Below, piece after piece: positions 1 to 64,000 of a DNA stretch of 64,000 nucleotides (positions within the stretch are counted from its first letter, which is position 1; each line of letters starts with the position of its first letter). The DNA is from Phycisphaerales bacterium JB043 (lineage in GTDB: Bacteria; Planctomycetota; Phycisphaerae; Phycisphaerales; UBA1924). The translations under genes and the position numbers were made by a program. Below the pieces are notes generated by a model. That model was not told the origin of the DNA and ran no database searches. It was given only the letters and a program-made list of their open reading frames with translations. Location: positions 1 to 64,000 of the forward strand of contig JBICIA010000003.1 of NCBI GenBank assembly GCA_043101425.1, written 5' to 3'.

Positions 1-336
1 CGCCTCCGCGCCCTCGTCCGTCATCGTGATGATCCGGCGCCGACCGTCGCGCGGCGAGGGGCTTCTCCGGATGAGACCATTCCCCTCGAGGTCGCGCAGC
101 ATCCTGCTCACGTACCCCTGATCGAGCCCGAGCTGCTGCGCAAGCACCGAGGCCGTCGGCTCCGATTGGTGCGCGATCTCGAAGAGCAATCTGGCCTCGC
201 TGAGCGTGAACGGGCTCCCGAGCAACGATTCGTCGAGTATCCCTAGGTGCCTCGTGTAGAACCGGTTGAACGACCGCACGGACTCCACCTGTGATGAGAG
301 TGGCTTTGGAGCAGAGTCAAGAGCACTGGAATCCAT
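1..336 (-). CDS. MarR-family transcriptional regulator (5' part; C-terminus runs off window start)
   Basis: Minus-strand ATG at 336..334. Translation MDSSALDSAPKPLSSQVESVRSFNRFYTRHLGILDESLLGSPFTLSEARLLFEIA...GLDQGYVSRMLRDLEGNGLIRRSPSPRDGRRRIITMTDEGAEA is a typical MarR winged-helix pattern. Divergent from the enoyl-CoA hydratase gene. Confidence 0.7.
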   Translation of the reverse strand, partial: MDSSALDSAPKPLSSQVESVRSFNRFYTRHLGILDESLLGSPFTLSEARLLFEIAHQSEPTASVLAQQLGLDQGYVSRMLRDLEGNGLIRRSPSPRDGRRRIITMTDEGAEA

Positions 337-381
337 GTCCCGAGTGTAGATAATTGCATGCCAATGTCAATCAATTTGCTT

Positions 382-414
382 GACATAAGCAAATATTTTT
401 CCTACTACATACTC
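382..414 (+). promoter_or_regulatory. Putative sigma70-like promoter (TTGACA, 17-nt spacer, TACTAC/TACATA) ending a few nt before the hydratase ATG; possibly leaderless
   Basis: AT-rich 60 nt patch in an otherwise GC-rich window: ttgacataagcaaatatttttcctactacatactcATGATG. The -10-like hexamers are within 10 nt of the start codon. Confidence 0.3.
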
Positions 415-1236
415 ATGATGGCTCCTCAGACGCCCTCGGGCGAACCCCTCGTGCTGACCGAGCGCCTCGGCCAGGTGGCTCTCGTCACGCTGAATCGCCC
501 CGACTCGCTCAACGCGCTCTCGTCCGACCTCAGAGATGAGATCGCGTCGACATTCCAGGCCCTCACCGAATCCAGAGACATCCTCGGAGTGATCCTCACA
601 GGTCGCGGCAAAGCATTCAGCGCGGGGCTGGATCTCAAAGAACTCGCGCGCGCGATCGAGCAGTCCCAGCTCATCGATGCCGTCAGCGAGAACGAGATGA
701 TCCGCGCGATCAGGCGGTTCGATCGACCACTGATCGGTGCCATCAACGGGTTCGCGATCACGGGCGGGCTTGAGCTCGCGCTGGCCTGCGATTTTCTCGT
801 GGCGTCATCAAGCGCTCACTTCGCGGACACGCACACGCTGCTGGGCATCATGCCGGGCTGGGGGCTCAGCCAGCTCCTCCCGCGACGGATCGGGCTCGCT
901 CGCGCCATGGAGATGTCGTTCACCGCAAGATTCATCGACGCGCCGCTCGCCTACGATTGGGGGCTCGTCAATCACGTCGTCGATCACGACGCACTCCTGC
1001 CGACGTGCATCGAGATGGCGCAGCGCCTCACGCATGCCGATCGGCGGACGCTGCTCGAGCAGAAACGGGTGATGAGAGACGGCAGCTCGCTCGCACTCGA
1101 CGAGGGTCTCTCGATGGAAGCAGAGGCGAACCGCCGCATCGCATCGACACTGAGCGCCCGCACCATCGGGGCACGCAGGGAACTCATCCAGCAGCTGGCG
1201 CGACAACAGCTCAGCACACACAAGGGACAGCCATGA
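415..1236 (+). CDS. Enoyl-CoA hydratase/isomerase (crotonase fold)
   Basis: Hallmark motifs LNRPDSLNAL and GRGKAFSAGLDLKE, and FAITGGLELALACD. Start moved to the internal ATG at 415 (MMAPQ...) just after the promoter-like element. Confidence 0.9.
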   Translation: MMAPQTPSGEPLVLTERLGQVALVTLNRPDSLNALSSDLRDEIASTFQALTESRDILGVILTGRGKAFSAGLDLKELARAIEQSQLIDAVSENEMIRAIRRFDRPLIGAINGFAITGGLELALACDFLVASSSAHFADTHTLLGIMPGWGLSQLLPRRIGLARAMEMSFTARFIDAPLAYDWGLVNHVVDHDALLPTCIEMAQRLTHADRRTLLEQKRVMRDGSSLALDEGLSMEAEANRRIASTLSARTIGARRELIQQLARQQLSTHKGQP

Positions 1237-1541
1237 TCACTCGAAGCTGGCAAGGCACGACTCGCCCAAATCATGAAACGCTGTATGTCGAGCACCTGCA
1301 GCAGGACGTGATACCCGTGCTCGAGCGCATCCCGGGCTTTCTTGGCTGCACCATCCTCAGGCGACCACAAGGCGAGAGCTTCCAGTACCGAGTCGAGACG
1401 CGCTGGCAATCTCTCGAGACCATCAGAGCCTTCGCAGGGGCCGACATCACGCGCTCCGTCGTGCCACCCGAGGCGCAGGCGCACCTCAGCGAGTTCGACA
1501 CGTCCGCCGAGCACTGGGAGGTCGAGTGGCAGCGGGATTAG
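1233..1541 (+). CDS. Antibiotic-biosynthesis-monooxygenase (ABM/Dabb) domain protein
   Basis: ~102 aa protein MITRSWQGT...EHWEVEWQRD. ATG overlaps the upstream stop (ATGA), indicating translational coupling. Size and ferredoxin-like pattern are typical of ABM-domain proteins. Confidence 0.65.
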   Translation: MITRSWQGTTRPNHETLYVEHLQQDVIPVLERIPGFLGCTILRRPQGESFQYRVETRWQSLETIRAFAGADITRSVVPPEAQAHLSEFDTSAEHWEVEWQRD

Positions 1542-1544
1542 AAC

Positions 1545-2501
1545 TCATCCCACGAGGCCTCGTACTCGCTCGAGGGTGGCGAGATACTCCTCATTGGAAT
1601 GATCGGTCATCTCGCACGCTCGTTGGGCCGCCTTGAGCGCCCACTTCAGATGCGCGGGCTCGCCCGCCAGCCCATCAAGAATTGTCACAGCGAAAGTGTT
1701 CAGTGCGTCCGGATCAACAGAAAAGCCGGCGTCGAACAGCTCGCGCGCGTACTCGTCCGCCAGCCGAACTCCATCCTGGTGCTCGCTGCTGGCAAGCGAC
1801 ACGTAGAAGCCGCCACCCAACGCGTCATAGTGACCTGGGTAGGCAGCAACACATTGGATGAAAGCCTCGCCCGCGCGTTGGTGCTCACCCTTGGCGCTGG
1901 CCTTGAACGCCGTATCGAGAAACGCATTCGCACGGCGCAGCTTACGGTGCCTATCCGCCTCTGCCTCGAGGTCGAAGGTGCCATCCAGGATCTCTGCGAG
2001 CGCCTTCTCCATGCCCATATTCGTGAAGCCGATCCACGCGAGGCGACCCTCGCGATCGATAATGGCCGAGGCCGGGAGCCCGAGGCCGTGGAGCTCGGTG
2101 ATGTAGGCCTGCATTGCAGAGTCACTGATGTCCTCCGCGATCGCGTACTCGACGTCGGGCAGTGAGTCGTTCGTTGCGCGATCGTGCAGGAAAGCTTCTA
2201 CACTCGGCGCTGAATCTCTGGGCCAAACATGGACACCAATGATGACGAGGCCGTCATCCCTGTGTTTCGAGGCGAGTTCGTTGTTGCTCGGAATGAGCGC
2301 AAGGCATGGAAGGCACCAGGTCGACCAGAACTCGAGTAGGTACACGTTACCGGGCTCGAAAGTCTCAATCGGTTCCCCTCGATGCCAGACGACGTCCCCG
2401 AGTGGGGGAGCGGGCGAGCCGACGCCGTAATCGCTCGAGGACGTGACGTCGGAGCCAAGGCTGATTGCCGAGATCGCGACCAACTGGGTGATTGCATTCA
2501 T
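1545..2501 (-). CDS. TlpA/ResA-like thiol-disulfide oxidoreductase with C-terminal helical extension
   Basis: WCLPC active-site motif (LLEFWSTWCLPCLALIP). N-terminal signal-like segment MNAITQLVAISAISLG. Start chosen at the MNAITQ methionine. Confidence 0.8.
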   Translation of the reverse strand: MNAITQLVAISAISLGSDVTSSSDYGVGSPAPPLGDVVWHRGEPIETFEPGNVYLLEFWSTWCLPCLALIPSNNELASKHRDDGLVIIGVHVWPRDSAPSVEAFLHDRATNDSLPDVEYAIAEDISDSAMQAYITELHGLGLPASAIIDREGRLAWIGFTNMGMEKALAEILDGTFDLEAEADRHRKLRRANAFLDTAFKASAKGEHQRAGEAFIQCVAAYPGHYDALGGGFYVSLASSEHQDGVRLADEYARELFDAGFSVDPDALNTFAVTILDGLAGEPAHLKWALKAAQRACEMTDHSNEEYLATLERVRGLVG

Positions 2502-2710
2502 AATCAGGCTTGCTCCGTTCGATGCGCTGACAGGTATTCTGCACACGAAAAAGGCGCAGAAATTCTCCAGTATTTGAATGATGGGGGCTCACGGATCTAT
2601 TCCATAGGTTTCGAGTAATTGGCTCTCAGGCCGCGCTCGAGCGGACCCGGGAAGAGACCTCGGGTTCGTGGCCGCTGGCAACAGCCTCGCGCTCCACCTG
2701 GCAGCATGCA

Positions 2711-3439
2711 CTAGTGGTCGGGTCTGCGTGTGATCTCGTCACGAATATCTCGAAGTAATGCTCGCTGCCGGGCAGTCCATACATTCCGCCGGGCTGTGCC
2801 TTCTTCGTCTCCCAATCCGGTGCTGCGTGAACTCCGAACGCGGCTCATGACGAGCTCGCAGATTTCTTCTGGGTTTTCGATGCCTTGCATGATGGCCTTG
2901 TTTCCGGCAGCGTGAGCATTCATTCCTTCATGATTCGTCGCGCCAGCAGTCTCAACAACAATAGTGGAGATTTTAAATAATTGTTGTATGGGACCGCGTT
3001 CTATATATACATCCTGCACATTCTCGAATGTAATAGTGTGCTCCAGAATCTCCCAGATCCCTCTTCTCAGATGCAGACTTCGTTCGGTCATCACGTACCA
3101 CATCGTGTCGTACTTGAGATGGACAGCGACATACACGACGATGTCAGGTAAGACCGCCACGGCGATCGCGGGGGCGGCAAGAAACCACGCCAGTGTCTGA
3201 TTCTGGGTGTAGAGAATTATCCAACCGGCGAGAATCAGAACATCGCTGACGATTGCTGCGATCCAGAAATAGGCTTTCAGGTACGACAAATAACGATGTG
3301 ACGGATGGAATGTGCGGATCAATGCCCCAGGAGTGGAGGGAAGAGTGGGGGGACTGCTGGGGATCGCGAAACATCTGGAGAGGGTTGCCCACACACCCCT
3401 GTACACCCACTCGGTCGAGTGTTTCATGGGATTGGTCAC
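2711..3439 (-). CDS. Membrane protein with bacterial PH (bPH_2) domain, YdbT-like
   Basis: Two TM helices followed by YVMTERSLHLRRGIWEILEHTITFENVQDVYIERGPIQQLFKISTIVVETAG, typical of bPH_2/DUF304. 4-bp overlap with the upstream ydbS-like gene. Confidence 0.65.
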   Translation of the reverse strand: MTNPMKHSTEWVYRGVWATLSRCFAIPSSPPTLPSTPGALIRTFHPSHRYLSYLKAYFWIAAIVSDVLILAGWIILYTQNQTLAWFLAAPAIAVAVLPDIVVYVAVHLKYDTMWYVMTERSLHLRRGIWEILEHTITFENVQDVYIERGPIQQLFKISTIVVETAGATNHEGMNAHAAGNKAIMQGIENPEEICELVMSRVRSSRSTGLGDEEGTARRNVWTARQRALLRDIRDEITRRPDH

Positions 3440-3978
3440 GACGGACTATCTCCCGTGGAACGTCTCGTGCGAAGCTCATCCCGGATTTCAAGCAAGAGGC
3501 TTGTTATCTCGTTGTGTTCTTCTTCTTGATCAGGCCCTGCCTCTTCCTGGTTTCGTGCCCCTCGCATCCGCTCGTAAAGAAAATCGCGCAGCCCTTCCGG
3601 ATCGCTCATGCCCTCGATTCTCATCGTGGCGCCACTGGCTCCCGAGGCTGTCTGGATAGGCACTTTTGCCAACCCCAACCAACGCTCGAGAAGGTTCCTG
3701 GTCATATGGATGTCCTGGAGTCGCCTGTAGGAAAGACGGACTTCTTTGTGAAAGAAGTACCCCCATGACATGGAAACACCGGTGTCGTCGAATCGGTACC
3801 GCATCGTTTTGAAACGGATAAGGAGAGGGATATACACAAATGGGAATGCGACAGGAATCAAGAGCGACAGTATGAGGTAGTAACGATGCAGCCTTGGAAC
3901 GGGCCTGCTGATAGCTCTGGCGTCGAATACCGCTGGCGTTTCCGTATTATCGAGTGTGTCGGATTCGTATGGCACCAC
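3436..3978 (-). CDS. Membrane protein with bPH_2 domain, YdbS-like
   Basis: TM pair then RYRFDDTGVSMSWGYFFHKEVRLSYRRLQDIHMTRNLLERWLGLAKVPIQTASG. Pairs with the following gene as in ydbS-ydbT operons. Confidence 0.65.
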   Translation of the reverse strand: MVPYESDTLDNTETPAVFDARAISRPVPRLHRYYLILSLLIPVAFPFVYIPLLIRFKTMRYRFDDTGVSMSWGYFFHKEVRLSYRRLQDIHMTRNLLERWLGLAKVPIQTASGASGATMRIEGMSDPEGLRDFLYERMRGARNQEEAGPDQEEEHNEITSLLLEIRDELRTRRSTGDSPS

Positions 3979-4071
3979 AGGTCACTCAGCCTTGCATACG
4001 TCAGAAGCAGTAGCGGGCACTGTCTCTTCTGCTTTCCTCAGAGAGACTGTAACGCACGGAAACATGTAATA

Positions 4072-4114
4072 CCCCAGATAAAAAACACAGCCCGCCTCTG
4101 AGGAGGAGGCGGGC
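4072..4114 (-). terminator. Rho-independent terminator (minus strand)
   Basis: Minus strand reads GCCCGCCTCC-TCCTCAG-AGGCGGGC followed by TGTGTTTTTTATC. It lies ~360 nt downstream of the mraZ stop. Confidence 0.6.
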
Positions 4115-4477
4115 CGTGCTGCTCCGAGTGCAAAGAGGCTCGGAACGGGTGGTGGTGGGACGGGGTGTCCTGTCGGCGTTGGCACCCATCCCCCGGAGAT
4201 GGATGCCGCCGCCATTCAAACGGTGCGACGCGCGCTGGCGCGCCGCATCGTTGCGATCGTGTCCCGCGTCCGTGCGGCATCACACATCGGCGCGTCCATG
4301 CGCCTCGAGGACCCAACCCCTGGTCCTCTGCCGCGTTGGTGGGCGGGCACGCCCGCGTCAGTCGAACCAGCACGTGTCGGCCATCCGTGACCCCGCGTGC
4401 CGGCGCCCCGCGTCCGTGCGGGGCCTTGGATCGTTCAACCCCTCTCGTTGTCGTTTCCGACAGCGAGGGGAGACCTC

Positions 4478-4972
4478 TCACTCACCTCCAGACGGGGTGT
4501 CTGCACCCATCCCACCCCGCTGGGAGCGTCGCTTCATCTCCACGCGCTTCATCAGCTCGGGGAGCTGCTGCAAACGCGTCGGGATGCTCCGCTTCCACTC
4601 GTCTCGATCGCGGACCTCCAGCCAGTCGCCCGCTCCGATCAGGACGACTGTGCTGTGCAGGCCCGCCAGTTCCAGCAGCTCGTCCGGGAGTCGCACCCGA
4701 CCCGACGCGTCCAGCTCCAGCCGGCGCGTCAACCCGAACAGCGTCGTGTTCAGTTCTGCGATGTCCTCGTCCGGCGTCAGGTCCGAGGAGTAGGACGTCG
4801 CGCGGGTCCGAAAACCCGTCTCTGTATAGAGCCGAATGATCCTGCCGATCCAGGGCACCGCGAACCACGCGTGCCCGTCCCGCTCGAGGCTCCAGAGCGA
4901 GCGGATCTCGGCGGGAATCGCCAGACGACCCTTCGCGTCGATCGAATGCTCGTAGTGACCTGTGAATAGCAC
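4478..4972 (-). CDS. mraZ: Transcriptional regulator MraZ
   Basis: Duplicated MraZ fold. First repeat MLFTGHYEHSIDAKGRLAIPAEIR, second repeat LDASGRVRLPDELLELAGL. Size 164 aa. Confidence 0.85.
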   Translation of the reverse strand: MLFTGHYEHSIDAKGRLAIPAEIRSLWSLERDGHAWFAVPWIGRIIRLYTETGFRTRATSYSSDLTPDEDIAELNTTLFGLTRRLELDASGRVRLPDELLELAGLHSTVVLIGAGDWLEVRDRDEWKRSIPTRLQQLPELMKRVEMKRRSQRGGMGADTPSGGE

Positions 4973-5020
4973 GCAGCACGTCTCGACCCTTTCCGAGCCA
5001 CAATCGACTCGGTTGCGGGA

Positions 5021-5045
5021 AATTACCCCACTTCACCCCACAACA
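5021..5045 (-). promoter_or_regulatory. Putative MraZ operator: direct GTGGGG repeats at 10-bp spacing upstream of mraZ
   Basis: Minus strand reads GTGGGGTGAAGTGGGGTAAT 50-70 nt upstream of the mraZ ATG. Known MraZ boxes are TGGG-type direct repeats with 10-nt periodicity. Confidence 0.4.
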
Positions 5046-5222
5046 CAACACCCTTCCGTCAGATTGACGTAAAAGCACCCGAATGGGGTATTACCTGTGG
5101 ATAAACCCACGTTTTTTCCACATTCGAATATGGGAGACAAAGGCACCATTTCGGGGTAGGTTGGACCTGGAGAGAACGGGTGGGGGGCGTGCCCTACGCC
5201 CAACGGAGAGAGGGTCCGTGAC

Positions 5223-5744
5223 ATGTCGGATGTGTGCTTTGAGTCGTTGGCGCCAGCCTTGGGTGTCGAGTCGTCGATCGAGTTTGCGATGGCGTCGCAG
5301 TTCGGTGACGCGCACGGGGTGATCGTGGTGACGCGTGTGCAGATGTGCTGCGTGGAGCCGCCGATGGTGGCGGTCGCGATCCGCAAGGGTCGTCCGATCG
5401 AGCCGATCATCCGCGACGCGCGCTCGTTCAGTCTGTCGCGTCTTGATCCGAGTGACGTGTACACGTCGCGCAAGCTGCGCACGCTCGACGAGCACGAGGA
5501 GGATCCGCTGGGGCTGATCCGCACGGACACGATCGTGTCCGGCGCGCCGTGCCTGGTCCGATCGCCCGCGGTGCTCGATTGCGAGGTGACCCGTCACTTC
5601 GATCTCGAGGGCGACCACGCGCTGTACGTCGGCGAGGTGCTGGCGATCCGCACGTCCGAGGTCACGCACGTCTATCGTGAGCAGATCGAGGAGCAGGACG
5701 AGGACGCGAGCATGATCGCTGCCTCGGAGTTCAGCGCCGCCTGA
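5223..5744 (+). CDS. Flavin reductase-like (FMN-binding split-barrel) domain protein
   Basis: Pattern GVIVVTRV...PPMVAVAI...DHALYVGEVLAI is typical of the flavin reductase family. Confidence 0.8.
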   Translation: MSDVCFESLAPALGVESSIEFAMASQFGDAHGVIVVTRVQMCCVEPPMVAVAIRKGRPIEPIIRDARSFSLSRLDPSDVYTSRKLRTLDEHEEDPLGLIRTDTIVSGAPCLVRSPAVLDCEVTRHFDLEGDHALYVGEVLAIRTSEVTHVYREQIEEQDEDASMIAASEFSAA

Positions 5745-5824
5745 TCGCGAGACAAACACGCACCGGACGCCACGTCGAGGACGTGTGCCGGTGCGTGCGG
5801 AAGTGACCTGAGTCAATCAGCGTT

Positions 5825-7393
5825 TCAGTTGTTCGAGTCGGCTGACTCCTGCTGTCGGACCATCTGGTCGAGCATGGTGCCGATGAGGGCTGTCGTCTCG
5901 GCGTCGCTGGATGAGCCGTTCTCTCCGACGACCATCACGCGCGGCGTGATCTGGATGCCACGCTCGCCCACGATCTTGAGCAGCTCGATCATGGCGGCGT
6001 TGCCGCGCCCGATCTGCTGGGCGATGACGCGGAACGCCTCGGCCTGCGCCTGCGCCTCGATGGAGATCTGCTCGGCCTGCGCCTGGGCGGCGATGATCTG
6101 CTGCTGCTTGGCCTGTTCGGCGATCTGAACCTCGTACTGCGCGGTGGCGAGGCGTTTCTCCTCCTCGGCCTCCTGCTCGGTGCGTGTGAGCGCCTTGCGC
6201 TGCTCGGCGGCGCGCTGCTGCTCCTGGAAGGTGATCTGCTGCTGGAGTGCGATCTCGCGGTCGGTCTGCGTCTTGAGCAGCTCGCCCAGTGTCTGCTCGT
6301 TGCCGACGTCGCCGATGCGCACGCCCGTAACAGTCACGCCGAAGGGCTGCATCTGGCTCGAGATGGCTGACAGCGAGGAGGCCTCCTGAGAGGATCGCTG
6401 CTGGACGTAGTCGAGTGCCTTCTCGCTCTCGGCGTTGTTTCGGAAGACGGAGCGGACGACGGAGTTGAGTCGCTCCTGGAGTCGTGTGCCGTCGTCGCGG
6501 AAGTTGGCGACGACGACGGGTGCGTCCTCGGGTCTGATGAGGTACTCGATGCGCACGTCGACGGGGAAGGTGAAGCCGTCGGAGGATCGGACGGTGATCT
6601 CACGCTGCTCTCCGTCGCCCGTGGCGCGGGCGCCGGCGGTGTAGCGGATGGTGCGCATGTCGGTCGAGATGACGGTGACCTCGTAGGCCTTTGTGTTGAG
6701 GTAGAGCTTCTGCGGCTCGAAGGGGACGTTCCATATGCCGCGTTGTCCTCGGGCGACGAGATGGCCGGCGGTCTGGACGTCGGCAGAGGCGGGCCCCACG
6801 TTGGACTTCACGACGCCGACGGTCGCCTTCTGGATGTTGGTCACGTTGACGCGCTCGATGGCGTAGAGCTTGGGGTTAATCCTGTACTTTCCCGGCGTGA
6901 GGACGGATGTCTGCGGGCCCTTGTAGCCGTTGCCATCGCTGAGGAAGTACTCGGCGTTGAGCATGTTCTGGAACTCGCTCTCCGACCACTCGGGGGCGAA
7001 GACCTCTCCCGCGGGGAGGGGCTTGCCGTCGAGTGCGGTGATGAGGCCGACCTCGTCCTGGCCGATGGTGACGACGGGCGACTGCTCGATCTCGTAGATG
7101 AAGGGCCAGAGCCAGGGATGCCAGCCCGGGGGGAGGATCCTGGCCTGCGGGCCCTTCTCGCCGCCGGTCGCGATGATCTGCCCTTCGGGGAGCGATGTGG
7201 TGCCGACGTTCTTGATGACCACGCCGATGGAGTCGTCGCCGACGAGTCGGAACGACGAGAGCGTGAACGCGATCAGCAGCACGACGACCGCGCCGAGCAC
7301 CGATGGGAGTCGCAGTGGCTTTGGCGTCTTTGGGATCGAGACGAGTATCCCGATGGCGATGAAGACACCGAGCATGAGAATGATGGCAGACAT
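5825..7393 (-). CDS. SPFH/band-7 (flotillin-like, YqiK family) membrane protein
   Basis: N-terminal TM, SPFH core, then a long EA-rich coiled coil (QQQITFQEQQRAAEQRKAL...AQAQAEQISIEAQAQAEAF). RBS AAAGGAGGG precedes the ATG. Confidence 0.85.
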   Translation of the reverse strand: MSAIILMLGVFIAIGILVSIPKTPKPLRLPSVLGAVVVLLIAFTLSSFRLVGDDSIGVVIKNVGTTSLPEGQIIATGGEKGPQARILPPGWHPWLWPFIYEIEQSPVVTIGQDEVGLITALDGKPLPAGEVFAPEWSESEFQNMLNAEYFLSDGNGYKGPQTSVLTPGKYRINPKLYAIERVNVTNIQKATVGVVKSNVGPASADVQTAGHLVARGQRGIWNVPFEPQKLYLNTKAYEVTVISTDMRTIRYTAGARATGDGEQREITVRSSDGFTFPVDVRIEYLIRPEDAPVVVANFRDDGTRLQERLNSVVRSVFRNNAESEKALDYVQQRSSQEASSLSAISSQMQPFGVTVTGVRIGDVGNEQTLGELLKTQTDREIALQQQITFQEQQRAAEQRKALTRTEQEAEEEKRLATAQYEVQIAEQAKQQQIIAAQAQAEQISIEAQAQAEAFRVIAQQIGRGNAAMIELLKIVGERGIQITPRVMVVGENGSSSDAETTALIGTMLDQMVRQQESADSNN

Positions 7394-7482
7394 TGATGCC
7401 CTCCTTTAGCAGTTGGGTTGTGTGGCACGAACCACCGCCACGTCTGTCTTCTGGTTGGGATTGTACCCGCGCGGTTTTGTGT

Positions 7483-7520
7483 GCGACGTGTCCGGGTTCG
7501 GGGGTGATCGGACACGTCGC
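7483..7520. other. Perfect 12-bp inverted repeat (GCGACGTGTCCG N14 CGGACACGTCGC)
   Basis: Seen directly between the ubiD-like stop and the flotillin promoter region. No T-run follows on either strand. Confidence 0.5.
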
Positions 7521-7533
7521 GCGGCGCACTGAG

Positions 7534-9570
7534 TTAAGGATCAGGGAAGTACTCGTTCCATCGTGACGTGACGAGCTGCTTTGTGTCTTCGTTGGCGCAC
7601 AGCACGTCGGGCCAGTCGCGTACCGGCATGTCGTTGATCGAGTCGGCGTGGTGCTTCGGGCGCGCGTCGAAGGCGATGCGGCTGTCGAAGTGGAGGCAGT
7701 CGCGCGAGGGGTCGATGTTGGCGACCCAGTGGAAGAGCGCCATCTCGAGATCGTCGACGGGCACGTCGGTCCCGAGCACGATGGCGAACCTCGGCGAGTG
7801 CGCCGGGAGCAGGTCGAGCGTTGATGCCAGTGATTCGCGAGACATGGAGTTGTCGACCCAGAGCAGGAGCCACGCGTGGTCGAGTTCCGCGGGCATGGAG
7901 ACGCGGGCGATGTGCTCGTGCTCGAGCAGTGTCGCGGTGATCGTCGCGCGCGCGTCGTTGTCGAGCGGCTTGTAGGGTGTGTGTCCGAATCCTGGTGCGC
8001 CTGCGCGCGTGCGTGTGGCGTCGAGTCCGATCTTGCCGCCGGCGCCGAGGTGGGTGGAGGCGTGGTCGAGGATGTCGAGCGGGCCGAGCGTGTGCTCGAT
8101 GTCGGAGGATGGGTGGCAGTGTGTGGAGATGGCGCGCAGGACCTCGAAAGGGTTGTGCACGTCGACGTCGTTGTCGACGACGACGACGAGCTTCGTCCAC
8201 GACATCTGTCCGGCGCCCCAGACGGCGTGCATGATGCGGCGCGCGTGGAGGGGGTACTGCTTGTCGATCCTCACGAAGGCGGCGTTGTGGAAGGCGCCGA
8301 ACGTCGGCAGGTCGTAGTCCTCGATGTCGGGGGCCGTCGTCTTGAGCAGCGGCAGGAAGATGCGCTCGACTGCCTTGCCCATGGGGTAGTCCTCCTGGAC
8401 GGGGAGCCCGACGATTGTGGCGGGGAAGATGGGCCTCGTGCGCATCGTGATCGCGCTGACCTCGAGCAGGGGGTAGCGATCGGGGAGGGAGTAGAAGCCG
8501 GTGTGGTCACCGAAGGGGCCCTCGAAGAACGCGCCTGGACCGAGCGTGTCGTGCGTGGGGTCGCGTGGGTCGAAGCCTGGTGTTCCGGCCTCGTGTGAGA
8601 CGTGTCCCTCGATGATGATCTCCGCGTTGGCGGGCACGCGCAGCGGGACGGTGATGGCGTGGCACATGCGGATTCCGCGACCGTTGAGAAAGCCTGCGAG
8701 AAGCAGCTCGGAGATGCCCGGCGGGAGCGGGGCGATGGCGCCGAATGGGAGCACCGACTCGCCCCCGAGCGCGATGGCGACGGGCATGGGTTTGCCCTTT
8801 GCTTTCCACGAGCGCCAGTGCGCCGCGCCGTCGTGGTGCATGTGCCAGTGCATGGCCAGGTGTCTGGGCGAGACGAGCTGGAGACGGTACATGCCGACGT
8901 TGTGCGAGGAGGGTTTGGGGTTCCTGTCGTCGTCGGCGTGGATGGTGTGGACGCCCGCGAAGGTGATGTATCGCCCGCGGAAGAAGGGATCGGCGCGGAG
9001 TTCTGCGCCGGGGACGCTGTCGTTGATGTCGGGCGGGTAGCCGACCGCGCCGAGGTCGCCGTCGTGGGGCCAGCAGGTGATCAGCGGGAGGCGCGTCAGG
9101 TTGATAGCGTCACCAGTAAGGACGATCTCCTGGCACGGGCCGGTCTTGACTGTCTTTGGGGGGATGCGCATGAGCGGCGCGAAGCGCCTCAGCGCGCTCC
9201 ATATCTCAGCGAGGGAGCGCGGCGGCTCGGGTTTGATGAGCTGCGCGATGCGGTCGGCGATGGACGACAGCCCGCCGGTGGTGTCGCACCCGAGCGCCAT
9301 CTCGAGCCGGTGGTAGGAGCCGAGCGAGTTGATGAGGACGGGGATGTCGGAGCCCTCGACGTTCTCGAAGAGGAGGGCGTGCCCACCGAGCACTCCGTGC
9401 GCTCTGTCGTTGTCGAGTGTCGATGTGTCGGGTGGGTGTGGGCAGAGCGATTTGACGACGCGATCGGTGATGTGGGCGATCTCGAGAACTGGCGAGACGG
9501 GGGCTTTGATGCGTCTGAGCTCGCCCGCGCGATCGAGCGCGCTCACAAACTCTCCCAACGAGGAGTGCAT
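7534..9570 (-). CDS. UbiD-family (prenylated-FMN dependent) decarboxylase with ~180 aa C-terminal extension
   Basis: N-terminus LGEFVSALDRAGELRRIKAPVSPVLEIAHITDRV aligns with the UbiD start (LRDFL..LE..GELKRI..PVDP.LEI.EI.DR). Total 678 aa versus ~490 typical. Confidence 0.85.
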   Translation of the reverse strand: MHSSLGEFVSALDRAGELRRIKAPVSPVLEIAHITDRVVKSLCPHPPDTSTLDNDRAHGVLGGHALLFENVEGSDIPVLINSLGSYHRLEMALGCDTTGGLSSIADRIAQLIKPEPPRSLAEIWSALRRFAPLMRIPPKTVKTGPCQEIVLTGDAINLTRLPLITCWPHDGDLGAVGYPPDINDSVPGAELRADPFFRGRYITFAGVHTIHADDDRNPKPSSHNVGMYRLQLVSPRHLAMHWHMHHDGAAHWRSWKAKGKPMPVAIALGGESVLPFGAIAPLPPGISELLLAGFLNGRGIRMCHAITVPLRVPANAEIIIEGHVSHEAGTPGFDPRDPTHDTLGPGAFFEGPFGDHTGFYSLPDRYPLLEVSAITMRTRPIFPATIVGLPVQEDYPMGKAVERIFLPLLKTTAPDIEDYDLPTFGAFHNAAFVRIDKQYPLHARRIMHAVWGAGQMSWTKLVVVVDNDVDVHNPFEVLRAISTHCHPSSDIEHTLGPLDILDHASTHLGAGGKIGLDATRTRAGAPGFGHTPYKPLDNDARATITATLLEHEHIARVSMPAELDHAWLLLWVDNSMSRESLASTLDLLPAHSPRFAIVLGTDVPVDDLEMALFHWVANIDPSRDCLHFDSRIAFDARPKHHADSINDMPVRDWPDVLCANEDTKQLVTSRWNEYFPDP

Positions 9571-9606
9571 GGTGCGATGGTATTCGATTCGGGTTGCGGG
9601 CGCGAG

Positions 9607-10482
9607 TCAGCCGGAGCCGAGCTCGACGCCGCGATCCCGAGCCGACACGAGCGCTCTGACGATCGCGTCGTGGACGTCGTCGCGTTCGAGGGACTCGATC
9701 GCGGCCTGCGTGGTGCCGCCTGGGGACGTGACCGCCTTGCGGAGATCCTCGGGGGATTGGTCGAGGAGCTCGGAGAGCAGCTTGCCCGAGCCGCGGATCG
9801 TTTGTCTGACGATGGCGTCTGCGGTCTGCTCGTCGAAGCCCATCTGTCGAGCAGCGGTGGTCATGGCCTCGGCGAGATAGAAGGTGTAGGCGGGGCCCGA
9901 GCCAACGACGGCGGTGTAGGCGTTCATCATTGACTCGTCGATGCGGGCGACCTCTCCGACGGCCTCGAAGAGGCGGACGGCCAGCTCGTCGTCGCCCTGC
10001 TGTGCGCCGTCGCCCAGGGCGATGGCGGTCATGCCGCGTCTGACGCGGCATGGTGTGTTGGGCATGCAGCGCACGACGCGCGCGTTGTCGCCCAGGGCTG
10101 CGCGGATCCTTGTTGAGGGGACGCCGGCGAGGATGGAGATGATGACGCGCGGGCTGGAGAGGGGGGCGTTGGCGTCGCGCGCGACCTCCTCGAGGACCTG
10201 GGGCTTGATGGCCAGTAGGAGCTGGGTGTTGTCGTCGATGATGGTGGCGAGGTCCTCGGCGCGTTCGACGCAGCGGATGCCGAGGTTCGTCAGGACCTGT
10301 CGCTGCGGGGCGGATGGGTCGGCGACGCCGACCTCCCATGTCTCGGCGATGCCGGAATCGAGAGCGCCCATGAGCAGCGCGCGCGCCATGTTGCCGCCGC
10401 CGACGAGCGCGAGCTTGACGGGTCGTGATTCGGTCATGAGCTGCCCGTTCTGCGCTGATGCTTTGATTCCAAACCTCGGCAT
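9607..10482 (-). CDS. proC: Pyrroline-5-carboxylate reductase
   Basis: Rossmann motif LALVGGGNMARALL. C-terminal signature TSPGGTTQAAIESLE. True start may be the internal ATG at 10437 (MTESRPVK). Confidence 0.85.
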   Translation of the reverse strand: MPRFGIKASAQNGQLMTESRPVKLALVGGGNMARALLMGALDSGIAETWEVGVADPSAPQRQVLTNLGIRCVERAEDLATIIDDNTQLLLAIKPQVLEEVARDANAPLSSPRVIISILAGVPSTRIRAALGDNARVVRCMPNTPCRVRRGMTAIALGDGAQQGDDELAVRLFEAVGEVARIDESMMNAYTAVVGSGPAYTFYLAEAMTTAARQMGFDEQTADAIVRQTIRGSGKLLSELLDQSPEDLRKAVTSPGGTTQAAIESLERDDVHDAIVRALVSARDRGVELGSG

Positions 10483-10513
10483 GGGTCTCTCTCAGTGCTG
10501 GCTCGGTGCTGGC

Positions 10514-12217
10514 TTACTGCTGGGTATGCACGGTCGTGCCGCCCACGATGGTCTGCTCGACGCGGATGTCACCGAGCTGGTCCGGGGGTGTTGACAGGAT
10601 ATCGCGATCGAGGATGAGCATGTCGGCCTTGTAGCCTGCGCGCAGCATCCCGGTTGATTGTTCCGTGTGGAGGCACCAGGCGGCGGCGCGTGTGTAGGCG
10701 TGCAGGGCCTGCTCGATGGTGATGGACTGCTCGGGGACGAAGGTCTTGTCGTCGAGTGTTCGTGCGTTGACTGCTGCGGCGATGGCGAGGAAGGGGTTGA
10801 CGGAGACGACGGGCCAGTCGGAGCCGAAGGCGAGGGGCGCGTCGGTGTCGAGCAGCTCGCGGAAGGCGTAGCTGGTGGTATTGCGCTCCTGGCCGATGCG
10901 CTGGTCGGCGTAGCGTCCGTCGTCGGCCTTGTGGTAGGGCTGCATGGAGGGGATGACGCCCAGTGAGCCGAAGCGGGCGACGTCCTGTGGCGTGAGGTGC
11001 TGTGCGTGCTCGACGCGTGGTCGGACTGCGTGGCGGGCGTCCTCGGGGACCTGCGCGAACCAGTCGAGGAGTTGCTCGTTGGCGCGCGTGCCGATGGCGT
11101 GGACGGCTGGCTGGAGGCCCATGGCGGCGCCCTCGAGGATGAGGTCGCGCAGGAGCCCGGAGCCGGCCATGGCCAGGGGGAACCCGGCGTTGTCGTGGGC
11201 GATGTTCTGTGGGTTGTCGAGGTAGGGCTCGTGCATCCAGGCGGTGCGCGAGCCGAGGGAGCCGTCCATGTAGCCCTTGAAGCCGAGGACCTGGACGTGT
11301 GTGGAGGCGTGTCGGCTCGAGCTGGCCCATTCGAGCTCGGGTCTCCATTCTTCGAGGGTGTCGGCGCCCATGGAGATGGTCGCCTGGACTCTTAGAGTTA
11401 GCTGTCCCTCGTTGTCGAGCGGGATGACGACCTGTCGCAGGAAGTCCGGGGACTCGATGGCGCCGACCTGGGTGATGCCCATGGCGTGCGCGTGGTCCTG
11501 GGCCTTGTGGAGCAGCGCGATCCAGACGGAGGAGGAGGTGGATGGGACGTGTCGCCCGACGAGACCCATCGCCTGCTCGAATATCGCGCCGGTGGGGACG
11601 TCGTTGGCGTCACGCTCGATGGCGCCGCCGGGCGGGTCCTCGGGTGTGCCGCGCGTGATGCCTGCGATCTCGAGCGCGCGTCGCGATGCGATGAGAGAGT
11701 GTCCGTCCATGCGGGTGAGGAGGACGGGGCGGTTGTCGGAGGCCTGGTTGAGCTCGTCGGCGGTTGGTGGGGTCTGATCGGGCCAGCTCTCGGCGGACCA
11801 GCCGCGCCCCTGGATCCACGCGTCGTCGGGGAGCTCGTCGGCTGTGTCGCGGATGATCTCGAGGAGGTGCTCGCGTGATGTCGCGCTGCGGAGGTTGAGG
11901 ATGTCGAAGGAGCGGGCGGCGTTCTGGAGGTGGACGTGGGTGTCGATGAGGCCCGGGATGATGCGCTTTGATCTAACGTTGACGCGGGTCGTGTCGGGGG
12001 AGTTGAAGGCGAGCGCGCCGTCGTCGTCGCCGACATAGAGGATGGCGTCGCCTGCTATGGCGATGGCGGTTGCGTGCGGGTTGCGCTCGTCGGCTGTCCA
12101 GATGTTGGCGTTGTAGTAGATGGTGTCGGCGGTCTGCGCCTGCGTGGCGATGGATGTGAGCGACACGCACAGTGCGATGCAGCAGAACAGTCGACGCATG
12201 CTCATGGCAACTCCCAC
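10514..12217 (-). CDS. Secreted amidohydrolase-family (amidohydrolase_3) metal-dependent hydrolase
   Basis: Signal peptide MRRLFCCIALCVSLTSIATQAQT. Metal-binding motif PGLIDTHVHL. Length 567 aa, typical of the family. Confidence 0.8.
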   Translation of the reverse strand: MGVAMSMRRLFCCIALCVSLTSIATQAQTADTIYYNANIWTADERNPHATAIAIAGDAILYVGDDDGALAFNSPDTTRVNVRSKRIIPGLIDTHVHLQNAARSFDILNLRSATSREHLLEIIRDTADELPDDAWIQGRGWSAESWPDQTPPTADELNQASDNRPVLLTRMDGHSLIASRRALEIAGITRGTPEDPPGGAIERDANDVPTGAIFEQAMGLVGRHVPSTSSSVWIALLHKAQDHAHAMGITQVGAIESPDFLRQVVIPLDNEGQLTLRVQATISMGADTLEEWRPELEWASSSRHASTHVQVLGFKGYMDGSLGSRTAWMHEPYLDNPQNIAHDNAGFPLAMAGSGLLRDLILEGAAMGLQPAVHAIGTRANEQLLDWFAQVPEDARHAVRPRVEHAQHLTPQDVARFGSLGVIPSMQPYHKADDGRYADQRIGQERNTTSYAFRELLDTDAPLAFGSDWPVVSVNPFLAIAAAVNARTLDDKTFVPEQSITIEQALHAYTRAAAWCLHTEQSTGMLRAGYKADMLILDRDILSTPPDQLGDIRVEQTIVGGTTVHTQQ

Positions 12218-12346
12218 CTAAGTTCCCCTCTCACTCCTATGCACACCATACACAGGCGTGGGAGAGTGTGCGAGCGGGCGTTAGCAGACGCAAACCCGAG
12301 TCGATGGGGACGCGGTTTCCTCGTGGGATCGGGGTGGATACAGTGA

Positions 12347-13279
12347 GTGCTCGGGCGGGTGCCAGGAGCGCGTCGCCCCGCATGGATGGAGCACGCGCGC
12401 ATGGGCACGAGCAGCGAGAAGGTCAACGGGAAGTCTTCCGGGAGGCGCTCGAAGCGATCGGCGTGGGAGACGGTGCAGCTGGCGCGTCATCCCGAGCGCC
12501 CGCAGACGCGCGACTACATCGAGATGATCTGCAAGGACTTCTGCGAGTTGCACGGCGATCGCCGGTTCGGCGACGACGTGGCGATCGTGACGGGCTTTGC
12601 GCGCATCAAGTCGATCAAGTGCCTGATCGTCGGGCACCAGAAGGGTCGCGACACGAAGGAGCGCATCGCGTGCAACTTCGGGTGCGCGCACCCGGAGGGA
12701 TATCGCAAGGCGCTGGCCAAGATGCGTCTTGCCGAGAAGTACAGCCTTCCGATAGTGACGTTCGTGGACACGCAGGGCGCGTACCCTGGTGTCGGCGCCG
12801 AGGCGCGCGGGCAGGCGGAGGCGATCGCGGTGAACCTGCGCGAGATGAGCCGTTTGCGCACGCCGATCGTGACGGTTGTGATAGGAGAGGGCGGCTCGGG
12901 CGGTGCGCTGGGCATCGCGGTGGCGGATCGCGTGGCGATGCTGGAGAACGCGTGGTACTCGGTGATCAGCCCCGAGGGATGCGCGGCGATCCTGTGGAAG
13001 GAGTCAAATCCCGAGACGAACTCCAAGGCCGCCGAGGCGCTGTTCCTGACCGCGAAGCACAACCTGAAGCTGGGCATCGTGGACGACGTGATCGACGAGC
13101 CCGGGGCCGGCGCGCACGAGAGTCGCGAGGAGACGGCGTCGAACATCGAGCGCTGGATCGCCGACAGGCTCAGGCGGCTGGGACGCTCGAAGCCTGAGAA
13201 CCTTGTGCAGCGTCGCTACAACCGGTTCCGTCGTCTGGGCGAGTACGAGGAACGCGTGCTGGCTCGTGTCGAGTCATGA
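12347..13279 (+). CDS. accA: Acetyl-CoA carboxylase carboxyltransferase alpha subunit
   Basis: AWETVQLARHPERPQTRDYI, GHQKGRDTKERIACNFG, GAYPGVGAEARGQAEAIA, VIGEGGSGGALGIAV, VISPEGCAAILWK. Matches E. coli AccA nearly throughout. The N-terminal coiled segment is short, so the start is uncertain. Confidence 0.9.
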   Translation: MLGRVPGARRPAWMEHARMGTSSEKVNGKSSGRRSKRSAWETVQLARHPERPQTRDYIEMICKDFCELHGDRRFGDDVAIVTGFARIKSIKCLIVGHQKGRDTKERIACNFGCAHPEGYRKALAKMRLAEKYSLPIVTFVDTQGAYPGVGAEARGQAEAIAVNLREMSRLRTPIVTVVIGEGGSGGALGIAVADRVAMLENAWYSVISPEGCAAILWKESNPETNSKAAEALFLTAKHNLKLGIVDDVIDEPGAGAHESREETASNIERWIADRLRRLGRSKPENLVQRRYNRFRRLGEYEERVLARVES

Positions 13280-13321
13280 TCCTCGCGAGATATTGACGCC
13301 ACCAGTTGCTGGACGTAGCCT

Positions 13322-14257
13322 GTGTCGCTCCGCAGGAACCCGATGTTCGGGTTATGTTCATCGTATTTTCATTCGCATCGGATCGGCGATGTGATCTGGG
13401 GGCCCGACGTGGCCAAGAAGAAGAAGACGACCCGGAAGAAAACGACCGCGAGCTCGCGTGGCAAGAAGAAGGTCGCGCGGAAGCCAGCGACCAGAAAGAA
13501 GACCACGTCGAGGAAGACGGCTTCGAAGAAGGCATCCTCACGCAAGAAGGTCGCGAAGAAAGTCTCGCGGGCCTCCGCGAAGAAGAAGGCCACGAAGAAG
13601 AAGCCTGGCGCGAAGAAGACCAGCAAGAAGCCAGCCAGGAAGACCGTCGCGAAGAAGACCACGAAGAAGGCGCCCGCCTCGAAGAAGTCGTCCTCGAAGA
13701 AGAAGACATCGGGCAGGGTGATCAAGGAGGCGCCGTCCCCGGCGCAGGCGAACGCGCCCACATTGACGGACGCGCGAGCGGCCGCCGCGAAGCTGGCGGC
13801 GATGGCGGGGCTCCCGACGCTGAAGAAGCGCACGATGCACAACGAGACGCACGAGGAGACGCGTCCGAAGCTGACGAAGACGCCGTTCAACAAGCGTCAG
13901 CTTGACAAGTTCCGCGGGGTGTTGCTGGTGAAGCGTGCGCAGGTGCTTGGCGATGTGACGGACATGGAGGACGAGGCGCTGGGTCGGGGCGACTCGGAAC
14001 TCTCCTCGCTGCCGCAGCACTTGGCGGACCAGGGCTCGGATGAGTACGACCAGTCACTGGCGCTGGGGCTTGCTGCGTCGCAGCGTGCGCTGCTGCTGGA
14101 GATCGATGACGCGATCGGGCGCATCGACAACAAGACCTATGGCATCTGTGAGCTTACGGGCGTGCCCATCAAGCAGGAGCGCCTCGATGAGACGCCCTGG
14201 GCGCGCTACAGCGTCGAGGGCGCTCGCATGGCCGACTCTGGTCGATTCACGCCGTGA
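13322..14257 (+). CDS. DksA/TraR-family C-terminal domain fused to a ~100 aa lysine-rich histone-H1-like N-terminal tail
   Basis: N-terminal half is KK/AKK/TKK repeats (AKKKKTTRKKTTASSRGKKKVARKPATRKK...). C-terminal half has a DksA-like coiled coil and tip (SLALGLAASQRALLLEIDDAIGRIDNKTYGICELTGVPIKQERLDETPWARYSVEG). GTG start at 13322; an in-frame ATG at 13343 is an alternative. Confidence 0.7.
   Translation: MSLRRNPMFGLCSSYFHSHRIGDVIWGPDVAKKKKTTRKKTTASSRGKKKVARKPATRKKTTSRKTASKKASSRKKVAKKVSRASAKKKATKKKPGAKKTSKKPARKTVAKKTTKKAPASKKSSSKKKTSGRVIKEAPSPAQANAPTLTDARAAAAKLAAMAGLPTLKKRTMHNETHEETRPKLTKTPFNKRQLDKFRGVLLVKRAQVLGDVTDMEDEALGRGDSELSSLPQHLADQGSDEYDQSLALGLAASQRALLLEIDDAIGRIDNKTYGICELTGVPIKQERLDETPWARYSVEGARMADSGRFTP
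13400..13720 (+). repeat. Coding low-complexity AAG/AAGAAG (Lys-rich) repeat tract
   Basis: Direct observation: successive gcgaagaag, acgaagaag and tcgaagaag units encoding KK-rich repeats. Confidence 0.6.
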
Positions 14258-14922
14258 CACACGATGGTTCCGCAGAGCGGAGCTGGCGGAGCGTGCGCGC
14301 GTGGGCGGTTCTTGTTGGTGTGATGCTCGTTGGCGTGGGGTTTGATCTGTGGACGAAGTCGCTTGCGTTCGAGCGCATCGCTGACGATCCGGTGGTCGTG
14401 CATCGCGAGGACGTGCTGGCGGTGGGGGCGTCGCGGATCGGCTCCCTGATTCCGTCCCATGAGCCCGTGGTGGTCGTGCCGAGCGTGCTGGAGCTGACGC
14501 TGGTGCTCAACCCCGGCGCGGTGTTTGGCGTGGGCGCCGGGCAGCGTTGGTTCTTCGTGATGTTCACGCTCGCTGCCGGCGCGTTTGCGATGTGGCTCTT
14601 CTGCACGTGGACGCGCCCCCGAGACTGGCTGGCGCACGCGTCGCTGGGTCTGGTGCTCTCGGGTGGACTGGGCAACCTGTACGACCGGCTGGTGTTCGCG
14701 TGCGTGCGTGACTTTCTGCATCCGCTCCCGGGCGTTCGGCTGCCCTTCGGGCTGGCGTGGCCGGGCGGCGAGCGTGAGATCTGGCCCTGGGTGAGCAACG
14801 TCGCCGACGCGGTGCTGCTGGTTGGCATCGCGGTGCTGCTGGTGAAGCTGTGGCGCACGCCCGAGCCCGTGAGCGGTGAGCCCGTGCCCGAGAGGGACGA
14901 GTCAGACCAGAGCGGGGAGTGA
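14254..14922 (+). CDS. lspA: Lipoprotein signal peptidase (signal peptidase II)
   Basis: DLWTKSLAF, LNPGAVFGVGAG, GGLGNLYDRL and four TM segments. ATGA overlap with the dksA-like stop. Confidence 0.9.
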   Translation: MTHDGSAERSWRSVRAWAVLVGVMLVGVGFDLWTKSLAFERIADDPVVVHREDVLAVGASRIGSLIPSHEPVVVVPSVLELTLVLNPGAVFGVGAGQRWFFVMFTLAAGAFAMWLFCTWTRPRDWLAHASLGLVLSGGLGNLYDRLVFACVRDFLHPLPGVRLPFGLAWPGGEREIWPWVSNVADAVLLVGIAVLLVKLWRTPEPVSGEPVPERDESDQSGE

Positions 14923-14923
14923 G

Positions 14924-15874
14924 TCAGGTCGCCGACTGGATGTGGCGGATCTGCGCCGCGTTGGAGCGGAGCGTGTCGATCATGTCGCGGATCTCGTCGG
15001 CCATGCGAGAGTTTGGGAACTCCTCGAGGATCTCCTCGGCGACCTCGAGGGCCTTGTTCCAGCTCTTGTCCTGGACGAGCAGCTTGAAGCGGACGCCCAG
15101 GTTTTCTTTGGCGCGCCCGATGACACCTCGTGCGACCTCGCGGAAGTGCGCGGCTTCGTCCTCGGTGAGGTAGTGGTCGAGGTTCTTGAGGAGCTCCATG
15201 GCGCGGTCGGTCTCCTCGCGCTGGGCGGCCTCGAGGAACTCGCGTTCCAGATCGAGCTTGCGTCGCTCTTTGGCGCTGGCGACGAGCTGCTGGAGTCCGT
15301 CGACGCGCGGGGACTCGGGGTAAAGGCGCTGGATTGACGCGGCCTCGGCGAAGGCGTCGGTCCAGCGCTGCTCGTCGATGATCTGTCTGAGGTTGCTGAT
15401 GGCGCTCTCGACCTCCTGGGAGAGCGTCTCGGCGCGGGCGCGCTCGATGCGGCCTCGGAACTGCTCGGCGTCGACGCGATAGCCGAAACGCTCGGCGAGC
15501 TCCTTGACGAGCACCATGGCGGCGTTCCAGTCCTTGTCGGTGATGTCCTGCTCGATCGCCTTGCAGAGCAGGTCGCGCTCTTGGCGTCGATGGAGGACGC
15601 GCTTGGCGGCCTCGGAGAGCCCCGACTCCTGCGTGAGCGTCTCGATGGAGTTGGCCATGTGTCGCACCTCGCGCGCCAGCTCGGATGATTCGTCGAACTG
15701 GTCGGAGGAGGACCCTATGGCGATGAGGATGGCGAGCGGCGCGATGACGAGCACGACAGCGATGACGGTGATCGCGATGGGTGCGTCGAACCAGTCCAGT
15801 GTGAGATACACGCCGATCACAGCGGAGAGGATCAGCAGGTAGTAGATGAGGACGATTGTCGAGCGGGTGTTCAT
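14924..15874 (-). CDS. Hypothetical membrane-anchored coiled-coil protein
   Basis: Two N-terminal TM helices (IVLIYYLLILSAVIGVYL, IAITVIAVVLVIAPLAILIAIG) then a ~250 aa charged helical region. No recognisable catalytic motif. Confidence 0.55.
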   Translation of the reverse strand: MNTRSTIVLIYYLLILSAVIGVYLTLDWFDAPIAITVIAVVLVIAPLAILIAIGSSSDQFDESSELAREVRHMANSIETLTQESGLSEAAKRVLHRRQERDLLCKAIEQDITDKDWNAAMVLVKELAERFGYRVDAEQFRGRIERARAETLSQEVESAISNLRQIIDEQRWTDAFAEAASIQRLYPESPRVDGLQQLVASAKERRKLDLEREFLEAAQREETDRAMELLKNLDHYLTEDEAAHFREVARGVIGRAKENLGVRFKLLVQDKSWNKALEVAEEILEEFPNSRMADEIRDMIDTLRSNAAQIRHIQSAT

Positions 15875-15896
15875 TGGGGTCTCGTAGGGCTATTCG

Positions 15897-16286
15897 TCAG
15901 CTGGCGGGTGTGGGATCTCCGCAGTTGCGCTCCACCGGCACCAGGCAGAGAAACCGGAGGGTTGTGTTGTTCGTGGATCTGAACTGGTGCTCCTCGTCGG
16001 CGGGCACGTAGAGGCAGTCGCCTGGCTTGATGGGATGCTCCAGGGCGTGGAGCAGGAGCGTGCCCTCGCCGTCGAGGACGACGACCTCGTGCTCGTAATC
16101 GTGCGAGTGGCGTGGGGTGTGCCCGCCCGGCTCGACGCAGATCTGTCGCATCGCGAAGTTCGGGGCGCCGTCCTGGCGTCCGATCATGATGGACATCGAG
16201 ACGCCCTCTGCGCCCTCCATGTCGGCGCGTGAGCAGCGAGTGGAGTCCACGTTGCGAATAAGGGCTTGCTGTGAGGTTTGGCTCAT
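15897..16286 (-). CDS. Cupin-domain protein
   Basis: Cupin_2 motifs GGHTPRHSHDYEHEVVVLDGEG and PGDCLYVPADEEHQFRS. Confidence 0.75.
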   Translation of the reverse strand: MSQTSQQALIRNVDSTRCSRADMEGAEGVSMSIMIGRQDGAPNFAMRQICVEPGGHTPRHSHDYEHEVVVLDGEGTLLLHALEHPIKPGDCLYVPADEEHQFRSTNNTTLRFLCLVPVERNCGDPTPAS

Positions 16287-16319
16287 GCCCCGATTCTACA
16301 CCAGGTGTAGGATGGAGCC

Positions 16320-16994
16320 ATGCAGAAAGCTGAGAAAGAGGAGCGGGCGCAGCTTGTCATCGAAAGGGCGGTGTTGGGGCCGTTCGAGACGAATTGCTAC
16401 CTGGTGCGCGTGGGTGCGGGGAGCGACGCTCGGTCATGGTTCGTGGACACGGGGTTCGATCCGGGCGCGCTGATCGCGTTGGCGGAAGAGGCCGGCGTGG
16501 TTCCCGAGGCGGTGGTGTTGACGCACGCGCACGCGGATCACATCGGCGGGCTGGAGCGGGTGCGCGCGGCGTACCCGGAGATCCCGATCTGGATCCACGA
16601 GGCGGAGCGGACCTGGCTGACCGATCCTGACTTGAACCTGAGCAGCGGCTTCGGGGCGCCGCTGGTGATGCCGGAGCCAACGAGGCTGCTGCGTGGAGGT
16701 GAGACGCTGGAGCTTGGTGGGGTGCGGTTCGATGTGCTACACACGCCTGGGCACTCGCCCGGCGGGATCACGCTGCACGCGCCGGATCACGGCGTGGCGC
16801 TGGTGGGCGACACGCTGTTCGAGGGCTCGATCGGGCGGTTCGATTTTCCGACCAGCGACGAGGGCGCGCTGTTCGCGACGATCCGCGAGGTGCTCTACGC
16901 GCTTCCGGATGAGACGAGGGTGCTGCCCGGGCACATGGGCGAGACGACTATAGGACGAGAGAAGCGGACGAACCCCTTTGTGAGAGGTGTCTGA
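16320..16994 (+). CDS. MBL-fold metallo-hydrolase (glyoxalase II-like)
   Basis: VLTHAHADHIGG motif, downstream HTPGHSPG and conserved D/H residues. Confidence 0.85.
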   Translation: MQKAEKEERAQLVIERAVLGPFETNCYLVRVGAGSDARSWFVDTGFDPGALIALAEEAGVVPEAVVLTHAHADHIGGLERVRAAYPEIPIWIHEAERTWLTDPDLNLSSGFGAPLVMPEPTRLLRGGETLELGGVRFDVLHTPGHSPGGITLHAPDHGVALVGDTLFEGSIGRFDFPTSDEGALFATIREVLYALPDETRVLPGHMGETTIGREKRTNPFVRGV

Positions 16995-17022
16995 GCGTGG
17001 AATGTGCGAGAGGGGAGTGGGC

Positions 17023-17051
17023 TTGACTGGATTTGTAGCATATGCTACATT
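17023..17051 (+). promoter_or_regulatory. Putative promoter (TTGACT, 17-nt spacer, TACATT) overlapped by 16-bp palindrome TGTAGCATATGCTACA (candidate metalloregulator operator)
   Basis: Sequence gcTTGACTggatttgTAGCATATGCTACATTtcc sits 28 nt upstream of the SBP gene start. The perfect palindrome covers the spacer and -10. Confidence 0.4.
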
Positions 17052-17078
17052 TCCATGAACTCGAAGGGAGCTTTCATC

Positions 17079-18041
17079 ATGCGACTATCTCATAGTGTTC
17101 TTGTGCTGCTTCTGTCTCTGGCCTGCGCGTTGGGCGCACGCGCGCAGGAGCGTCTGTCGATCGTGTGCACGATCAGCCAGGTTGGCGACGCGGTCGCGCA
17201 GATCGGCGGCGATCGTGCGGATGTCGTGACGCTGATGGGTCAGGGTGTGGATCCGCACCTGTACAAGCCGACGCGCTCCGACATGGTGGCGATGCGCCGC
17301 GCGGACATCGTGTTCGCCAACGGGCTGCTGCTGGAGGGCAAGATGACCGACGCGCTGCTGCGCCTGCGCGAGGCGGGCAAGCCGGTGGTGTTCGTGGCGG
17401 AGTCGGTCGACGCTGAGCATCTGCTGCACCCGGAGTATTTCGAGGGCGCGTCGGACCCGCACGTGTGGATGGATCCGGGGCTGTGGGCGGAGTGTGTCGA
17501 GGCCATCGCCTCGGCGCTCGCAGAGCAGGATCCGGGGCACGCTTCGGAGTACGAGGCGAATGCTAGGGCGTACATCGAGAGGGTCCGCGAGCTGGACGCG
17601 TACGCGGAGCGTGTGATGTCGACGGTTGCGGACGACATGCGTGTGCTGATCACGGCGCATGACGCTTTCAATTACTTCGGGCGTCGGTTCGGTCTGGAGG
17701 TGATGGGCATACAGGGGATCTCGACGGAGTCGGAGGCGGGGGTTCGCGAGATCGAGCAGCTCGTGGACGTGCTCGTGGAGCGGAACATTCCTGCGGTGTT
17801 CATGGAGTCGACGGTGTCGGAGCGGAACGTGCGGGCGTTGATCGCCGGGGCGCGTGCGCGCGGGCACAGCGTGTCGCTGGGTGCGAGCCTGTTCTCCGAC
17901 GCGATGGGCGCGCCGGGGACGTACGAGGGCACGTACATCGGGATGCTGGATCACAACGTCACGTCGATCGTGCGCGCGCTGGGTGGTGAGGCGCCGTCGG
18001 GGGGGATGCACGGGCGTCTGGCGATGGACGGGGGTGATTGA
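17079..18041 (+). CDS. Metal (Mn/Zn/Fe) ABC transporter substrate-binding protein, TroA/ZnuA/YtgA family
   Basis: Signal peptide [23 protein letters not shown]. Motifs [11 protein letters not shown] and [16 protein letters not shown] 9 nt upstream of ATG 17079. Confidence 0.85.
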
Positions 18042-18868
18042 TGGGCACGTTCCCCGCGCACAGGGCGCGCGTGCCGGACTCGCTGGACGTGCTGCCCGAG
18101 CACTCGGCGACGAGTCCGCTGTCGGTGCACGACATGACCGTGGCCTACAACCGGCGCCCGGTGTTGTGGGACGTTGATTACGACGCGCCGAACGCGTCGC
18201 TGATCGCGATCGTGGGTCCGAACGGCGCGGGCAAGTCGACGTTCCTGAAGGCGTCGCTGGGGCTGCTGGCGCTGGCGTCCGGTCGCGTGGAGGTGTTCGG
18301 CAAGCCGGTGCGCGCGCAGCGGTCGAGGATCGGCTACGTGCCGCAGCGTGAGAGCGTGGACTGGGATTTCCCCGTCAGCGCGCTGGATGTTGTTGCGATG
18401 GGTCGGTATCGGGCTATCGGGTGGTGCCGTCGTGTGTCGCGCCCGCATCGCGAGGCGGCGCTGGAGTGTCTGGAGCGTGTGGGGATGCGCGAGTACGCGT
18501 CGCGCCAGATCAGCCAGCTCTCGGGCGGGCAGCAGCAGCGTGTGTTCCTGGCGCGGGCGCTGGCGCAGGACGCGGAGCTGTATTTCATGGACGAGCCGTT
18601 CGCCGGCGTCGACGCGGCGACGGAGCGAGCGATCGTGGAGGTGTTGCGTGAGTTGCGGGGCCAGGGCAAGACGGTGATCTGCGTGCATCACGATCTGCAG
18701 ACGGTGGCGGAGTACTTCCAGCACGTGCTGCTGCTGAACACGCGCGTGGTGGCGTCGGGTCCGGTGGAGACGACGTTCACGAAGGAGAACCTGCACAGGA
18801 CGTACGGCGGGCGCCTGACGCTGCTGGACGAGGCGGCGCACGCGCTGGCGCGGAGCGGGTCGATGTGA
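18038..18868 (+). CDS. Metal ABC transporter ATP-binding protein (TroB/ZnuC/YtgB-like)
   Basis: Walker [10 protein letters not shown]. Signature [15 protein letters not shown]. Walker [13 protein letters not shown]. Start overlaps the upstream stop. Confidence 0.9.
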
Positions 18869-20241
18869 TGATGGGTGTGCTCGCCCAGACCAGCGCGACG
18901 TGGACGGAGGTCCTCGAGATCCTGACGTTCCGCTCGGGTTGGAACGCGGGCGTGGTGCTGATCGGTACGACGATGCTGGGTATCAGCGCGGGCCTGATCG
19001 GCACGTTCTCGCTGCTGCGGAATCGGGCGCTGATGGGCGACGCGCTGAGCCACGCCACGCTTCCGGGCGTGTGCGTGATGTTCATGGTGCTTGTGGCGCT
19101 GGGGCACTCTGGGCGTTCCGTTGGGCTGCTGCTGCTGGGGGCGGCGGCGTCGGGCATCGTGGGGGTGCTGACGGTGCAGGCGATCACGAGATTCAGCCGG
19201 GTGCGCGAGGACGCGGCGATCGGGATCGTGCTGAGCGTGTTCTTTGGTGTGGGGGTCGTGCTGCTGTCGCGCATCCAGTCGATGCAGGTGGGCACGCAGG
19301 GCGGGCTGAGTCACTTCATTCTTGGGCAGACGGCGGGGATGAGCTCGCGTGACGCGGCGATCATGGGCGTGGTGGCGGTGCTGTCGATGGCCAGCTCGCT
19401 GCTGCTGCTCAAGGAGTTCCGGGTCATTTGCTTCGATCGCGTCTTTGCGCAGGCGCAGGGATGGCCCGTGCAGATGCTCGACCTGCTGCTGATGGGGCTG
19501 GTGGTCGTGGTGACGGTGGTGGGCATCCAGGCGGTGGGGATGCTGCTCATCGTTGCGTTGCTGATCATCCCGCCTGCCGCGGCGCGGTTCTGGACGGATC
19601 GGCTGGTCGTGATGGTGGTTCTGAGCGGTGTGATCGGTGGCGTGAGCGGGTACCTGGGAGTGGTGGCGTCGAGCGTGTGGTCGGACATGCCGGCGGGAGC
19701 GGTGATCGTGCTCGTCTCGGGCGCGATCTTTCTCGTGAGCTTCGTGCTGGCGCCGCGTCGCGGGGTGATCGCCAACGTGGTCGCCCATCTTCGTCTTCGG
19801 GTTCGCATCGCGTGCGACCACGTGCTGCGATTGATGCTCGAGTCCACGGGTGTCGAGCGGGATGCGAGTAAGGTCACCGATCGGCGGGTGCATGTGTCGC
19901 AGATCGAGCGGGCGCGCGTGTGGTCGGCGCTCACACTCCGGCTGACGCTCTGGCTGCTGCGTCTGAGAGGCCTGCTGCGACGCGAGGGCGCCTATCTGGC
20001 GTTGACTCGCGCGGGTGCGGTCGACGCGGAGCGTGTGACGAGGAACCACAGGCTGTGGGAGCGCTTCCTGGTGACGCACGCGGATCTTGCGGTCTCGCAT
20101 GTTGATCGCGCGGCTGACATGGTCGAGCACGTGCTCTCGCCTGAGATGGTGGCGCGACTCGAGCGGGAGGTGTCGCTGGATGGGGCGATGCCTGTGAGCG
20201 TGCACGAGATCTCGCACGAGCCCTCGGAGGGTGGTGCGTAA
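18868..20241 (+). CDS. Metal ABC transporter permease fused to a C-terminal DtxR/MntR-like repressor domain (YtgC-YtgR-like)
   Basis: Residues 1-~300 are a TroC/ZnuB-type 8-TM permease. The C-terminal ~150 aa resemble a DtxR HTH plus metal-binding/dimerisation domain (ALTRAGAVDAERVTRNHRLWERFLVTHADLAVSHVDRAADMVEHVLSPEMVARLE; compare DtxR [41 protein letters not shown]). Confidence 0.8.
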   Translation: MMGVLAQTSATWTEVLEILTFRSGWNAGVVLIGTTMLGISAGLIGTFSLLRNRALMGDALSHATLPGVCVMFMVLVALGHSGRSVGLLLLGAAASGIVGVLTVQAITRFSRVREDAAIGIVLSVFFGVGVVLLSRIQSMQVGTQGGLSHFILGQTAGMSSRDAAIMGVVAVLSMASSLLLLKEFRVICFDRVFAQAQGWPVQMLDLLLMGLVVVVTVVGIQAVGMLLIVALLIIPPAAARFWTDRLVVMVVLSGVIGGVSGYLGVVASSVWSDMPAGAVIVLVSGAIFLVSFVLAPRRGVIANVVAHLRLRVRIACDHVLRLMLESTGVERDASKVTDRRVHVSQIERARVWSALTLRLTLWLLRLRGLLRREGAYLALTRAGAVDAERVTRNHRLWERFLVTHADLAVSHVDRAADMVEHVLSPEMVARLEREVSLDGAMPVSVHEISHEPSEGGA

Positions 20242-21617
20242 TGATCACGATGGAAGACTTCCTCCAGATCGACTTGCCGGCGCTGCTGAGCGCGATGTTC
20301 GCGTGCGTGGCGTGCGGTGTGTTGGGGAATCTGCTGGTGCTGCGTCGCCAGAGCCTGATGGGCGACGCCGTGGCGCACGTGGTGCTGCCGGGCATCGTGG
20401 TGGCATTCCTGCTGTCGGGCTCGCGCTCGCCCTGGGTGATGGTGCTGGGTGCGACGATCTCCTCGCTGGTGGCGGTCGTGCTGATCGACACGATCCGTCG
20501 ATTCGGGCGTCTGGAGAGCGGCGCGTCGATGGGCGTGGTGTTCTCGATCCTCTTTGCGTTGGGCGTGGTGCTGCTGGAGCAGGCGGCGCTGGAGAACGTG
20601 GATCTCGACGCCGACTGCGTGCTGTACGGTCAGCTCGAGGACATCATGTGGCTGACGCCGACGTCGTTGGGGTCGCTGCTCACTGGTGAGGCGTGGAGCG
20701 ATGCGCCGCGCGAGATGGTGACGCTCGGGGTGCTGACGCTTGTGTCGCTGGCGTTTGTGGTCGTATTCTTCAAAGAGCTTGCCATCACGATGTTCGATGG
20801 CGCGCTGGCGACCACGCAGGGGATCCATGCGGGCCTGGTGCGCACGGTCTCGATGGTGCTGATCGCGATCGCGGCTGTGACCTCCTTCGAGGCGGTGGGT
20901 TCGATCCTGGTGATCGCGATGTTCATCTGCCCGGCCGCGACGGCGCGGATGATGACGGACCGCCTCCGCACGCAGCTCGTGCTCTCGGTGCTGATCGCGG
21001 GGTGGACTGGTCTAGCAGGCTACGTGCTCGCGGCGTTCGGGCCGATGGTGGCGCACTCGTGGGGGCTGATCGAGTGGAACCACTCGCTGCTGGCTTCCGG
21101 GATGATCGCGACGCTTGGTGGTGTGCAGGTGGCGCTGGCGATCGTGCTGGCACCGAGGCATGGCGTGGTGTCGCGCTGGCTGCGCACGATGGGGCTTGCC
21201 GTGCAGGTGGCGCGCGAGGACCTGCTGGCGTTGCTGTATCGCGCCGAGGAGTCGGGGAGCGGGAGCGTCGAGGCGGATGCCGCGTTTGGTGCGGTGCGCG
21301 CTGGAGTTGGCTCGAAGCTCGCCACACGCCTGGCGCTGCGCCAGACGCGTCGTCGTGGTCTGGTGCGTTCGGATGGAGGGCGTCTGGAGCTGAGCGAGGA
21401 CGGGCGCGTCGTGGCGCGCGGGCTTGTGCGCACGCATCGCCAGTGGGAGAGCTATCTGGTCAGCGAGTTGGGGTTGCGACCGGACCACGTGCACCGACCG
21501 GCGATGGATCTGGAGCACGTCACCGACGAGCGCATGCACGAGGAGCTCGACCGGCGCGCCGGGGACGTGGATCCGCACGGGAAACCGATTCCCCGCACCG
21601 GAGAGTCAGCGGGATAG
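20241..21617 (+). CDS. Second metal ABC transporter permease, also fused to a C-terminal DtxR-like domain
   Basis: TroD/YtgD-type permease followed by GLVRSDGGRLELSEDGRVVARGLVRTHRQWESYLVSELGLRPDHVHRPAMDLEHVTDERMHEEL. ATG overlaps the upstream stop (TAATG). Confidence 0.8.
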   Translation: MITMEDFLQIDLPALLSAMFACVACGVLGNLLVLRRQSLMGDAVAHVVLPGIVVAFLLSGSRSPWVMVLGATISSLVAVVLIDTIRRFGRLESGASMGVVFSILFALGVVLLEQAALENVDLDADCVLYGQLEDIMWLTPTSLGSLLTGEAWSDAPREMVTLGVLTLVSLAFVVVFFKELAITMFDGALATTQGIHAGLVRTVSMVLIAIAAVTSFEAVGSILVIAMFICPAATARMMTDRLRTQLVLSVLIAGWTGLAGYVLAAFGPMVAHSWGLIEWNHSLLASGMIATLGGVQVALAIVLAPRHGVVSRWLRTMGLAVQVAREDLLALLYRAEESGSGSVEADAAFGAVRAGVGSKLATRLALRQTRRRGLVRSDGGRLELSEDGRVVARGLVRTHRQWESYLVSELGLRPDHVHRPAMDLEHVTDERMHEELDRRAGDVDPHGKPIPRTGESAG

Positions 21618-22046
21618 ATTTCGCATGGCGCGACGCATCGCGCGGATGGTCTCGTCAGAGGCGTGGTGTTCGATTCCTTCGGCGTCGATCTCGGCCTGGG
21701 CTCGCGTCACGCCGATGGCGCGGAGGAACTCGAGGACGGTCTCGTGGCGCTGGCGGCATTTTTTTGCGAGTCTGGCGCCGGCGGTTGTGAGCTGGATTGG
21801 CTGGTAGGGGGTGCAGACGAGCAGGCCCTCGTCATCGAGCCGTCTCACGATGCGCGAGACCGTGACGTGTGAGACGCCCATCATGGAGGCCAGATCGCGG
21901 ACGCGCGCCTCGCCGCGCTCATCGATGAGTTGTGCGACGGCCTCGACGTAGTCCTCTCCGGTCTCGTCGCGGTGCGCCTTGCGCGTGGTGTGGAATCGTG
22001 CCGCCTGCGGATTGGAGTTCTGTTTCGATTTCGATGCGCTCGCCAT
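21606..22046 (-). CDS. Stand-alone DtxR/MntR-family metalloregulator (HTH plus dimerisation domain, ~147 aa)
   Basis: ARVRDLASMMGVSHVTVSRIVRRLDDEGLLVCTPYQPIQLTTAGARLAKKCRQRHETVLEFLRAIGV. The longer annotated ORF upstream of Met at 22046 is R/P-rich and discounted. Confidence 0.8.
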   Translation of the reverse strand: MASASKSKQNSNPQAARFHTTRKAHRDETGEDYVEAVAQLIDERGEARVRDLASMMGVSHVTVSRIVRRLDDEGLLVCTPYQPIQLTTAGARLAKKCRQRHETVLEFLRAIGVTRAQAEIDAEGIEHHASDETIRAMRRAMRNLSR

Positions 22047-22090
22047 GAGAGTCTTTCTGCGGGGATCGGGCATCGTACCACGAGGGCACC

Positions 22091-22918
22091 GTGGGTGTGG
22101 CGAGCGGATACCATGCCCGCATGCACGAGCGATTCGCCAGGCTTCCGAGTGCGCTGCAGCGTCAGGCGCGACGCGCGGCGATCGATGGCTCGATCCCCGC
22201 GCTGCTGGCGCATCCCGACTGGGAATCACCGACGCCGGTGGTGCTGTGGTTCCACGGCAGGACTGTGCACAAGGAGCTGGATCCCGGGCGGTACTTGCGC
22301 TGGCTGCGCTCGGGCATCGCGACGTGCGCGATCGACCTGCCGGGGCACGGCGAGCGGAAGATCGAGGGGTACGACTCGATTGACAGGACGCTCTACGTGG
22401 TTGAGCAGGCGATCGAGGAGGTGGACACGATTCTCGCGTACCTGGGGACACAGGGTGTGTTCGATCTGGAGCGAGCCGCGATCGGTGGCATGTCGGCGGG
22501 GGGCATGGTGACACTGCGTCGGTGTTGCGACGCGCACCCGTTTGTGTGCGCGAGCGTGGAGTCGACGTCGGGTGATTTCTCGTTCATGGATTACGGTGAG
22601 CGCTACGAGCGGGGGCTGATCGACTCGCTGGATCCGAGCCTGCACGTGGAGGGATGGCGCCAGATGCCGTTGCTGGCGTTGCACTCCGAGGCGGACGAGT
22701 GGGTGGCGGTGGATGGCGTGCGGAGTTTCATGGATCGCGTGCGCGAGCGTTCGGGTGATTTCGCTGATGAGGTCGTGCTCAGGACGTGGCCCGAGACCGG
22801 CGCGCCGTTCGAGCATGCGGGATTCGGGCGCGTGGCCAACGACGCCAAGAACATCCAGCTGGATTTCTTCAGGCGTCATCTGCTGGGTGTGGCGGCCGCC
22901 AACGAGGCGGAGAGCTGA
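22091..22918 (+). CDS. Alpha/beta-hydrolase (dienelactone hydrolase/esterase-like)
   Basis: Nucleophile elbow GGMSAGG, preceded by VVLWFHG and followed by a catalytic H near the C-terminus. Alternative start at 22121. Confidence 0.7.
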   Translation: MGVASGYHARMHERFARLPSALQRQARRAAIDGSIPALLAHPDWESPTPVVLWFHGRTVHKELDPGRYLRWLRSGIATCAIDLPGHGERKIEGYDSIDRTLYVVEQAIEEVDTILAYLGTQGVFDLERAAIGGMSAGGMVTLRRCCDAHPFVCASVESTSGDFSFMDYGERYERGLIDSLDPSLHVEGWRQMPLLALHSEADEWVAVDGVRSFMDRVRERSGDFADEVVLRTWPETGAPFEHAGFGRVANDAKNIQLDFFRRHLLGVAAANEAES

Positions 22919-22924
22919 TCGCTG

Positions 22925-24238
22925 GTGCTGTCGCGTCTGAACCCATTCCGTGGCCTTCCGAATCCGCGTGAGGTCTGGGCGTGGGGGATGTACGACTTCG
23001 CGAACCAGTCGTTCACGCTGCTGATCATCACGCTGCTGTTCCCGTTGTACTTCAAGAAGGTCGCGGTGACGGGCGACATGAACGCGGACTCGCTGTGGTC
23101 GATCACGTTCTCGTCGAGCATGCTGGTGGTCGTGCTGCTCTCGCCGTTCGTCGGAGCGATAGCCGACGCACGCGGGTGGAAGAAGGAGTTCCTGGTCCTC
23201 ACGGGCTTCGTGTGCATCGCGCTGACGTGCGCCTTTGCGCTGATTGGGGAGGGTGGTTGGGCGCTGGCGATGGCGCTGTTCATCCCCGCGAACATCTGCT
23301 ACCAGATGGGGGAGAACTTCCTGGCGTCGTTCCTGCCGGAGATCTCGGAGACGAGGACGATCGGGCGGATCAGCGCGACGGGGTGGACGATGGGGTACGT
23401 CGGTGCGCTGTGCCTGCTCGTGATCACGGCGGTGATGATGGAGCTGCTTGGCATGACGAGCGAGGCGGACTGGGGGCCGCTGTTCGTGTTCGCGGGGATG
23501 TGGTTCCTGGTGGGGATGATCGCGTCGTTGCTGTATCTGAGGGATCGGGCTCCGAAGCGTGAGGCGTCCTCGATTGGGAAGGTCGTCGGCGATGCGTTGG
23601 TGCGGATGCGGGAGACGATTGCGCAGGCGTCGCATTTCGGGCAGCTGGCGAGATTCTTCATCGCGTTCTTCATCTACGCGATGGGTGTGCAGACGATGAT
23701 CGCGTTCGCATCGATCATCGCCAATGACTTTGGCTTCACGCAGGTCAAGCTGGTGCTGTTCGTGCTGCAGTTGACGGTGACCGCGGGGATTGGGTCGGTG
23801 GTGACGCTGCTGATCCAGGATCGCATCGGCATCAAGCGTTGCCTGCTGATATTCCTGGGAGTGTGGGTGCTCACGTGCGCGGGGATGTCGGTGTTGACGA
23901 TTCCCAGCGATCCGCCCGAGTGGATGTTCTGGGTGGTGGGCAACGGTGTGGGGCTTGGGCTTGGCGGCATCGGGACGTCCAGCCGCGCGATGGTGGGGCG
24001 GTTCACGCCCAGGCAGAAGACGGCGGAGTTCTTCGGGCTCTGGGGAATGGTCTACAAGGGTGCGGGTGTGGTTGGCGTGTTCGTCTTCGGGCAGGTGAAG
24101 GTGATAGACGACACGGTGGCGCTGGCGATGCTGGCGGTGTTCTTCCTGGTCGGGTTGGTGATGGTGCTGATGGTCTCGGAGGCCAGGGGGTATCGCGCGG
24201 CGAGGCAGTCGCAGCGGGACTACGAGCGCCAGGACTGA
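22925..24238 (+). CDS. MFS transporter, UMF1 (Atg22-like) family
   Basis: UMF1 N-terminal motif [15 protein letters not shown] and ~12 hydrophobic segments. Confidence 0.8.
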
Positions 24239-24266
24239 GTCCGCGAGCCAGCGCTATACTGGTGGC

Positions 24267-25490
24267 ATGACAACGCTCTCGAACGTTCCCGATGCTCATG
24301 GACGGTTTGGTGCCTTTGGTGGGTCGTACGTGCCCGAGACGCTCGTGCCGGCGCTGGAGCAGCTGCGCGCGGAGTACGACGACGCGCGGGAAGATGCGTC
24401 ATTCCAGAAAGCGCTCGACGATCTGCTGCGTGACTTCGTGGGGCGTCCGACGCCGCTGTACAAGGGCGAGCGCCTGACCCAGCACGTGCGTGCGCATTGT
24501 GGTGCCGATCGTGGGGCGACGATATGGCTCAAGCGTGAGGATCTGGCGCACACGGGGGCGCACAAGATCAACAACACGCTGGGGCAGGCGCTGCTGGCAC
24601 AGCGGATGGGCAAGCAACGCGTGATCGCCGAGACGGGGGCTGGGCAGCATGGCGTGGCGACGGCGACGGCGTGCGCGCACCTCGGGATCGAGTGCGAGGT
24701 GTACATGGGCTCGGAGGACGCGCGACGCCAGCACATGAATGTCGTGCGGATGCGGCTTCTTGGAGCGAGTGTCGTGGAGGTGGACTCGGGCTCGAGGACG
24801 CTGAAGGACGCGACGAACGAGGCGATGCGCGACTGGATGGGGTCGGTGGAGCACACGCATTACATCCTCGGGTCGGTCGTTGGGCCGCACCCGTTCCCGA
24901 TGATGGTGCGAGATTTTCAATCGGTGATCGGGCGAGAGACGAGGAATCAATGCGACGACGCGTTCGGTGCGTTGCCCGATGCGATCGTGGCGTGCGTGGG
25001 TGGTGGCTCGAACGCGGCGGGGATCTTCGCGCCGTTCATCGATGACACGGGCGTGCGTCTCGTGGGAGTCGAGGCCGGTGGCACGGGGAACGACATCGGG
25101 AATCACGCGGCGCCGCTGGCGTACGGCACGCCGGGTGTGCTGCATGGATCGTTGTCGTACGTGCTGCAGACGCACGACGGGCAGACGATGCCGGTGCACT
25201 CGTGCTCGGCGGGGCTGGACTACCCGGGTGTCGGGCCCGAGCACAGCTACTGGAAGGACTCGGGGCGCGTGGAGTACACGTCGGTGAGCGACGAGGAGGC
25301 GCTGGAGGCGCTGACGCTGCTGTCGCGCACGGAGGGGATCATCCCGGCGCTCGAGAGCGCGCACGCGGTGGCGCACGCGGTCGTGCTGGCTGGCTGGATG
25401 GAGCGCGCGCAGACGCTGGTGATCAATGTGTCGGGGCGTGGCGACAAGGACGTGGACGAGGCGGCGCGATTGCTGGGGATGGGGGGCTAG
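24267..25490 (+). CDS. trpB: Tryptophan synthase beta chain
   Basis: [77 protein letters not shown]. Near co-linear with E. coli TrpB. Confidence 0.95.
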
Positions 25491-26518
25491 TGGAACGACG
25501 GGTCGCGCGTCGAGATGTTGGCGGCGTGGCGTGAGAGCGACGTGCCGCGTCGCCAGAGCAGCGCGAACAGAGCGTTGAAGACGAGCACACCCGCGAGTGC
25601 GAGGATGAGCGGTGTGCCGCGCACACTGTCATATTCGACGATCCAGACGAACTGTCCGAGGCAAAGAATGGAGACGAAGACGAGGGTGAACGTGCGCGGT
25701 ATGAGCAGCACCATGAGGGCGCCGAAGGGGGCTCCGATGGCGACGACGGGTGCCGCGGCGAGCCAGTAGGCGAAGATGTCGCTGTCCATCTGTCCGAGCA
25801 GCGCGTGCGAGAGGGTGCCGAGGAGTGATGTGTAGGTCATCGCGATGACGCTGGTGGGGATGGCGATCTTGAGGTCGGCCCGATAGAGAAGGACGAGCAC
25901 GCAGTAGGCCATCATGTCGATGCCGACGCCGACGATGGCGGCGGCCAGCCCGCCGAGGATGCCGACGCTGATGCCGATCTCACGGTCGAAGCTTGTGGAT
26001 GTTCTCGAGATGCCCTTTGCGCTGACGATGGCGCGGAGCTTGACGAGGTGCATGATGCCGAAGCTTGCCCAGATGACGGCGAAGATGAGCTTGATGACCA
26101 TGTCGTCGAGTCGTGGGGCGACGAGCCAGGCGCCGAGTGGTGTGCCGAGCGTCGAGCCGATGAGCGTCCATTTCAGGAGGGTCCACTCGACGGGGGCGCG
26201 CCGTGCCAGGAGGAAGATGGTTGCGCTGGTCATGCCGATGGACTGAATGGCCAGTGAGAACCCACGTCCGATGGTGGCGGGCTCGTTGAGCAGCAGGACG
26301 AGCGCGGGGAAGCCGACGGCGCCGCCTCCGAGAGGGGTGGAGCCGGCGACGTAGGAGCCGACGACCATTGCCGCGGCGGCCTCCCAGTGGTTCAGCGCCT
26401 CGCGCCAGAGGTCCTCGGTGCCGACGATGATGAGCCACACGATGTAGAAGGCGCTGAGCCAGGCTGTGAAGACGGGGGGGAACCACTCCGCGGCTCGTGT
26501 CAGGAAGCGATGTGGCAC
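25487..26518 (-). CDS. TauE/SafE (DUF81) family anion exporter membrane protein
   Basis: Multi-TM protein with duplicated halves and GxxxG-rich helices ([26 protein letters not shown]). Convergent 4-bp overlap with trpB. Confidence 0.75.
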
Positions 26519-26576
26519 TCTGCGTGCTCCTGCGGGGGTGTGCTCGTGGGCCTATCGTGTGGGAAGGAGATTCTGC

Positions 26577-27020
26577 ATGTCGGTGACAGTATCCATCGGC
26601 CCGACGGGGTTCACATCCGAAGTGCGCACGGGCGATCACGCCATGCTGGCGGACGAGCCGGTGTCGCTGGGCGGCGCCAACAAGGGCGCGACGCCCTTCG
26701 AGCTCCTGCTCGCCTCGCTGGGCGCGTGCACGGTGATGACGCTGAGGATGTACGCGGACCGGAAGGGGTGGCCACTGGAGGGCGTCCGCTGCTCGCTGGA
26801 GCACGCGCGGATCCCGGCGCGCGACTGCGAGACGTGCGAGTCGAGCGAGGGGATCGTCACCACGATTTCGCGTACAGTGGATCTGCACGGGAGTCTCAGC
26901 GGGGATCAACGCGAGCGACTGCTCGAGATCGCTGAGAGGTGCCCCGTCCATCGTGCGCTGACAGGTGAGATCCACATCCGGACAACGTCCGGAGCAACCG
27001 GCACGGAGGCTCACACATGA
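26577..27020 (+). CDS. OsmC/Ohr-family peroxiredoxin-like protein
   Basis: GGANKGATPFELLLASLGACTVMTL with the conserved Cys, and ERCPVHRAL near the C-terminus. Confidence 0.8.
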   Translation: MSVTVSIGPTGFTSEVRTGDHAMLADEPVSLGGANKGATPFELLLASLGACTVMTLRMYADRKGWPLEGVRCSLEHARIPARDCETCESSEGIVTTISRTVDLHGSLSGDQRERLLEIAERCPVHRALTGEIHIRTTSGATGTEAHT

Positions 27021-27748
27021 CACCCGCGGATTTCGACGCGTACACGTTCGACTGCTACGGCACGATCATCGACTGGGAGACCGGGATCCTGACCGCGCTG
27101 CGTCCGTGGGCCGCCACGTGCGCCCTGGGTATCGACGACACGGCGCTGCTCGAGGCGTTCGCGCGGTTCGAGCCCGATGTCGAGGGCGAGCACCCGACGA
27201 TGCCCTACCCGGACGTGCTGCGCGAGGTGCACAACCGCATGTGCGATCACTTCGGGATCACGGAGTGCGACACCGATGCGCACTCGCTGGCGTCGTCGGT
27301 CGGACACTGGCCGGCGTTCGACGACTCTCGCGAGGCGCTTGAGCGGCTCCGCTCGCTGGGCAAGAAGCTTATCGTGGTCTCGAACGTGGACCACACCTCG
27401 TTCGCGAAGTCGCAGCGCACGCTCGGCTTCGAGTTCGACGCGGTGGTTACTGCGCAGGATGTCCGCGCGTACAAGCCCGATCCGAGGATGCTCGAGGCGG
27501 GTATCCACGCGGCGCATCAGCTGGGTGTGGCGCGCGGTCGCGTGATGCACGTGGCCCAGAGCCTGTTCCACGACCACGTGCCGGCCAAGAAGATCGGCAT
27601 GACGACGTGCTGGATCGATCGACGCGGAGGCGAGGGCGGCGGTGCGACACGGGCGCCGGCGTTCGATATCACCCCTGATTTCACGTTCGAGTCGCTCGGC
27701 AGGTTCGCGGAGGCGGTGGCGCAGCACTCGACGAGCTCGGCGACCTGA
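27017..27748 (+). CDS. HAD-superfamily hydrolase (haloacid dehalogenase type II-like)
   Basis: Motif I FDCYGTIIDWE. Motif II VSNVD. K...D motifs near the C-terminus. ATGA overlap with osmC. Confidence 0.8.
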   Translation: MTPADFDAYTFDCYGTIIDWETGILTALRPWAATCALGIDDTALLEAFARFEPDVEGEHPTMPYPDVLREVHNRMCDHFGITECDTDAHSLASSVGHWPAFDDSREALERLRSLGKKLIVVSNVDHTSFAKSQRTLGFEFDAVVTAQDVRAYKPDPRMLEAGIHAAHQLGVARGRVMHVAQSLFHDHVPAKKIGMTTCWIDRRGGEGGGATRAPAFDITPDFTFESLGRFAEAVAQHSTSSAT

Positions 27749-27750
27749 CC

Positions 27751-28431
27751 ATGACGACGAACGGCACACCAGAGGCGCACTTCGTGCCGCTACCCGAGCG
27801 GTTCAACCCCGGCTGCACCCCCGAGGAGGGCGCGCGCCGTTTCTACGAGACGATGAGCACCCGACGGTCGGTGCGGATGTTCTCCGACAGGGCTGTCTCA
27901 CGAGAGACGATCGAGTGGATCGTGCGGAGCGCGACCACGGCGCCCAACGGGGCTAATAAGCAGCCGTGGCGGTTCGTGTGCGTGCAGGACCCTGAGCTGA
28001 AGCGGAAGATCAGGCTCGCGGCGGAGGAAGAGGAGCGCGAGTTCTACGAGCGTCGGGCCTCGGCTCAGTGGCTGGAGGATCTCGCGCCGCTGGGGACGGA
28101 CGAGAACAAGGAGTTTCTCGAGATCGCGCCGTGGCTGATCGTGGTCTTCAAGCTGGCAAAGGACGACGACGGCTCGCAGGTGTATTACAACACCGAGTCG
28201 GTCGGGCTCGCTGGAGGGATGCTGCTGGCGGCGATCCACCACGCCGGGCTCGTGGCGCTGACGCACACGCCCTCGCCCATGAAGTTCCTGACGCGCGTCC
28301 TGGACCGCCCCGAGCACGAGCGCCCGTTCCTGCTCGTGCCGGTGGGCTATCCCGCGGATGGCTGCGAGATACCGGCCAAGGCGCTGGAGCGCAAGCCGCT
28401 CGAGCAGGTGATGGTGATCGACAAGGGGTGA
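27751..28431 (+). CDS. Nitroreductase-family flavoprotein
   Basis: RRSVRMFSDRAVSRETIEWIVRSATTAPNGANKQPWRFVCV matches the nitroreductase/iodotyrosine-deiodinase-like N-terminal signature. Confidence 0.8.
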   Translation: MTTNGTPEAHFVPLPERFNPGCTPEEGARRFYETMSTRRSVRMFSDRAVSRETIEWIVRSATTAPNGANKQPWRFVCVQDPELKRKIRLAAEEEEREFYERRASAQWLEDLAPLGTDENKEFLEIAPWLIVVFKLAKDDDGSQVYYNTESVGLAGGMLLAAIHHAGLVALTHTPSPMKFLTRVLDRPEHERPFLLVPVGYPADGCEIPAKALERKPLEQVMVIDKG

Positions 28432-29688
28432 TCAGCGTGCGCTGGGGTGCGCTGCGAAGCGATCGACACGAAGGTGTTCGAGGATGGGGTCTGGCGCGCT
28501 CTCGACGAGCCCTCTGACCAGTTCCCCTGTGACCGGCGCGAGCGAGACGCCCAGGCGCGCGTGCCCCGTGGCGACGTGGAGGTTCTCGACACCATCGACC
28601 TGTCCTATCACGGGCAGCCCGTCGGGAAGGGCGGGCCGGCGACCGAGCCAGCGCGAGACGACGACACCCCGCTCCAGATGCGGCATCGCCTGGACAGCGC
28701 GTCTGTGCATGGTGCCGATGCGCCTGTCTGCGAGGGAGTCGTCGTCGCCAGTGATCTCGACGGTGCCGGAGACGCGGATGAAGTCGTCGATGGGTGTGAG
28801 GATGGTGTCTGAGTCGGCGATGATGACGGGCTTCGAGATCGGGATGCTCTCGAGACGGACGTCGGCGTGGTATCCCTTCGCGGCCTGGAGTGGCAGGTGG
28901 ATCTCGAATGGTTCGAGCAGCGCTACGCTGGACATGCCCGTGGCGAGGACGAACGCGTCGGCCTCGAGCGTGGTGTTGTCTGAGAGTGATGCGCTCGTGA
29001 CGCGCGCGTTGACGAGATTGAACGAGACGACACGCGTGTGCTCGCGGATGGTCACACCCGAGGCGCGCGCGTGGTCGATCATCGCGCAGACGAACCGATA
29101 CGGATTGAGCGATGCCCCCTGTGGGTGCGCCTGGACGCACAGCCAGCCATCGCGGAGGGCGTTGGCGTCCAGCGTCGGATCGGGTGGCGAGACGAGATGG
29201 CATTCGTGCTGGCGCGCGTGCATCGAGCGGGCCTCGAGGTCGAGCGCCTGGATCGTGCCCTCCTCGTAGGCGACGTACTCGGATCCTCGTGCGTGGAAAT
29301 CGCACTCGATGCCCGTGTCGTCGAGGAGAGTCTCGTATCGCGAGAGCATGTCGCGTCCGATGTGGTCGAGCACGCGGAGGCAGTGCTGCTCGTGCTCGTG
29401 CGTGCAGCACGCGCGGAACATCTCGAGCCATCGGCTGACCGGCTCGCTGGTTTCGGAGTAGATCCAGGGCGCGTCGGGATTGGTCGCGGCGTCGCACGCC
29501 TTGTCGAGTGCTCCGGGGACGCAGAGCGGGCCGTGGCCAGGCGCGATGAAACCCGAGTTTCCGAAGGAGCAGGCGTGTCCGATGGGTCCGCCATCGAGGA
29601 GTGTGACGTCGTGTCCCGCGCGGTTGAGCTCGTGTGCGCACAGAGCGCCGATGACACCACCGCCGACGATGACCACCTTCTGTGCCAT
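28432..29688 (-). CDS. FAD-dependent oxidoreductase (DAO family, D-amino-acid dehydrogenase-like)
   Basis: MAQKVVIVGGGVIGALCAHELNRAGHDVTLLD dinucleotide-binding motif; ~420 aa. An upstream in-frame Met at 29712 is also possible. Confidence 0.8.
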   Translation of the reverse strand: MAQKVVIVGGGVIGALCAHELNRAGHDVTLLDGGPIGHACSFGNSGFIAPGHGPLCVPGALDKACDAATNPDAPWIYSETSEPVSRWLEMFRACCTHEHEQHCLRVLDHIGRDMLSRYETLLDDTGIECDFHARGSEYVAYEEGTIQALDLEARSMHARQHECHLVSPPDPTLDANALRDGWLCVQAHPQGASLNPYRFVCAMIDHARASGVTIREHTRVVSFNLVNARVTSASLSDNTTLEADAFVLATGMSSVALLEPFEIHLPLQAAKGYHADVRLESIPISKPVIIADSDTILTPIDDFIRVSGTVEITGDDDSLADRRIGTMHRRAVQAMPHLERGVVVSRWLGRRPALPDGLPVIGQVDGVENLHVATGHARLGVSLAPVTGELVRGLVESAPDPILEHLRVDRFAAHPSAR

Positions 29689-29741
29689 GGCTGGATGATA
29701 TCCCATCGCCATCGAGCGGGCAGGTGTCTATGCTCTGTCCG

Positions 29742-30236
29742 ATGGCACGCGATTACACCGATGTGATTCGGCGCTGCGAGCGGATCGCCAGAGATCTGAC
29801 GATCGAGGAGCGCGCGCAGGCCGTGTCCGACATCCTGTGGGATGCGTTCCATGCGCGGGGTGTGTCGTGGGTTGGGTTCTATCTGGCGCGCGAGAACACT
29901 CCCGAGGACGAGCGACTTGTGCTGGTGGCCTGTCGGGACAAGCCAGCGTGCTCGCCCATCGGGCTGCACGGTGTGTGCGGGCAGGGATACGTGCGAGGAG
30001 AGACCCGGATCGTCGAGGACGTGCGCTCGCTCGGAGAGGACTACATCGCGTGCGACCCGCGCGACCTGTCGGAGATCGTGATCCCGATCTTCGACCCGGC
30101 GTCGGGCGCGTGCGTTGGCGTGCTGGACCTGGACTCGTTCGAGATCGGTGCGTTCGATGAGAGCGACGACGTCTCGCTGCGCGAGGTGTTGCGCGCGTCG
30201 GGATTCGATGTCAGGAGCCGAGTTGCCCCGTCGTGA
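29742..30236 (+). CDS. GAF-domain free methionine-(R)-sulfoxide reductase (fRMsr/YebR-like)
   Basis: GVSWVGFYLARE...LVLVAC...CGQGYVRGETRIVEDV...IVIPIFDPASGACVGVLDLDS aligns with E. coli YebR (INWAGFYLL...IACVRIPVGRGVCG...IVLPLVV..IIGVLDIDS). Confidence 0.8.
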   Translation: MARDYTDVIRRCERIARDLTIEERAQAVSDILWDAFHARGVSWVGFYLARENTPEDERLVLVACRDKPACSPIGLHGVCGQGYVRGETRIVEDVRSLGEDYIACDPRDLSEIVIPIFDPASGACVGVLDLDSFEIGAFDESDDVSLREVLRASGFDVRSRVAPS

Positions 30237-30666
30237 CGTAGCGCAGGACCTCGACGACCTGCGATGCTGATTCGCAGACGGCGAGTGCCGCGGCGTCGAT
30301 CTCCTTGAGCGCGTGCCTGTGCTCGGGTGAGTGGATGATGATGAGCTTCTTGCCCAGTGCTGCGGCGTAGCCGGCGTCGAAGGCGGCGTTCCACTGCTTG
30401 TATTTCTCGCCGAACTTGACGACGACGATGTCCGCCCTCTCGATGAGCGTGCGTGTGCGGATGGCGTTGAGGGAGGCGCCCTTGCGGTCGTGCCAGAACG
30501 GGTCTGGTTCGGGCCCGAGGATACGCACGCCGCAATCGTCGGAGGCGTCGTGGTCGGTGACGGGCGCGTGGCAGAAGACGTCGAGATTCGAATCGTCGAT
30601 GGCTCTGGTGATCTCGTCGCGCCAGGGCGAGTGGATTTCTCCTGCGAGGTAGGCGTTCCAGGTCAT
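30211..30666 (-). CDS. YtoQ-family protein (nucleoside 2-deoxyribosyltransferase-like fold)
   Basis: MTWNAYLAGEIHSPWRDEI...ADIVVVKFGEKYKQWNAAFDAGYAAALGKKLIIIHS is characteristic of YtoQ. Confidence 0.7.
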   Translation of the reverse strand: MTWNAYLAGEIHSPWRDEITRAIDDSNLDVFCHAPVTDHDASDDCGVRILGPEPDPFWHDRKGASLNAIRTRTLIERADIVVVKFGEKYKQWNAAFDAGYAAALGKKLIIIHSPEHRHALKEIDAAALAVCESASQVVEVLRYVTTGQLGS

Positions 30667-30824
30667 CGCGACTCCAGTGTGTGGAGGTGTTCTCGGTCGT
30701 CAACGCGTGGGTCGCGTCGCGGTACACTCGGTGAGCCGGTACGATATCGCGCCTGCGAGCGGGCTCAAGGGACCCGCCCGGGGCGATGAGCACTCGACAC
30801 ACCCATCATCTGAAAGGATCGGAC

Positions 30825-31583
30825 ATGATCCGTCGCAGCCTGTTTCTTGTTGCCCTCATGGGCATCCTCGGAGCGTCCACGGCACTGGCGCAGCACGATT
30901 TCACGAGAGTGCCGATCCTGCCCAAGGAGATGCACGCGATGATCAAGGGGCGCCACTACACGATGGCGCAGATGGTCGAGGCAGCCGAGGCGCACGTCGG
31001 TGGGCGTTGTGTGGATGCGCGTTGGAACTTCCCGGGCGAGGAGAATCCCGCCGCGGCCACGGTCACTGTCATCACGGAGACGGAGAAGCACCGGGTTATT
31101 GTCAATGGCCTGCGCGGCGACGTGATCAGCAGCGAGGTGGTCAACACGTTTCCGGGCATGCCGACCGTTGGCCAGATCAAGCGTCGCCCCTCGGGCTTGA
31201 TGTACTACGAGCTGAAGGAGGGCGACGGCCCGGAGCCGCCGACGTCGACGTCGAAGGTGCTGGTGCACTACACGGGCTACTTCAACAATGGTGTGAAGTT
31301 CGACTCGTCGTATGACAGGAACGAGCCGATCGAGTTCCCGCTCAACCAGGTGATCCGCGGATGGGGCGAGGGCGTGGGCTCGATGAAGGTCGGTGGCATC
31401 CGCAAGCTGATCATCCCGGCGGATCTCGGATATGGCGAGCAGGGGATCCGGCGCGGTGCGCAGGAGATCATCCCGCCCAATGCGTTGCTGATCTTCGACG
31501 TCGAGCTGATCGACATTACGGATCTTCCCGAGGAGGACTCGCAGGATCCGGTCGAGGAGGCTGGGGGCGATGGCTCCGAGTGA
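30825..31583 (+). CDS. FKBP-type peptidyl-prolyl cis-trans isomerase with N-terminal domain and signal peptide
   Basis: VLVHYTGYFNNGVKFDSSYDRNEPIEFPLNQVIRGWGEGVGSMKVGGIRKLIIPADLGYGEQG and IPPNALLIFDVELIDI. Signal peptide MIRRSLFLVALMGILGASTALA. Confidence 0.85.
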   Translation: MIRRSLFLVALMGILGASTALAQHDFTRVPILPKEMHAMIKGRHYTMAQMVEAAEAHVGGRCVDARWNFPGEENPAAATVTVITETEKHRVIVNGLRGDVISSEVVNTFPGMPTVGQIKRRPSGLMYYELKEGDGPEPPTSTSKVLVHYTGYFNNGVKFDSSYDRNEPIEFPLNQVIRGWGEGVGSMKVGGIRKLIIPADLGYGEQGIRRGAQEIIPPNALLIFDVELIDITDLPEEDSQDPVEEAGGDGSE

Positions 31584-31605
31584 GTCGTGCGTCGTGTATT
31601 GAGGA

Positions 31606-31650
31606 CAAAAAAAACACCCCGCGTCGAGTGGCGCGGGGTGTTTGTTGTAT
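31606..31650. terminator. Bidirectional rho-independent terminator
   Basis: AAAAAAAA-CACCCCGCG-tcgagtgg-CGCGGGGTG-TTTGTTGT lies between the convergent fkbP-like and RRM genes. Confidence 0.65.
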
Positions 31651-31666
31651 CGCGTGTGCGAGAGAT

Positions 31667-31930
31667 TCAATAGCGGGGCGGGCGTGCCTCGCGGGGTCTG
31701 GCCTCGTTGACGACCAGTGCGCGTCCATCGACGTCCTTGCCGTGCATCGTCTCGATGGCATTCCTGCCGGCGTCGTCGTCCATCTCGACGAAACCGAACC
31801 CACGCGAGCGACCCGTCTCGCGATCCGTGATGATTTTTGCGGAGTGAACCGTGCCGTGCTCGCTGAAGAGGGTCTCGAGCGAGGAATCGGTTGTGGAGAA
31901 GGGAAGGTTCCCTACGTACAGCTTGATCAT
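31667..31930 (-). CDS. RRM-type RNA-binding protein (glycine/arginine-rich tail)
   Basis: RNP2 KLYVGNL and RNP1 RGFGFVEM; 87 aa. Start at the MIKLY Met; upstream in-frame codons discounted. Confidence 0.85.
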   Translation of the reverse strand: MIKLYVGNLPFSTTDSSLETLFSEHGTVHSAKIITDRETGRSRGFGFVEMDDDAGRNAIETMHGKDVDGRALVVNEARPREARPPRY

Positions 31931-32192
31931 TGTGTGATCCTGACCTGTCGCCCGAGAGAAGTGATGCGAACTCGAGGCGTCGGGCGCGATCGTCGGGTCC
32001 ACTGGCAAGGCCGGCTCTCCGGCCCTTCATGAGTTGGTGAGTATACCAAATCACCGTCGGGGTCAAGCAGAATGCTCCTCTGCGGCGTGCGTGGGGCGTT
32101 TTTTGGGGTCGAGGGGCGGTGAGGCAGGTAGACAGACGGGTACACGCCATCGGATACCATTCTGCTCTTCGTCGAGATGGAGGAATCAACGC

Positions 32193-32879
32193 ATGGCATC
32201 GCACATCACTCCCGAGCTGTTCTCGTACCTTCGCGCGCTGAAGCGAAACAACACGCGTGAGTGGTTCAAGAAGAACCAGGACCGGTACGAGTCGGTGTTG
32301 CGAGAGCCGCTGCGGGCGTTCATCCGGGACTTCGAGGCGCCATTGGCGAGGCTGAGCCCGCACTTCGTGGCGGATGACTCGAAGGTTGGCGGCTCGTTGT
32401 TTCGCATCCATAAGGACACTCGATTCAGCAAGGACAAGACGCCGTACAAGACGAACTCCGGGATCCACTTCCGCCACGAGCTCGCCAAGGACGTGCACGC
32501 GCCGGGGTTCTACCTGCACCTGGAGCCGGGGCGTGTGTTCGTGGGCGCTGGCATCTGGCATCCGGACACGGACACGCTGCGTCAGATCCGCGAGCGGATC
32601 GTCGAGAAGCCGGCCGAGTGGAAGAAGGTGATGCGGAGCAGGGTGATCGCGTCGGGGACAGCCGAGCTGGCGGGGGAGTCGCTCAAGCGCCCGCCGCGCG
32701 GCTTCGATGGCGTGCACGAGCTGATCGAGGACATCAAGCGGAAGGACTTCATCGGGGTGATCGATCTCGACGAGAAGACGGCGTGCTCCCCGACGTTCGC
32801 GCGGACGATCGCTGGGCACTACAAGAGCATGCTGCCCCTGATGCGGTTCTGTTGCGACGCCATCGGCGTGTCGTGCTGA
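32193..32879 (+). CDS. DUF2461 (TIGR02453) family protein
   Basis: NNTREWFKKNQDRYE...FRIHKDTRFSKDKTPYKTN...PGFYLHLEPG...FVGAGIWHP is the typical DUF2461 signature. Confidence 0.7.
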   Translation: MASHITPELFSYLRALKRNNTREWFKKNQDRYESVLREPLRAFIRDFEAPLARLSPHFVADDSKVGGSLFRIHKDTRFSKDKTPYKTNSGIHFRHELAKDVHAPGFYLHLEPGRVFVGAGIWHPDTDTLRQIRERIVEKPAEWKKVMRSRVIASGTAELAGESLKRPPRGFDGVHELIEDIKRKDFIGVIDLDEKTACSPTFARTIAGHYKSMLPLMRFCCDAIGVSC

Positions 32880-32883
32880 GCGG

Positions 32884-33897
32884 TTAGTGCACGACGTTCG
32901 CGTACGGATCGCCCGTGAATGAACTGCCGCCTGAGGAGCCGAAGATCCCAGCCGCGTTTGGTGCGGCAACGACGTAGCACTTGTTGTTCACCGCGGTCGA
33001 GAACGCTGTTCCGGCGTTTTCGACCACATTCCGGACGATCAGATTGTCGGACGACAAGACCCTTATGCCGGTACCAGCGAACGAGATCGTGTTCGAGTCG
33101 ACGACGTTGCCACCGAAGCCGGCTACGTCGATGCCGTAGCCCGAGCTAGTCCCGATGATCTTGTTGCCCTGCACGATGGTGTCGAAGTTGTTGGGCAGAT
33201 ACACACCCCGTGCGGTGCTTGGCAGGCCGGCGTTGGTGTTGGGGCGTGTGATGTGGTTGTCGATAATGTGGCAGCGTGATTGTGCCTGGATGGCTGCACC
33301 GGTCACGCGATCGATGACGCACTCGCGTACCACGGAATCGGCCGTCACGAATATGCCCCCTGTGTTGGAGGCGGTTGTTCCGGTTGCGCTCACATAACAA
33401 CGCAGGATCTCGGCGCCGAACGCGCCGCCGAGGATCTCGATGCCCCAGCTGCCGCAGTTGAGGACTCTTAGGTCCTCAAGTCGGCCAGAGTCGGTCGAGA
33501 TGCTGATCCCCTGGTTGGCGAAGTTTCGCACGCTGCCGTTCTCGATCACCACGTCGGCAAGAAAGGCGGCTGTCCTGATGCCGATGGGCGCCGAGCCGGC
33601 GCCTTCGAGGACAAATCCGTTGAGATCGAGCGTGACACTGCTGGCGGCGATCCGTATGCCGTTCTTGCCGAACTCGGCCGCTAGGTTATCTGTCAGGTAG
33701 TAGGACCCGGGCTGGGTGATGATAAAGGTGTCGGTCGCGTCGCCCGGCGTGTTGGTCGCGTTGATCGCGATTCTCGGCTCGACCTCGGTGAGTGTTTTAT
33801 AGGTCGGATCCGTCGGCGCACCAGGCGGCGAGAGGGGGCCCGCGAGAGTGGGTGCGCCGACAGCGAGCACGAGAGTGGTTACGAACAGAGTGCGCAT
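32884..33897 (-). CDS. Secreted right-handed parallel beta-helix repeat protein (paralog A)
   Basis: Signal peptide MRTLFVTTLVLAVGAPTLAGPL. Repeated G/N/T-rich beta-helix rungs. Shares its N-terminal motif with 36448..37701. Confidence 0.65.
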   Translation of the reverse strand: MRTLFVTTLVLAVGAPTLAGPLSPPGAPTDPTYKTLTEVEPRIAINATNTPGDATDTFIITQPGSYYLTDNLAAEFGKNGIRIAASSVTLDLNGFVLEGAGSAPIGIRTAAFLADVVIENGSVRNFANQGISISTDSGRLEDLRVLNCGSWGIEILGGAFGAEILRCYVSATGTTASNTGGIFVTADSVVRECVIDRVTGAAIQAQSRCHIIDNHITRPNTNAGLPSTARGVYLPNNFDTIVQGNKIIGTSSGYGIDVAGFGGNVVDSNTISFAGTGIRVLSSDNLIVRNVVENAGTAFSTAVNNKCYVVAAPNAAGIFGSSGGSSFTGDPYANVVH

Positions 33898-34120
33898 TGA
33901 TGTCTCCTCCGAGAGGTTGGATGTGCGTCCATCTTAGGATGTTGGGCGTTCGTCCTATAGGAAAAAGTTTGGGATATGGGACGTGTCTGCGAGCGCTGGT
34001 GCGCGGTGTGCGCGCGCGATCGCGATTTGTCATTTTGTTCTTGACACCGATCCGGCGTCGGATACTCTCGGAGCGGAGTCAGAATCCATCTTTCGGGAGA
34101 GTGTGATCATGCGCACAGGG

Positions 34121-34726
34121 ATCATTCTCACGGCCACTGTTGCTGTGGTTTCATCGTTCTCGTCGAGCGGCGACACGCTCGTCATCGAGACATCCAGGTC
34201 GTGGAATTTCAGTGATGCTGGGATGAACAACGGGTTCTCCTCGCTGTCGTCGCAGCTTGTCGATCGTGACGACGACGTGCTGCTGGACAACGGCAAGGAC
34301 CCGGCGATGCACGAGCTGACGGTCGTGCGGATCGGGCTCGCACAGGACATCGTGATATCGAACTACGTGGTTGACGGGGGCGGGGTGCAGGTGGTGACGT
34401 TCTTCACCGCGATGTCGTTCACCGACAGCGCGGGAACGGGGACGGGCATCGGTGTCAACACGGCTGCGTTCACGACGACGGGCAGCGCGATGACCATCGA
34501 CGACTGGAACGCGCTGAGCATCATGCTGGACCCGTCGATCTACGATGGCACGGGGACGGTGTCGGTGACTCCGCAGATCGACTCGAACCTCAACGGCGCG
34601 AGTGGCGGGCTGGCGTTGTTCAATGGCGAGTTTCGCGTGCAGTACACGTGGGAGGTGATTCCGTCGCCCGGCACGATGGCGATGCTCGGGATGATGGGGG
34701 TGATGGGATCGCGCCGGAGGCGGTAG
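34121..34726 (+). CDS. Secreted protein with PEP-CTERM-like sorting tail (PSP variant)
   Basis: C-terminus VIPSPGTMAMLGMMGVMGSRRRR (proline-rich motif, hydrophobic helix, Arg cluster). N-terminal signal-like segment MRTGIILTATVAVVSS. Confidence 0.55.
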   Translation: MILTATVAVVSSFSSSGDTLVIETSRSWNFSDAGMNNGFSSLSSQLVDRDDDVLLDNGKDPAMHELTVVRIGLAQDIVISNYVVDGGGVQVVTFFTAMSFTDSAGTGTGIGVNTAAFTTTGSAMTIDDWNALSIMLDPSIYDGTGTVSVTPQIDSNLNGASGGLALFNGEFRVQYTWEVIPSPGTMAMLGMMGVMGSRRRR

Positions 34727-34797
34727 CGGGAGCGTGTGAGTTGGCATTCTGAAAGCCCGGGCCCCCTCTGACGTAGAATGGGGTCGAGGGCTCTGCC

Positions 34798-35364
34798 ATG
34801 ATCCAGTTCACGTGTCCAAAATGCGGCGGAAGGCTGAGCGGTGACGAGAGCAACGTCGGCGCGTCGATCGAGTGCCCGTCGTGCCAGAACGTGAGCGTGG
34901 TGCCCGCGCACTCGGTGGCGCCCGAGCGTTCCGCGCCGGCGCGTGTGGTGGTGCAGCGGACGGGTGTGCCGTACACGTTGAAGGTGGCGCTGGCGTTCTT
35001 CCTGGCGGGCTTCGTGGTGATGTTCTGGTACATGCTGATGACGGACCCGGCGACGGTCTCCGAGGAGGAGTTCGCGGCCCATGGGTTTGTTGGGTTCGTC
35101 ACGCTGCCGACGGTGCCGGCGTCGATCGTTGGGCTGGTGGCCGCGTTCAAGCGTCGCTGGTGGGGGGCGATCGTGTTCTCGATCTCAGAGGGCTTCGCGC
35201 TGCTGCTGTATGCGGCGCTGATCGCCGGGTTCGGATGGCACACGGGCGACGGCCTGCAGGTGCTGGTCGCGGCGTCGTCGATCGTGTTCGTGCTGCACAA
35301 GGAGAGCCGCGCGTATTACGCGACGCGTCGAGTGAGTCCCGGCCGTGGTCTCGCCCACGCGTGA
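34798..35364 (+). CDS. Zinc-ribbon (CxxC...CxxC) membrane protein, hypothetical
   Basis: N-terminus FTCPKCGGRLSGDESNVGASIECPSCQN then 4 TM segments. Confidence 0.5.
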   Translation: MIQFTCPKCGGRLSGDESNVGASIECPSCQNVSVVPAHSVAPERSAPARVVVQRTGVPYTLKVALAFFLAGFVVMFWYMLMTDPATVSEEEFAAHGFVGFVTLPTVPASIVGLVAAFKRRWWGAIVFSISEGFALLLYAALIAGFGWHTGDGLQVLVAASSIVFVLHKESRAYYATRRVSPGRGLAHA

Positions 35365-35376
35365 GTATTTTAGAGA

Positions 35377-36237
35377 TCAGCGTCTGCGCGTTGCGAGCGA
35401 GAGCCCGAGTATGAGGGCAAGTCCGGTGGAGGGTGAGGGAACAATCACGCTCTCCCAGTCTGCGCCGGAACTCGATGAGATCGAGGAGTACGTGACATCC
35501 GTTGATCCGATCTTGACCGAATCGGTGCCGAGCCACTGGAAGGTGTTGAGCAGGTTCATTTCCGAGGTGCGTGCACCGGAGATGCCATCGTCGATGTTTG
35601 ATGAGTCCGAGTATGCAAGGATGTTGCCGACGAATGGTGTGTCGTGTCCGAGCGTGACCTGGAGTGTGACCTGATAGATGCCGAACGGGTCTCCCGTGTA
35701 GCCGGTGTTGGGGTCATGCTGGGCTGCGTAGAAGGGCGATGAGCTGATGTCAGTGCTCATCTGCAGGTTCCACAGCGTGAGCGCTCGGTTCTGTCCCGAG
35801 GGATCCACAGCACTGGATGCCCCCGTGATAGCGAACGAGAACGTCCAGTCGGCGACCGTTCCTATATTGGCCGGGTTGGTCGGATTGATGTTGACTGTGT
35901 CGGACCAATCCAGCACGGCGCTCGCGGAGCCTGAGCCGTTGCGTGACGAGGATGTTGGTGAGACGCTCGCGGAGGTTTGCAGGCGGGCGAAGCCGAATGT
36001 GGCGAGCACCGATGATTGGTAGTCGTACGCCTCGCCGCGTGCGCCGATGCCCGTCGATGTAGCGGACACAGAGATCGGCCCGGTTGGGCCGCGCTGGGAA
36101 TCAAAGTCGTTGACCAGCGGCGTGAACGTGCCGAAGAACTGCGAGTCCGATGATACGAGCAGCTCGTGCTGCGCGATTGCACTGCTTGTGCAAGCGAGCG
36201 TGATCGTAACAACGACGGCGATGCGTGCGTGTGCCAT
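35377..36237 (-). CDS. Secreted protein with PEP-CTERM-like sorting tail (PSP variant)
   Basis: Signal MAHARIAVVVTITLACTSSAIAQ. C-terminus VIVPSPSTGLALILGLSLATRRR. Start set at the MAHARIA Met (36237); upstream in-frame part discounted. Confidence 0.55.
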   Translation of the reverse strand: MAHARIAVVVTITLACTSSAIAQHELLVSSDSQFFGTFTPLVNDFDSQRGPTGPISVSATSTGIGARGEAYDYQSSVLATFGFARLQTSASVSPTSSSRNGSGSASAVLDWSDTVNINPTNPANIGTVADWTFSFAITGASSAVDPSGQNRALTLWNLQMSTDISSSPFYAAQHDPNTGYTGDPFGIYQVTLQVTLGHDTPFVGNILAYSDSSNIDDGISGARTSEMNLLNTFQWLGTDSVKIGSTDVTYSSISSSSGADWESVIVPSPSTGLALILGLSLATRRR

Positions 36238-36447
36238 ACGACTTCTCCTCGGTGTCGTCGGGGATGCCTCTGTGCGGTGCAGGCCATCCTGAATCATAGA
36301 GAATGTTCTGCCCCAAAAACAGGAAAAAGTAGAGAATCCAGACACGCGGATTGCACGAGTACGCAGCGAGGCACGCTGTGGAAGAATCGATCTCACACAG
36401 CATCTCGGGCGCGGAAGTAGACCACGCGTTCCAGTACGGGGTGTGCT

Positions 36448-37701
36448 CTACTTCAACAGATTCACGATCACGTTCGTGGTTGCCGCGGTCGCTGTCCCCG
36501 GTGTGGTGAGGTCTTCGATGTCGCCAAATGTCGTGTCGGTGCTCGTGCTCCACGAGCCGGACCCGATGGTGTTCCTGATGAAGACGGTGCCGGTTCCGAG
36601 GATGAACATCGTGGTGTGATCGCCGATGTCGTTGTTCTCGATACGGTTGTCCAAGCCAGACGAGATGCCGATGAATCCGTTGGAGCTTGTCAGGCATCCT
36701 CTGACAAGATTGCCATCGCCGACGCGGATCCCGCGGTTGCCGTTCGAGCGGGTGATGGAATCGAGGACCGATCCCTGGTCGTTCATGAAGATGCCATAGA
36801 CGGTATTGCCGGTCGCGACGCAGTCGCGGATGGTTGTTCCGTCTCCCGCCTGGATGCCGTAATTGGTGTTGTTGAACGCGGAGCACTCGCGGATAACGGA
36901 GTTGACGCCAACGTCGAAGCCTCCAGCGGTGTTGCCCGTGGCGATGCACTCGGAGAGCACGGAGGTCTCGCCGAGCGAGAAGCCCTGCGTGGAGTTGGCG
37001 GTCGCGATGCAGCCGGTCAGCCTCGATGATGTGCCCGAGCCGAAGCCGGCACCGCCGGTGTTGAGCTCCGCGATGCAGTCAACGAACAGGCTCGAGGTGG
37101 CCTCGGAGTAGAAGCCGTCTGCGCCGTTGTCCCTCGCCTCCGATCGGAAGAACGAGGCGGACGTGCCATCGACCCATGCGCCTCTGTTGGTGTTGGAGTT
37201 GAACGTGCTGTCGAGCACGCGGATCGTCGAGGTCGGGTCTACCACGCGCAGGCCGTCACCGCACTCCGAGACCACGACGTCGCGCACCACGTGCGACTGC
37301 CCGGCGTTCACAAGAATGCCCGTGCCCGCTGCCTTGATGATCGAGCCGCTGTGGATTGTCGCGCTGTCGTGGTCGACAACGATGCCCGCGTCGGAGGCGC
37401 CCGAGCCACCGAGGATGCGGTACCCGTTCAGATCGATGGTCACGTTCGGCGCGTCGATGAGGATCGCGTGCTGGCCGGTGTCGGCCTTGATCTCGCCGGT
37501 CAGGTAGTACGAGCCATCGGTCGAGATGCGATGCAGCGCGCCGCCGCCGGTGGGTGCCGTGGTGAGATTGATCGGCCTACGCGGCTCGACCTCGGTGAGC
37601 GTCTTGTGGGTCGAGGTGAGTGCGCCGGGCGGCGTGAGCGGGCCGGCGAGCGCGGAGGTGGTTGTAACGAGTGCGAGTGCGATGGAAAGCAGATGGCGCA
37701 T
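36448..37701 (-). CDS. Secreted right-handed parallel beta-helix repeat protein (paralog B)
   Basis: Signal MRHLLSIALALVTTTSALAGPL. Repeated xGNTxxG/NNTxxG rungs. The N-terminal AGPLTPPGALTSTHKTLTEVEPRRPINLT is shared with paralog A. Confidence 0.65.
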   Translation of the reverse strand: MRHLLSIALALVTTTSALAGPLTPPGALTSTHKTLTEVEPRRPINLTTAPTGGGALHRISTDGSYYLTGEIKADTGQHAILIDAPNVTIDLNGYRILGGSGASDAGIVVDHDSATIHSGSIIKAAGTGILVNAGQSHVVRDVVVSECGDGLRVVDPTSTIRVLDSTFNSNTNRGAWVDGTSASFFRSEARDNGADGFYSEATSSLFVDCIAELNTGGAGFGSGTSSRLTGCIATANSTQGFSLGETSVLSECIATGNTAGGFDVGVNSVIRECSAFNNTNYGIQAGDGTTIRDCVATGNTVYGIFMNDQGSVLDSITRSNGNRGIRVGDGNLVRGCLTSSNGFIGISSGLDNRIENNDIGDHTTMFILGTGTVFIRNTIGSGSWSTSTDTTFGDIEDLTTPGTATAATTNVIVNLLK

Positions 37702-37797
37702 GATGGGGGTCTCCTCCGGAGGTTGGATGCGGTGCCATCCTACGTGGATAGAGGTTGTTCCCCTAAAGCAAAATATGGAATTGGGAACTGCGGGGCT

Positions 37798-38247
37798 CTA
37801 GTGCCCTTTGCAGTGAGCCTCGACCTCGATCTCGATCATGAACTCGGGCAGGGCGAGGCCCTTGACCTCGATCCACTTACCGGTCGGGAAGCGCGTGCCG
37901 TAGATTTCTGACCTATAGCTGGACGCCTGGAGCATCTGCGCCATGTCGGTGGTGAAGATGCTCTCGGAGACGACGTGGTCGAACGTGCAGCCGTAGTAGC
38001 TCAGGCTCTCCTCGATGTCCTGGTAGCAGTTGCGCATCTGCTGTGCGAGATCGCCCACCGCGGTAGGGTTGCCCTCGTCATCCATGCTGACGGCACCCGA
38101 GATCTTGATGGTGTCGCCTATGCGCACGGCCTGTGTGTATCCATAGGCGTCCTCGACCGCGGGGCGCAGCTTGAAGACCTCGGGGGTGTGCGTCGAGGCG
38201 CAGGCGGTCAGGAGAAGGGTGAGAGTGATAAGGCTGATGGTGCGCAT
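37798..38247 (-). CDS. RidA/YjgF-family protein with lipoprotein signal
   Basis: Lipobox LLLTAC. RidA core YTQAVRIGDTIKISG...EVKGLALPEFMIEIEVEA. Confidence 0.8.
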   Translation of the reverse strand: MRTISLITLTLLLTACASTHTPEVFKLRPAVEDAYGYTQAVRIGDTIKISGAVSMDDEGNPTAVGDLAQQMRNCYQDIEESLSYYGCTFDHVVSESIFTTDMAQMLQASSYRSEIYGTRFPTGKWIEVKGLALPEFMIEIEVEAHCKGH

Positions 38248-38330
38248 GGGGGGCTCCGGATGTGTGTGTGAGGGGATTGTAGTGAATTATCATGTGTTTA
38301 CCGATTGACTGGAGTGACAATACAAACTAG

Positions 38331-39065
38331 CTAATGACTCAAATACGTGCGAATCTCGTTTACAAATATTGTTTCGCTAGAATCTAGCCAACCAAAATGC
38401 TCCATAAAAAATTGAATAGCTTTAAGAGAATTTTGTTCGATGGTGCCTCCGAGTGCGTCACCAGTACTGGCAAATTCATATTTAATGCTTTCACAGGCGG
38501 TCTCAAAATAATCATGCCATAGACGATTCTTTGGCGCCATCAATGCCGTACGCTGAATTTGACGGAGTTCTATCGATACCTTCATCGTTAAGTGTGGATC
38601 CAATTTAATTGCGAGACGAGAGGAGAATAAGTACCAAAATATTATTTGTCTTAGAATTTGTTCAATATCTAAAAATTGCGGAGAGTCTGCCGCCTCAAAT
38701 CGCTCTCTTCCGAAGACAATGCAGTCTTCCGCGCGGCTTATTAGTTCCTCTTGCCAGCCCTCATTGGAGATTTCGATGGGTGTACGCATGTACACAAATT
38801 GACCGGACATATGGAGCCTGCAATAGCTGTCTGCAGTGTATGGGTCATATGCTGGCGAGACCCATCCTTCACCAACATCAAATTGGGTTCTCGCTCTAGG
38901 TAATTCTGGAAATTCCCATCTCGCGTAGTGTATTTGGCAGTCCTGGAGAAGCTGCCGCGCATCTCGGTTGCCGCCAATGAGATCGTCTGCTTTCGTAGTA
39001 GGGTGTAACCTCATTAGCCAATGTGGTCCCTCCTTGATTAGCTCTGCTCGCTCAGGAAGACTCAT
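38331..39065 (-). CDS. Island gene 3: hypothetical protein (244 aa) with no recognisable domain
   Basis: ATG overlaps the stop of the upstream AlbA_2-like gene (ATGA). Low GC like its neighbours. Sequence MSLPERAELIKEGPHWLMRLHP...W/Y/F-rich. Confidence 0.6.
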   Translation of the reverse strand: MSLPERAELIKEGPHWLMRLHPTTKADDLIGGNRDARQLLQDCQIHYARWEFPELPRARTQFDVGEGWVSPAYDPYTADSYCRLHMSGQFVYMRTPIEISNEGWQEELISRAEDCIVFGRERFEAADSPQFLDIEQILRQIIFWYLFSSRLAIKLDPHLTMKVSIELRQIQRTALMAPKNRLWHDYFETACESIKYEFASTGDALGGTIEQNSLKAIQFFMEHFGWLDSSETIFVNEIRTYLSH

Positions 39066-39742
39066 TTCAGGAACTCCTCAATCTCACGATCATACTCTTC
39101 CCCGTCTGGGGGGATTGCTTGCTCATTAAGAAGGCCCACTCGAGTGGCGGTACTGATGAACTGGCGGGTCCGTTTTTCTGCAGCCAAGTCGAGAATCTCA
39201 CGTAGTTCATGAGAAGTTTGTACTTTCTCAGTCCGAGGCCGCCCTCGAGGCCTGAAGTACATGGTGCCATTTTGCAATTCTTGTTCGAACGAGCGTTTGC
39301 ATACGGTTGGAATCTCACGAAATTCTTGGGTATGAATAACAATCAACGTGTTGCCATCGAGTTCAATTGCGACAACGGATACATCTAAGGGTGGATCGGC
39401 AAATTTATTAATTTGGTCGATCACAACATCTGTGTCATAAGTAGCGATAACGTTGTCGTCTACACCAGTTATTGTTACTTGATCATCACGTTCAGATATA
39501 CCTATTACTACAATACCCCCGTCGCGAAGATTTGACATTGCTAAGCAAGTGCGTGCTACTCGTGCTGACAGTGTTGACCAATCTTGGCTCTCTTTAAACT
39601 CAATTGATTGTGTTTCCTCTAGTCGTCCGACAGCGAATCGAGTGCGCTCGACAAGTTCTTGGTGCGACTCAGCGGTTACGATCGGCGGCCTAGCCATCGA
39701 AAAGATCTTAGCGTGCTTGCGAGCAAGCCCCAACCAGTCCAC
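39062..39742 (-). CDS. Island gene 2: AlbA_2/Schlafen-like putative nucleic-acid-binding domain protein
   Basis: LEETQSIEFKESQDWSTLSARVARTCLAMSNLRDGGIVVIGISERDDQVTITGVDD fits the AlbA_2 (PF04326) pattern E-x-EFK...AfaN..GG.iviGv.d. GTG start at 39742; ATG alternative at 39697. Confidence 0.6.
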   Translation of the reverse strand: MDWLGLARKHAKIFSMARPPIVTAESHQELVERTRFAVGRLEETQSIEFKESQDWSTLSARVARTCLAMSNLRDGGIVVIGISERDDQVTITGVDDNVIATYDTDVVIDQINKFADPPLDVSVVAIELDGNTLIVIHTQEFREIPTVCKRSFEQELQNGTMYFRPRGRPRTEKVQTSHELREILDLAAEKRTRQFISTATRVGLLNEQAIPPDGEEYDREIEEFLK

Positions 39743-39757
39743 TCACTAACGGCTAGT

Positions 39758-40396
39758 TCAAGATTGCGAGGATGATTGGTAAGCCTCAATTTCATCCGCC
39801 CATGCATAGCCTTCGTAGGTCACGTCAAAAATCTCGCCTTTGTAGCCCACTGCTGACACCAATCCATGGTCAAGCAACTGCTCTAGCCCTGCAGCGTATC
39901 TACGATATTCACGGGGGCCTATGAGTCGTTCTTCAATACTAACCTTCCCAGCTTGTATGGTGCCCCCTCCAAAAGTAGTGAGCTTTGAGATAATAGGATG
40001 GGTTTGCCTGCATGCGTTTACTAGTAACTCTGCCGCCGCGCTAGATAGATTCAGAACTAGATCAGTGACCGTGGTTTCGGCTGCCACAAATTGCTCTTGT
40101 ACAACTACTGGAGTTACGCTAGGTAACGTACCGTTTTCGACAAGATCGATTACATGATCTCGGCATTGTTTAAGTTCATTTTCGGTGAATCTCCGAGTGA
40201 ACGGTACATTTGCATGTACGTCAATGTGACAGCTTACGCAGATTGCGATTAGATTGTCTGGCTCATCTAGCCCTCCCTCTGAAACGGGTTTTATGTGATG
40301 CACCTGCAAGTGCAAGGGCTTAAACCGACGACACAAACAACAATGACGCCCACACATCGACAGAAGATGGTCAACATGCTTTTGTGGAATAGTCAT
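39758..40396 (-). CDS. Island gene 1: HNH endonuclease domain protein with ~150 aa uncharacterised C-terminal domain
   Basis: CGRHCCLCRRFKPLHLQVHHIKPVSEGGLDEPDNLIAICVSCHIDVH (CxxC...HH...N...CxxCH). RBS AAGGAA 11 nt upstream of the ATG. Confidence 0.75.
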   Translation of the reverse strand: MTIPQKHVDHLLSMCGRHCCLCRRFKPLHLQVHHIKPVSEGGLDEPDNLIAICVSCHIDVHANVPFTRRFTENELKQCRDHVIDLVENGTLPSVTPVVVQEQFVAAETTVTDLVLNLSSAAAELLVNACRQTHPIISKLTTFGGGTIQAGKVSIEERLIGPREYRRYAAGLEQLLDHGLVSAVGYKGEIFDVTYEGYAWADEIEAYQSSSQS

Positions 40397-40417
40397 TGTG
40401 TACAGTTCCTTTCTAAA

Positions 40418-40452
40418 TCAAAAAGGCCGACACCCTTTCGGATGCCGGCCCT
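40418..40452 (-). terminator. Rho-independent terminator of groEL (minus strand)
   Basis: Minus strand: GGCCGGCATCC-gaaa-GGGTGTCGGCC followed by TTTTTGATTT. Confidence 0.6.
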
Positions 40453-40503
40453 TTGGTTAACTGATCGAGATGTGCCTACAAGTAGGCTTCATCGTTAGGT
40501 TCC

Positions 40504-42141
<1,638 letters not shown>

Positions 42142-42167
42142 GTGTGGTATCTCCTAAGTGTTCTCTA

Positions 42168-42392
42168 TCAGGATGACAGTGTTGAGTTTGTGCCGATCTG
42201 GATCCATGCGACGCGCGGTGCGTCGACGATGTAGACGAGCGAGCCGTCGGAGACCTTGACGAGTCCGTCGCCCTCGTCGGGGACGAGGAAGGCGTTGGAG
42301 ACGCGGAGCGTGTCCGCGTGCTCGAACGCGAAGACGGCGTTGCGCTCTCCGGTGAGCTCACCCAGTGCCAGTCGGAGTTCGTCCGAGGTCAT
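42168..42392 (-). CDS. Small hypothetical protein (74 aa) encoded between groES and groEL
   Basis: ATG 7 nt after the groES stop; double stop TGATAG before the groEL RBS. Very strong GC3 periodicity (ctc/gac/gtc/gcc codons) argues real coding. No recognisable family. Confidence 0.45.
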   Translation of the reverse strand: MTSDELRLALGELTGERNAVFAFEHADTLRVSNAFLVPDEGDGLVKVSDGSLVYIVDAPRVAWIQIGTNSTLSS

Positions 42393-42399
42393 GGGTGCG

Positions 42400-42723
42400 T
42401 CAGTCGAAGGTGGCGAGGATCTCGTCCTCGGACATGATGAGCACCTCGTCGCCCCCGACCTTGATCTCGGTGCCGGAGTAGGAGGTGAAGATGACGCGGT
42501 CGCCCTTCTTGAGGGTCATGGGGATGCGCTCGCCCGTGTCGTGGTTGAGCGCGCCGGTGCCGACGGCGAGGACGACGCCGGTCTTGGGTGTGTCCTTGGC
42601 GCCCTCGGGGAGGTAGAGGCCCGAGTCGGTCATGGTCTCGGCCTCGTCGCGCTGGACGATGACCTTGTCGCCGATGGGCGTGATGTTGACGTTGATCTTC
42701 TTGCTCTTTGTTGCCGTTGCCAT
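42400..42723 (-). CDS. groES: Co-chaperonin GroES (10 kDa)
   Basis: KINVNITPIGDKVIVQRDEAETMTDSGLYLPEGAKDTPKTGVVLAVGTG...GDRVIFTSYSGTEIKVGGDEVLIMSEDEILATFD. Confidence 0.95.
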   Translation of the reverse strand: MATATKSKKINVNITPIGDKVIVQRDEAETMTDSGLYLPEGAKDTPKTGVVLAVGTGALNHDTGERIPMTLKKGDRVIFTSYSGTEIKVGGDEVLIMSEDEILATFD

Positions 42724-42777
42724 TGTTCGGTTGGCTCCCTTGTCTGACGCCCTCCGCGGGCGGAGTTATGAACGGTG

Positions 42778-43296
42778 TTATCCGAGTCCGGGCCATCGCC
42801 CGTGGTAGTAGCGAGTGAGGAGTCGTCGCAGGACCTCGAGCATGAGCTCCATGTTGACGGGTCGGTCGACGACGGCGAAGACGCCGTGCTGGAGCGCGAC
42901 GTAGAGGTCGCGCGCGTCCTCGCGCGACATGCGCGGCTCGCGGACGACGATGATGGGTGGGGGGTTCTTCACGCGCGCCAGGAGCTTGAGGAGTCGTGCC
43001 CCGCCCTCGGAGGGCATGGAGGCGTTGGAGTGTCGCTGCGCGTGGTGGTGCTGGACGCGCTGGTCCATGGGGAGGGTCAGGTCGACGATGGCGGCGTGGA
43101 TGCGCGTGGAGTCGAGGAGCTGGGCCGCCTCGGAGCCCGACTGGGCGCGACGGGAGTCGACGCCCATGGGGGAGAGGAGGCGCGGGAGCCGGTCGGCCCA
43201 TGACTCGTCGCGCCAGCCACCATCCGTGAGGAGGAGGTTGAGTCTGGCGGCGGGGTTGGCCGGGCCTGCCTGCATGTCGTAGCGCACGGACATCAT
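42778..43296 (-). CDS. Receiver (REC)-like single-domain response regulator, possibly degenerate
   Basis: LNLLLTDGGW...IHAAIVDLTLPMDQ...PPIIVVREPRMSREDARDLYVALQHGVFAVVDRPVNMELMLEVLRRLL follows REC topology. The acidic pair reads TD and the conserved Lys position is DRP. Start uncertain. Confidence 0.5.
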   Translation of the reverse strand: MMSVRYDMQAGPANPAARLNLLLTDGGWRDESWADRLPRLLSPMGVDSRRAQSGSEAAQLLDSTRIHAAIVDLTLPMDQRVQHHHAQRHSNASMPSEGGARLLKLLARVKNPPPIIVVREPRMSREDARDLYVALQHGVFAVVDRPVNMELMLEVLRRLLTRYYHGRWPGLG

Positions 43297-43437
43297 CGTG
43301 GCGTGAGAGATGCAACACTGGGGCCAGTGGTGGAGGTGTTCTGGAGGGCAGAAAAGGGCGATTTTGAGGCGTGAGAAAGGGTTTGAGGGTGTCAGGGAGA
43401 GGTGAGTAAAGGAAGAGGGTGCCAGAGTGGCAGATGG

Positions 43438-43896
43438 CTACTCGGGAGGCTTCTGGCGGCGTTGCTTCTTCTCGGAGTGCTCGCGTTTGGCCTTGAGGCG
43501 GCGCTCCTTCGAGCCGCGGGTGGGCTTTGTTTTCTTGCGAGGCTTTGGCGGGTTGAGGGCTTGGATGAGCAGCTCGCGCAGGCGGTCGAGGCAGGCCTGT
43601 CTGTTCTGGCGCTGGGTGCGATGCTCCTCGGAGATGATCTGGAGGGTTGGGCCGAGGTCCTCGTCGTCGATGAGGCGCGAGCCTGCGAGGGTGCGCAGGC
43701 GACGTGTGGCGGCTTCGGAGATGGGGATGTCGGTCAGCGCGATGCGGAGCTCTGCCTTTGTGTCGCGCTTGTTGACGTTCTGGCCGCCCGGGCCGCCCGA
43801 GCGGGAGTACTTGAAGACGAGCACAGCATCGGGGACGCGCACGCGGGGCGCGATCTCGATGCCGGTTGGCTCGGGCTGTGGCGGATTCGTGGTCAT
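43438..43896 (-). CDS. arfB: Alternative ribosome-rescue factor ArfB (peptidyl-tRNA hydrolase, GGQ family)
   Basis: VFKYSRSGGPGGQNVNKRDTKAELRIAL with GGQ motif, plus a basic C-terminal tail KPRKKTKPTRGSKERRLKAKREHSEKKQRRQ. Start at the MTTNPP Met. Confidence 0.8.
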   Translation of the reverse strand: MTTNPPQPEPTGIEIAPRVRVPDAVLVFKYSRSGGPGGQNVNKRDTKAELRIALTDIPISEAATRRLRTLAGSRLIDDEDLGPTLQIISEEHRTQRQNRQACLDRLRELLIQALNPPKPRKKTKPTRGSKERRLKAKREHSEKKQRRQKPPE

Positions 43897-43922
43897 GGGC
43901 GTCTGCGGGTAGTCTTGGCGCG

Positions 43923-44792
43923 ATGCGGAACGGATTTCCACCCAACAGGATATGTGCGCTGGCGTTGGTGCTTGCATCGGCTGGTTCTGCGCGTGCGCAG
44001 GAGATTGAGGCGGACGCGGGCCTGGCACTCGAGGCGGAGCCGGTGGAGTTGGAGTTGGTTTCGCCCTGGGTGGTGCAGGTGGAGCCCTCGCTGTGGAGGC
44101 CGGGCCTGTTCGGGAGCATCCAGGCGCCGGGGTCGGTTGGCGAGACTGAGCTCGAGGACATCGACCTGGACGAGAGCGGCTACGCGGGCGCGATCGAGGC
44201 GAAGTTCCGGCTCGACGAGGAGTCGTCGATCCGGTGGAATGCGTTTGTGTTCGAGCAGAGCGAGCGATCGATCGCGAAGGACACGTTCACCTTCGGGAGC
44301 GTGTCGGGCGTGTTCGGCGACGCGGTGTCGTCGGAGGTGCGGTTCAGTTCGGTGGAGCTGGTCTACGAGTGGGAGTGGTGGTCGAAGGAGTTGCCGGCGA
44401 AGGATCCGCGCGACAGCGTGCGCATGAACGTGGACGCGTACGCGGGACTGCGCGCCTACGACATAGCGTTCGATGTGAGCGCCAACGGCGGGATGATGCG
44501 CGCGGATCAGCAGTGGATCGACGTGATCGTCGGTGCGCGACTGGAGGTGGACCTGGCGCCCGATCTTGCGTTCGACTTCGCGGCGGATGTTGGTGGTATG
44601 GGCCTGGGGGATTACGGATCGTTCAGCGGGAACGTGCTGACGGGATTCCACTGGCGTCCGGATGAACGCCTGGGTGTGCAGTTCGGGTACCGGTTTCTGT
44701 TCAACAGCGTTGTTGATGGCGACGAGCCGAGCCGGTTCGAGTGGATTGGCTCGACGGCGGGTGTGTACCTGGGCGCGGTGTGGCGATTCTGA
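43923..44792 (+). CDS. Outer-membrane beta-barrel protein, hypothetical
   Basis: Signal peptide MRNGFPPNRICALALVLASAGSARAQ. Alternating hydrophobic strands. C-terminal aromatic LGAVWRF typical of OMPs. Confidence 0.55.
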   Translation: MRNGFPPNRICALALVLASAGSARAQEIEADAGLALEAEPVELELVSPWVVQVEPSLWRPGLFGSIQAPGSVGETELEDIDLDESGYAGAIEAKFRLDEESSIRWNAFVFEQSERSIAKDTFTFGSVSGVFGDAVSSEVRFSSVELVYEWEWWSKELPAKDPRDSVRMNVDAYAGLRAYDIAFDVSANGGMMRADQQWIDVIVGARLEVDLAPDLAFDFAADVGGMGLGDYGSFSGNVLTGFHWRPDERLGVQFGYRFLFNSVVDGDEPSRFEWIGSTAGVYLGAVWRF

Positions 44793-44809
44793 TGGGGTAA
44801 GGTGTTCGG

Positions 44810-45265
44810 ATGGCACGACCGCCGATTCCTGAGTGCGCGCCGAGGCGATCGATCCCCACCAGGGGCGAGCTGCGCGTGCGCCCGAGGTACGTCGAGTGCG
44901 ACCCGATGGGCGTGGTGCATCACTCGAGCTACCTGCCGTGGATGGAGATGGCTCGGACGGAGATGCTCCGCGAGTGCGGTGTGAGTTACGCGGATCTCGA
45001 GGAGATGGGCGTGTTCCTGGTGATCACGCGTCTGGACGTGCGCTATCTGCGACCGGCACGCTACGACCAGGAGCTGGTGCTGCGCTGCGAGGTGACTGGC
45101 GGTGGACGCGCGCGACTGAATCACGAGTACGAGCTGCTCGAGGTGCGCGAGGACGGGAGCGTGGGGACGGTGCTGTTGACGGCGTCGACGACGCTGGCGT
45201 GCGTGGACGCGAGCGGGAGGCCGACGCCTCTGCCTGAGTGGCTGACGCCGACGTCGCACGGCTGA
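44810..45265 (+). CDS. Acyl-CoA thioesterase, 4HBT/YbgC hotdog family
   Basis: RPRYVECDPMGVVHHSSYLPWMEMARTEMLRE...FLVITRLDVRYLRPARYDQEL matches the YbgC pattern. Confidence 0.8.
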   Translation: MARPPIPECAPRRSIPTRGELRVRPRYVECDPMGVVHHSSYLPWMEMARTEMLRECGVSYADLEEMGVFLVITRLDVRYLRPARYDQELVLRCEVTGGGRARLNHEYELLEVREDGSVGTVLLTASTTLACVDASGRPTPLPEWLTPTSHG

Positions 45266-45269
45266 GTGG

Positions 45270-47105
45270 TCAGCCCTCTCCCTCGCCCGAGCCACCACCG
45301 CGCGCGGCCTCGGTCTTGCGTCCCTTGCGATCGAACGACGAGAAGATGATGGCCTCGGGCGCGGGCTTGGCCTCGACCCAGGGTTGATCGCTGATGATTG
45401 TCTGGGCGGTGTCTCGTCCGAGTTTCTGCGCCTGCTCGGAGGCGTCGGATGCTGGTGCCTGCGGTGGCGGGGAGCCATCGTCCTCGGGGTTGACCCAGAG
45501 GGTTTGGGTTGGGAAGGCGAACTCGACGCCCAGTTGCTTTGCCAGACGGAGGACGTCGAGGAGGAAGCGCTGGCGCTCGCGGAGCTCGGTCTGCCAGTCG
45601 GGCGCCTCGAAGAAGGTGTAGACGAGTATGTCGAGGGAGTGTGCGCCCATGTTGTTGAAGTAGACGCAGTAGTAGTCCTTGCGGGTGTATGGATGGAGTC
45701 GGATGAGCTCGCGGACGCCCTCGCAGAAGGCCTCGATGGTGTCGGGCGGGGTGTCGTAGGTGACGTTGAGCGCGGTCTTGAAGCGTCGGTACTTGCGCCT
45801 GCCGTAGTTGTCGACGGTTGCGCGCACGAGCGTGGCGTTGGGGATGGTGACCTGCGAGTTGTAGAAGGTTCGGATTCGGGTGGAGCGGAAGCCGAGCTCC
45901 TCGACGATGCCCTCGACGCCCTCGACGACGACCCAGTCGCCGACCTGGAAGGGGTGATCCATGATGACGGCGACGGAGCCGAAGAAGTTCTCGATGGTGT
46001 CCTTGGCTGCGAAGGCGACCGCCAGGCCGCCGATGCCCAGGCCCGTGAGGAGCGGGACGATCTCGATGTTGAGCGCGCCGGCGATGTAGATGAGGCCGAT
46101 CGCGAAGATGAAGATCTTGAGGGTCTTGCGGACGAGCGGGATGAGCAGGTCGTCGTAGCGCGAGGCGGTGAGCTTGGCGCGACTGGCGGCGACGCTAGAG
46201 ATGAGGTCGACGGTGCGGAACGCCGCCCAGACGGAGGCGACGCTCATGACGAGGCGGATCGCGGGGATGACGATGCGCAGCGCCTCGGCGGGTAGCGCCA
46301 GCGCCCAGATGGAGGCGATCATGAAGAGCGATGCGGCGAAGAGCCCGAAGGGGCGCATGGAGCGTTTGATCTCGTCGGGCTCGGCCTCTTGTCCTCGCTT
46401 GCGGATGCGTCGCGTCGCGAAGCCGCGCAGGAAGAGCTGGACCGCGAGATCGATAACGACCGCGATGAAGATGAGCGCGAGCAGCCCGAGCCACTGCCAG
46501 CCGAAGAGCCCCATGATCTGCGAGCGGAGCTGCTGAGGCATCATGCGATGGATGCGGATGGTGTAGTCGAGCTCGGCCTCGTCGACGCCTGCCTTGCGGG
46601 AGAAGGACTCGACGGATGTGTAGAGCGCGTCGAGGTTGGCGATGGTCGCGCGCGAGAACCGCCACGCGCCGTCGGGCGAGCGTGTCAGGGCGATCTGCCC
46701 CTGCGCGCCGTCGCGCACGGCGATGGCGTGGTCGATGATGTCGGATTGGGGGAAGTAGACGAAGGAGGTGAGGTTCTCGCGCTCGACCTGAGAGGCGTCG
46801 GGGAGCTGGTCCTCCGTGACGAACCCGATGCGGTTGATGACACCAACCAGGCGTGCCGCGATGTTGCGGGCACCCGACTCGGTGCCGGGCGGGAGCTCGA
46901 GCGCGTTGACGGCGGTGACAAAGTCCTTCTCGTTGACGGCCTCGAGGAAGGAGAACATCGTCTCCTGGGGAGAAGAGAGCCCCGGCGGCGGTGGGGGTGG
47001 AGCCGACTCGGTGGGCTGGTCCTGTGCGAGCGCGGGCAGCGCCACAAGGAGCAGGGTCAGGAGTGCAAAAACGGTGTGAGCGCGTGATGGGTGTGCGAGT
47101 CGCAT
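45270..47105 (-). CDS. Mechanosensitive channel, MscS family, with large N-terminal periplasmic domain
   Basis: TIENFFGSVAVIMDHPFQVGDWVVVEGVEGIVEELGFRSTRIRTFYNSQVTIPNATL is the MscS beta-domain signature. Signal peptide and TM helices upstream. Confidence 0.85.
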   Translation of the reverse strand: MRLAHPSRAHTVFALLTLLLVALPALAQDQPTESAPPPPPPGLSSPQETMFSFLEAVNEKDFVTAVNALELPPGTESGARNIAARLVGVINRIGFVTEDQLPDASQVERENLTSFVYFPQSDIIDHAIAVRDGAQGQIALTRSPDGAWRFSRATIANLDALYTSVESFSRKAGVDEAELDYTIRIHRMMPQQLRSQIMGLFGWQWLGLLALIFIAVVIDLAVQLFLRGFATRRIRKRGQEAEPDEIKRSMRPFGLFAASLFMIASIWALALPAEALRIVIPAIRLVMSVASVWAAFRTVDLISSVAASRAKLTASRYDDLLIPLVRKTLKIFIFAIGLIYIAGALNIEIVPLLTGLGIGGLAVAFAAKDTIENFFGSVAVIMDHPFQVGDWVVVEGVEGIVEELGFRSTRIRTFYNSQVTIPNATLVRATVDNYGRRKYRRFKTALNVTYDTPPDTIEAFCEGVRELIRLHPYTRKDYYCVYFNNMGAHSLDILVYTFFEAPDWQTELRERQRFLLDVLRLAKQLGVEFAFPTQTLWVNPEDDGSPPPQAPASDASEQAQKLGRDTAQTIISDQPWVEAKPAPEAIIFSSFDRKGRKTEAARGGGSGEGEG

Positions 47106-47141
47106 GGGATCATGCTACTGCGTGGTGTTCGTGTCTTCGAG

Positions 47142-47966
47142 TCAGGGTGTGTGCAGGCCGGCGGCGTGGGGGAATCGCTCGTGCCAGCCCTCGCGAGGAT
47201 AGAAGGTGTACTGCGCGGTCGTGTTGTGCATGTCCGGAGGGACGTCGTTGGCGAGCGTCACGTGACCATCGTTGAAGGCGAGGGAGGCCTTCGTCGAGCC
47301 CGGGTGCCATCCCATGCGGTCGTCCTCGCCATCGTCGTGGTTGTAGATGGTTCCCTGCCCGACGAGCCACGTGTGGGAGGGGGAATCGACGACCGGCATC
47401 CTGCCGCCACGCTTGGGTATGAGTGTTGGGAATATCTCGACGAATGGGCAGGGGACGCGATCGAGCGCGTGGTCGTTGAGGAGGTAGCTGGTGCCGACGA
47501 TGTCGTAGAGGCGGAGGGATGCGTCGGAGGCGCTGGTTCCAGCGATGGCGTGGAGGGTGAGGTCCGACGTGCCTTCGTCCAGCGGGTCGAGGCATACCTG
47601 CACGGGGTCGTTGGCGGAAGGGTCGCCCAGGTATGCGTTCAAGGGTCGACGATCGGCGCCCCAGATGTTGATGCTGAAGAGGGTCGTGTCGACCCGCTTG
47701 CCGGCGTAGAGCCACTCGAAGAGGACAGCGCTGGGATCATCGCCCTGGGTGCCATCGGGGAGGAGCTTGACCTGGGGCAGGTGGCTGTCGTGATCGTTCA
47801 GATATGAGAGGTTCGCCTGAGCCAGCTGCTGGAGGTTCGCGCCGCCCTGGGCGAGGCGGGCCTGGTAGTGGGCGCCGGAGAGCGTGGGCACGAGGATGCC
47901 CACGACAAGGGCGATAACCGAGACCACCACGAGCAGCTCGAGCAGTGTCAGACCCCGGGTGTTCAT
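47142..47966 (-). CDS. Prepilin-type N-terminal cleavage/methylation domain protein of the DUF1559 (H-X9-DG) family
   Basis: MNTRGLTLLELLVVVSVIALVVGILVP pseudopilin leader. C-terminal HPGSTKASLAFNDGHV. This family is hugely expanded in Planctomycetes. Confidence 0.8.
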   Translation of the reverse strand: MNTRGLTLLELLVVVSVIALVVGILVPTLSGAHYQARLAQGGANLQQLAQANLSYLNDHDSHLPQVKLLPDGTQGDDPSAVLFEWLYAGKRVDTTLFSINIWGADRRPLNAYLGDPSANDPVQVCLDPLDEGTSDLTLHAIAGTSASDASLRLYDIVGTSYLLNDHALDRVPCPFVEIFPTLIPKRGGRMPVVDSPSHTWLVGQGTIYNHDDGEDDRMGWHPGSTKASLAFNDGHVTLANDVPPDMHNTTAQYTFYPREGWHERFPHAAGLHTP

Positions 47967-48010
47967 GCTCAGACGGTACCCGAACGCTCTCGGACGCGTT
48001 GCAGGGGGTC

Positions 48011-48100
48011 CCGATCTTTCCCAGATGGCATAGCTATGCCCACATGTGGGGAGTGCGTTAATTGCGTGCGCTCGAGGGAAAGATCCCCAGATGGGGTGAC
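48011..48100. promoter_or_regulatory. Cluster of palindromes/repeats in the divergent promoter region between the DUF1559 gene and the MshEN-domain gene
   Basis: CCCACATGTGGG (48039..48050, perfect 12-bp palindrome) and CATAGCTATG (48029..48038). CCCAGATGG is a direct repeat at 48021 and 48086. GATCTTTCCC (48013) pairs with GGGAAAGATC (48076) as an inverted repeat. Confidence 0.4.
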
Positions 48101-48154
48101 GACACTGACGGTGGATTCGGAACGCAGAGGTTTAGATCCTCGGAGGAGCGAGCT

Positions 48155-48646
48155 ATGCAACTGGGTGAGATTCTCGTCGAGCGGGGGCTGCTGACCAGCG
48201 AGCAGGTTGATGAGGTGCTGGAGACCCAGTGCCGAACGGGCGGCGCGTTCGGGCAGATCGCCGAGCAGCTGTTTGGGCTCTCGATCAGTGATGTCGAGGA
48301 GGCGTGGTCGCATCAGTACGCGAGCCGGACGGACCTTCTCGATTTGGAGGAGCTCTCGCCCGAGGCGAGCGTGATGGACGTGATAGATCGTCGCCAGGCC
48401 TGGCAGTTCCGCGTGCTGCCGCTCCGCCGGGATGAGAGCGAACTCGTGCTCGTGACGACCCGCGAGCACCTGACCCGTGCGATCCGCTTTGCGCTGCACC
48501 ACATCCCCGAGCCGTGCTTCTTCGTGCTCGCGGGCCCGGAGGACCTAGGCGACGCGCTGCACGAGCACTTCCCGATGGGCGGGATGACGTCACGCTTCAT
48601 CCAGGGGCGCGGGTTCAACTGGATGATGCTCGACGAGGCGGCTTAG
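48155..48646 (+). CDS. Stand-alone MshEN/T2SSE_N-like domain protein (candidate c-di-GMP receptor)
   Basis: N-terminus [24 protein letters not shown] fits the 24-residue MshEN motif RLGxxLLxxGLIxxxxLxxALxxQ. Second helical repeat downstream. Confidence 0.55.
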
Positions 48647-49821
48647 GCGCTGGCGTACGAGGCGAGGGCGCTCTTGAGCGCGTCTGCCTTGTCGGTCTTC
48701 TCCCATGTGAACAGATCGCCGTCGGGCACGCGTCCGAAGTGGCCGTGGAACGCGGTGCTCCGGTAGATGGGCTTGCGGAGTCCGAGCGACTCGATGATGC
48801 CCTTTGGCGTGAGATGGAAGTGCTCGCGCACGGCGCTGGCGATCTGCTTCTCGTCGGCCTTGCCGGTTCCGAACGTGGTCACGTGGACGCTGGTGGGCTC
48901 GGCGACGCCGATGGCGTAGGAGAGCTGCACCTCGCAGATGTCGGCGAGTCCGGCGGCGACGATGTTCTTGGCAACGTAGCGCGCCATGTAGGCCGCCGAG
49001 CGATCGACCTTCGTCGGATCCTTGCCGGAGAACGCGCCGCCCCCGTGGCGACCCATGCCGCCGTAGGTGTCGACGATGATCTTGCGTCCCGTGAGCCCGA
49101 CATCACCATGTGGCCCGCCGATCTCGAAGTTGCCGGTGGGGTTGACGTGGATCGTGATGTCGTCGTTCCAGTGCGCGCCGAGGGTGGGCTTGATGATGTG
49201 CTCGACGACGAGCTTCTGGAGTTCCTGCTGGTTGTTGGTCCATTGCGGCGCGTGCTGCGTGGAGAGAACGACGGTGTCGACGCGTGTCGGCTTGCCATCG
49301 ACGTACTCGAGCGTGACCTGGCTCTTGGCGTCGGGGCGGAGGCCCTCGAAGACGCCCTGCTCGCGGCAGCTGGCGTGGCTCTCGACGAGTCGGTGCGCCA
49401 GATAGATGGGCAGGGGCATGAGCGCGGTGGGGTCGAGCTCGTCGGTCTCGCGGCAGGCGTAGCCGAACATCATGCCCTGGTCGCCCGCGCCCTCCTTGTC
49501 GACGCCCATCGCGATGTCGGGCGACTGCTGCTTGATGGAGGTGAGCACGGCGCAGGTCTCGTGGTCGAACGCCATGGCCGGCTCGGTGTAGCCGATCTCG
49601 CGGACGGTCTTGCGGACGAGCTCGGGGATCTCGACGTAGGCCTCCGTGGTGACCTCGCCCGCGACGACGGCCATGCCTGTCGAGACCATTGTCTCCATGG
49701 CGACGCGCGACTTGGGGTCCTGCGCGAGCATGGCGTCGAGGATGGCGTCTGAAATCTGGTCGGCCACCTTGTCGGGGTGGCCCATCGAGACGGATTCGGA
49801 CGTGAAGAAGCCTTCGAGCAT
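48643..49821 (-). CDS. metK: S-adenosylmethionine synthetase
   Basis: [65 protein letters not shown]. Start at the MLEGFF Met. Confidence 0.95.
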
Positions 49822-49900
49822 TGGGGAGTCTCTCTTTCGATCGAGTGTGGGACCGACGACTGTAGAACCCATGCAGGTGTGGCACAAGCCTCTCGTGGGG

Positions 49901-50464
49901 TTAAGTGACGGGATGCTGCCCGATTCCGGATGCCTCGAGCTCGACACCAAGTCCCATCACGATGCGGTTTGCGTAGTTGAAGTATGCCACGATGCAGGCC
50001 AGGTCGAGGATCTCCCTGTCGTTGAGTCCCGCGTCACGGAGCGGCGAGAGGTCGTCCTCGTGCATCGACTGCGGTGCCTGCGTGAGCTTGATGGCGTACT
50101 CGACCATGCGCTTCTCTCTGTCGGTCAGGTGCGCGACGGAGCCGTCCACCAATGAGTCGGGCAGGTCCTCGCGGTCGTCGTCGAGCATGCGCGCGAGCCC
50201 GGCGGCGTGGTGGTGCGTGCAGTACTCGCACCCGTTGGCGCGAGAGACTGCCGTGCCGACGATCTCGCGCTCGTATCGCGGTATTGGTCCGCGTCGGTGC
50301 ATCGCGGAGACGTAGACCTCGAAGTGTGCGTCGAGCGAATCGGGGTTGAGCGAGTGGATGCGCATGACGTTGTCGACTGTGCCGTCGGGGTTGCCAACGC
50401 GTTTGTAGAGAGGGGTGAGGATGTCGTCGGCGTTCTCGGGCTCGATTGTTTCGATCCAACTCAT
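49901..50464 (-). CDS. Carboxymuconolactone decarboxylase/AhpD-like peroxidase-related protein
   Basis: GCEYCTHHH (CxxC plus His of the AhpD core), ~187 aa. Confidence 0.75.
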
Positions 50465-50511
50465 GGGCGTGCTCCCCGGATGTGAGGCTTGACGGGTGCG
50501 AGGCGTGATGG

Positions 50512-51147
50512 TTGACTCTTCAGATGCGCATTATTGCGGGAACACACAGGGGGCGTCGCCTGGTAGGTCCGCCCGACGATCGCGTGACACGCCCGATCAC
50601 GGACATGGTCAAGGAGTCCGTGTTCAACATCCTGCGAGGGCACGTCGAGGGGCACACGGTCGTCGACGCGTTCGCGGGCTCGGGGAGCATGGGGCTCGAG
50701 GCCGCGTCACGAGGCGCCGAGTCGGTGCTGTGCGTCGAGCAGAATCGTCAGATAGCGGGTTTGCTGCGCGAGAACATCGAGATGCTGGGCGAGGGCGATC
50801 GCTGCCGGGTGTTGCAGTCCGACGCGCTGGGTGCGGCTGCGCTGGCGCAGTGCCCGGAGCCGGTGCATGTGGTGTTCTTCGATCCGCCGTATCAGTTGAT
50901 GACTGATCCTGTTCGTCGTGAACGTGTGCTCGAGCAGTTGGGGCGTTTCATCGAGAAGCTCGATGACGAGGGGTACGCGCTGCTGCGCACGCCATCGCCG
51001 CTTCGCAATGACGGATCGTCCCGTGTGGGGGTGGGGAGTTCTGATTTGTCTCTGCGGATACCGGGCGCGCTGGGTCCGGAGACGCACGAGTACGGCTCGA
51101 TGGCGGTGCATCTGTATATGCGCGACAGCGGCGCGAGCGGTGAGTAG
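50512..51147 (+). CDS. rsmD: 16S rRNA (guanine966-N2)-methyltransferase
   Basis: MRIIAGTHRGRRL, VVDAFAGSGSMGLEAASRGA, VFFDPPY. ATG at 50524 is an alternative start. Confidence 0.85.
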   Translation: MTLQMRIIAGTHRGRRLVGPPDDRVTRPITDMVKESVFNILRGHVEGHTVVDAFAGSGSMGLEAASRGAESVLCVEQNRQIAGLLRENIEMLGEGDRCRVLQSDALGAAALAQCPEPVHVVFFDPPYQLMTDPVRRERVLEQLGRFIEKLDDEGYALLRTPSPLRNDGSSRVGVGSSDLSLRIPGALGPETHEYGSMAVHLYMRDSGASGE

Positions 51148-51191
51148 GAAAGCACCTTTCGAGTGTGTATACTTCAACGATCCTCCGAGAG

Positions 51192-51235
51192 TGGTTCTGT
51201 CGGAGGCGTTCTGGTTCTGATTGATTTGTCGATCG
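51192..51235 (+). terminator. Possible weak intrinsic terminator after rsmD
   Basis: CCTCCGAgagtggttctgTCGGAGG followed by a moderately T-rich cgTTcTggTTcTgaTTgaTTTg. Confidence 0.3.
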
Positions 51236-52123
51236 CTATCGACATGGCCCTTAGACAACGCATCGAACACATTTGGAGACAGCATGTTGGATACGGCACG
51301 CCAGCCCCGACAGGGGGAGACCCGTCTTGACGACTCGACACAGGAAGCCATGCACGCCGCGATGCACCTGGCGTCGGCGTTGAAGACGCTCGCGGGTCGG
51401 GACGACTCGATCAAGCAATCGATGGTGGTGCTGGGTCGCTGGCTGCAGGACAGCGCGCTGTTCACGGGCACGAGCACGTCATTCACTCCTTCCTCGCGTG
51501 GTCGATTCGAGGACAGACGCTTCGAGCAACGTGAGCCGATCGACGTGCAGCGTGTGATCGATCGCGCGAGGCTGAAGTCGCAGGTGTGCCAGTTCATTCT
51601 GAATCCGGACGCGCCCGACGAGCTCGAGGACGAGTACGTCGAGAAGGCGCGCCAGCTGCCGCACTGCTGGCTGTGGATGCTGCACACCGACGACGAGGTC
51701 CCCGACGAGCTGATCGAGAACCTGGGCATCGTGTACGAGGCCCTCGCCAGATCTCTGGAGGTGGCACGCAAGCACCTGCTGGAGGGCTCGGCCAGCCCGG
51801 AGGATGCCACGGTCGTGTACACGCACGTGGCCGAGTCGCAGTCGGCCCTCTGGGCCGGCCTCGGTCGGGCTGGCGTGACTCGCGATCAGGACCAGATCGA
51901 CACGTTCGTGTGGCTTCGCGAGCGGACGCGCATCGAGCGTGTGTACATCGAGCGGTTCATGCGCCGCGAGGATCCCGCGGATCCGAACGATGCGCGTGAT
52001 CTGCTGCAGCGGATCGAGACGCTCGACGAGCGAATGACCGAGGGGCTGCCGGCGAGCGAGTCGGGCGTGGCTGCCGGTGCGTCGGATCCCGCCGAGGGAT
52101 CGACTGGAGACGAGGGCCTGTAG
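51221..52123 (+). CDS. Hypothetical protein
   Basis: Long ORF with GC3 bias. No recognisable motifs. Alternative start at 51284 (MLDTARQ), which would clear the putative terminator. Confidence 0.4.
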   Translation: MICRSLSTWPLDNASNTFGDSMLDTARQPRQGETRLDDSTQEAMHAAMHLASALKTLAGRDDSIKQSMVVLGRWLQDSALFTGTSTSFTPSSRGRFEDRRFEQREPIDVQRVIDRARLKSQVCQFILNPDAPDELEDEYVEKARQLPHCWLWMLHTDDEVPDELIENLGIVYEALARSLEVARKHLLEGSASPEDATVVYTHVAESQSALWAGLGRAGVTRDQDQIDTFVWLRERTRIERVYIERFMRREDPADPNDARDLLQRIETLDERMTEGLPASESGVAAGASDPAEGSTGDEGL

Positions 52124-52159
52124 CGGGTCCTGACAGCTCCTGTTGGGTATATTCAGGGC

Positions 52160-52978
52160 GTGGGAGCGCGACCACGAGCACTGACGATCTGTCTGGCGTC
52201 CAGCGGCGCGATGCTGTGGGGCTGCTCTGGCGGCGTGGTGACGGGAGTCAACAACGGAGATGGTGAGAGCGTGCTGGCCCTGCTGTCGCCACCCTCGCCC
52301 GAGGCGATGGTGCAGCTCGCCGCCGACGAGACCAATCCGGACAACAGGCAGCGCGGCATCTTGTTGCTTGCCAACTCGCCCTTTGGGGGTGAGGCGGTGT
52401 ACATGCGCTTCTATGAGAGCGCGATCAACGACGACGACGCGAGAGTGCGTGCCGCCTCGGCGAGAGCGCTCGGGTATCACGGGCTGTCATCGCACGCCGA
52501 GACCCTGGGCGAGCGGCTCCGGAGTGACGAGAGCGACATCGTTCGCCTCGAATGCGCCAGGGCGTTGCAGCGTCTGCACAACTCAGCGGTCGTCGACACA
52601 CTGATCGGGTCGCTGAACCCTCAGGCGGAGCGGAACGCTGACGTTCGCGAGGCGAGCGCGATTGCGCTGGGCCAATATCGAGACACTCGGGTCGTGCAAT
52701 CGCTGATCGGCGCGCTGCAGGATCGTGATCTTCGCGTGAACGTGGCATCCGCTGGGTCGCTGACGCTGCTGACGGGGCAGGAGCTGGGCACGGACCCGTC
52801 GCTCTGGCTCGACTGGACACGCGCGTCCGGTGACTGGTTCGCCGGGGCGCAGCGGTACACCTATCCGGTGTTCAGGCGTAAGGCGCGATGGTGGGAGTAC
52901 GTGGTGCCGTGGGCGTACCCTCCCAACGAGGTTGCCTCCGAGCCGATCGGCATGCCCGACGCGCAGGGTGCGGGCTGA
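52160..52978 (+). CDS. HEAT/PBS-lyase-repeat lipoprotein
   Basis: Lipobox LTICLASSGAMLWGCSGG. Repeated ...VR..A..ALG... helices (DARVRAASARALGY, IVRLECARALQRL, DVREASAIALGQY, DLRVNVASAGSL). Confidence 0.65.
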   Translation: MGARPRALTICLASSGAMLWGCSGGVVTGVNNGDGESVLALLSPPSPEAMVQLAADETNPDNRQRGILLLANSPFGGEAVYMRFYESAINDDDARVRAASARALGYHGLSSHAETLGERLRSDESDIVRLECARALQRLHNSAVVDTLIGSLNPQAERNADVREASAIALGQYRDTRVVQSLIGALQDRDLRVNVASAGSLTLLTGQELGTDPSLWLDWTRASGDWFAGAQRYTYPVFRRKARWWEYVVPWAYPPNEVASEPIGMPDAQGAG

Positions 52979-53952
52979 TGCTCGCCTGCTGCATGCGCGA
53001 CCAGCGCCCGACACTCGTGGAGGATTTTCCCTCGCCGGAACTGCGTGACGGTGAGCTGCTCGTGGACATGACGCACGTGGCTGTCACGCTGCGAGATGGC
53101 GTGGCGATGCGACGCCATGCGCTGGGTGTGCAATCCATGCCGGATGTGCTCGGGCACGCCGGTGTCGGAACGATCGGCGACACGAACGGGCAGCAGGGAT
53201 TCGTCCGAGGTGACCGGGTGGCGGTGTGGCCCGATGTCATCTGCGGCACGTGCGACATGTGCACTGGCGGGCTGCGCTGGCACTGTCGCTCGAAGAAGGT
53301 GATGGGTCTCGATGGAACGGACGGTGTTCTGCGTGGTTGTCTAGGTGTTGTGGCGGAGTGTTGCGTTCGTCTTGACAAGGGGATCAGTGACGATGAGGCG
53401 CTGCTGTGCTTTCCGCTCGCGTCGGCGTTGCAGGCGGCGCGGGCGCTGGGTGGTGGTGGCTCCGGGCATATCAGCGTTCTGGGTGCGACGGCCGAGGCCG
53501 TGCTGACGTCGTTCGTTGTGCACTCTCATCATCCAGGTGCGCGTCTTCTGAGCGCGTCGGAATCGGCACTGGACGCGTGCGAGAAGCTTGGTGTGCCGCA
53601 TCGGGATATACGCGACGCGGGTCGTCGAGAGGATCAGGACATCGTGATCGACTGCACCGCCTCCGCGCGCGGGCTGGCCACGGCGCTGGAGCTCGTGCGC
53701 CCTGGTGGGCGGGTGGTGTTGGTCGCGAGCCCTCCCTCGGAGCCCTTCGATCTGGCGCCGATCGTGGATCGTGAGGTGGCCATCGAGGGATGCAAGGCGG
53801 GCTCGCTGCAGGCCGCGATCGACATGGTTCTCAGTGGAGGGATCAATCTCGAAGGGCTGATCACGTCTCGCGTGGCGATGCGCAGAGCGCCCGAGGCGTT
53901 CGAGAGGGTGTTCGAGCGTGGGCAGCTGCAGGTCGTTGTGGATATCGCGTAG
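52978..53952 (+). CDS. Zn-dependent alcohol dehydrogenase (MDR superfamily)
   Basis: CGTCDMCTGGLRWHC structural-zinc Cys cluster, GHAGVG catalytic region, GATAEAVL Rossmann. Start shares a base with the upstream stop (TGATG). Confidence 0.8.
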   Translation: MLACCMRDQRPTLVEDFPSPELRDGELLVDMTHVAVTLRDGVAMRRHALGVQSMPDVLGHAGVGTIGDTNGQQGFVRGDRVAVWPDVICGTCDMCTGGLRWHCRSKKVMGLDGTDGVLRGCLGVVAECCVRLDKGISDDEALLCFPLASALQAARALGGGGSGHISVLGATAEAVLTSFVVHSHHPGARLLSASESALDACEKLGVPHRDIRDAGRREDQDIVIDCTASARGLATALELVRPGGRVVLVASPPSEPFDLAPIVDREVAIEGCKAGSLQAAIDMVLSGGINLEGLITSRVAMRRAPEAFERVFERGQLQVVVDIA

Positions 53953-53957
53953 GGCTG

Positions 53958-54815
53958 TCAGATCTCGATGATGTTGGCCAGCCACAGGGCGCCGATGACT
54001 GCGCACAAGACAAGGCGGTACCACCCGAAGGCGCCCAGCCCGTGCCGTGTCAGGAAGCCGACGAGCCACTTGACCGCGATGGCCGCCGAGACGGTGGCGA
54101 CAAGGATGCCCACCATGACGGGGGCGAGCCCGAGCTGCTCGGTGAAGAGGGTCGCATCGCCGTTGCGCGCGTCGATGACGTTGGTGCCCAGCTTGTAGAC
54201 GCACGCGCCACCCAATGTCGGGAGCCCGAGCAGGAACGAGAACTCCGCTGCCTGTCGTGGCTTGAGCCCCAGGAGCGTTCCCCCCGCGATGGTCATCATC
54301 GAGCGGCTGGTGCCCGGCCACATCGCGACGACCTGGAAGAGGCCTATGAACAGGGCTGTGTGCCAGCGCATGGACTCGATGTCGGTGGGCGGCGCGATGG
54401 TCTTCCTGCTCTCGCCGCGACCGAGCCAGATCATCCAGATGCCGCCAAGTGCGAGAGCAAGAAGGACCGGCCCGACATGGAAGAGACGGGCCTCGATCGC
54501 CTCGTTGAGCAGGACGCCGAGCACGGCGGCGGGCAGGAACGCGATGATGATGTTCCGCAGCAGGCGCAGGCCCTGCCTGTCCTTGCCCAGGATCCCGAGG
54601 ATCATCTGCCAGACGCGCTGGCGATAGAGCCCGAGCACCGCGAGGATGGCGCCACCCTGGACGACGATTGTGAACGTGTCGACCGCGTTCTTGCTCTCTG
54701 GTGAGTCGAGGCCAAGGAGAGCGGATGTCAGGATCAGATGGCCGGTCGAGGAGACTGGGAGGTACTCGGTGATGCCCTCCACCAGTCCGAGGATGATCGC
54801 ATCGAGCAGTGTCAT
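53958..54815 (-). CDS. uppP: Undecaprenyl-diphosphatase
   Basis: LLDAIILGLVEGITEYLPVSSTGHLIL and PGTSRSMMTIAGGTLLGL motifs; 8 TM. Start at the MTLLDA Met. Confidence 0.9.
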   Translation of the reverse strand: MTLLDAIILGLVEGITEYLPVSSTGHLILTSALLGLDSPESKNAVDTFTIVVQGGAILAVLGLYRQRVWQMILGILGKDRQGLRLLRNIIIAFLPAAVLGVLLNEAIEARLFHVGPVLLALALGGIWMIWLGRGESRKTIAPPTDIESMRWHTALFIGLFQVVAMWPGTSRSMMTIAGGTLLGLKPRQAAEFSFLLGLPTLGGACVYKLGTNVIDARNGDATLFTEQLGLAPVMVGILVATVSAAIAVKWLVGFLTRHGLGAFGWYRLVLCAVIGALWLANIIEI

Positions 54816-55237
54816 GTGGTGTCTATCGGATGCAGCGTTCTGATCGGTCGGAGTGTGAATCGTCCCGATGCCGCGGTGTCCGCGCTCTGATCGAGGGAGC
54901 TCGCACCGATCCGGAGGCATCGTCCCTTGAAGGTGGCGGTGTCATCTTCCTGTTTAACCAACTCCAGCTCGACACGGAGCGAGTCGCCCGGTTTCACCAT
55001 TGCGCCGTACTTGAGGGCCTTGACCTGGCCCAGAACGTGGCGTCGCGCGGTGTTGTCGTTGTTGGTGAGCAGGGCACGTCCCGCCTGCACCATCGCCTCG
55101 AGCATCATCACGCCCGGGAGGATGGGGAAGGTCGGAAAGTGGTCCTTGAGGTATTCCTCGGCGGACGTGACGTGCTTGATCGTGACGATGTGCTTCTCGT
55201 CGCACTCGAGCACGGCATCGATAAGAGAGAAGTGCAT
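54812..55237 (-). CDS. fabZ: 3-hydroxyacyl-ACP dehydratase (hotdog)
   Basis: DHFPTFPILPGVMMLEAMVQ catalytic His-region. Size 141 aa. 4-bp overlap with uppP. Confidence 0.85.
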   Translation of the reverse strand: MHFSLIDAVLECDEKHIVTIKHVTSAEEYLKDHFPTFPILPGVMMLEAMVQAGRALLTNNDNTARRHVLGQVKALKYGAMVKPGDSLRVELELVKQEDDTATFKGRCLRIGASSLDQSADTAASGRFTLRPIRTLHPIDTT

Positions 55238-55277
55238 GCTGCGGAGGATATCGTCGAGATTTCATGGTTGCGAGGGG

Positions 55278-57185
55278 TCAGCCCCAGACGCTGAGCAGCA
55301 GCCCGAGATCACCACCGTCGACCTCGCCGTCCTGGTTGAGATCCTCGGGGCAGGCGCCCATGCACCCCCAGCTGGAGAGAAGCAAGCCCAGGTCTGCGCC
55401 ATCGACGGTGCCGTCGTCGTTGAAGTCTGCTCTGCAGGCGATGTTGCATCCCTCCCAGTTGGAGAGGAGCAGCCCGAGATCGATGCCATTGACGTGTCCG
55501 TCGTTGTTGATATCGGCCATGCAGCGTGTCGGGCAGAACCCCCATTGCCCGAGCATGATGCCGAGGTCCTCTGCGGTGACGACCCCGTCTCCAGTGAGAT
55601 CGAGCGACGGATCCGCCTCGATGCTCGAGACGACGATCGCCTGGGAGTTGTCGGTAAACGTGAGCTTGTAGGCGAATCGACCATCGTCGGTGAGGGAGAG
55701 GAATCCGCCATTGTCGCCCCCGCTGGAGAACGCGGCTTCTATGCCGAGGATCGTGCGGTCGTCGCCAGGGGCAACGGTGAACTGCTGCCCGGTCCGGGCG
55801 ACGAGATGGATCTCGCCTCGTGAATCGGTTGCCCAGACCGCGATGCGCGAGTTTGGATCGATGCCCGGGGCGTCGATGTCGCCTCGGAAGGCGATCTGTG
55901 TGGTGGCATTGCCGGCCGGGGCGATCGGGAACGAGCTGATGTACTCGTCGGGTGCCAGTGCCGGGTGGTGGTTGCCCTCTCTGGTGATGAGTTGGAGCTT
56001 GTCGTCGGGGAGCAGGCGCACCAGGATCTCGTCGTTCGTGGCGTCGATGCCTGGACCGCGCAGGCGTGCGCGGAATGGGGCGCCCGCGTCGGGATCTCCG
56101 GTGGGCATATCGAGGGCGAATATGGTCACGCCTGGCGCCTGTGCCGGGGCGGGATCGTCGGTCCGCACGGCGACCTTGAGTCCTGCGCCTCGATCAGTGA
56201 GGAGTGTCAGGTCGTTGGTGAAGTCACCATCCTGGTCGTTGAGGTTGGCGAGCGTGACGAGGGACCCGGCGATTCCGAACCCTGGCCAGCCGACGAACGA
56301 GTCGATCCACTCTCCTGGCGGTGAGTTGATAGGAACGTGTCCCTCGAAGGCGGTCTGCGCGATGCTGCCGTCGGGGTTGTGGATGATCAGCCCCTGATCG
56401 ACGAGCGCCGTGTACTCCTCGTTGGCGATGATGGTGTAGTACCCCATCATGCCGTTCTCACGCAGCGATGTGCGGCTGAAGGAACCGAATCGTCCGCCTG
56501 CGCTTAGTCCGGGTGGTGTGAGCATGCCCGTCGCGAAGTGCAGGTCGACGACGCCGGCGCTCGTTCGGTACCACTGCCCGGTGCCCGTGGAGTTCAGTCC
56601 CTTGGGCGCTGGGTAGACAACACCGAGGAACGTCGATTGCCCCGAGTTGTTGAGGGCCATGCTGATGAAATCGACATAGTCGGGGTTCCACATCTCGTCG
56701 AATTCGAATCCCACGGCATCGAGGACTTCGTAGGCTATGAGCTCGTATCCGCTGCTGTCGCCGATCCAGATCGTTGACAGATCGCTGTTCTGTGACGTGA
56801 CGATCGCGTGGAAAACAAACGTGTTGTTGTTCCTGACTATGGGGACGAAGTTGAACTCGAAGGATTTGAATACGCCATCGAACTGTCCGAGCATTGTCGC
56901 GTCGCCCTCGCGAACGATGAGCGAGGCGGTCTCTGAGTCGTCGATCAGCACAAGCCCGGAGTCGATGGTCGGGTCCAGGGCGGGTCCGGTGAAACGGACT
57001 CGAAGGACGATGGCTCCCGAGTTGGAGATAGTTGGCCCGCCCACGAAGAAGCTCGCGACCGTTCCTGGCTCGGTGTTTGGGATCGGATCACCCGTGAGAT
57101 ACACGATCTCGTGGCTCACACCCGCGAGCGCGACGACAGGCATCGCGTGCGAGAGTAGGAGGGCGAGTGCCAGACGGATGGCCAT
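55278..57185 (-). CDS. Large secreted protein with three C-terminal dockerin-type (EF-hand-like) repeats
   Basis: Signal MAIRLALALLLSHAMPVVALA. C-terminal ADINNDGHVNGIDLGLLLSNWEGC, ADFNDDGTVDGADLGLLLSSWGC and EDLNQDGEVDGGDLGLLLSVWG. Confidence 0.7.
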   Translation of the reverse strand: MAIRLALALLLSHAMPVVALAGVSHEIVYLTGDPIPNTEPGTVASFFVGGPTISNSGAIVLRVRFTGPALDPTIDSGLVLIDDSETASLIVREGDATMLGQFDGVFKSFEFNFVPIVRNNNTFVFHAIVTSQNSDLSTIWIGDSSGYELIAYEVLDAVGFEFDEMWNPDYVDFISMALNNSGQSTFLGVVYPAPKGLNSTGTGQWYRTSAGVVDLHFATGMLTPPGLSAGGRFGSFSRTSLRENGMMGYYTIIANEEYTALVDQGLIIHNPDGSIAQTAFEGHVPINSPPGEWIDSFVGWPGFGIAGSLVTLANLNDQDGDFTNDLTLLTDRGAGLKVAVRTDDPAPAQAPGVTIFALDMPTGDPDAGAPFRARLRGPGIDATNDEILVRLLPDDKLQLITREGNHHPALAPDEYISSFPIAPAGNATTQIAFRGDIDAPGIDPNSRIAVWATDSRGEIHLVARTGQQFTVAPGDDRTILGIEAAFSSGGDNGGFLSLTDDGRFAYKLTFTDNSQAIVVSSIEADPSLDLTGDGVVTAEDLGIMLGQWGFCPTRCMADINNDGHVNGIDLGLLLSNWEGCNIACRADFNDDGTVDGADLGLLLSSWGCMGACPEDLNQDGEVDGGDLGLLLSVWG

Positions 57186-57337
57186 GGGAACGGATCTCCG
57201 GGTGACAGATTGTAGTCCTGCAGACATAGACCTCCCGCCCACGTGAGCAGATTCGTTCGCGGCGCTCATCTGGTTCCTGTGCATTCTTCTCGGTCCTGGG
57301 CCTCACTCGAGCGCTGGGAGGGTATCCTGCGCCACCC

Positions 57338-58444
57338 ATGACGGATCAGACACCCAGCACCAGCATGCCCCAGAGCCCCTCGGGGGGGCTCTCCTACTCC
57401 AAGGCGGGTGTTGATATCGAGCGCGGTGACGCCTTCGTGGGCACGATCCTCAACACGTTGCGCGCCACGCACGGGCCGAGGGTCATTCCGAATCCTGGTG
57501 GGTTCGCGGGGCTGTTTCGTCTGGATTACAACGAGCAGCTGTTCCAGCGGAACTACAAGGATCCCGTGCTCGTGGCGTGTGCCGATGGCGTGGGCACCAA
57601 AGTCAGGCTCGCGATCCAGATGGACCGGCTGGACACGATCGGGATCGATCTTGTTGCGATGAACGTGAACGATCTGGTGGTGCAGGGAGCCGAGCCGCTG
57701 TTCTTTCTCGACTACATCGCCGCGCACACGCTCGAGCCCGAGCGGATGGCGGACATCGTGAGGGGTATCGGCGAGGCGTGCGAGCGATGTCGGTGCGCGC
57801 TGCTTGGGGGTGAGACGGCCGAGATGCCCGGTGTGTACCCCGAGGGTGAGATCGATCTGGCGGGTTTTGCGGTGGGGGTGGTCGAGCTGCGCAAGGCAAC
57901 AAATCCGCTGCGCGTGCAGGCGGGCGACATTGTCCTGGGATTGGGATCGGACGGGGTGCACTCGAACGGCTTCTCGTTGGTTCACGCCATCATCGATCGT
58001 GCCTCGCTGGACCTGGACGCGACCTACGAGGAGCTGGGAGACGATCGCACGCTCGGCGAGCACCTTCTGGCCCCGACGAGACTCTACGCCCCTCCGATTG
58101 TGCAGCTGCTTGGTTCGTACAAGGTCAAGCGTGTGGTCTCGGCGATGGCGCACATCACTGGGGGGGGGCTCGCGGACAATCTCGCCCGGTCGATCCCCGA
58201 TGGTCTCGACGCCGTGGTTCGACGATCCACATGGGAGGTGCCGGCGCTCTTCTCGTTCCTTCGTGACCGGGGAGGGGTCGACGAGGACGAGATGTGGCGC
58301 GTGTTCAACATGGGGATTGGATACTGCCTGGTGGTGCGCCCCGCGTTCGCGGACGCGGTTACCGATAAGCTCCGCGCGATGGGCGAGCGGGTGTTTCGCA
58401 TCGGGAAGGTCACCCGGGGCAGGGGAAGCGTGCGGTTCCGCTAG
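57338..58444 (+). CDS. purM: Phosphoribosylformylglycinamidine cyclo-ligase (AIR synthetase)
   Basis: GGFAGLFRLD, VACADGVGTKVRLA, GIDLVAMNVNDLVVQGAEPLFFLDY, GGETAEMPGVY. Confidence 0.95.
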   Translation: MTDQTPSTSMPQSPSGGLSYSKAGVDIERGDAFVGTILNTLRATHGPRVIPNPGGFAGLFRLDYNEQLFQRNYKDPVLVACADGVGTKVRLAIQMDRLDTIGIDLVAMNVNDLVVQGAEPLFFLDYIAAHTLEPERMADIVRGIGEACERCRCALLGGETAEMPGVYPEGEIDLAGFAVGVVELRKATNPLRVQAGDIVLGLGSDGVHSNGFSLVHAIIDRASLDLDATYEELGDDRTLGEHLLAPTRLYAPPIVQLLGSYKVKRVVSAMAHITGGGLADNLARSIPDGLDAVVRRSTWEVPALFSFLRDRGGVDEDEMWRVFNMGIGYCLVVRPAFADAVTDKLRAMGERVFRIGKVTRGRGSVRFR

Positions 58445-60900
58445 TCGATGCGATCTGATTCGCGGAGCGACGCCTCGTAAGCGTCGATCATCTCGAGCAC
58501 GATCGGGTTGGTGGCGCTCTGGCGCGCGTACGCGAGGAACGGGTCGTCCGCTCGCGTGACGCGTGTGAGCATATAGGCGAGCTGCACAAGCGGATCGGTC
58601 GAGAGTGACATCGAGTTATCGAGCTGTCCGAGCTCGGCCTGGAAGTTGCTGGAGGTGGGCATCTGGAGCACGAGTAGCGCCCTCAGGGCGTCGGGGAGTG
58701 CTTGTGCACGCTGGGTGATCGTCTCGCTCAACTCGTTGCGTATTCTGAACTGCTCGTTGGGTTCAGAGGCGTCGTCTGCGCGGAGGAAGCTGTTGCCCGA
58801 GACGAGCACGGCATCGAGAAGCTCACCCGGGGTGCTCGATGAGAATGCTTCGATGAGCGTTCCGCTGGGGTCGTTTGCGAATCGCACGACGGGGCGCGTG
58901 AAGCTCGCGGATGAGTTGCTCACCGAGTGGGGGCCTGTGATGTAGCGCCCGCTCGCGTCCTGCGCGAATCCCTGTACGACACGCCAGCGGACGCTCGCCG
59001 GGAGGTAGAGGAGGCGCATGACCACCTCTCCAAGCTGCCCGGCGCCGAGCCAGGCGGTCTGCGTGACCGACTCTCCGGGCATGAGACGAAGGCGAGTTCC
59101 CATCTGCACGATCTCGGGTCGAGCGAGTTGGTGGGCCAGTTGCCCCGAGAGAGTCAGACGCGGTGCGCACAGCAGGCGTGTCTCGATCGGGCGACCCTCG
59201 CCGACCGCCAGTGGGAATGGTGATGTGTTGGTGATCGTGACTCGAAGCTCGATGCGATCTGTCGGGGAGACTCGAGACGGGACGGCCTCCACGCGCAGAT
59301 CCTGCCAGCGAGACGGCTCGGAGGCGAACTCATCGATTGTTGTTGGGAGCGATCTGGCATACGACTCGAGCGTGGCGGACACGCTCGTGGGATTGAGCGA
59401 TTGCTCGAGGAGTTTCTCGATCATTGACCGTGCCCAGAGCGCCGGGGGCTGTCCCTCGAGATGCTGGGTCGCGCGTGCGAACGCGCGAGCGGCGTTGACC
59501 GGTCTTTCGTGGTCCCGCTCGATGATCGCCAGCGCGAGATGCGCCAGAGGGTCTTGATTGATGATGCCATCGAGTAGCTGCTCGGCGCCGCCCGAGTCGC
59601 CGGTCCGGTGCGAGAGCAGCGCGTTGAGGCGCGACACAGTGCGACGAGCCTGCTCGAGATCGGGGATGACGAGCTCATCCCTCCAGCGTGCGGCCTCATC
59701 GATGCGCTTATTGGCGAGGAGTGACAACCAGATGATCTCGGCTCGAGCGGAGAAGATGCCCAGGGCGATCTCGTTCTCAGAGGCCTGTTCGGTGTCCCGG
59801 AGCGCACGATAACCCTGCACGCGTTCGTCGTTGAGCTGGACGAGACGATCGAGTGAGGTCGTGACGGCCTCGTCGTCCTCGAGGGCGAGCCCCAGATAGA
59901 ACTGGAGTGTCTCGGAGGACTCGATCGGTTTGAACACCATGACCTCGGAGGGATCGATCAGCCCCTCCTCGACACCCGCGCGCTGCCGCTCGATCGTGTA
60001 GAGGAATCGTGCCTCATCGTCGCGCAGCTTCTGGAGCACCTGGGGAGCGCCGTGGGCGCCCCACTCGGCGAGCAGCGTGCGGAGCATGACGTGCTCGTCG
60101 AGCGTGACGTCATGGCTCGAGGCCAGCGCGCGCGTGGTGTCGTAGAAGCGGGCCGCGCTCATAAACGCGCCGTGGCGGAGGAACTCATCTGCCAGTGCCA
60201 GGTGTGATTCGAAGCGGAGAGGATCGGCGAGCACGACGTTGGCCAGGAGCTCGACTCGTGCGAGCGGATCTGCGGTCTTCTCGAGCCCGACTCTTGCGGT
60301 CAGTGTGGCGGCGTCGAGGTTCGTGCTGTCCAGTTGTGTCGCCAGCGTCAGCAGTTGGAGGAACCGCTGCCGATTTCCCAGCTCTCGATGGAGCAGCGAC
60401 GCGTCAAGGGCCAGGCGGCTGCGGATGGACGGGTCCAGCCCGGACCCAGCGGTCGAGAGCATCTTGTCGTAGCGAGCGAGTCGCTCCTCGGCGGTGTCGA
60501 GATTCTCGATCGCGTGGTTGAGGAGTCGGAGCTGCGCGAGGGTGTCGCGTGGGTCGAGTCGGAGAACCCGTCGGAGCGCGCCGAGCTCGCGACGGGTGTC
60601 CTGGGCGGTGCGCCATGCTTCGGCCGCACGGCGCCAGAGATAGACATCGTCGTCACGATGGCGGGCTGCGAACTCGAAGACGAGCGCCATCATGCGGTGA
60701 TCTATGTCGCTGCGATTCGGCGTGTCGCGATACTGGATGACAGCGGTGCGCACGATGCGGTCGACGACCGCGTGCTCATACACGGACTCATCCCATTGCG
60801 CCTCTTCCTGGGCGAGAGAGGACGTCACGAGCCCGCACGGGACGATCGTCGGGAGTGCCAGGGCCAGCGACGCTGCGAGGATACGTGTGCGGGGCATCAT
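58441..60900 (-). CDS. Secreted TPR/helical-repeat protein (~820 aa)
   Basis: Signal MMPRTRILAASLALALPTIVPCGLVTSSLAQ, then degenerate TPR-like repeats. ATG overlaps the stop of the upstream small membrane gene. The annotated 1001-aa ORF's R/P-rich upstream part is discounted. Confidence 0.65.
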   Translation of the reverse strand: MMPRTRILAASLALALPTIVPCGLVTSSLAQEEAQWDESVYEHAVVDRIVRTAVIQYRDTPNRSDIDHRMMALVFEFAARHRDDDVYLWRRAAEAWRTAQDTRRELGALRRVLRLDPRDTLAQLRLLNHAIENLDTAEERLARYDKMLSTAGSGLDPSIRSRLALDASLLHRELGNRQRFLQLLTLATQLDSTNLDAATLTARVGLEKTADPLARVELLANVVLADPLRFESHLALADEFLRHGAFMSAARFYDTTRALASSHDVTLDEHVMLRTLLAEWGAHGAPQVLQKLRDDEARFLYTIERQRAGVEEGLIDPSEVMVFKPIESSETLQFYLGLALEDDEAVTTSLDRLVQLNDERVQGYRALRDTEQASENEIALGIFSARAEIIWLSLLANKRIDEAARWRDELVIPDLEQARRTVSRLNALLSHRTGDSGGAEQLLDGIINQDPLAHLALAIIERDHERPVNAARAFARATQHLEGQPPALWARSMIEKLLEQSLNPTSVSATLESYARSLPTTIDEFASEPSRWQDLRVEAVPSRVSPTDRIELRVTITNTSPFPLAVGEGRPIETRLLCAPRLTLSGQLAHQLARPEIVQMGTRLRLMPGESVTQTAWLGAGQLGEVVMRLLYLPASVRWRVVQGFAQDASGRYITGPHSVSNSSASFTRPVVRFANDPSGTLIEAFSSSTPGELLDAVLVSGNSFLRADDASEPNEQFRIRNELSETITQRAQALPDALRALLVLQMPTSSNFQAELGQLDNSMSLSTDPLVQLAYMLTRVTRADDPFLAYARQSATNPIVLEMIDAYEASLRESDRID

Positions 60901-61230
60901 CCGGATATGCCCACGACGATGGTGATGCTGGCCGCAAAACCGGCAAGGAACAGCCCGGCGAGCGTGAGCTCGGTCCACATGGCCAGCTGGGCCTGGACGC
61001 GTGGGAAGAGACGGTCGGCGACGATGACGACGAACACGAATGAGCCGGCGACGATCGCGGTGCACCCTGTGAGCAGGATGACGGGGCGCATGTTGGGGAA
61101 CTCGTTCCACCAGTGGGAGTCGAGCAGCAGTCCGCCGTTGACCACGAGGATGGTGGCAAGCAGGGCGCCAAGGGCAATGACCGCGTATCTCCTTGCGATG
61201 CGAACCACGTGGGCCTCCGGACGAATAAGC
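60897..61230 (-). CDS. Small (~111 aa) 3-4 TM membrane protein, translationally coupled to the TPR protein
   Basis: MLIRPEAHVVRIARRYAVIALGALLATILVVNGGLLLDSHWWNEFPNMRPVILLTGCTAIVAGSFVFVVIVADRLFPRV... Stop TGA overlaps the ATGATG of the next gene. Confidence 0.5.
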
Positions 61231-61424
61231 ATATCGGGTCGATGAGCGGGATGGACTGATGGGGTGCCCGAGGGCGTCGATTGACGACGCTGTGCGAGGT
61301 AGATTACCGTCCCCCCGCCCTGGATGCCCGGAAGTGGCGAGCTTTGTTGGGTTCGTGGTGGATTTGCTACGATACCCGACCTCGCCCAGTCGCCTGACAG
61401 CAGTCCTGAGGAGTTCTCCTGCGC

Positions 61425-62525
61425 ATGTCCCTCGTGATTTTTCCATATCGGCTTGTTGTGATACTCGTGGGCTGTCTGGCCCTCTCGCTCGCGACTCCTG
61501 TGCGTGCGCAGGTATCGATCGATGATCTGGACCCGTTCATCTCGAGCTCGAACGTGAACGCGGGCATCTCGGTCATCCGTCAGTACGCCAGGGCACACCT
61601 TGATGCACTCGGCGATGGCGACGCCAGCGCCCGATCCGGTGCTCGTGAGGCGCTCCGTGAGCCCCTCGTCGATGTGACGCTCCCGTCGGTGGCGTTTCGT
61701 CTGGCATACGACGCCGAGCTGCGTATCGACCTGCAGCGGATGATCGATGATGGCGATGCCCCGAAGGCGATCAACGCGATCTACATCATGGGCGACCTCG
61801 GCACGACGCAGTCGATGGGCACCCTTATCAGTGCGTTGTCCAGCGACGATGAGAGCATTCGATACGCGACCGCGGTCGCGCTTCGTCGCACCATGGAGAT
61901 CATCAATTCCGGACGGGGCGCTATCACCGTGGACGACGTGCCAGGGCTGATTGACACGATCCGCCAGGCGATGGAACGCGAGACGAGCGTGTTGGTGGTC
62001 GATGCGCTGGTGAGAGCCCTGGAGCCACTCCGGACCGATGCGGAGTTACGCGATGCGGCGAACATCGCGATCTGTCAGGGCGTGGTGGCGGTGTTCCGTG
62101 CTCGGGCTACAAACGCCGACGCGTACCAGGATGCCATGACACTGTATAGAGCAATCGCGACAGTTCAGAGCACTCACATGGATCTGGGTACGGATCCGGA
62201 TCGACAGTTGGTTGAGCAATCCGGTGATCTCGCGGGACAGACGATGGCGGAGTTGCTCAGGGTGCTCCAGAATGGTGGGATCGACGACTCCGCGTTGTTT
62301 GATATTTCTTTGAAGGGCATGCGTGCAGCGGAGACTCTGGCGGGACTGGCGGCTCCGAATCTCGACAGGAGCACCACGAGTGTGACCATCAATCGCGCTA
62401 CGCGGGATCTCCAGGCGGGTGGTGACCTGTCATCACTCGAGGCCGCCGTTGACGCGTGGATCGGTCCGACGGGTTTGCTGACTCGTGCTCCGTTCCGGCT
62501 CAACGATGCGGATTTTGCCAACTGA
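61425..62525 (+). CDS. Secreted helical (HEAT-like) repeat protein, hypothetical
   Basis: Signal MSLVIFPYRLVVILVGCLALSLATPVRAQ. Repeats ...IRYATAVALRR... and ...VLVVDALVRALE... Confidence 0.5.
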   Translation: MSLVIFPYRLVVILVGCLALSLATPVRAQVSIDDLDPFISSSNVNAGISVIRQYARAHLDALGDGDASARSGAREALREPLVDVTLPSVAFRLAYDAELRIDLQRMIDDGDAPKAINAIYIMGDLGTTQSMGTLISALSSDDESIRYATAVALRRTMEIINSGRGAITVDDVPGLIDTIRQAMERETSVLVVDALVRALEPLRTDAELRDAANIAICQGVVAVFRARATNADAYQDAMTLYRAIATVQSTHMDLGTDPDRQLVEQSGDLAGQTMAELLRVLQNGGIDDSALFDISLKGMRAAETLAGLAAPNLDRSTTSVTINRATRDLQAGGDLSSLEAAVDAWIGPTGLLTRAPFRLNDADFAN

Positions 62526-62565
62526 CTACTCCGACATCGTTGTGTGTACGCGATATTCTTGTGTC

Positions 62566-63222
62566 ATGCTCGCGCGCGACGTGATCGTTCTTGTTCTCGG
62601 TATGTGCGCGTCTGTGTGCGCGCGTGCTGAGAGCGCCTCGTCGCTTCGCTTCGACTCGACGGAGGCGATGGCCGAGTGGCTCGTCTCGCAGGACGAGAAC
62701 GCAGCGTCCGAGCCGGATCCGTCCACCGCAGTGGCCTCGTTCGGTCGCGAGGATGACTCGGCGTGGTCGATCAGCGCCGGCTCCGTGCTGCTCATGCAGG
62801 ACGCGGACGCGTACCCGCACGTGGAGATCGCCTTACACGAGTTCCTCGTCGAGGGATTCGAGGTTGTCGGCGAGCTGAGTGTGTGGGAGTTCTTCCAGGA
62901 TGGCGACGACGCGACCGGTGCCGCGCTGAGCGTGGACTTCCGCTGGCACTACTGGCACTCGGACGACTGGAGAGAGTCGTATTTCGCGCACGTCGGCGCG
63001 GGCGTGCTGTTCACCGACGAGCACGTGCCCGACGACGGCTCGTCCGTGAACTTCATCCCGAGGATGGGCCTGGGCTACACACGCCAGATACGCGAGGACG
63101 GCACGCGGTTCGTCGCCAATCTCCGATGGCAGCACGTGTCCAACGGCAGGATCCTCTCGGGCGACGAGAACCCCGGGCGTGACGGCGTGTCACTCTCCGC
63201 GGGCGTCATCATCCCGTTCTGA
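62566..63222 (+). CDS. Outer-membrane lipid A 3-O-deacylase PagL-like (acyloxyacyl hydrolase family)
   Basis: Signal MLARDVIVLVLGMCASVCARA. HVSNG motif (RWQHVSNGRI) resembling the PagL HxSNG catalytic site. C-terminal GVIIPF aromatic terminus. Confidence 0.6.
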   Translation: MLARDVIVLVLGMCASVCARAESASSLRFDSTEAMAEWLVSQDENAASEPDPSTAVASFGREDDSAWSISAGSVLLMQDADAYPHVEIALHEFLVEGFEVVGELSVWEFFQDGDDATGAALSVDFRWHYWHSDDWRESYFAHVGAGVLFTDEHVPDDGSSVNFIPRMGLGYTRQIREDGTRFVANLRWQHVSNGRILSGDENPGRDGVSLSAGVIIPF

Positions 63223-64000
63223 TCAGCTCGCGTAACCCTGGGGATGCTTTTGCATCCACTCCCAGGCGCTGCGGATGATCTCGTCCAGATCAGTGATCGC
63301 GGGCGTGAAGCCGAGCTCGCGCTCGATCTTCTGGGCTGACGCGGTCAGCGTGGGTGGGTCCGCGGGATTCGACGGCGCGTCGGCGACCTCGATGGGCACG
63401 CCGGTGACGCGTTTGACCGCGTCGGCGATCTGGCGGACGGAGAAGCCCTCGCCGTTGCCCAGGTTGTAGATGAGTCGCATCTTGTCTTCGTCGTGTGGGT
63501 CGAGCGCCTCGAGCACCCTGACGTGCGCGTCGACGAGATCGTCGACGTGGATGTAATCGCGGACGCACGTGCCGTCGGGGGTAGGGCGGTCATTGCCGAA
63601 GATGGTCAGCTGCTCGCGCGTGCCTTGCGCGACTTCGAGGGCGATGGGGATGATGTGCGTCTCGGGGTCGTGGTCCTCTCCAAGGACACCCTCCGTGTCG
63701 CAGCCGGCGACGTTGAAGTAGCGGAGCGCCGCGTAGGCGAAGGGGATGCCGTCGTGGACGAGATTGTCCTGGGCGTCCAGGAGGACTCTCTCGAAGAAGA
63801 GCTTCGACCATCCGTAGGGGTTGATGGGCGCTTGCGGGCAGGACTCGGTGATGGGTATGAGAGACGGGTCAGGCTCGCCGTAGGTAGCACAGGTGGACGA
63901 GAAGACGAACCTAGTGATGCCTTGCTCGAGGCAGGCGTTGAGGAGCGTGATCGAGCCGGCGGTGTTGTTTCGATAGTAGCGCACGGGCTCGTTGACGGAC
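63223..64000 (-). CDS. galE: UDP-glucose 4-epimerase (C-terminal ~250 aa; N-terminus beyond window)
   Basis: YGWSKLFFERVL (YxxxK), RYFNVAG, DGTCVRDYIHVDDLVDAHV, YNLGNGEGFSV. Confidence 0.9.
   Translation of the reverse strand, partial: SVNEPVRYYRNNTAGSITLLNACLEQGITRFVFSSTCATYGEPDPSLIPITESCPQAPINPYGWSKLFFERVLLDAQDNLVHDGIPFAYAALRYFNVAGCDTEGVLGEDHDPETHIIPIALEVAQGTREQLTIFGNDRPTPDGTCVRDYIHVDDLVDAHVRVLEALDPHDEDKMRLIYNLGNGEGFSVRQIADAVKRVTGVPIEVADAPSNPADPPTLTASAQKIERELGFTPAITDLDEIIRSAWEWMQKHPQGYAS

Follow-up and report, generated by a model that had tools for sequence, protein, structure and literature searches.

Fusions of a metal permease to a DtxR-like module are known from one experimental system, the chlamydial YtgC-YtgR (CT069) of the C. 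trachomatis ytgABCD operon. Cleavage of the fused protein sets free a domain that represses transcription (PMC5599777, PMC6504234). Thompson et al. (2012) reportedly found permease-DtxR fusions in 11 phyla (cited in PMC5599777). In the troABCD-troR locus of Treponema, the genes for the binding protein, the ATPase and two permeases stand in this order, and the gene of the DtxR-like TroR lies directly after troD (PMC2628430). ZnuBC of E. coli belongs to the same transporter family and has an ABC-3 permease. When a cytoplasmic domain built into ZnuC binds metal, it dimerises and the importer is locked, a post-translational feedback that acts beside a transcription factor. In MetNI and ModBC, import is shut off when the substrate binds to a regulatory domain on the cytoplasmic side of the transporter (trans-inhibition).

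The locus described here lies in a 64,000-nucleotide stretch of DNA (the window), whose host is a Phycisphaerales MAG (Planctomycetota) with a GC content of about 65%. The initial annotation had placed it in a Chlamydia-related lineage, which is right at the level of the PVC group, to which both hosts belong, and wrong for the host itself. Rfam and tRNA scans of the window added nothing to this placement. As in YtgC-YtgR, an ABC-3 permease in the first permease position continues into a C-terminal DtxR-like module without an SH3 domain. Unlike in Chlamydia, the second permease is fused too, and a free MntR is encoded alongside. Cleavage and repression have been demonstrated for YtgR and are hypothetical for the modules in the window, as is the three-layer circuit suggested in the initial annotation. 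The gene order is that of Treponema, and the permease 2 module occupies the place of TroR, a likeness of position; TroR is a separate, demonstrated repressor, whereas the module here is part of the permease polypeptide. The likeness to ZnuC is a functional analogy without homology, since the ZnuC domain is a small Cys/His motif on the ATPase and the candidate sensor of the window importer is a whole DtxR-fold module on each permease. The regulatory domains of MetNI and ModBC differ from the window modules in their unrelated folds and also sit on the ATPase subunits.

The importer operon and its two fused modules

As shown in Table 1, one operon encodes a complete Tro/Znu/Mnt-type importer set (PF01297, PF00005 and PF00950 twice). 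The mechanical ORF of the binding-protein gene begins at 17004, and its likely start is the ATG at 17079, with GGGAG ahead of it. The N-terminus of the product resembles a signal peptide, and among solved structures T. pallidum TroA is the nearest (1toa, E 2e-69), with conserved contexts of the His/His/His/Asp motif in the alignment to 1toa. The ATPase gene overlaps the stop of the binding-protein gene with its start, and inspection of the ATPase sequence revealed no Cys-rich ZnuC-type sensing tail. The stop of permease 1 and the start of permease 2 share 1 nt. The free MntR gene is convergent with permease 2, with an overlap of 12 nt, and its presence next to the operon had been correctly annotated. 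The system is a Tro-type (TroA-like) divalent-metal ABC importer, for which Mn2+ is the most likely substrate, and Zn2+ or Fe2+ are possible ones.

Table 1. Positions of the operon features in the window.
Feature	Position	Strand	Evidence
Sigma-70-like promoter (TTGACT, 17-nt spacer, TACATT, extended TG)	17023..17051	+	
Operator palindrome TGGATTTGTAGCAT/ATGCTACATTTCCA	17028..17055	.	
TroA-type periplasmic metal-binding protein	17079..18041	+	PF01297 E 3e-77
ABC ATPase subunit	18038..18868	+	PF00005 E 4e-26
Permease 1 (TroC/YtgC position), ABC-3 + DtxR-like module, 458 aa	18865..20241	+	
Permease 1 C-terminal module, residues 296-458	19750..20238	+	PF02742, profile, AlphaFold, Foldseek
Permease 2 (TroD/YtgD position), ABC-3 + second DtxR-like module, 458 aa	20241..21617	+	
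Permease 2 C-terminal module, residues 303-458	21147..21614	+	PF02742, profile, AlphaFold, Foldseek
Free MntR, 146 aa	21606..22046	-	NF008273, PF01325, PF02742

In the database, permease 1 begins with the ATG at 18868; this copy has 457 aa and is 100% identical. PF00950 covered residues 31-295 of this protein (E 2e-56), and PF02742 matched residues 381-434 with 48 bits (51 bits for the module alone) against a cutoff of 27. Permease 2 matched PF00950 with an E-value of 1e-43 and PF02742 at residues 386-452 with 62 bits (65 bits for the module alone), the cutoff being again 27. Together with profile and Foldseek matches, these scores confirmed the annotated claim that both permeases are DtxR-like at the C-terminus, and the two quoted DtxR metal-binding/dimerisation motifs were present in the translations. 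The expectation that both Pfam families of DtxR regulators would be found in the C-terminal regions was borne out for PF02742. PF01325 was unmatched in both window permeases at E ≤ 1, though the a1-a2-a3-wing part was modelled with pLDDT above 90.

The proposed HTH-like segment is real as a fold, according to both profiles and AlphaFold. Both models (pLDDT 85 for the permease 1 module and 82 for the permease 2 module) show a winged helix-turn-helix (wHTH) followed by three helices, that is, the full a1-a2-a3-wing-a4-a5-a6 topology, and Foldseek placed both with DtxR, IdeR and MntR. The profile matches to solved MntR, DtxR and IdeR cover everything from a1 through the end of domain 2, aligning the permease 1 module to DtxR residues 9-132 and the permease 2 module to residues 5-132 of M. 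tuberculosis MntR (5zr4, E 4.5e-25). The permease 1 model superposed on IdeR/DtxR over some 122 residues, with an rmsd of about 3 A. The permease 2 model matched DR2539/DtxR, but its domain 2 was packed poorly (rmsd about 9 A), so that this assignment relies on topology and the sequence-profile alignment. Permease 2 ends in a DPHGKPIP tail, which resembles PFGNPIP of DtxR. These results show that each permease carries a complete two-domain DtxR/MntR-like module.

The permease 1 module comprises an APRRG motif and a basic linker helix that runs on into a1, followed by the wHTH and a4-a6. Both models predict an unbroken helix for the linker and a1 (H6-32 and H7-35), at a pLDDT above 90. The linker is short (about 14 residues), and its AP.RG motif and basic helix are conserved among the homologues. 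A crude Kyte-Doolittle scan of the permeases gave 8-11 transmembrane peaks, a count that does not fix the topology. Because the linker is basic, and from the biology of DtxR domains, the modules are probably located in the cytoplasm.

Candidate metal ligands are H319, H395, E399, H412, D414, D418, E421 and H422 in permease 1, and E326, D327, H399, E403, D415, H416, H418, E425, H426 and D444 in permease 2. Among the 60 homologues per permease family, these ligand columns were conserved in 57-60 and 56-60 sequences, respectively. The residues that we take to be the DtxR ligands (M10, H79, E83, H98, C102, E105 and H106) were mapped onto the modules through the profile alignments; they correspond to H319, H395, E399, D414, D418, E421 and H422 in permease 1 and to D327, H399, E403, H418, M422, E425 and H426 in permease 2. 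Position 422 of permease 2 varies across its family (M/E/T), and the other DtxR-equivalent ligands were kept in 56-60 of the 60 homologues in both families. With metal ligands this close to invariant, we rejected the idea that the modules are relics in decay. Genuine relics that have lost their ligands occur in Skermanella and in an Azospirillaceae MAG.

Distribution of the double fusion

To place the locus, 80 related loci from species-representative genomes, selected on the basis of their similarity to fused permease 2, were compared. The initial annotation had regarded fusion of both permeases as unusual, and the comparison contradicts this. Both permeases were fused in 72 of the 80 loci, cultured Roseimaritima sediminicola being among the carriers, and the fusion was present in all of the 120 best homologues of each permease. 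Permease 1 alone was fused in four loci (L001, L002, L046 and L056), and permease 2 alone in one (L049). The same continuous ORFs were found in hundreds of metagenomic clusters. In a literature search of limited coverage, we found no description of the double fusion or of planctomycete fusions. The double fusion is thus common in Planctomycetota, yet apparently undescribed.

These data also bear on the concern, raised with the initial annotation, that a frameshift or an assembly error had joined small repressor genes to the permease genes. Such an artefact would hardly recur in continuous ORFs of 72 independent genomes and in the metagenomic clusters, nor would it leave a conserved AP.RG motif and basic helix at the junction. 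The comparative data refute this explanation, to which we assign next to no probability.

The free regulator and the DNA-reading part of the modules

The product of the free gene is an E. coli-type MntR by the curated equivalog model NF008273 (164.1 bits against a cutoff of 153), and it also scored above the cutoffs of PF01325 (42 bits) and PF02742 (46 bits). Across 26 genomes, its recognition helix keeps the pattern GV(S/T)HVTVxRxVxRL. The promoter pattern was found at 1 site, ahead of the binding-protein gene, compared with 0.1 expected in shuffles. The palindrome that had been annotated at 17034..17049 was verified as a perfect core, TGTAGCATATGCTACA, within the longer operator palindrome. 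The operator lies in the spacer between the -35 and -10 elements and overlaps the -10 hexamer. In half-site spacing and in its TAGC/GCTA core, the presumed MntR operator TGTAGC-ATAT-GCTACA is like AAACATAGCAAAGGCTATGTTT, a sequence taken from the E. coli genome ahead of mntH, and the half-sites match that sequence at 5/7 positions. We take the mntH upstream sequence to be the MntR box of Patzer and Hantke (2001).

With at most 2 mismatches of 12 allowed, a TGTAGC-N4-GCTACA box was found upstream of the binding-protein gene in 48 of 65 related loci. The box was present in 24/27 loci that adjoin an MntR-type gene and in 0/6 loci that adjoin a DtxR+FeoA-type gene. Three of these six (L043, L052 and L054) carry an alternative GTTTGAC...CAAAC palindrome, as does L003, which has no adjacent regulator. 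The operator type thus tracks the free regulator and not the fusions. No other operator is conserved ahead of the operon than this one of the MntR type. Control of operon transcription by the free MntR via the TGTAGC-N4-GCTACA operator is predicted with good support.

The DNA-reading part of the fused modules was then compared with that of the co-resident free MntR, by mean column entropies over the same 25 genomes and the window, in alignments of divergent segments. The values for the permease 1 module, the permease 2 module and the free MntR were, respectively, 2.75, 2.37 and 0.99 bits in a3, 2.59, 1.87 and 1.14 bits in a2, and 2.47, 2.23 and 1.06 bits in the wing. In a4 they were 1.38, 1.33 and 1.30 bits, and in a5 0.73, 1.08 and 0.90 bits. 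By this measure the DNA-reading part of the fused modules is not conserved. PF02742 was matched in all 43 fused modules searched, while neither PF01325 nor another HTH family was found at E ≤ 0.1 (0/21 and 0/22 modules); PF01325 was matched in every free regulator tested. The segment from a1 to a4 was 12-25 residues below the median length in 13 of 73 permease 1 modules. In the two modules of the window, the wHTH is full-length, confidently modelled and arginine-rich, the a3-wing region in particular being rich in Arg, so that these two modules may still bind DNA.

These results suggest that the DNA-reading part is under relaxed constraint and the metal part is not. The a3 entropy and the tracking of the operator with the free regulator argue, indirectly, against a conserved DNA target of the fused modules, although recognition helices may also vary because the targets differ between lineages, and not because there are none. 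The name of repressor domains, given to the modules in the initial annotation, is therefore doubtful, with the signature of PF01325 in 0/43 modules, a variable a3, deletions in a subset and an operator that co-varies with the free regulator.

Possible functions of the fused modules

With a confidence somewhat short of even, we propose that MntR controls transcription and that the tethered modules monitor metal in the cytoplasm and thereby gate the transporter. The fused modules would be tethered sensors of cytoplasmic metal and not primarily sequence-specific repressors. Helix a1 would contribute one metal ligand, namely H319 in permease 1 and E326/D327 in permease 2. In the models it is continuous with the short, basic and conserved linker that follows the last transmembrane helix. 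On metal binding, a1 would close against the ligands of a4/a5, as it does when DtxR is activated, and the two modules of one transporter would probably pair through their dimerisation domains once metal is bound. The change would be passed to the permeases, and import would be slowed when the cell is metal-replete. Such a fast post-translational feedback would act on top of the slower repression by MntR, analogous to the zinc-sensing domain of ZnuC. We are more tentative about a fuller version, in which the transporter has taken over a transcription-factor fold as an allosteric regulatory domain. The two different modules of one permease heterodimer would form a metal-sensing heterodimer that gates import directly via the rigid linker-a1 helices, while a separate MntR handles transcription.

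The modules may instead act like YtgR in duplicate, both being proteolytically released and, as homodimers or a heterodimer, repressing the operon or other genes in a metal-dependent manner alongside the free MntR. We consider this main rival unlikely but well worth weighing, because the architecture matches that of YtgC-YtgR, for which cleavage and operator-dependent repression have been shown (PMC5599777, PMC6504234), and the two window modules keep a complete wHTH fold, an Arg-rich a3-wing region and the metal ligands needed for activation. However, a3, a2 and the wing vary far more than those of the co-resident MntR despite the conserved operator, the HTH family signature is absent from all 43 modules, the wHTH is shortened in 13/73 permease 1 modules, and the operator type goes with the free regulator. 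The linker is short, helical and conserved, unlike a disordered, protease-accessible tether, and a conserved internal start codon was not found. The variable a3 and the tracking of the operator count equally against membrane-anchored transcription factors that bind DNA without release, as ToxR or CadC do. Full-length YtgC also repressed in E. coli, and a review raises this possibility (PMC5599777), but with a linker of about 14 residues the wHTH would be kept close up to the membrane and the ATPase dimer, and this explanation is very improbable.

The relaxed constraint on the DNA-reading part also fits modules that regulate neither transport nor transcription and serve as metal acceptors or buffers, which take the imported ion at the cytoplasmic exit of the permease and pass it on or store it. 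The conserved ligand sets and the tethering near the membrane fit this function as well. Yet a whole two-domain regulator fold, a conserved dimerisation helix and a likewise conserved rigid linker exceed the needs of a binding site, and we know of no precedent for DtxR-family proteins as chaperones. A role as acceptor or buffer is thus quite improbable.

To our knowledge, Chlamydia is hard to manipulate genetically, and the cleavage signal and protease of YtgR are not known. In free-living Planctomycetota and their relatives, both permeases routinely carry a fused DtxR-like module, and a conventional MntR is kept. This arrangement separates DNA reading from metal sensing at the transporter, which are confounded in Chlamydia, and the sequence comparisons suggest that the fused modules kept only the metal sensing at the transporter. 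It yields a testable hypothesis of post-translational feedback in Mn/Zn/Fe import, and with at least one cultured carrier it offers a tractable system for the question of why regulators fuse to permeases. If the fuller version, with a heterodimer that gates import, is correct, permease-DtxR fusions across many phyla may serve trans-inhibition in the first place, and chlamydial YtgR, a repressor released by cleavage, may be a special case derived from them.

A Tro-type importer with a DtxR-fold module on each permease

The operon lies on the plus strand of the window, and its tightly packed genes overlap their neighbours by 1-4 nt. The operon encodes an importer that belongs both to the Tro/Znu/Mnt family and to the permease-DtxR fusion class. 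The TroA-type binding protein matched 1toa with an E-value of 2e-69, and its His/His/His/Asp contexts were conserved. Permease 1 and permease 2 were each 100% identical to proteins of the MAG 'Phycisphaerales bacterium JB043'. The Phycisphaerales belong to the Planctomycetota, within the PVC group, and the Chlamydia-related lineage proposed in the initial annotation holds only at that very deep level. The mntR-like gene it had marked was borne out, scoring 164 bits (cutoff 153) with the NCBI curated E. coli-type MntR model; this convergent gene and the end of permease 2 share 12 nt.

Positions of the operon and of other features in the window
Feature	Position	Strand	Matches and remarks
Second GC dip	2001..4000		GC 0.554 vs ~0.65 in the rest of the window
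Cupin-domain protein; metallo-beta-lactamase-fold hydrolase	15897..16994	-; +	PF07883; PF00753; directly upstream of the operon
Sigma-70-like promoter	17023..17051		TTGACT-17-TACATT
Palindrome	17034..17049		TGTAGC-N4-GCTACA
TroA-type metal-binding protein	ORF from 17004, likely ATG 17079, end 18041	+	PF01297; GGGAG before the ATG
ABC ATPase	18038..18868	+	PF00005
Permease 1, ABC-3, 458 aa	18865..20241	+	PF00950; C-terminal PF02742 (48 bits, cutoff 27)
Permease 2, ABC-3, 458 aa	20241..21617	+	PF00950; C-terminal PF02742 (62 bits, cutoff 27)
Free regulator MntR, 146 aa	21606..22046	convergent with operon	E. coli-type MntR model; PF01325; PF02742
Low-GC three-gene island	38331..40396	-	Between RidA/L-PSP gene and groEL; GC 0.485 in 38001-40000 vs ~0.65 elsewhere

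The metallo-beta-lactamase-fold hydrolase gene ends 29 nt ahead of the -35 element of the operon promoter. Like the cupin-domain protein, this hydrolase is a metal-dependent enzyme. Elsewhere in the window (GC about 65%), the low-GC island encodes a 244-aa protein with no Pfam match, a Schlafen/AlbA_2-domain protein (PF04326, E 7e-15) and an HNH endonuclease (PF01844, E 5e-9). It resembles a small island gained by horizontal transfer, perhaps of the defence kind.

The DtxR-like C-terminal regions read from the sequence of both permeases, and the signature motifs quoted for them, were confirmed. PF02742, the DtxR metal-binding and dimerisation domain, was above cutoff in each tail, while PF01325, the N-terminal DNA-binding domain, was found by Pfam in neither, even at E ≤ 1. 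Tail alignments were therefore built (A2, permease 1 from residue 296; A3, permease 2 from residue 303) and used as profiles against PDB sequences. Both aligned across the whole two-domain DtxR core. A3 matched M. tuberculosis MntR 5zr4 over residues 5-132 (E 4.5e-25), as well as DR2539, IdeR, DtxR, SloR and ScaR, and A2 matched 5zr4 over residues 18-130 (E 5.7e-15) and DtxR over residues 9-132 (E 7e-13). In the AlphaFold models (pLDDT 85 for the permease-1 module and 82 for the permease-2 module) the elements follow the canonical order a1, a2, a3, two-stranded wing, a4, a5, a6. In Foldseek, both models matched DtxR, IdeR and MntR with probability 1.0. Superposition of the permease-1 model gave about 3 Å across about 122 residues, and domain 2 of the permease-2 model superposed more poorly. 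In both models the membrane-exit segment, an AP.RG motif followed by an Arg-rich stretch, forms one unbroken helix of 27-29 residues with a1. The two tails are homologous yet distinct (hhalign probability 99.8%, 29% identity). These results showed a Tro-type importer in which each of the two permeases carries a metal-binding DtxR-fold module.

Metal sites and DNA-reading surface

The ligands of the tails were placed in DtxR numbering through the A2 and A3 profile alignments, with the residues in the first column of the table taken to be the DtxR ligands. Permease 2 additionally ends in a DPHG.PIP tail. Except for position 422, the ligand columns were conserved in 56-60 of 60 homologues per permease family, which indicates that both modules are under strong selection for metal binding. 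Three features together point to Mn2+, namely the ligand sets (all N/O), the TroA-like binding protein and the MntR partner; Zn2+ or Fe2+ would also be possible.

Predicted metal ligands of the two modules
DtxR	Permease 1	Permease 2
M10	H319	D327 (E326 adjacent)
H79	H395	H399
E83	E399	E403
H98	D414 (plus H412)	H418 (plus D415, H416)
C102	D418	M422 (M, E or T in family)
E105	E421	E425
H106	H422	H426

The variability of each element was then compared between the modules and the free MntR; these values depend on alignments of divergent segments.

Mean column entropy (bits), all three proteins taken from 25 genomes and the window
Element	Permease-1 module	Permease-2 module	Free MntR
a2	2.59	1.87	1.14
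a3 (recognition helix)	2.75	2.37	0.99
Wing	2.47	2.23	1.06
a4	1.38	1.33	1.30
a5	0.73	1.08	0.90

The a3 of MntR reads GV(S/T)HVTVxRxVxRL in nearly all genomes compared, while that of the fused modules retains hydrophobic periodicity alone. Neither PF01325 nor another HTH family was matched at E ≤ 0.1 in any of 21 permease-1 and 22 permease-2 tails, all of which matched PF02742, while every free regulator tested gave PF01325 at 39-53 bits. Moreover, the a1-to-a4 segment spans 68-81 residues in 13 of 73 permease-1 modules, against a median of 93, consistent with the loss of one HTH helix. The metal motifs were intact in the short variants examined, except for L056 and L065. The entropy contrast, the missing HTH matches and the shortened segments together indicate that selection keeps the metal-binding part, the a4-a5 core and the linker, and not a particular DNA-reading surface.

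Spread of the double fusion

The combination of PF00950 and PF02742 was present in 120/120 best database homologues of each permease. The permease-2 alignment, run against one representative genome for each GTDB species, gave at least 574 relatives, of which the best 80 loci were fetched. HMMs of the two families showed both adjacent permeases to be fused in 72/80, in a set biased by its choice for likeness to the fused permease 2 and thus giving no unbiased frequency; two further loci were cut by contig ends with the permease-1 tail still visible. The double fusion, initially considered unusual, is thus widespread in this part of the tree. The comparative data also excluded an assembly artefact as the source of the fusions. 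The hosts were mostly Phycisphaerae, with Pirellulaceae, Verrucomicrobiota, a Kiritimatiellae MAG and a Bdellovibrionales MAG, and both fusions were confirmed by Pfam in the cultured Roseimaritima sediminicola JC651 (Pirellulaceae). Permease 1 alone was fused in L001, L002, a Hyphomicrobium MAG and Skermanella, and permease 2 alone only in L049. The permease-2 tail profile, searched against 1.84 billion cluster representatives, found 172 clusters at E ≤ 1e-30; the DtxR-like domain was always C-terminal, in full-length proteins of 425-476 aa.

Single fusions have a known example in YtgC-YtgR, and PMC5599777 reports them in 11 phyla. A literature search for the double fusion found no description, and it is apparently unremarked. 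In L056 (Skermanella stibiiresistens SB22) and L065 (an Azospirillaceae MAG), the permease-1 tails are short (112-122 aa) and degenerate, with RNRRLWERF...IDPIDRVLP, ligands lost, where others have RNHRLWE...ADxVEHVL. Both have the appearance of remnants left by an earlier fusion in Alphaproteobacteria.

Operator, free regulator and proposed role of the modules

The palindrome noted upstream of the binding-protein gene was verified; it sits within the promoter and overlaps the -10 element. Its architecture is that of AAACATAGCAAAGGCTATGTTT, read from the genome upstream of E. coli mntH, which is presumably the E. coli MntR box. The binding-protein gene was located in 65 loci, and in 48 of them the 250 nt upstream of it held the box with no more than 2 of its 12 positions mismatched; the calculated chance expectation is about 0.01 per locus. 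The box was present in 24/27 loci with an adjacent MntR-type gene and in 0/6 with an adjacent three-domain DtxR-type regulator (L010, L038, L043, L052, L054, L055). In these six MntR-less loci the regulator gene lies about 3-4 kb upstream of the permeases; the three regulators scanned (L010, L043, L054) matched PF01325, PF02742 and FeoA, the FeoA/SH3 domain of this type. A different palindrome, GTTTGAC-N4-6-CAAAC, was found in three of the six (L043, L052, L054), and a similar one in L003, which has no adjacent regulator. Both fused modules are kept in all six, and the operator type thus follows the free regulator and not the fusions. Repression of the promoter by MntR through the conserved box is strongly inferred.

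Several Phycisphaerales loci (L004, L012, L014, L022, L027) carry overlapping tandem operators, TGTAGC-N4-GCTACATGTAGC, in which the second half-site directly abuts the first box; shortened permease-1 modules occur in these loci. In L037 and L049 the MntR gene stands directly upstream of the binding-protein gene on the same strand and probably opens the operon.

We tentatively propose, with a little less than even confidence, that the modules stay attached to the transporter and sense cytoplasmic metal. One of the ligands lies on a1, rigidly continuous with the last transmembrane helix, and the rest are on a4 and a5. Binding of metal would lock a1 against domain 2, as in DtxR activation, and pairing of the two dimerisation domains would probably follow as well, because there is one module of each kind per transporter. 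This would in turn hold back the permeases, so that import slows. The zinc-sensing domain of E. coli ZnuC is a precedent for transporter-borne sensing within the same family; the ATPase here has no such tail.

The main alternative, which we consider less likely, is that both modules are cleaved and then act as repressors, as in the YtgR model twice over. The two wHTHs of the window, which are full-length, well modelled and Arg-rich, speak for this. Cleavage and tethered sensing are not mutually exclusive. The system departs from YtgC-YtgR in that the second permease is also fused, a conventional MntR coexists with the fusions and the DNA-reading signature is degenerate. A role of the modules as metal acceptor or buffer, or membrane-anchored DNA binding by them, is a minor possibility. 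The fused permease-2 module stands where, according to PMC2628430, a separate TroR follows troD in Treponema. The double fusion, which at least one cultured species has, offers another possible function for the joining of regulators to permeases, one that is concrete enough to test.

What the first reader, a model, noticed from the sequence alone, without database searches (positions are those of the whole stretch)
38280..40500. Low-GC three-gene island (HNH nuclease - AlbA_2/Schlafen-like - unknown) wedged between groEL and ridA: candidate novel defence module
Seen: a ~2.2 kb block at roughly 40-45% GC inside a ~68% GC chromosome. It holds three co-oriented genes that are tightly coupled (15-bp gap, then an ATGA overlap). 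No integrase, transposase or tRNA is nearby. Inference: compact nuclease plus nucleic-acid-binder plus unknown partner operons of foreign composition next to housekeeping genes are the typical signature of anti-phage defence or abortive-infection systems. It could also be a toxin-antitoxin or addiction module. The combination HNH(N-term)+novel C-domain / AlbA_2 / orphan 244-aa protein does not match any defence system I can name (not Zorya, Gabija, Septu, Lamassu, Kiwa or Shedu layouts), so it may be undescribed.
Basis: partly seen in the sequence, partly recalled or inferred. Interest (0 to 1): 0.85.

Follow-up and report, generated by a model that had tools for sequence, protein, structure and literature searches.

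The report
Split Schlafen defence pair plus HNH nuclease
A small piece of foreign DNA next to the chaperonin gene of a Phycisphaerales bacterium carries two separate candidate anti-virus modules, not one three-gene system: a Schlafen-type RNA-cutting enzyme with a conserved but uncurated partner protein, and an unrelated stand-alone DNA-cutting enzyme.

Summary
A 2.26-kb block (38248-40503, minus strand) has 46.5% GC against 64% for the window. GC3 is 0.41-0.42 in its three genes against 0.88-0.95 in groES, groEL and ridA. The domain calls hold: HNH, SLFN_AlbA_2 and an unannotated 244-aa protein.

The three-gene interpretation does not hold. Genes 2 and 3 form a conserved two-gene cassette. 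In 52 genome loci from many phyla, the gene-3 homolog is directly preceded by a gene-2 homolog in 44, usually with 4- or 1-nt stop/start overlap, and is fused to it in 3. None of the 52 loci has the gene-1 HNH.

Gene 2 carries the Schlafen catalytic Ex4(E/D)xK motif. Prokaryotic Schlafens were shown in 2025-2026 to be anti-phage tRNases fused to sensor domains. The gene-3 domain matches no Pfam, NCBIfam or PADLOC model and has no close solved fold. It is also found fused to TIR domains, so it behaves as a portable sensor or regulator.

Gene 1 is HNH plus a winged helix. It belongs to a separate family of solitary genes whose winged helix also pairs with TIR or DUF4062.

Verdict: a mini defence island holding a split variant of the known prokaryotic Schlafen (pSlfn) kind. 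No function was tested.

The parts
38248..40503 (-). Low-GC foreign block between the groEL stop codon and the ridA start codon.
   Evidence: GC is 0.465 against a window mean of 0.640 (sd 0.035). It is the lowest 2256-bp window in the 64 kb.
40420..40454 (-). Intrinsic terminator after groEL: an A-tract, an 11-bp GC-rich stem extended to 15 bp, a GAAA loop and a U-tract. It ends 24 nt before the g1 ATG.
   Evidence: RNA fold gives -30.1 kcal/mol, z = -5.1, and 0 of 200 shuffles fold as well. The sequence was read.
39758..40396 (-). g1: 212-aa HNH nuclease with a C-terminal winged helix.
   Evidence: Pfam HNH scores 36.6 bits. A family of about 90 full-length homologs exists at 36-49% identity. 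The AF2 model has pLDDT 88.
40121..40396 (-). g1 HNH domain (residues 1-92), with invariant C15/C19/C20/C22/C53/C56, H33-H34, N48 and H57/H61.
39761..40069 (-). g1 winged-helix domain (residues about 110-212), after a disordered linker (residues 97-110).
39698..39757 (-). 60-nt g1-g2 spacer containing the palindrome GCTTGC-TC-GCAAGC (39715-39728).
   Evidence: Sequence shown. Its function is not known.
39062..39697 (-). g2: 211-aa prokaryotic Schlafen (SLFN_AlbA_2) nuclease, the putative effector.
   Evidence: Pfam scores 56 bits. The family alignment is A5. The best PDB sequence relatives are CbCash and SLFN11.
39593..39616 (-). Schlafen catalytic motif E28-x4-E33-x-K35 of g2 (EETQSIEFK).
   Evidence: E28 and K35 are invariant, and position 33 is E or D in the family rows displayed (one in two of the 45). 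The motif aligns with ESQSIEFK of SLFN11 and E-x4-D-x-K of CbCash. It is defined as catalytic in PMC13056530.
38331..39065 (-). g3: 244-aa partner protein from an uncurated family, the putative sensor or regulator. Its start overlaps the g2 stop (ATGA).

Best explanation
The block is a horizontally acquired mini defence island that holds two independent modules.

**Module A (g2+g3)** is a split version of a prokaryotic Schlafen (pSlfn) system.
- g2 is the Schlafen-type ribonuclease effector.
- g3 is a translationally coupled partner. I propose that it binds g2 and keeps it inactive until it senses an infection cue.
- On activation, g2 would cut tRNA or other RNA and stop translation, giving abortive or growth-arrest immunity.

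**Module B (g1)** is a solitary HNH DNA nuclease tethered to a winged-helix domain. It is a member of a separate effector-plus-winged-helix family.

**What is shown.** The foreign composition, the conserved pairing and fusion of g2 and g3, the catalytic motif, the swapping of the g2 position for TIR, and the independence of g1 are all shown here.

**What is inferred.** Physical interaction of g2 and g3, the sensor role of g3, the RNA target, and any anti-phage phenotype are inferred by analogy with characterised pSlfn proteins.
For: **Foreign origin.**
- GC3 is 0.41-0.42 in all three genes against 0.86-0.95 in the neighbours.
- Across other genomes the g2-g3 cassette is GC-poorer than its flanks in 42 of 51 loci, with a mean difference of -7.4 points.

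**g2 and g3 form a conserved unit.**
- Homologs of g2 in L004 and L005 are followed by proteins homologous to g3 (BLASTP 5e-32 and 9e-34).
- In 52 GTDB genome loci from at least 10 phyla, 44 have g2 directly upstream of g3. The junction is -4 nt in 21 loci, -1 nt in 9 and 0 to +5 nt in 10. Three more loci are fused.
- Of 14 long family representatives, 11 are Slfn+g3 fusions.
- g2 and g3 pairwise identities correlate at r = 0.82. g3 is the more divergent partner in 932 of 1128 pairs. The same conserved-nuclease, variable-sensor pattern is reported for pSlfn5.

**Effector identity.**
- PF04326 scores above its gathering threshold.
- The Ex4(E/D)xK motif is conserved in the family and aligns to SLFN11 and to the CRISPR-associated Schlafen CbCash.
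- pSlfn proteins are experimentally shown anti-phage tRNases with variable sensors (PMC13056530; PMC13552941; the abstract of PMC13462974).

**The g3 domain is portable.**
- It is fused to TIR_2 in P0180 and P0245 (70 and 76.6 bits).
- It is fused to a weak nucleoside-deoxyribosyltransferase-like domain in P0193.

**Defence context in some loci.**
- A type II restriction-modification pair lies next to the cassette in L004.
- A GmrSD_C gene lies next to it in L039.
- A DISARM-like gene set lies next to it in L032.

**g1 is independent.**
- No g1-type HNH occurs in any of the 52 loci.
- g1 homologs are solitary in six distinct contexts.
- Neither the g1 nor the g3 family is found full-length in 2.9 million viral contigs.
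Against: - No function was tested.
- Immediate neighbours of the cassette in 52 loci are mostly housekeeping genes. Only a handful are defence genes, so enrichment in defence islands is modest and was not quantified rigorously.
- The window's g3 is a divergent member. It averages 22% identity to the family and differs at two nearly invariant positions (R at 49 instead of G, C at 82 instead of W).
- No promoter-like site was found on the coding strand, and a strong terminator sits just upstream of g1. Expression in this genome is therefore unproven.
- The three genes have identical GC3 and are adjacent. A TIR protein with the g1-type winged helix also abuts a Slfn-g3 fusion in L032. A loose functional link between the two modules is therefore not excluded.
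- The sensor and antitoxin roles of g3 cannot be told apart from sequence alone.
Confidence: 0.6

Rival explanations
1. A type II-like toxin-antitoxin or addiction module. g2 is an RNase toxin and g3 is a labile antitoxin that neutralises it by binding. The pair would stabilise the DNA that carries it, or respond to stress, without sensing phages specifically.
For: - The pair consists of two small co-directional genes with 4- or 1-nt stop/start overlap in 30 of 44 loci.
- It inserts at scattered sites among housekeeping genes.
- It is GC-poor relative to its hosts.
- Some genomes carry several copies, for example three loci in OZ251525.1 and two in CAYPOT01.
Against: - The putative toxin gene comes first, and g3 has no recognisable DNA-binding domain for autoregulation.
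- Stable single-chain fusions of the two exist. These fit a sensor-effector switch, as in fused systems, better than a degradable antitoxin.
- The same g3 domain is fused to TIR.
- All characterised pSlfn proteins are phage-triggered defences.
- The two models overlap mechanistically.
Confidence: 0.2
2. One reading: g1, g2 and g3 form one three-component defence operon in which the HNH nuclease works together with the Schlafen protein and its partner.
For: - The three genes are adjacent and on the same strand, with indistinguishable GC3 of 0.42, 0.41 and 0.42.
- In L032 a TIR protein carrying the g1-type winged helix lies directly downstream of a Slfn-g3 fusion. This is a second adjacency of the two families.
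Against: - None of the 52 g3 loci has a g1-type HNH within about 8 kb. Only 1 of 52 has the g1-type winged helix, even at E <= 1 with filters off.
- None of six g1-family contexts has a Schlafen or g3 gene.
- The g1-g2 spacer is 60 nt, whereas g2 and g3 overlap.
- L032 is a dense defence island, where adjacency of unrelated systems is expected.
Confidence: 0.07
3. g1 is a selfish, homing-type free-standing HNH endonuclease that targets sites next to highly conserved genes. It, rather than defence selection, explains why the block sits immediately after groEL.
For: - g1 lies 107 nt after groEL.
- Two divergent homologs lie between dCTP deaminase and class II ribonucleotide reductase, with overlapping stops and starts (L001 and L146). 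This placement is reminiscent of free-standing homing endonucleases, which is my own background knowledge.
- The HNH gene is GC-poorer than its flanks in L001 and L146.
- Its closest PDB sequence relative is a group II intron maturase HNH.
Against: - No full-length family member was found in 2.9 million viral contigs.
- Other contexts are not next to conserved genes (L002, L142 and L144).
- The winged helix is shared with TIR and DUF4062 proteins, a pattern typical of defence effectors.
- No empty site or target duplication could be found.
Confidence: 0.12

Closest known systems
Prokaryotic Schlafen (pSlfn) anti-phage systems, for example RorSlfn5 and EcoSlfn7 (Perez Taboada et al., Nat Microbiol 2026, PMC13056530)
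   Same: - g2 has a PF04326 nuclease domain with the Ex4(E/D)xK motif.
- The nuclease is paired with a variable, faster-evolving accessory domain.
- The distribution across phyla is patchy and the genes are GC-atypical.
   Different: - Here the accessory domain is usually a separate, translationally coupled gene (44 of 52 loci) rather than a fusion.
- The accessory domain matches no Pfam family.
- The same accessory domain is also fused to TIR.
- The fused form may correspond to the paper's 'TBP-like' (1.5%) or 'unannotated fusion' classes. I could not check this because the supplementary tables are not held.
- No experimental data exist for this clade.
Cash, CRISPR-associated Schlafen (PDB 9ylu; PMC13462974)
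   Same: It is the best PDB sequence match to the g2 family profile (E 8e-4 over profile positions 21-152), with the E-x4-D-x-K motif aligned.
   Different: - Cash is fused to a Csx15 sensor for cyclic oligoadenylate and works downstream of type III CRISPR.
- No CARF or Csx15 domain, and no CRISPR array, is present here.
Fused toxin-antitoxin defence proteins such as CapRel(SJ46) (my background knowledge)
   Same: The logic is the same. A toxic enzyme is held in check by a covalently or non-covalently attached domain that doubles as a phage sensor, and both split and fused forms exist within one family.
   Different: - The folds and chemistry are unrelated.
- No trigger is known here.
EcoKMcrA and Cap5 HNH nucleases
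   Different: - g1 lacks the McrA N-terminal 5mC-binding domain and the Cap5 SAVED domain.
- It has a C-terminal MarR-like winged helix instead.
- It has no full-length match to any PADLOC or NCBIfam model.

Membership tests
Prokaryotic Schlafen (pSlfn) defence nucleases | A PF04326 (SLFN_AlbA_2) domain scoring above the gathering threshold. | tested here: met
   g2 scores 56 bits against a cutoff of 25.3.
Prokaryotic Schlafen (pSlfn) defence nucleases | The catalytic Ex4(E/D)xK motif. | tested here: met
   The motif is E28-TQSI-E33-F-K35. E28 and K35 are invariant, and position 33 is E or D in the displayed rows of the 45-member alignment. It aligns with SLFN11 and CbCash. The motif is defined.
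Prokaryotic Schlafen (pSlfn) defence nucleases | The nuclease is coupled to an accessory, putative sensor domain. | tested here: met
   The g3 domain is adjacent in 44 and fused in 3 of 52 loci. 11 of 14 long family representatives are Slfn+g3 fusions. The coupling is mostly in trans, which differs from the characterised members.
Prokaryotic Schlafen (pSlfn) defence nucleases | Location in defence islands, meaning a known defence gene within about 10 kb. | tested here: inconclusive
   Clear cases are L004 (restriction-modification), L039 (GmrSD_C) and L032 (DISARM-like plus TIR). Most immediate neighbours in the 52 loci are housekeeping genes. In the window, the only candidate neighbour is g1.
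Prokaryotic Schlafen (pSlfn) defence nucleases | Phage-triggered tRNA cleavage and protection from phage. | not testable with these tools
   This needs cloning, plaque assays and tRNA sequencing.
HNH (His-Me finger) nucleases | A beta-beta-alpha-metal core with catalytic His and Asn and zinc-binding Cys pairs. | tested here: met
Type IV (McrA-like) restriction enzymes and other catalogued HNH defence proteins (PtuB, ZorE, DpdF) | A full-length match that includes the family's specificity or partner domains. | tested here: not met
   PADLOC hits cover only about 30-60 residues of the HNH core. The C-terminal domain is a winged helix. No partner genes such as PtuA or ZorA-D are present.
Free-standing homing endonucleases | Residence in phage or mobile-element genomes, with insertion between conserved genes and an identifiable empty target site. 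| tested here: inconclusive
   No full-length homolog was found in viral contigs. Insertion next to conserved genes is seen in the window, L001 and L146 but not in the other contexts. No empty site could be recovered.
Type II toxin-antitoxin modules | Two small co-transcribed, translationally coupled genes. | tested here: met
   The window has an ATGA overlap. 30 of 44 loci have a -4 or -1 nt junction.
Type II toxin-antitoxin modules | An antitoxin with a DNA-binding domain, and neutralisation of the toxin by the antitoxin. | tested here: inconclusive
   No HTH, RHH or AbrB fold is found in the confident g3 model. Neutralisation is not testable here.
   None of 52 g3 loci has the g1 HNH. None of six g1 contexts has g2 or g3.

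The most novel reading that the evidence does not exclude
The g3 family would be a previously uncurated, portable infection-sensor or switch domain with a duplicated beta-alpha-beta4-alpha, TBP-like topology.
- It would control interchangeable effectors of at least three classes: the Schlafen RNase, TIR and a nucleoside-deoxyribosyltransferase-like domain.
- It would act either in cis as a fusion or in trans as a separate, translationally coupled subunit.
- That would make g2-g3 the first split, two-subunit Schlafen immune system.

A lower-probability add-on (about 0.1) is that effectors tethered to the g1-type winged helix (HNH here, TIR in L032) cooperate with this pair, and that placement behind groEL couples expression to the stress response by terminator read-through.
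Probability: 0.35. Interest if true: 0.65.

Novelty: new variant of a known kind. Interest (0 to 1): 0.5.

Why it matters
Schlafen nucleases link human and bacterial antiviral immunity, and the open question is how their accessory domains sense infection.

A clade in which the accessory domain is a separate subunit gives a tractable system. The same domain is also wired to TIR effectors. That allows three things:
- separating sensing from catalysis;
- swapping effectors;
- looking for the trigger.

The analysis also carries a practical lesson for genome mining. Uniform foreign composition and tight spacing do not make an operon-level system, and comparative context split this 'three-gene module' into two independent units.

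Finally, it identifies two uncurated domain families as candidates for defence-system catalogues: the g3 domain, and the g1-type winged helix that is shared by HNH, TIR and DUF4062 proteins.

Tried and rejected
**Empty-site test.**
- An exact-sequence look-up of the RidA-like protein found only the source sample, with the same island.
- GroES was not on record.
- A metagenome scan with RidA returned 80 loci at 58-73% identity. None has groEL, groES, the beta-helix gene or any island gene nearby. Synteny is lost at that distance, so the test is uninformative.

**Insertion scars.** No credible flanking direct or inverted repeats were found. The only longer repeats lie inside the groEL and ridA coding sequence and look like chance.

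**Known-system matches.**
- PADLOC, NCBIfam and Pfam gave nothing for g3.
- Scanning all 54 aligned g3 family members against Pfam gave one marginal hit.

**Word-seeded homolog search.** It returned only a self-hit for g3. This would have wrongly suggested an orphan. The exhaustive HMMER search overturned it.

**Phage origin.** Viral-contig scans for the g1 and g3 families were negative for full-length relatives.

**Hidden RNA component.** Rfam gave only a sub-threshold Moco-riboswitch hit lying on the terminator hairpin, which I judge spurious.

**Fold assignment of g3.**
- Foldseek's best hit is E 0.08 to TBP.
- Neither is significant.
- The AFDB library was unavailable.

**Prior cataloguing.** The supplementary tables of the pSlfn paper are not held, so I could not check whether the fused form is already listed there.

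**Promoter scan.** No sigma-70-like site was found on the coding strand. Planctomycete promoters may not fit that consensus.
Full report
**1. The observation**

The region is as described, but on the minus strand.
- Reading in the direction of transcription, the order is groES (42400-42723), groEL (40504-42141), g1 (39758-40396, 212 aa), g2, g3 (38331-39065, 244 aa) and a RidA-like lipoprotein gene (37798-38247).
- Names attached to identical database proteins identify the source as a Phycisphaerales MAG, JB043.
- The sliding-window GC falls from 0.62-0.70 to 0.39-0.52 between about 38250 and 40500.
- The block 38248-40503 is 46.5% GC. It is the lowest of all 2256-bp windows in the 64 kb (mean 0.640, sd 0.035).
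- Third-codon-position GC is 0.418, 0.406 and 0.420 for g1, g2 and g3. It is 0.934 for groEL, 0.954 for groES, 0.880 for ridA and 0.856 for the beta-helix gene. All three genes are therefore clearly foreign and compositionally indistinguishable from one another.
- No tRNA gene occurs in the window. None of the main ORFs within about 10 kb is an integrase or transposase.

- The host GC is 64%, not 68%.
- g2 starts at the ATG at 39697 (211 aa), as in the NCBI and Logan gene calls and in the family alignment. The g1-g2 gap is therefore 60 nt, not 15.
- The ATGA overlap between g2 and g3 is correct.

**2. Domain content**

- Pfam confirms HNH in g1 (residues 19-62) and SLFN_AlbA_2 in g2, and finds nothing in g3.
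- PADLOC gives only short matches to the HNH core of g1, a weak 14-bit hit for g2, and nothing for g3.
- NCBIfam adds nothing.

**3. g2 and g3 are one conserved unit**

- The word-seeded search found only g3 itself. The exhaustive HMMER search found 133 cluster representatives.
- The closest g2 homologs on contigs are each followed by a 242-245-aa protein that is homologous to g3 (5e-32 and 9e-34).
- A scan of one genome per GTDB species with the g3 alignment gave 52 loci. They come from Planctomycetota, Nitrospirota, Desulfobacterota, Chloroflexota, Acidobacteriota, Actinomycetota, Latescibacterota, Elusimicrobiota, Mesorhizobium and Thiodiazotropha.
- With my own family HMMs, 44 of these loci have a g2-family gene directly upstream on the same strand. 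Three have the two in one ORF. The remaining five are two solitary g3 genes and three contig-edge cases.
- The junction is -4 nt in 21 loci, -1 nt in 9 and 0 to +5 nt in 10.
- Fourteen long family representatives carry the g3 domain at their C-terminus. Eleven have SLFN_AlbA_2 at the N-terminus, two have TIR_2 (70 and 76.6 bits) and one has a weak nucleoside-2-deoxyribosyltransferase-like match. P0226 is a truncated Slfn-g3 fusion.
- Pairwise identities of g2 and g3 across the same locus pairs correlate at r = 0.82. g3 is the more divergent partner in 932 of 1128 pairs.
- The cassette is GC-poorer than its flanks in 42 of 51 loci.
- Immediate neighbours are heterogeneous and include no recurrent third gene.

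**4. What g2 is**

- The g2 family has invariant E28, K35, N56, G60-G61 and D90. In the alignment rows displayed, position 33 is E or D. That gives E-x4-(E/D)-x-K.
- The family profile aligns this motif to ESQSIEFK of SLFN11 and to the equivalent motif of CbCash, which is the best PDB sequence hit.
- Perez Taboada et al. define exactly this motif as the catalytic signature of prokaryotic Schlafen nucleases. They show that two such proteins protect E. coli from phages and that one is a phage-triggered tRNase. They describe 55 fusion architectures plus 558 clusters of unannotated fusions.
- A second group independently found a Schlafen-domain defence protein. It notes that the prokaryotic Schlafens characterised to date are fused to their sensors, although its own protein has a C-terminus with no known domain.
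- Cash is a Schlafen activated by cyclic tetra-adenylate from type III CRISPR systems (abstract).

**5. What g3 is**

- The AlphaFold model built from a 54-sequence alignment is very confident (pLDDT 94.9, pTM 0.91). It shows two beta-alpha-beta(n)-alpha halves.
- Foldseek finds nothing significant, but its top hits are nearly all TATA-binding proteins. That fits a duplicated TBP-like topology.
- This raises the possibility that fused members fall in the 'TBP-like (1.5%)' class mentioned by Perez Taboada et al. I could not verify this because the supplementary tables are not held.
- Conserved residues are mostly aromatic or core residues plus R83, S87, Q89, E98 and R150. There is no obvious catalytic constellation.
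- The constant g3 domain combined with interchangeable Slfn, TIR or NDT-like partners is the pattern expected of a sensor or regulatory module attached to swappable effectors.

**6. What g1 is**

- g1 belongs to a family of about 210-aa proteins with full-length homology.
- The family has a highly conserved, Cys-rich HNH core, a variable linker and a conserved C-terminal domain.
- The model (pLDDT 88) has a disordered linker at residues 97-110.
- By sequence, only the HNH core matches solved proteins: a group II intron maturase, McrA and IscB.
- Family members sit alone in varied contexts. Two lie between dCTP deaminase and class II RNR (L001 and L146). One lies after a pentapeptide protein (L002). 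One lies in an island with a PriCT_2 primase, a KAP NTPase and DUF4062 (L144). One lies among small unknown genes (L142). One lies near thrS-infC (L143). None has a Schlafen or g3 gene nearby.
- None of the 52 g3 loci has a g1-type HNH, even with an HNH-only profile.
- The winged-helix domain is shared with a DUF4062 protein (42% identity) and with a TIR protein in L032. g1 therefore looks like one member of a second effector-plus-constant-domain family.
- Full-length members are absent from viral contigs.

**7. The one hint of linkage**

- In L032 the TIR-winged-helix gene lies immediately downstream of a Slfn-g3 fusion. This mirrors the window's order of HNH-winged helix followed by Slfn and g3.
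- L032 is also a dense defence island. It holds an MmeI-type TRD, a helicase, an MZB/DUF1998 protein and a PLD protein, which is a DISARM-like set. Adjacency there may simply reflect clustering.
- One locus in 52, plus the window, is too few to argue for a functional link. I keep it as a low-probability possibility.

**8. Expression signals**

- A strong intrinsic terminator (15-bp stem, GAAA loop, U-tract; -30.1 kcal/mol; z = -5.1) lies at 40420-40454, 24 nt before the g1 ATG.
- No sigma-70-like promoter is predicted on the coding strand.
- Whether the island is expressed by read-through from groESL or from an unrecognised promoter is unknown.
- Rfam finds no RNA element.
- No flanking repeats mark the insertion.
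- Attempts to find an island-free groEL-ridA junction failed.

**9. Conclusion**

- The island is real and foreign, and it is best read as two juxtaposed candidate defence modules.
- Module A (g2+g3) meets the sequence-level criteria for the pSlfn class. It differs in being split into two translationally coupled genes, and in using an uncurated partner domain that is also wired to TIR.
- The most likely mechanism is a Schlafen RNase held in check by, and activated through, the g3 subunit. This is inferred by analogy, not shown.
- A plain toxin-antitoxin reading remains a serious rival and overlaps with this mechanism.
- Module B (g1) is an unclassified HNH-winged-helix nuclease. Its role, whether restriction-like defence or selfish endonuclease, is open.
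- The overall classification is a new variant of a known kind, of moderate interest.

Noticed in passing
L001:643-5829 and L146:5405-10184: Two divergent g1-family HNH-winged-helix genes (49% and 36% identical to g1) are each wedged between dCTP deaminase (DCD) and class II ribonucleotide reductase. Their stop and start codons overlap those of the neighbours, and they are GC-poorer than their flanks. This may be a recurrent insertion site or a link to nucleotide metabolism.
   Followed up: partly
L032:26-9961: This is a dense defence island in a Planctomycetaceae MAG. It reads MmeI-type TRD, 1201-aa helicase, MZB/DUF1998 protein and PLD nuclease (a DISARM-like set), then a Slfn-g3 fusion (7314-8711), then a TIR protein with a g1-type winged helix (likely start near 8783).
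   Followed up: partly
L039:6964-8702: A solitary g3 homolog (7959-8702) has no Schlafen gene upstream. A 203-aa GmrSD_C (DUF1524) nuclease gene lies there instead (6964-7575). This may be another effector swap in the split configuration. L020 has a solitary g3 homolog right after dnaE.
   Followed up: no
L037, L039 and L050 (all on OZ251525.1); L008 and L011 (both CAYPOT01): Single genomes carry two or three separate copies of the g3-family cassette. Tepidiformaceae (Chloroflexota) are over-represented among the hits.
   Followed up: no
window 40397-40503: The groEL-g1 spacer is itself AT-rich (GC 0.48) and contains the groEL terminator. The terminator may therefore have arrived with the island or be shared with it. 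The g1 ATG follows the U-tract by 24 nt, and no promoter-like site is present.
   Followed up: partly
window 39715-39728: A perfect 6+6 palindrome, GCTTGC-TC-GCAAGC, lies in the 60-nt g1-g2 spacer. It could be an operator or a small hairpin.
   Followed up: no
window 38331-39065 (g3 residues 49 and 82): The window's g3 has R instead of the nearly invariant G at position 49 and C instead of W at position 82. It averages only 22% identity to the family, whereas g2 averages 35%. It is an unusually divergent member.
   Followed up: partly
L144:6716-10565: A g1-family HNH gene is followed by a KAP NTPase gene and lies near a DUF4062 protein and a PriCT_2/AAA_25 primase. KAP NTPases were recently linked to anti-phage defence (PMC13552941).
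   Followed up: no
window 32884-37701: The host flank holds several secreted beta-helix/NosD-like proteins. One ORF (33983-34726) ends in a hydrophobic stretch followed by RRRR, which looks like a PEP-CTERM-type sorting signal. This appears unrelated to the island.
   Followed up: no
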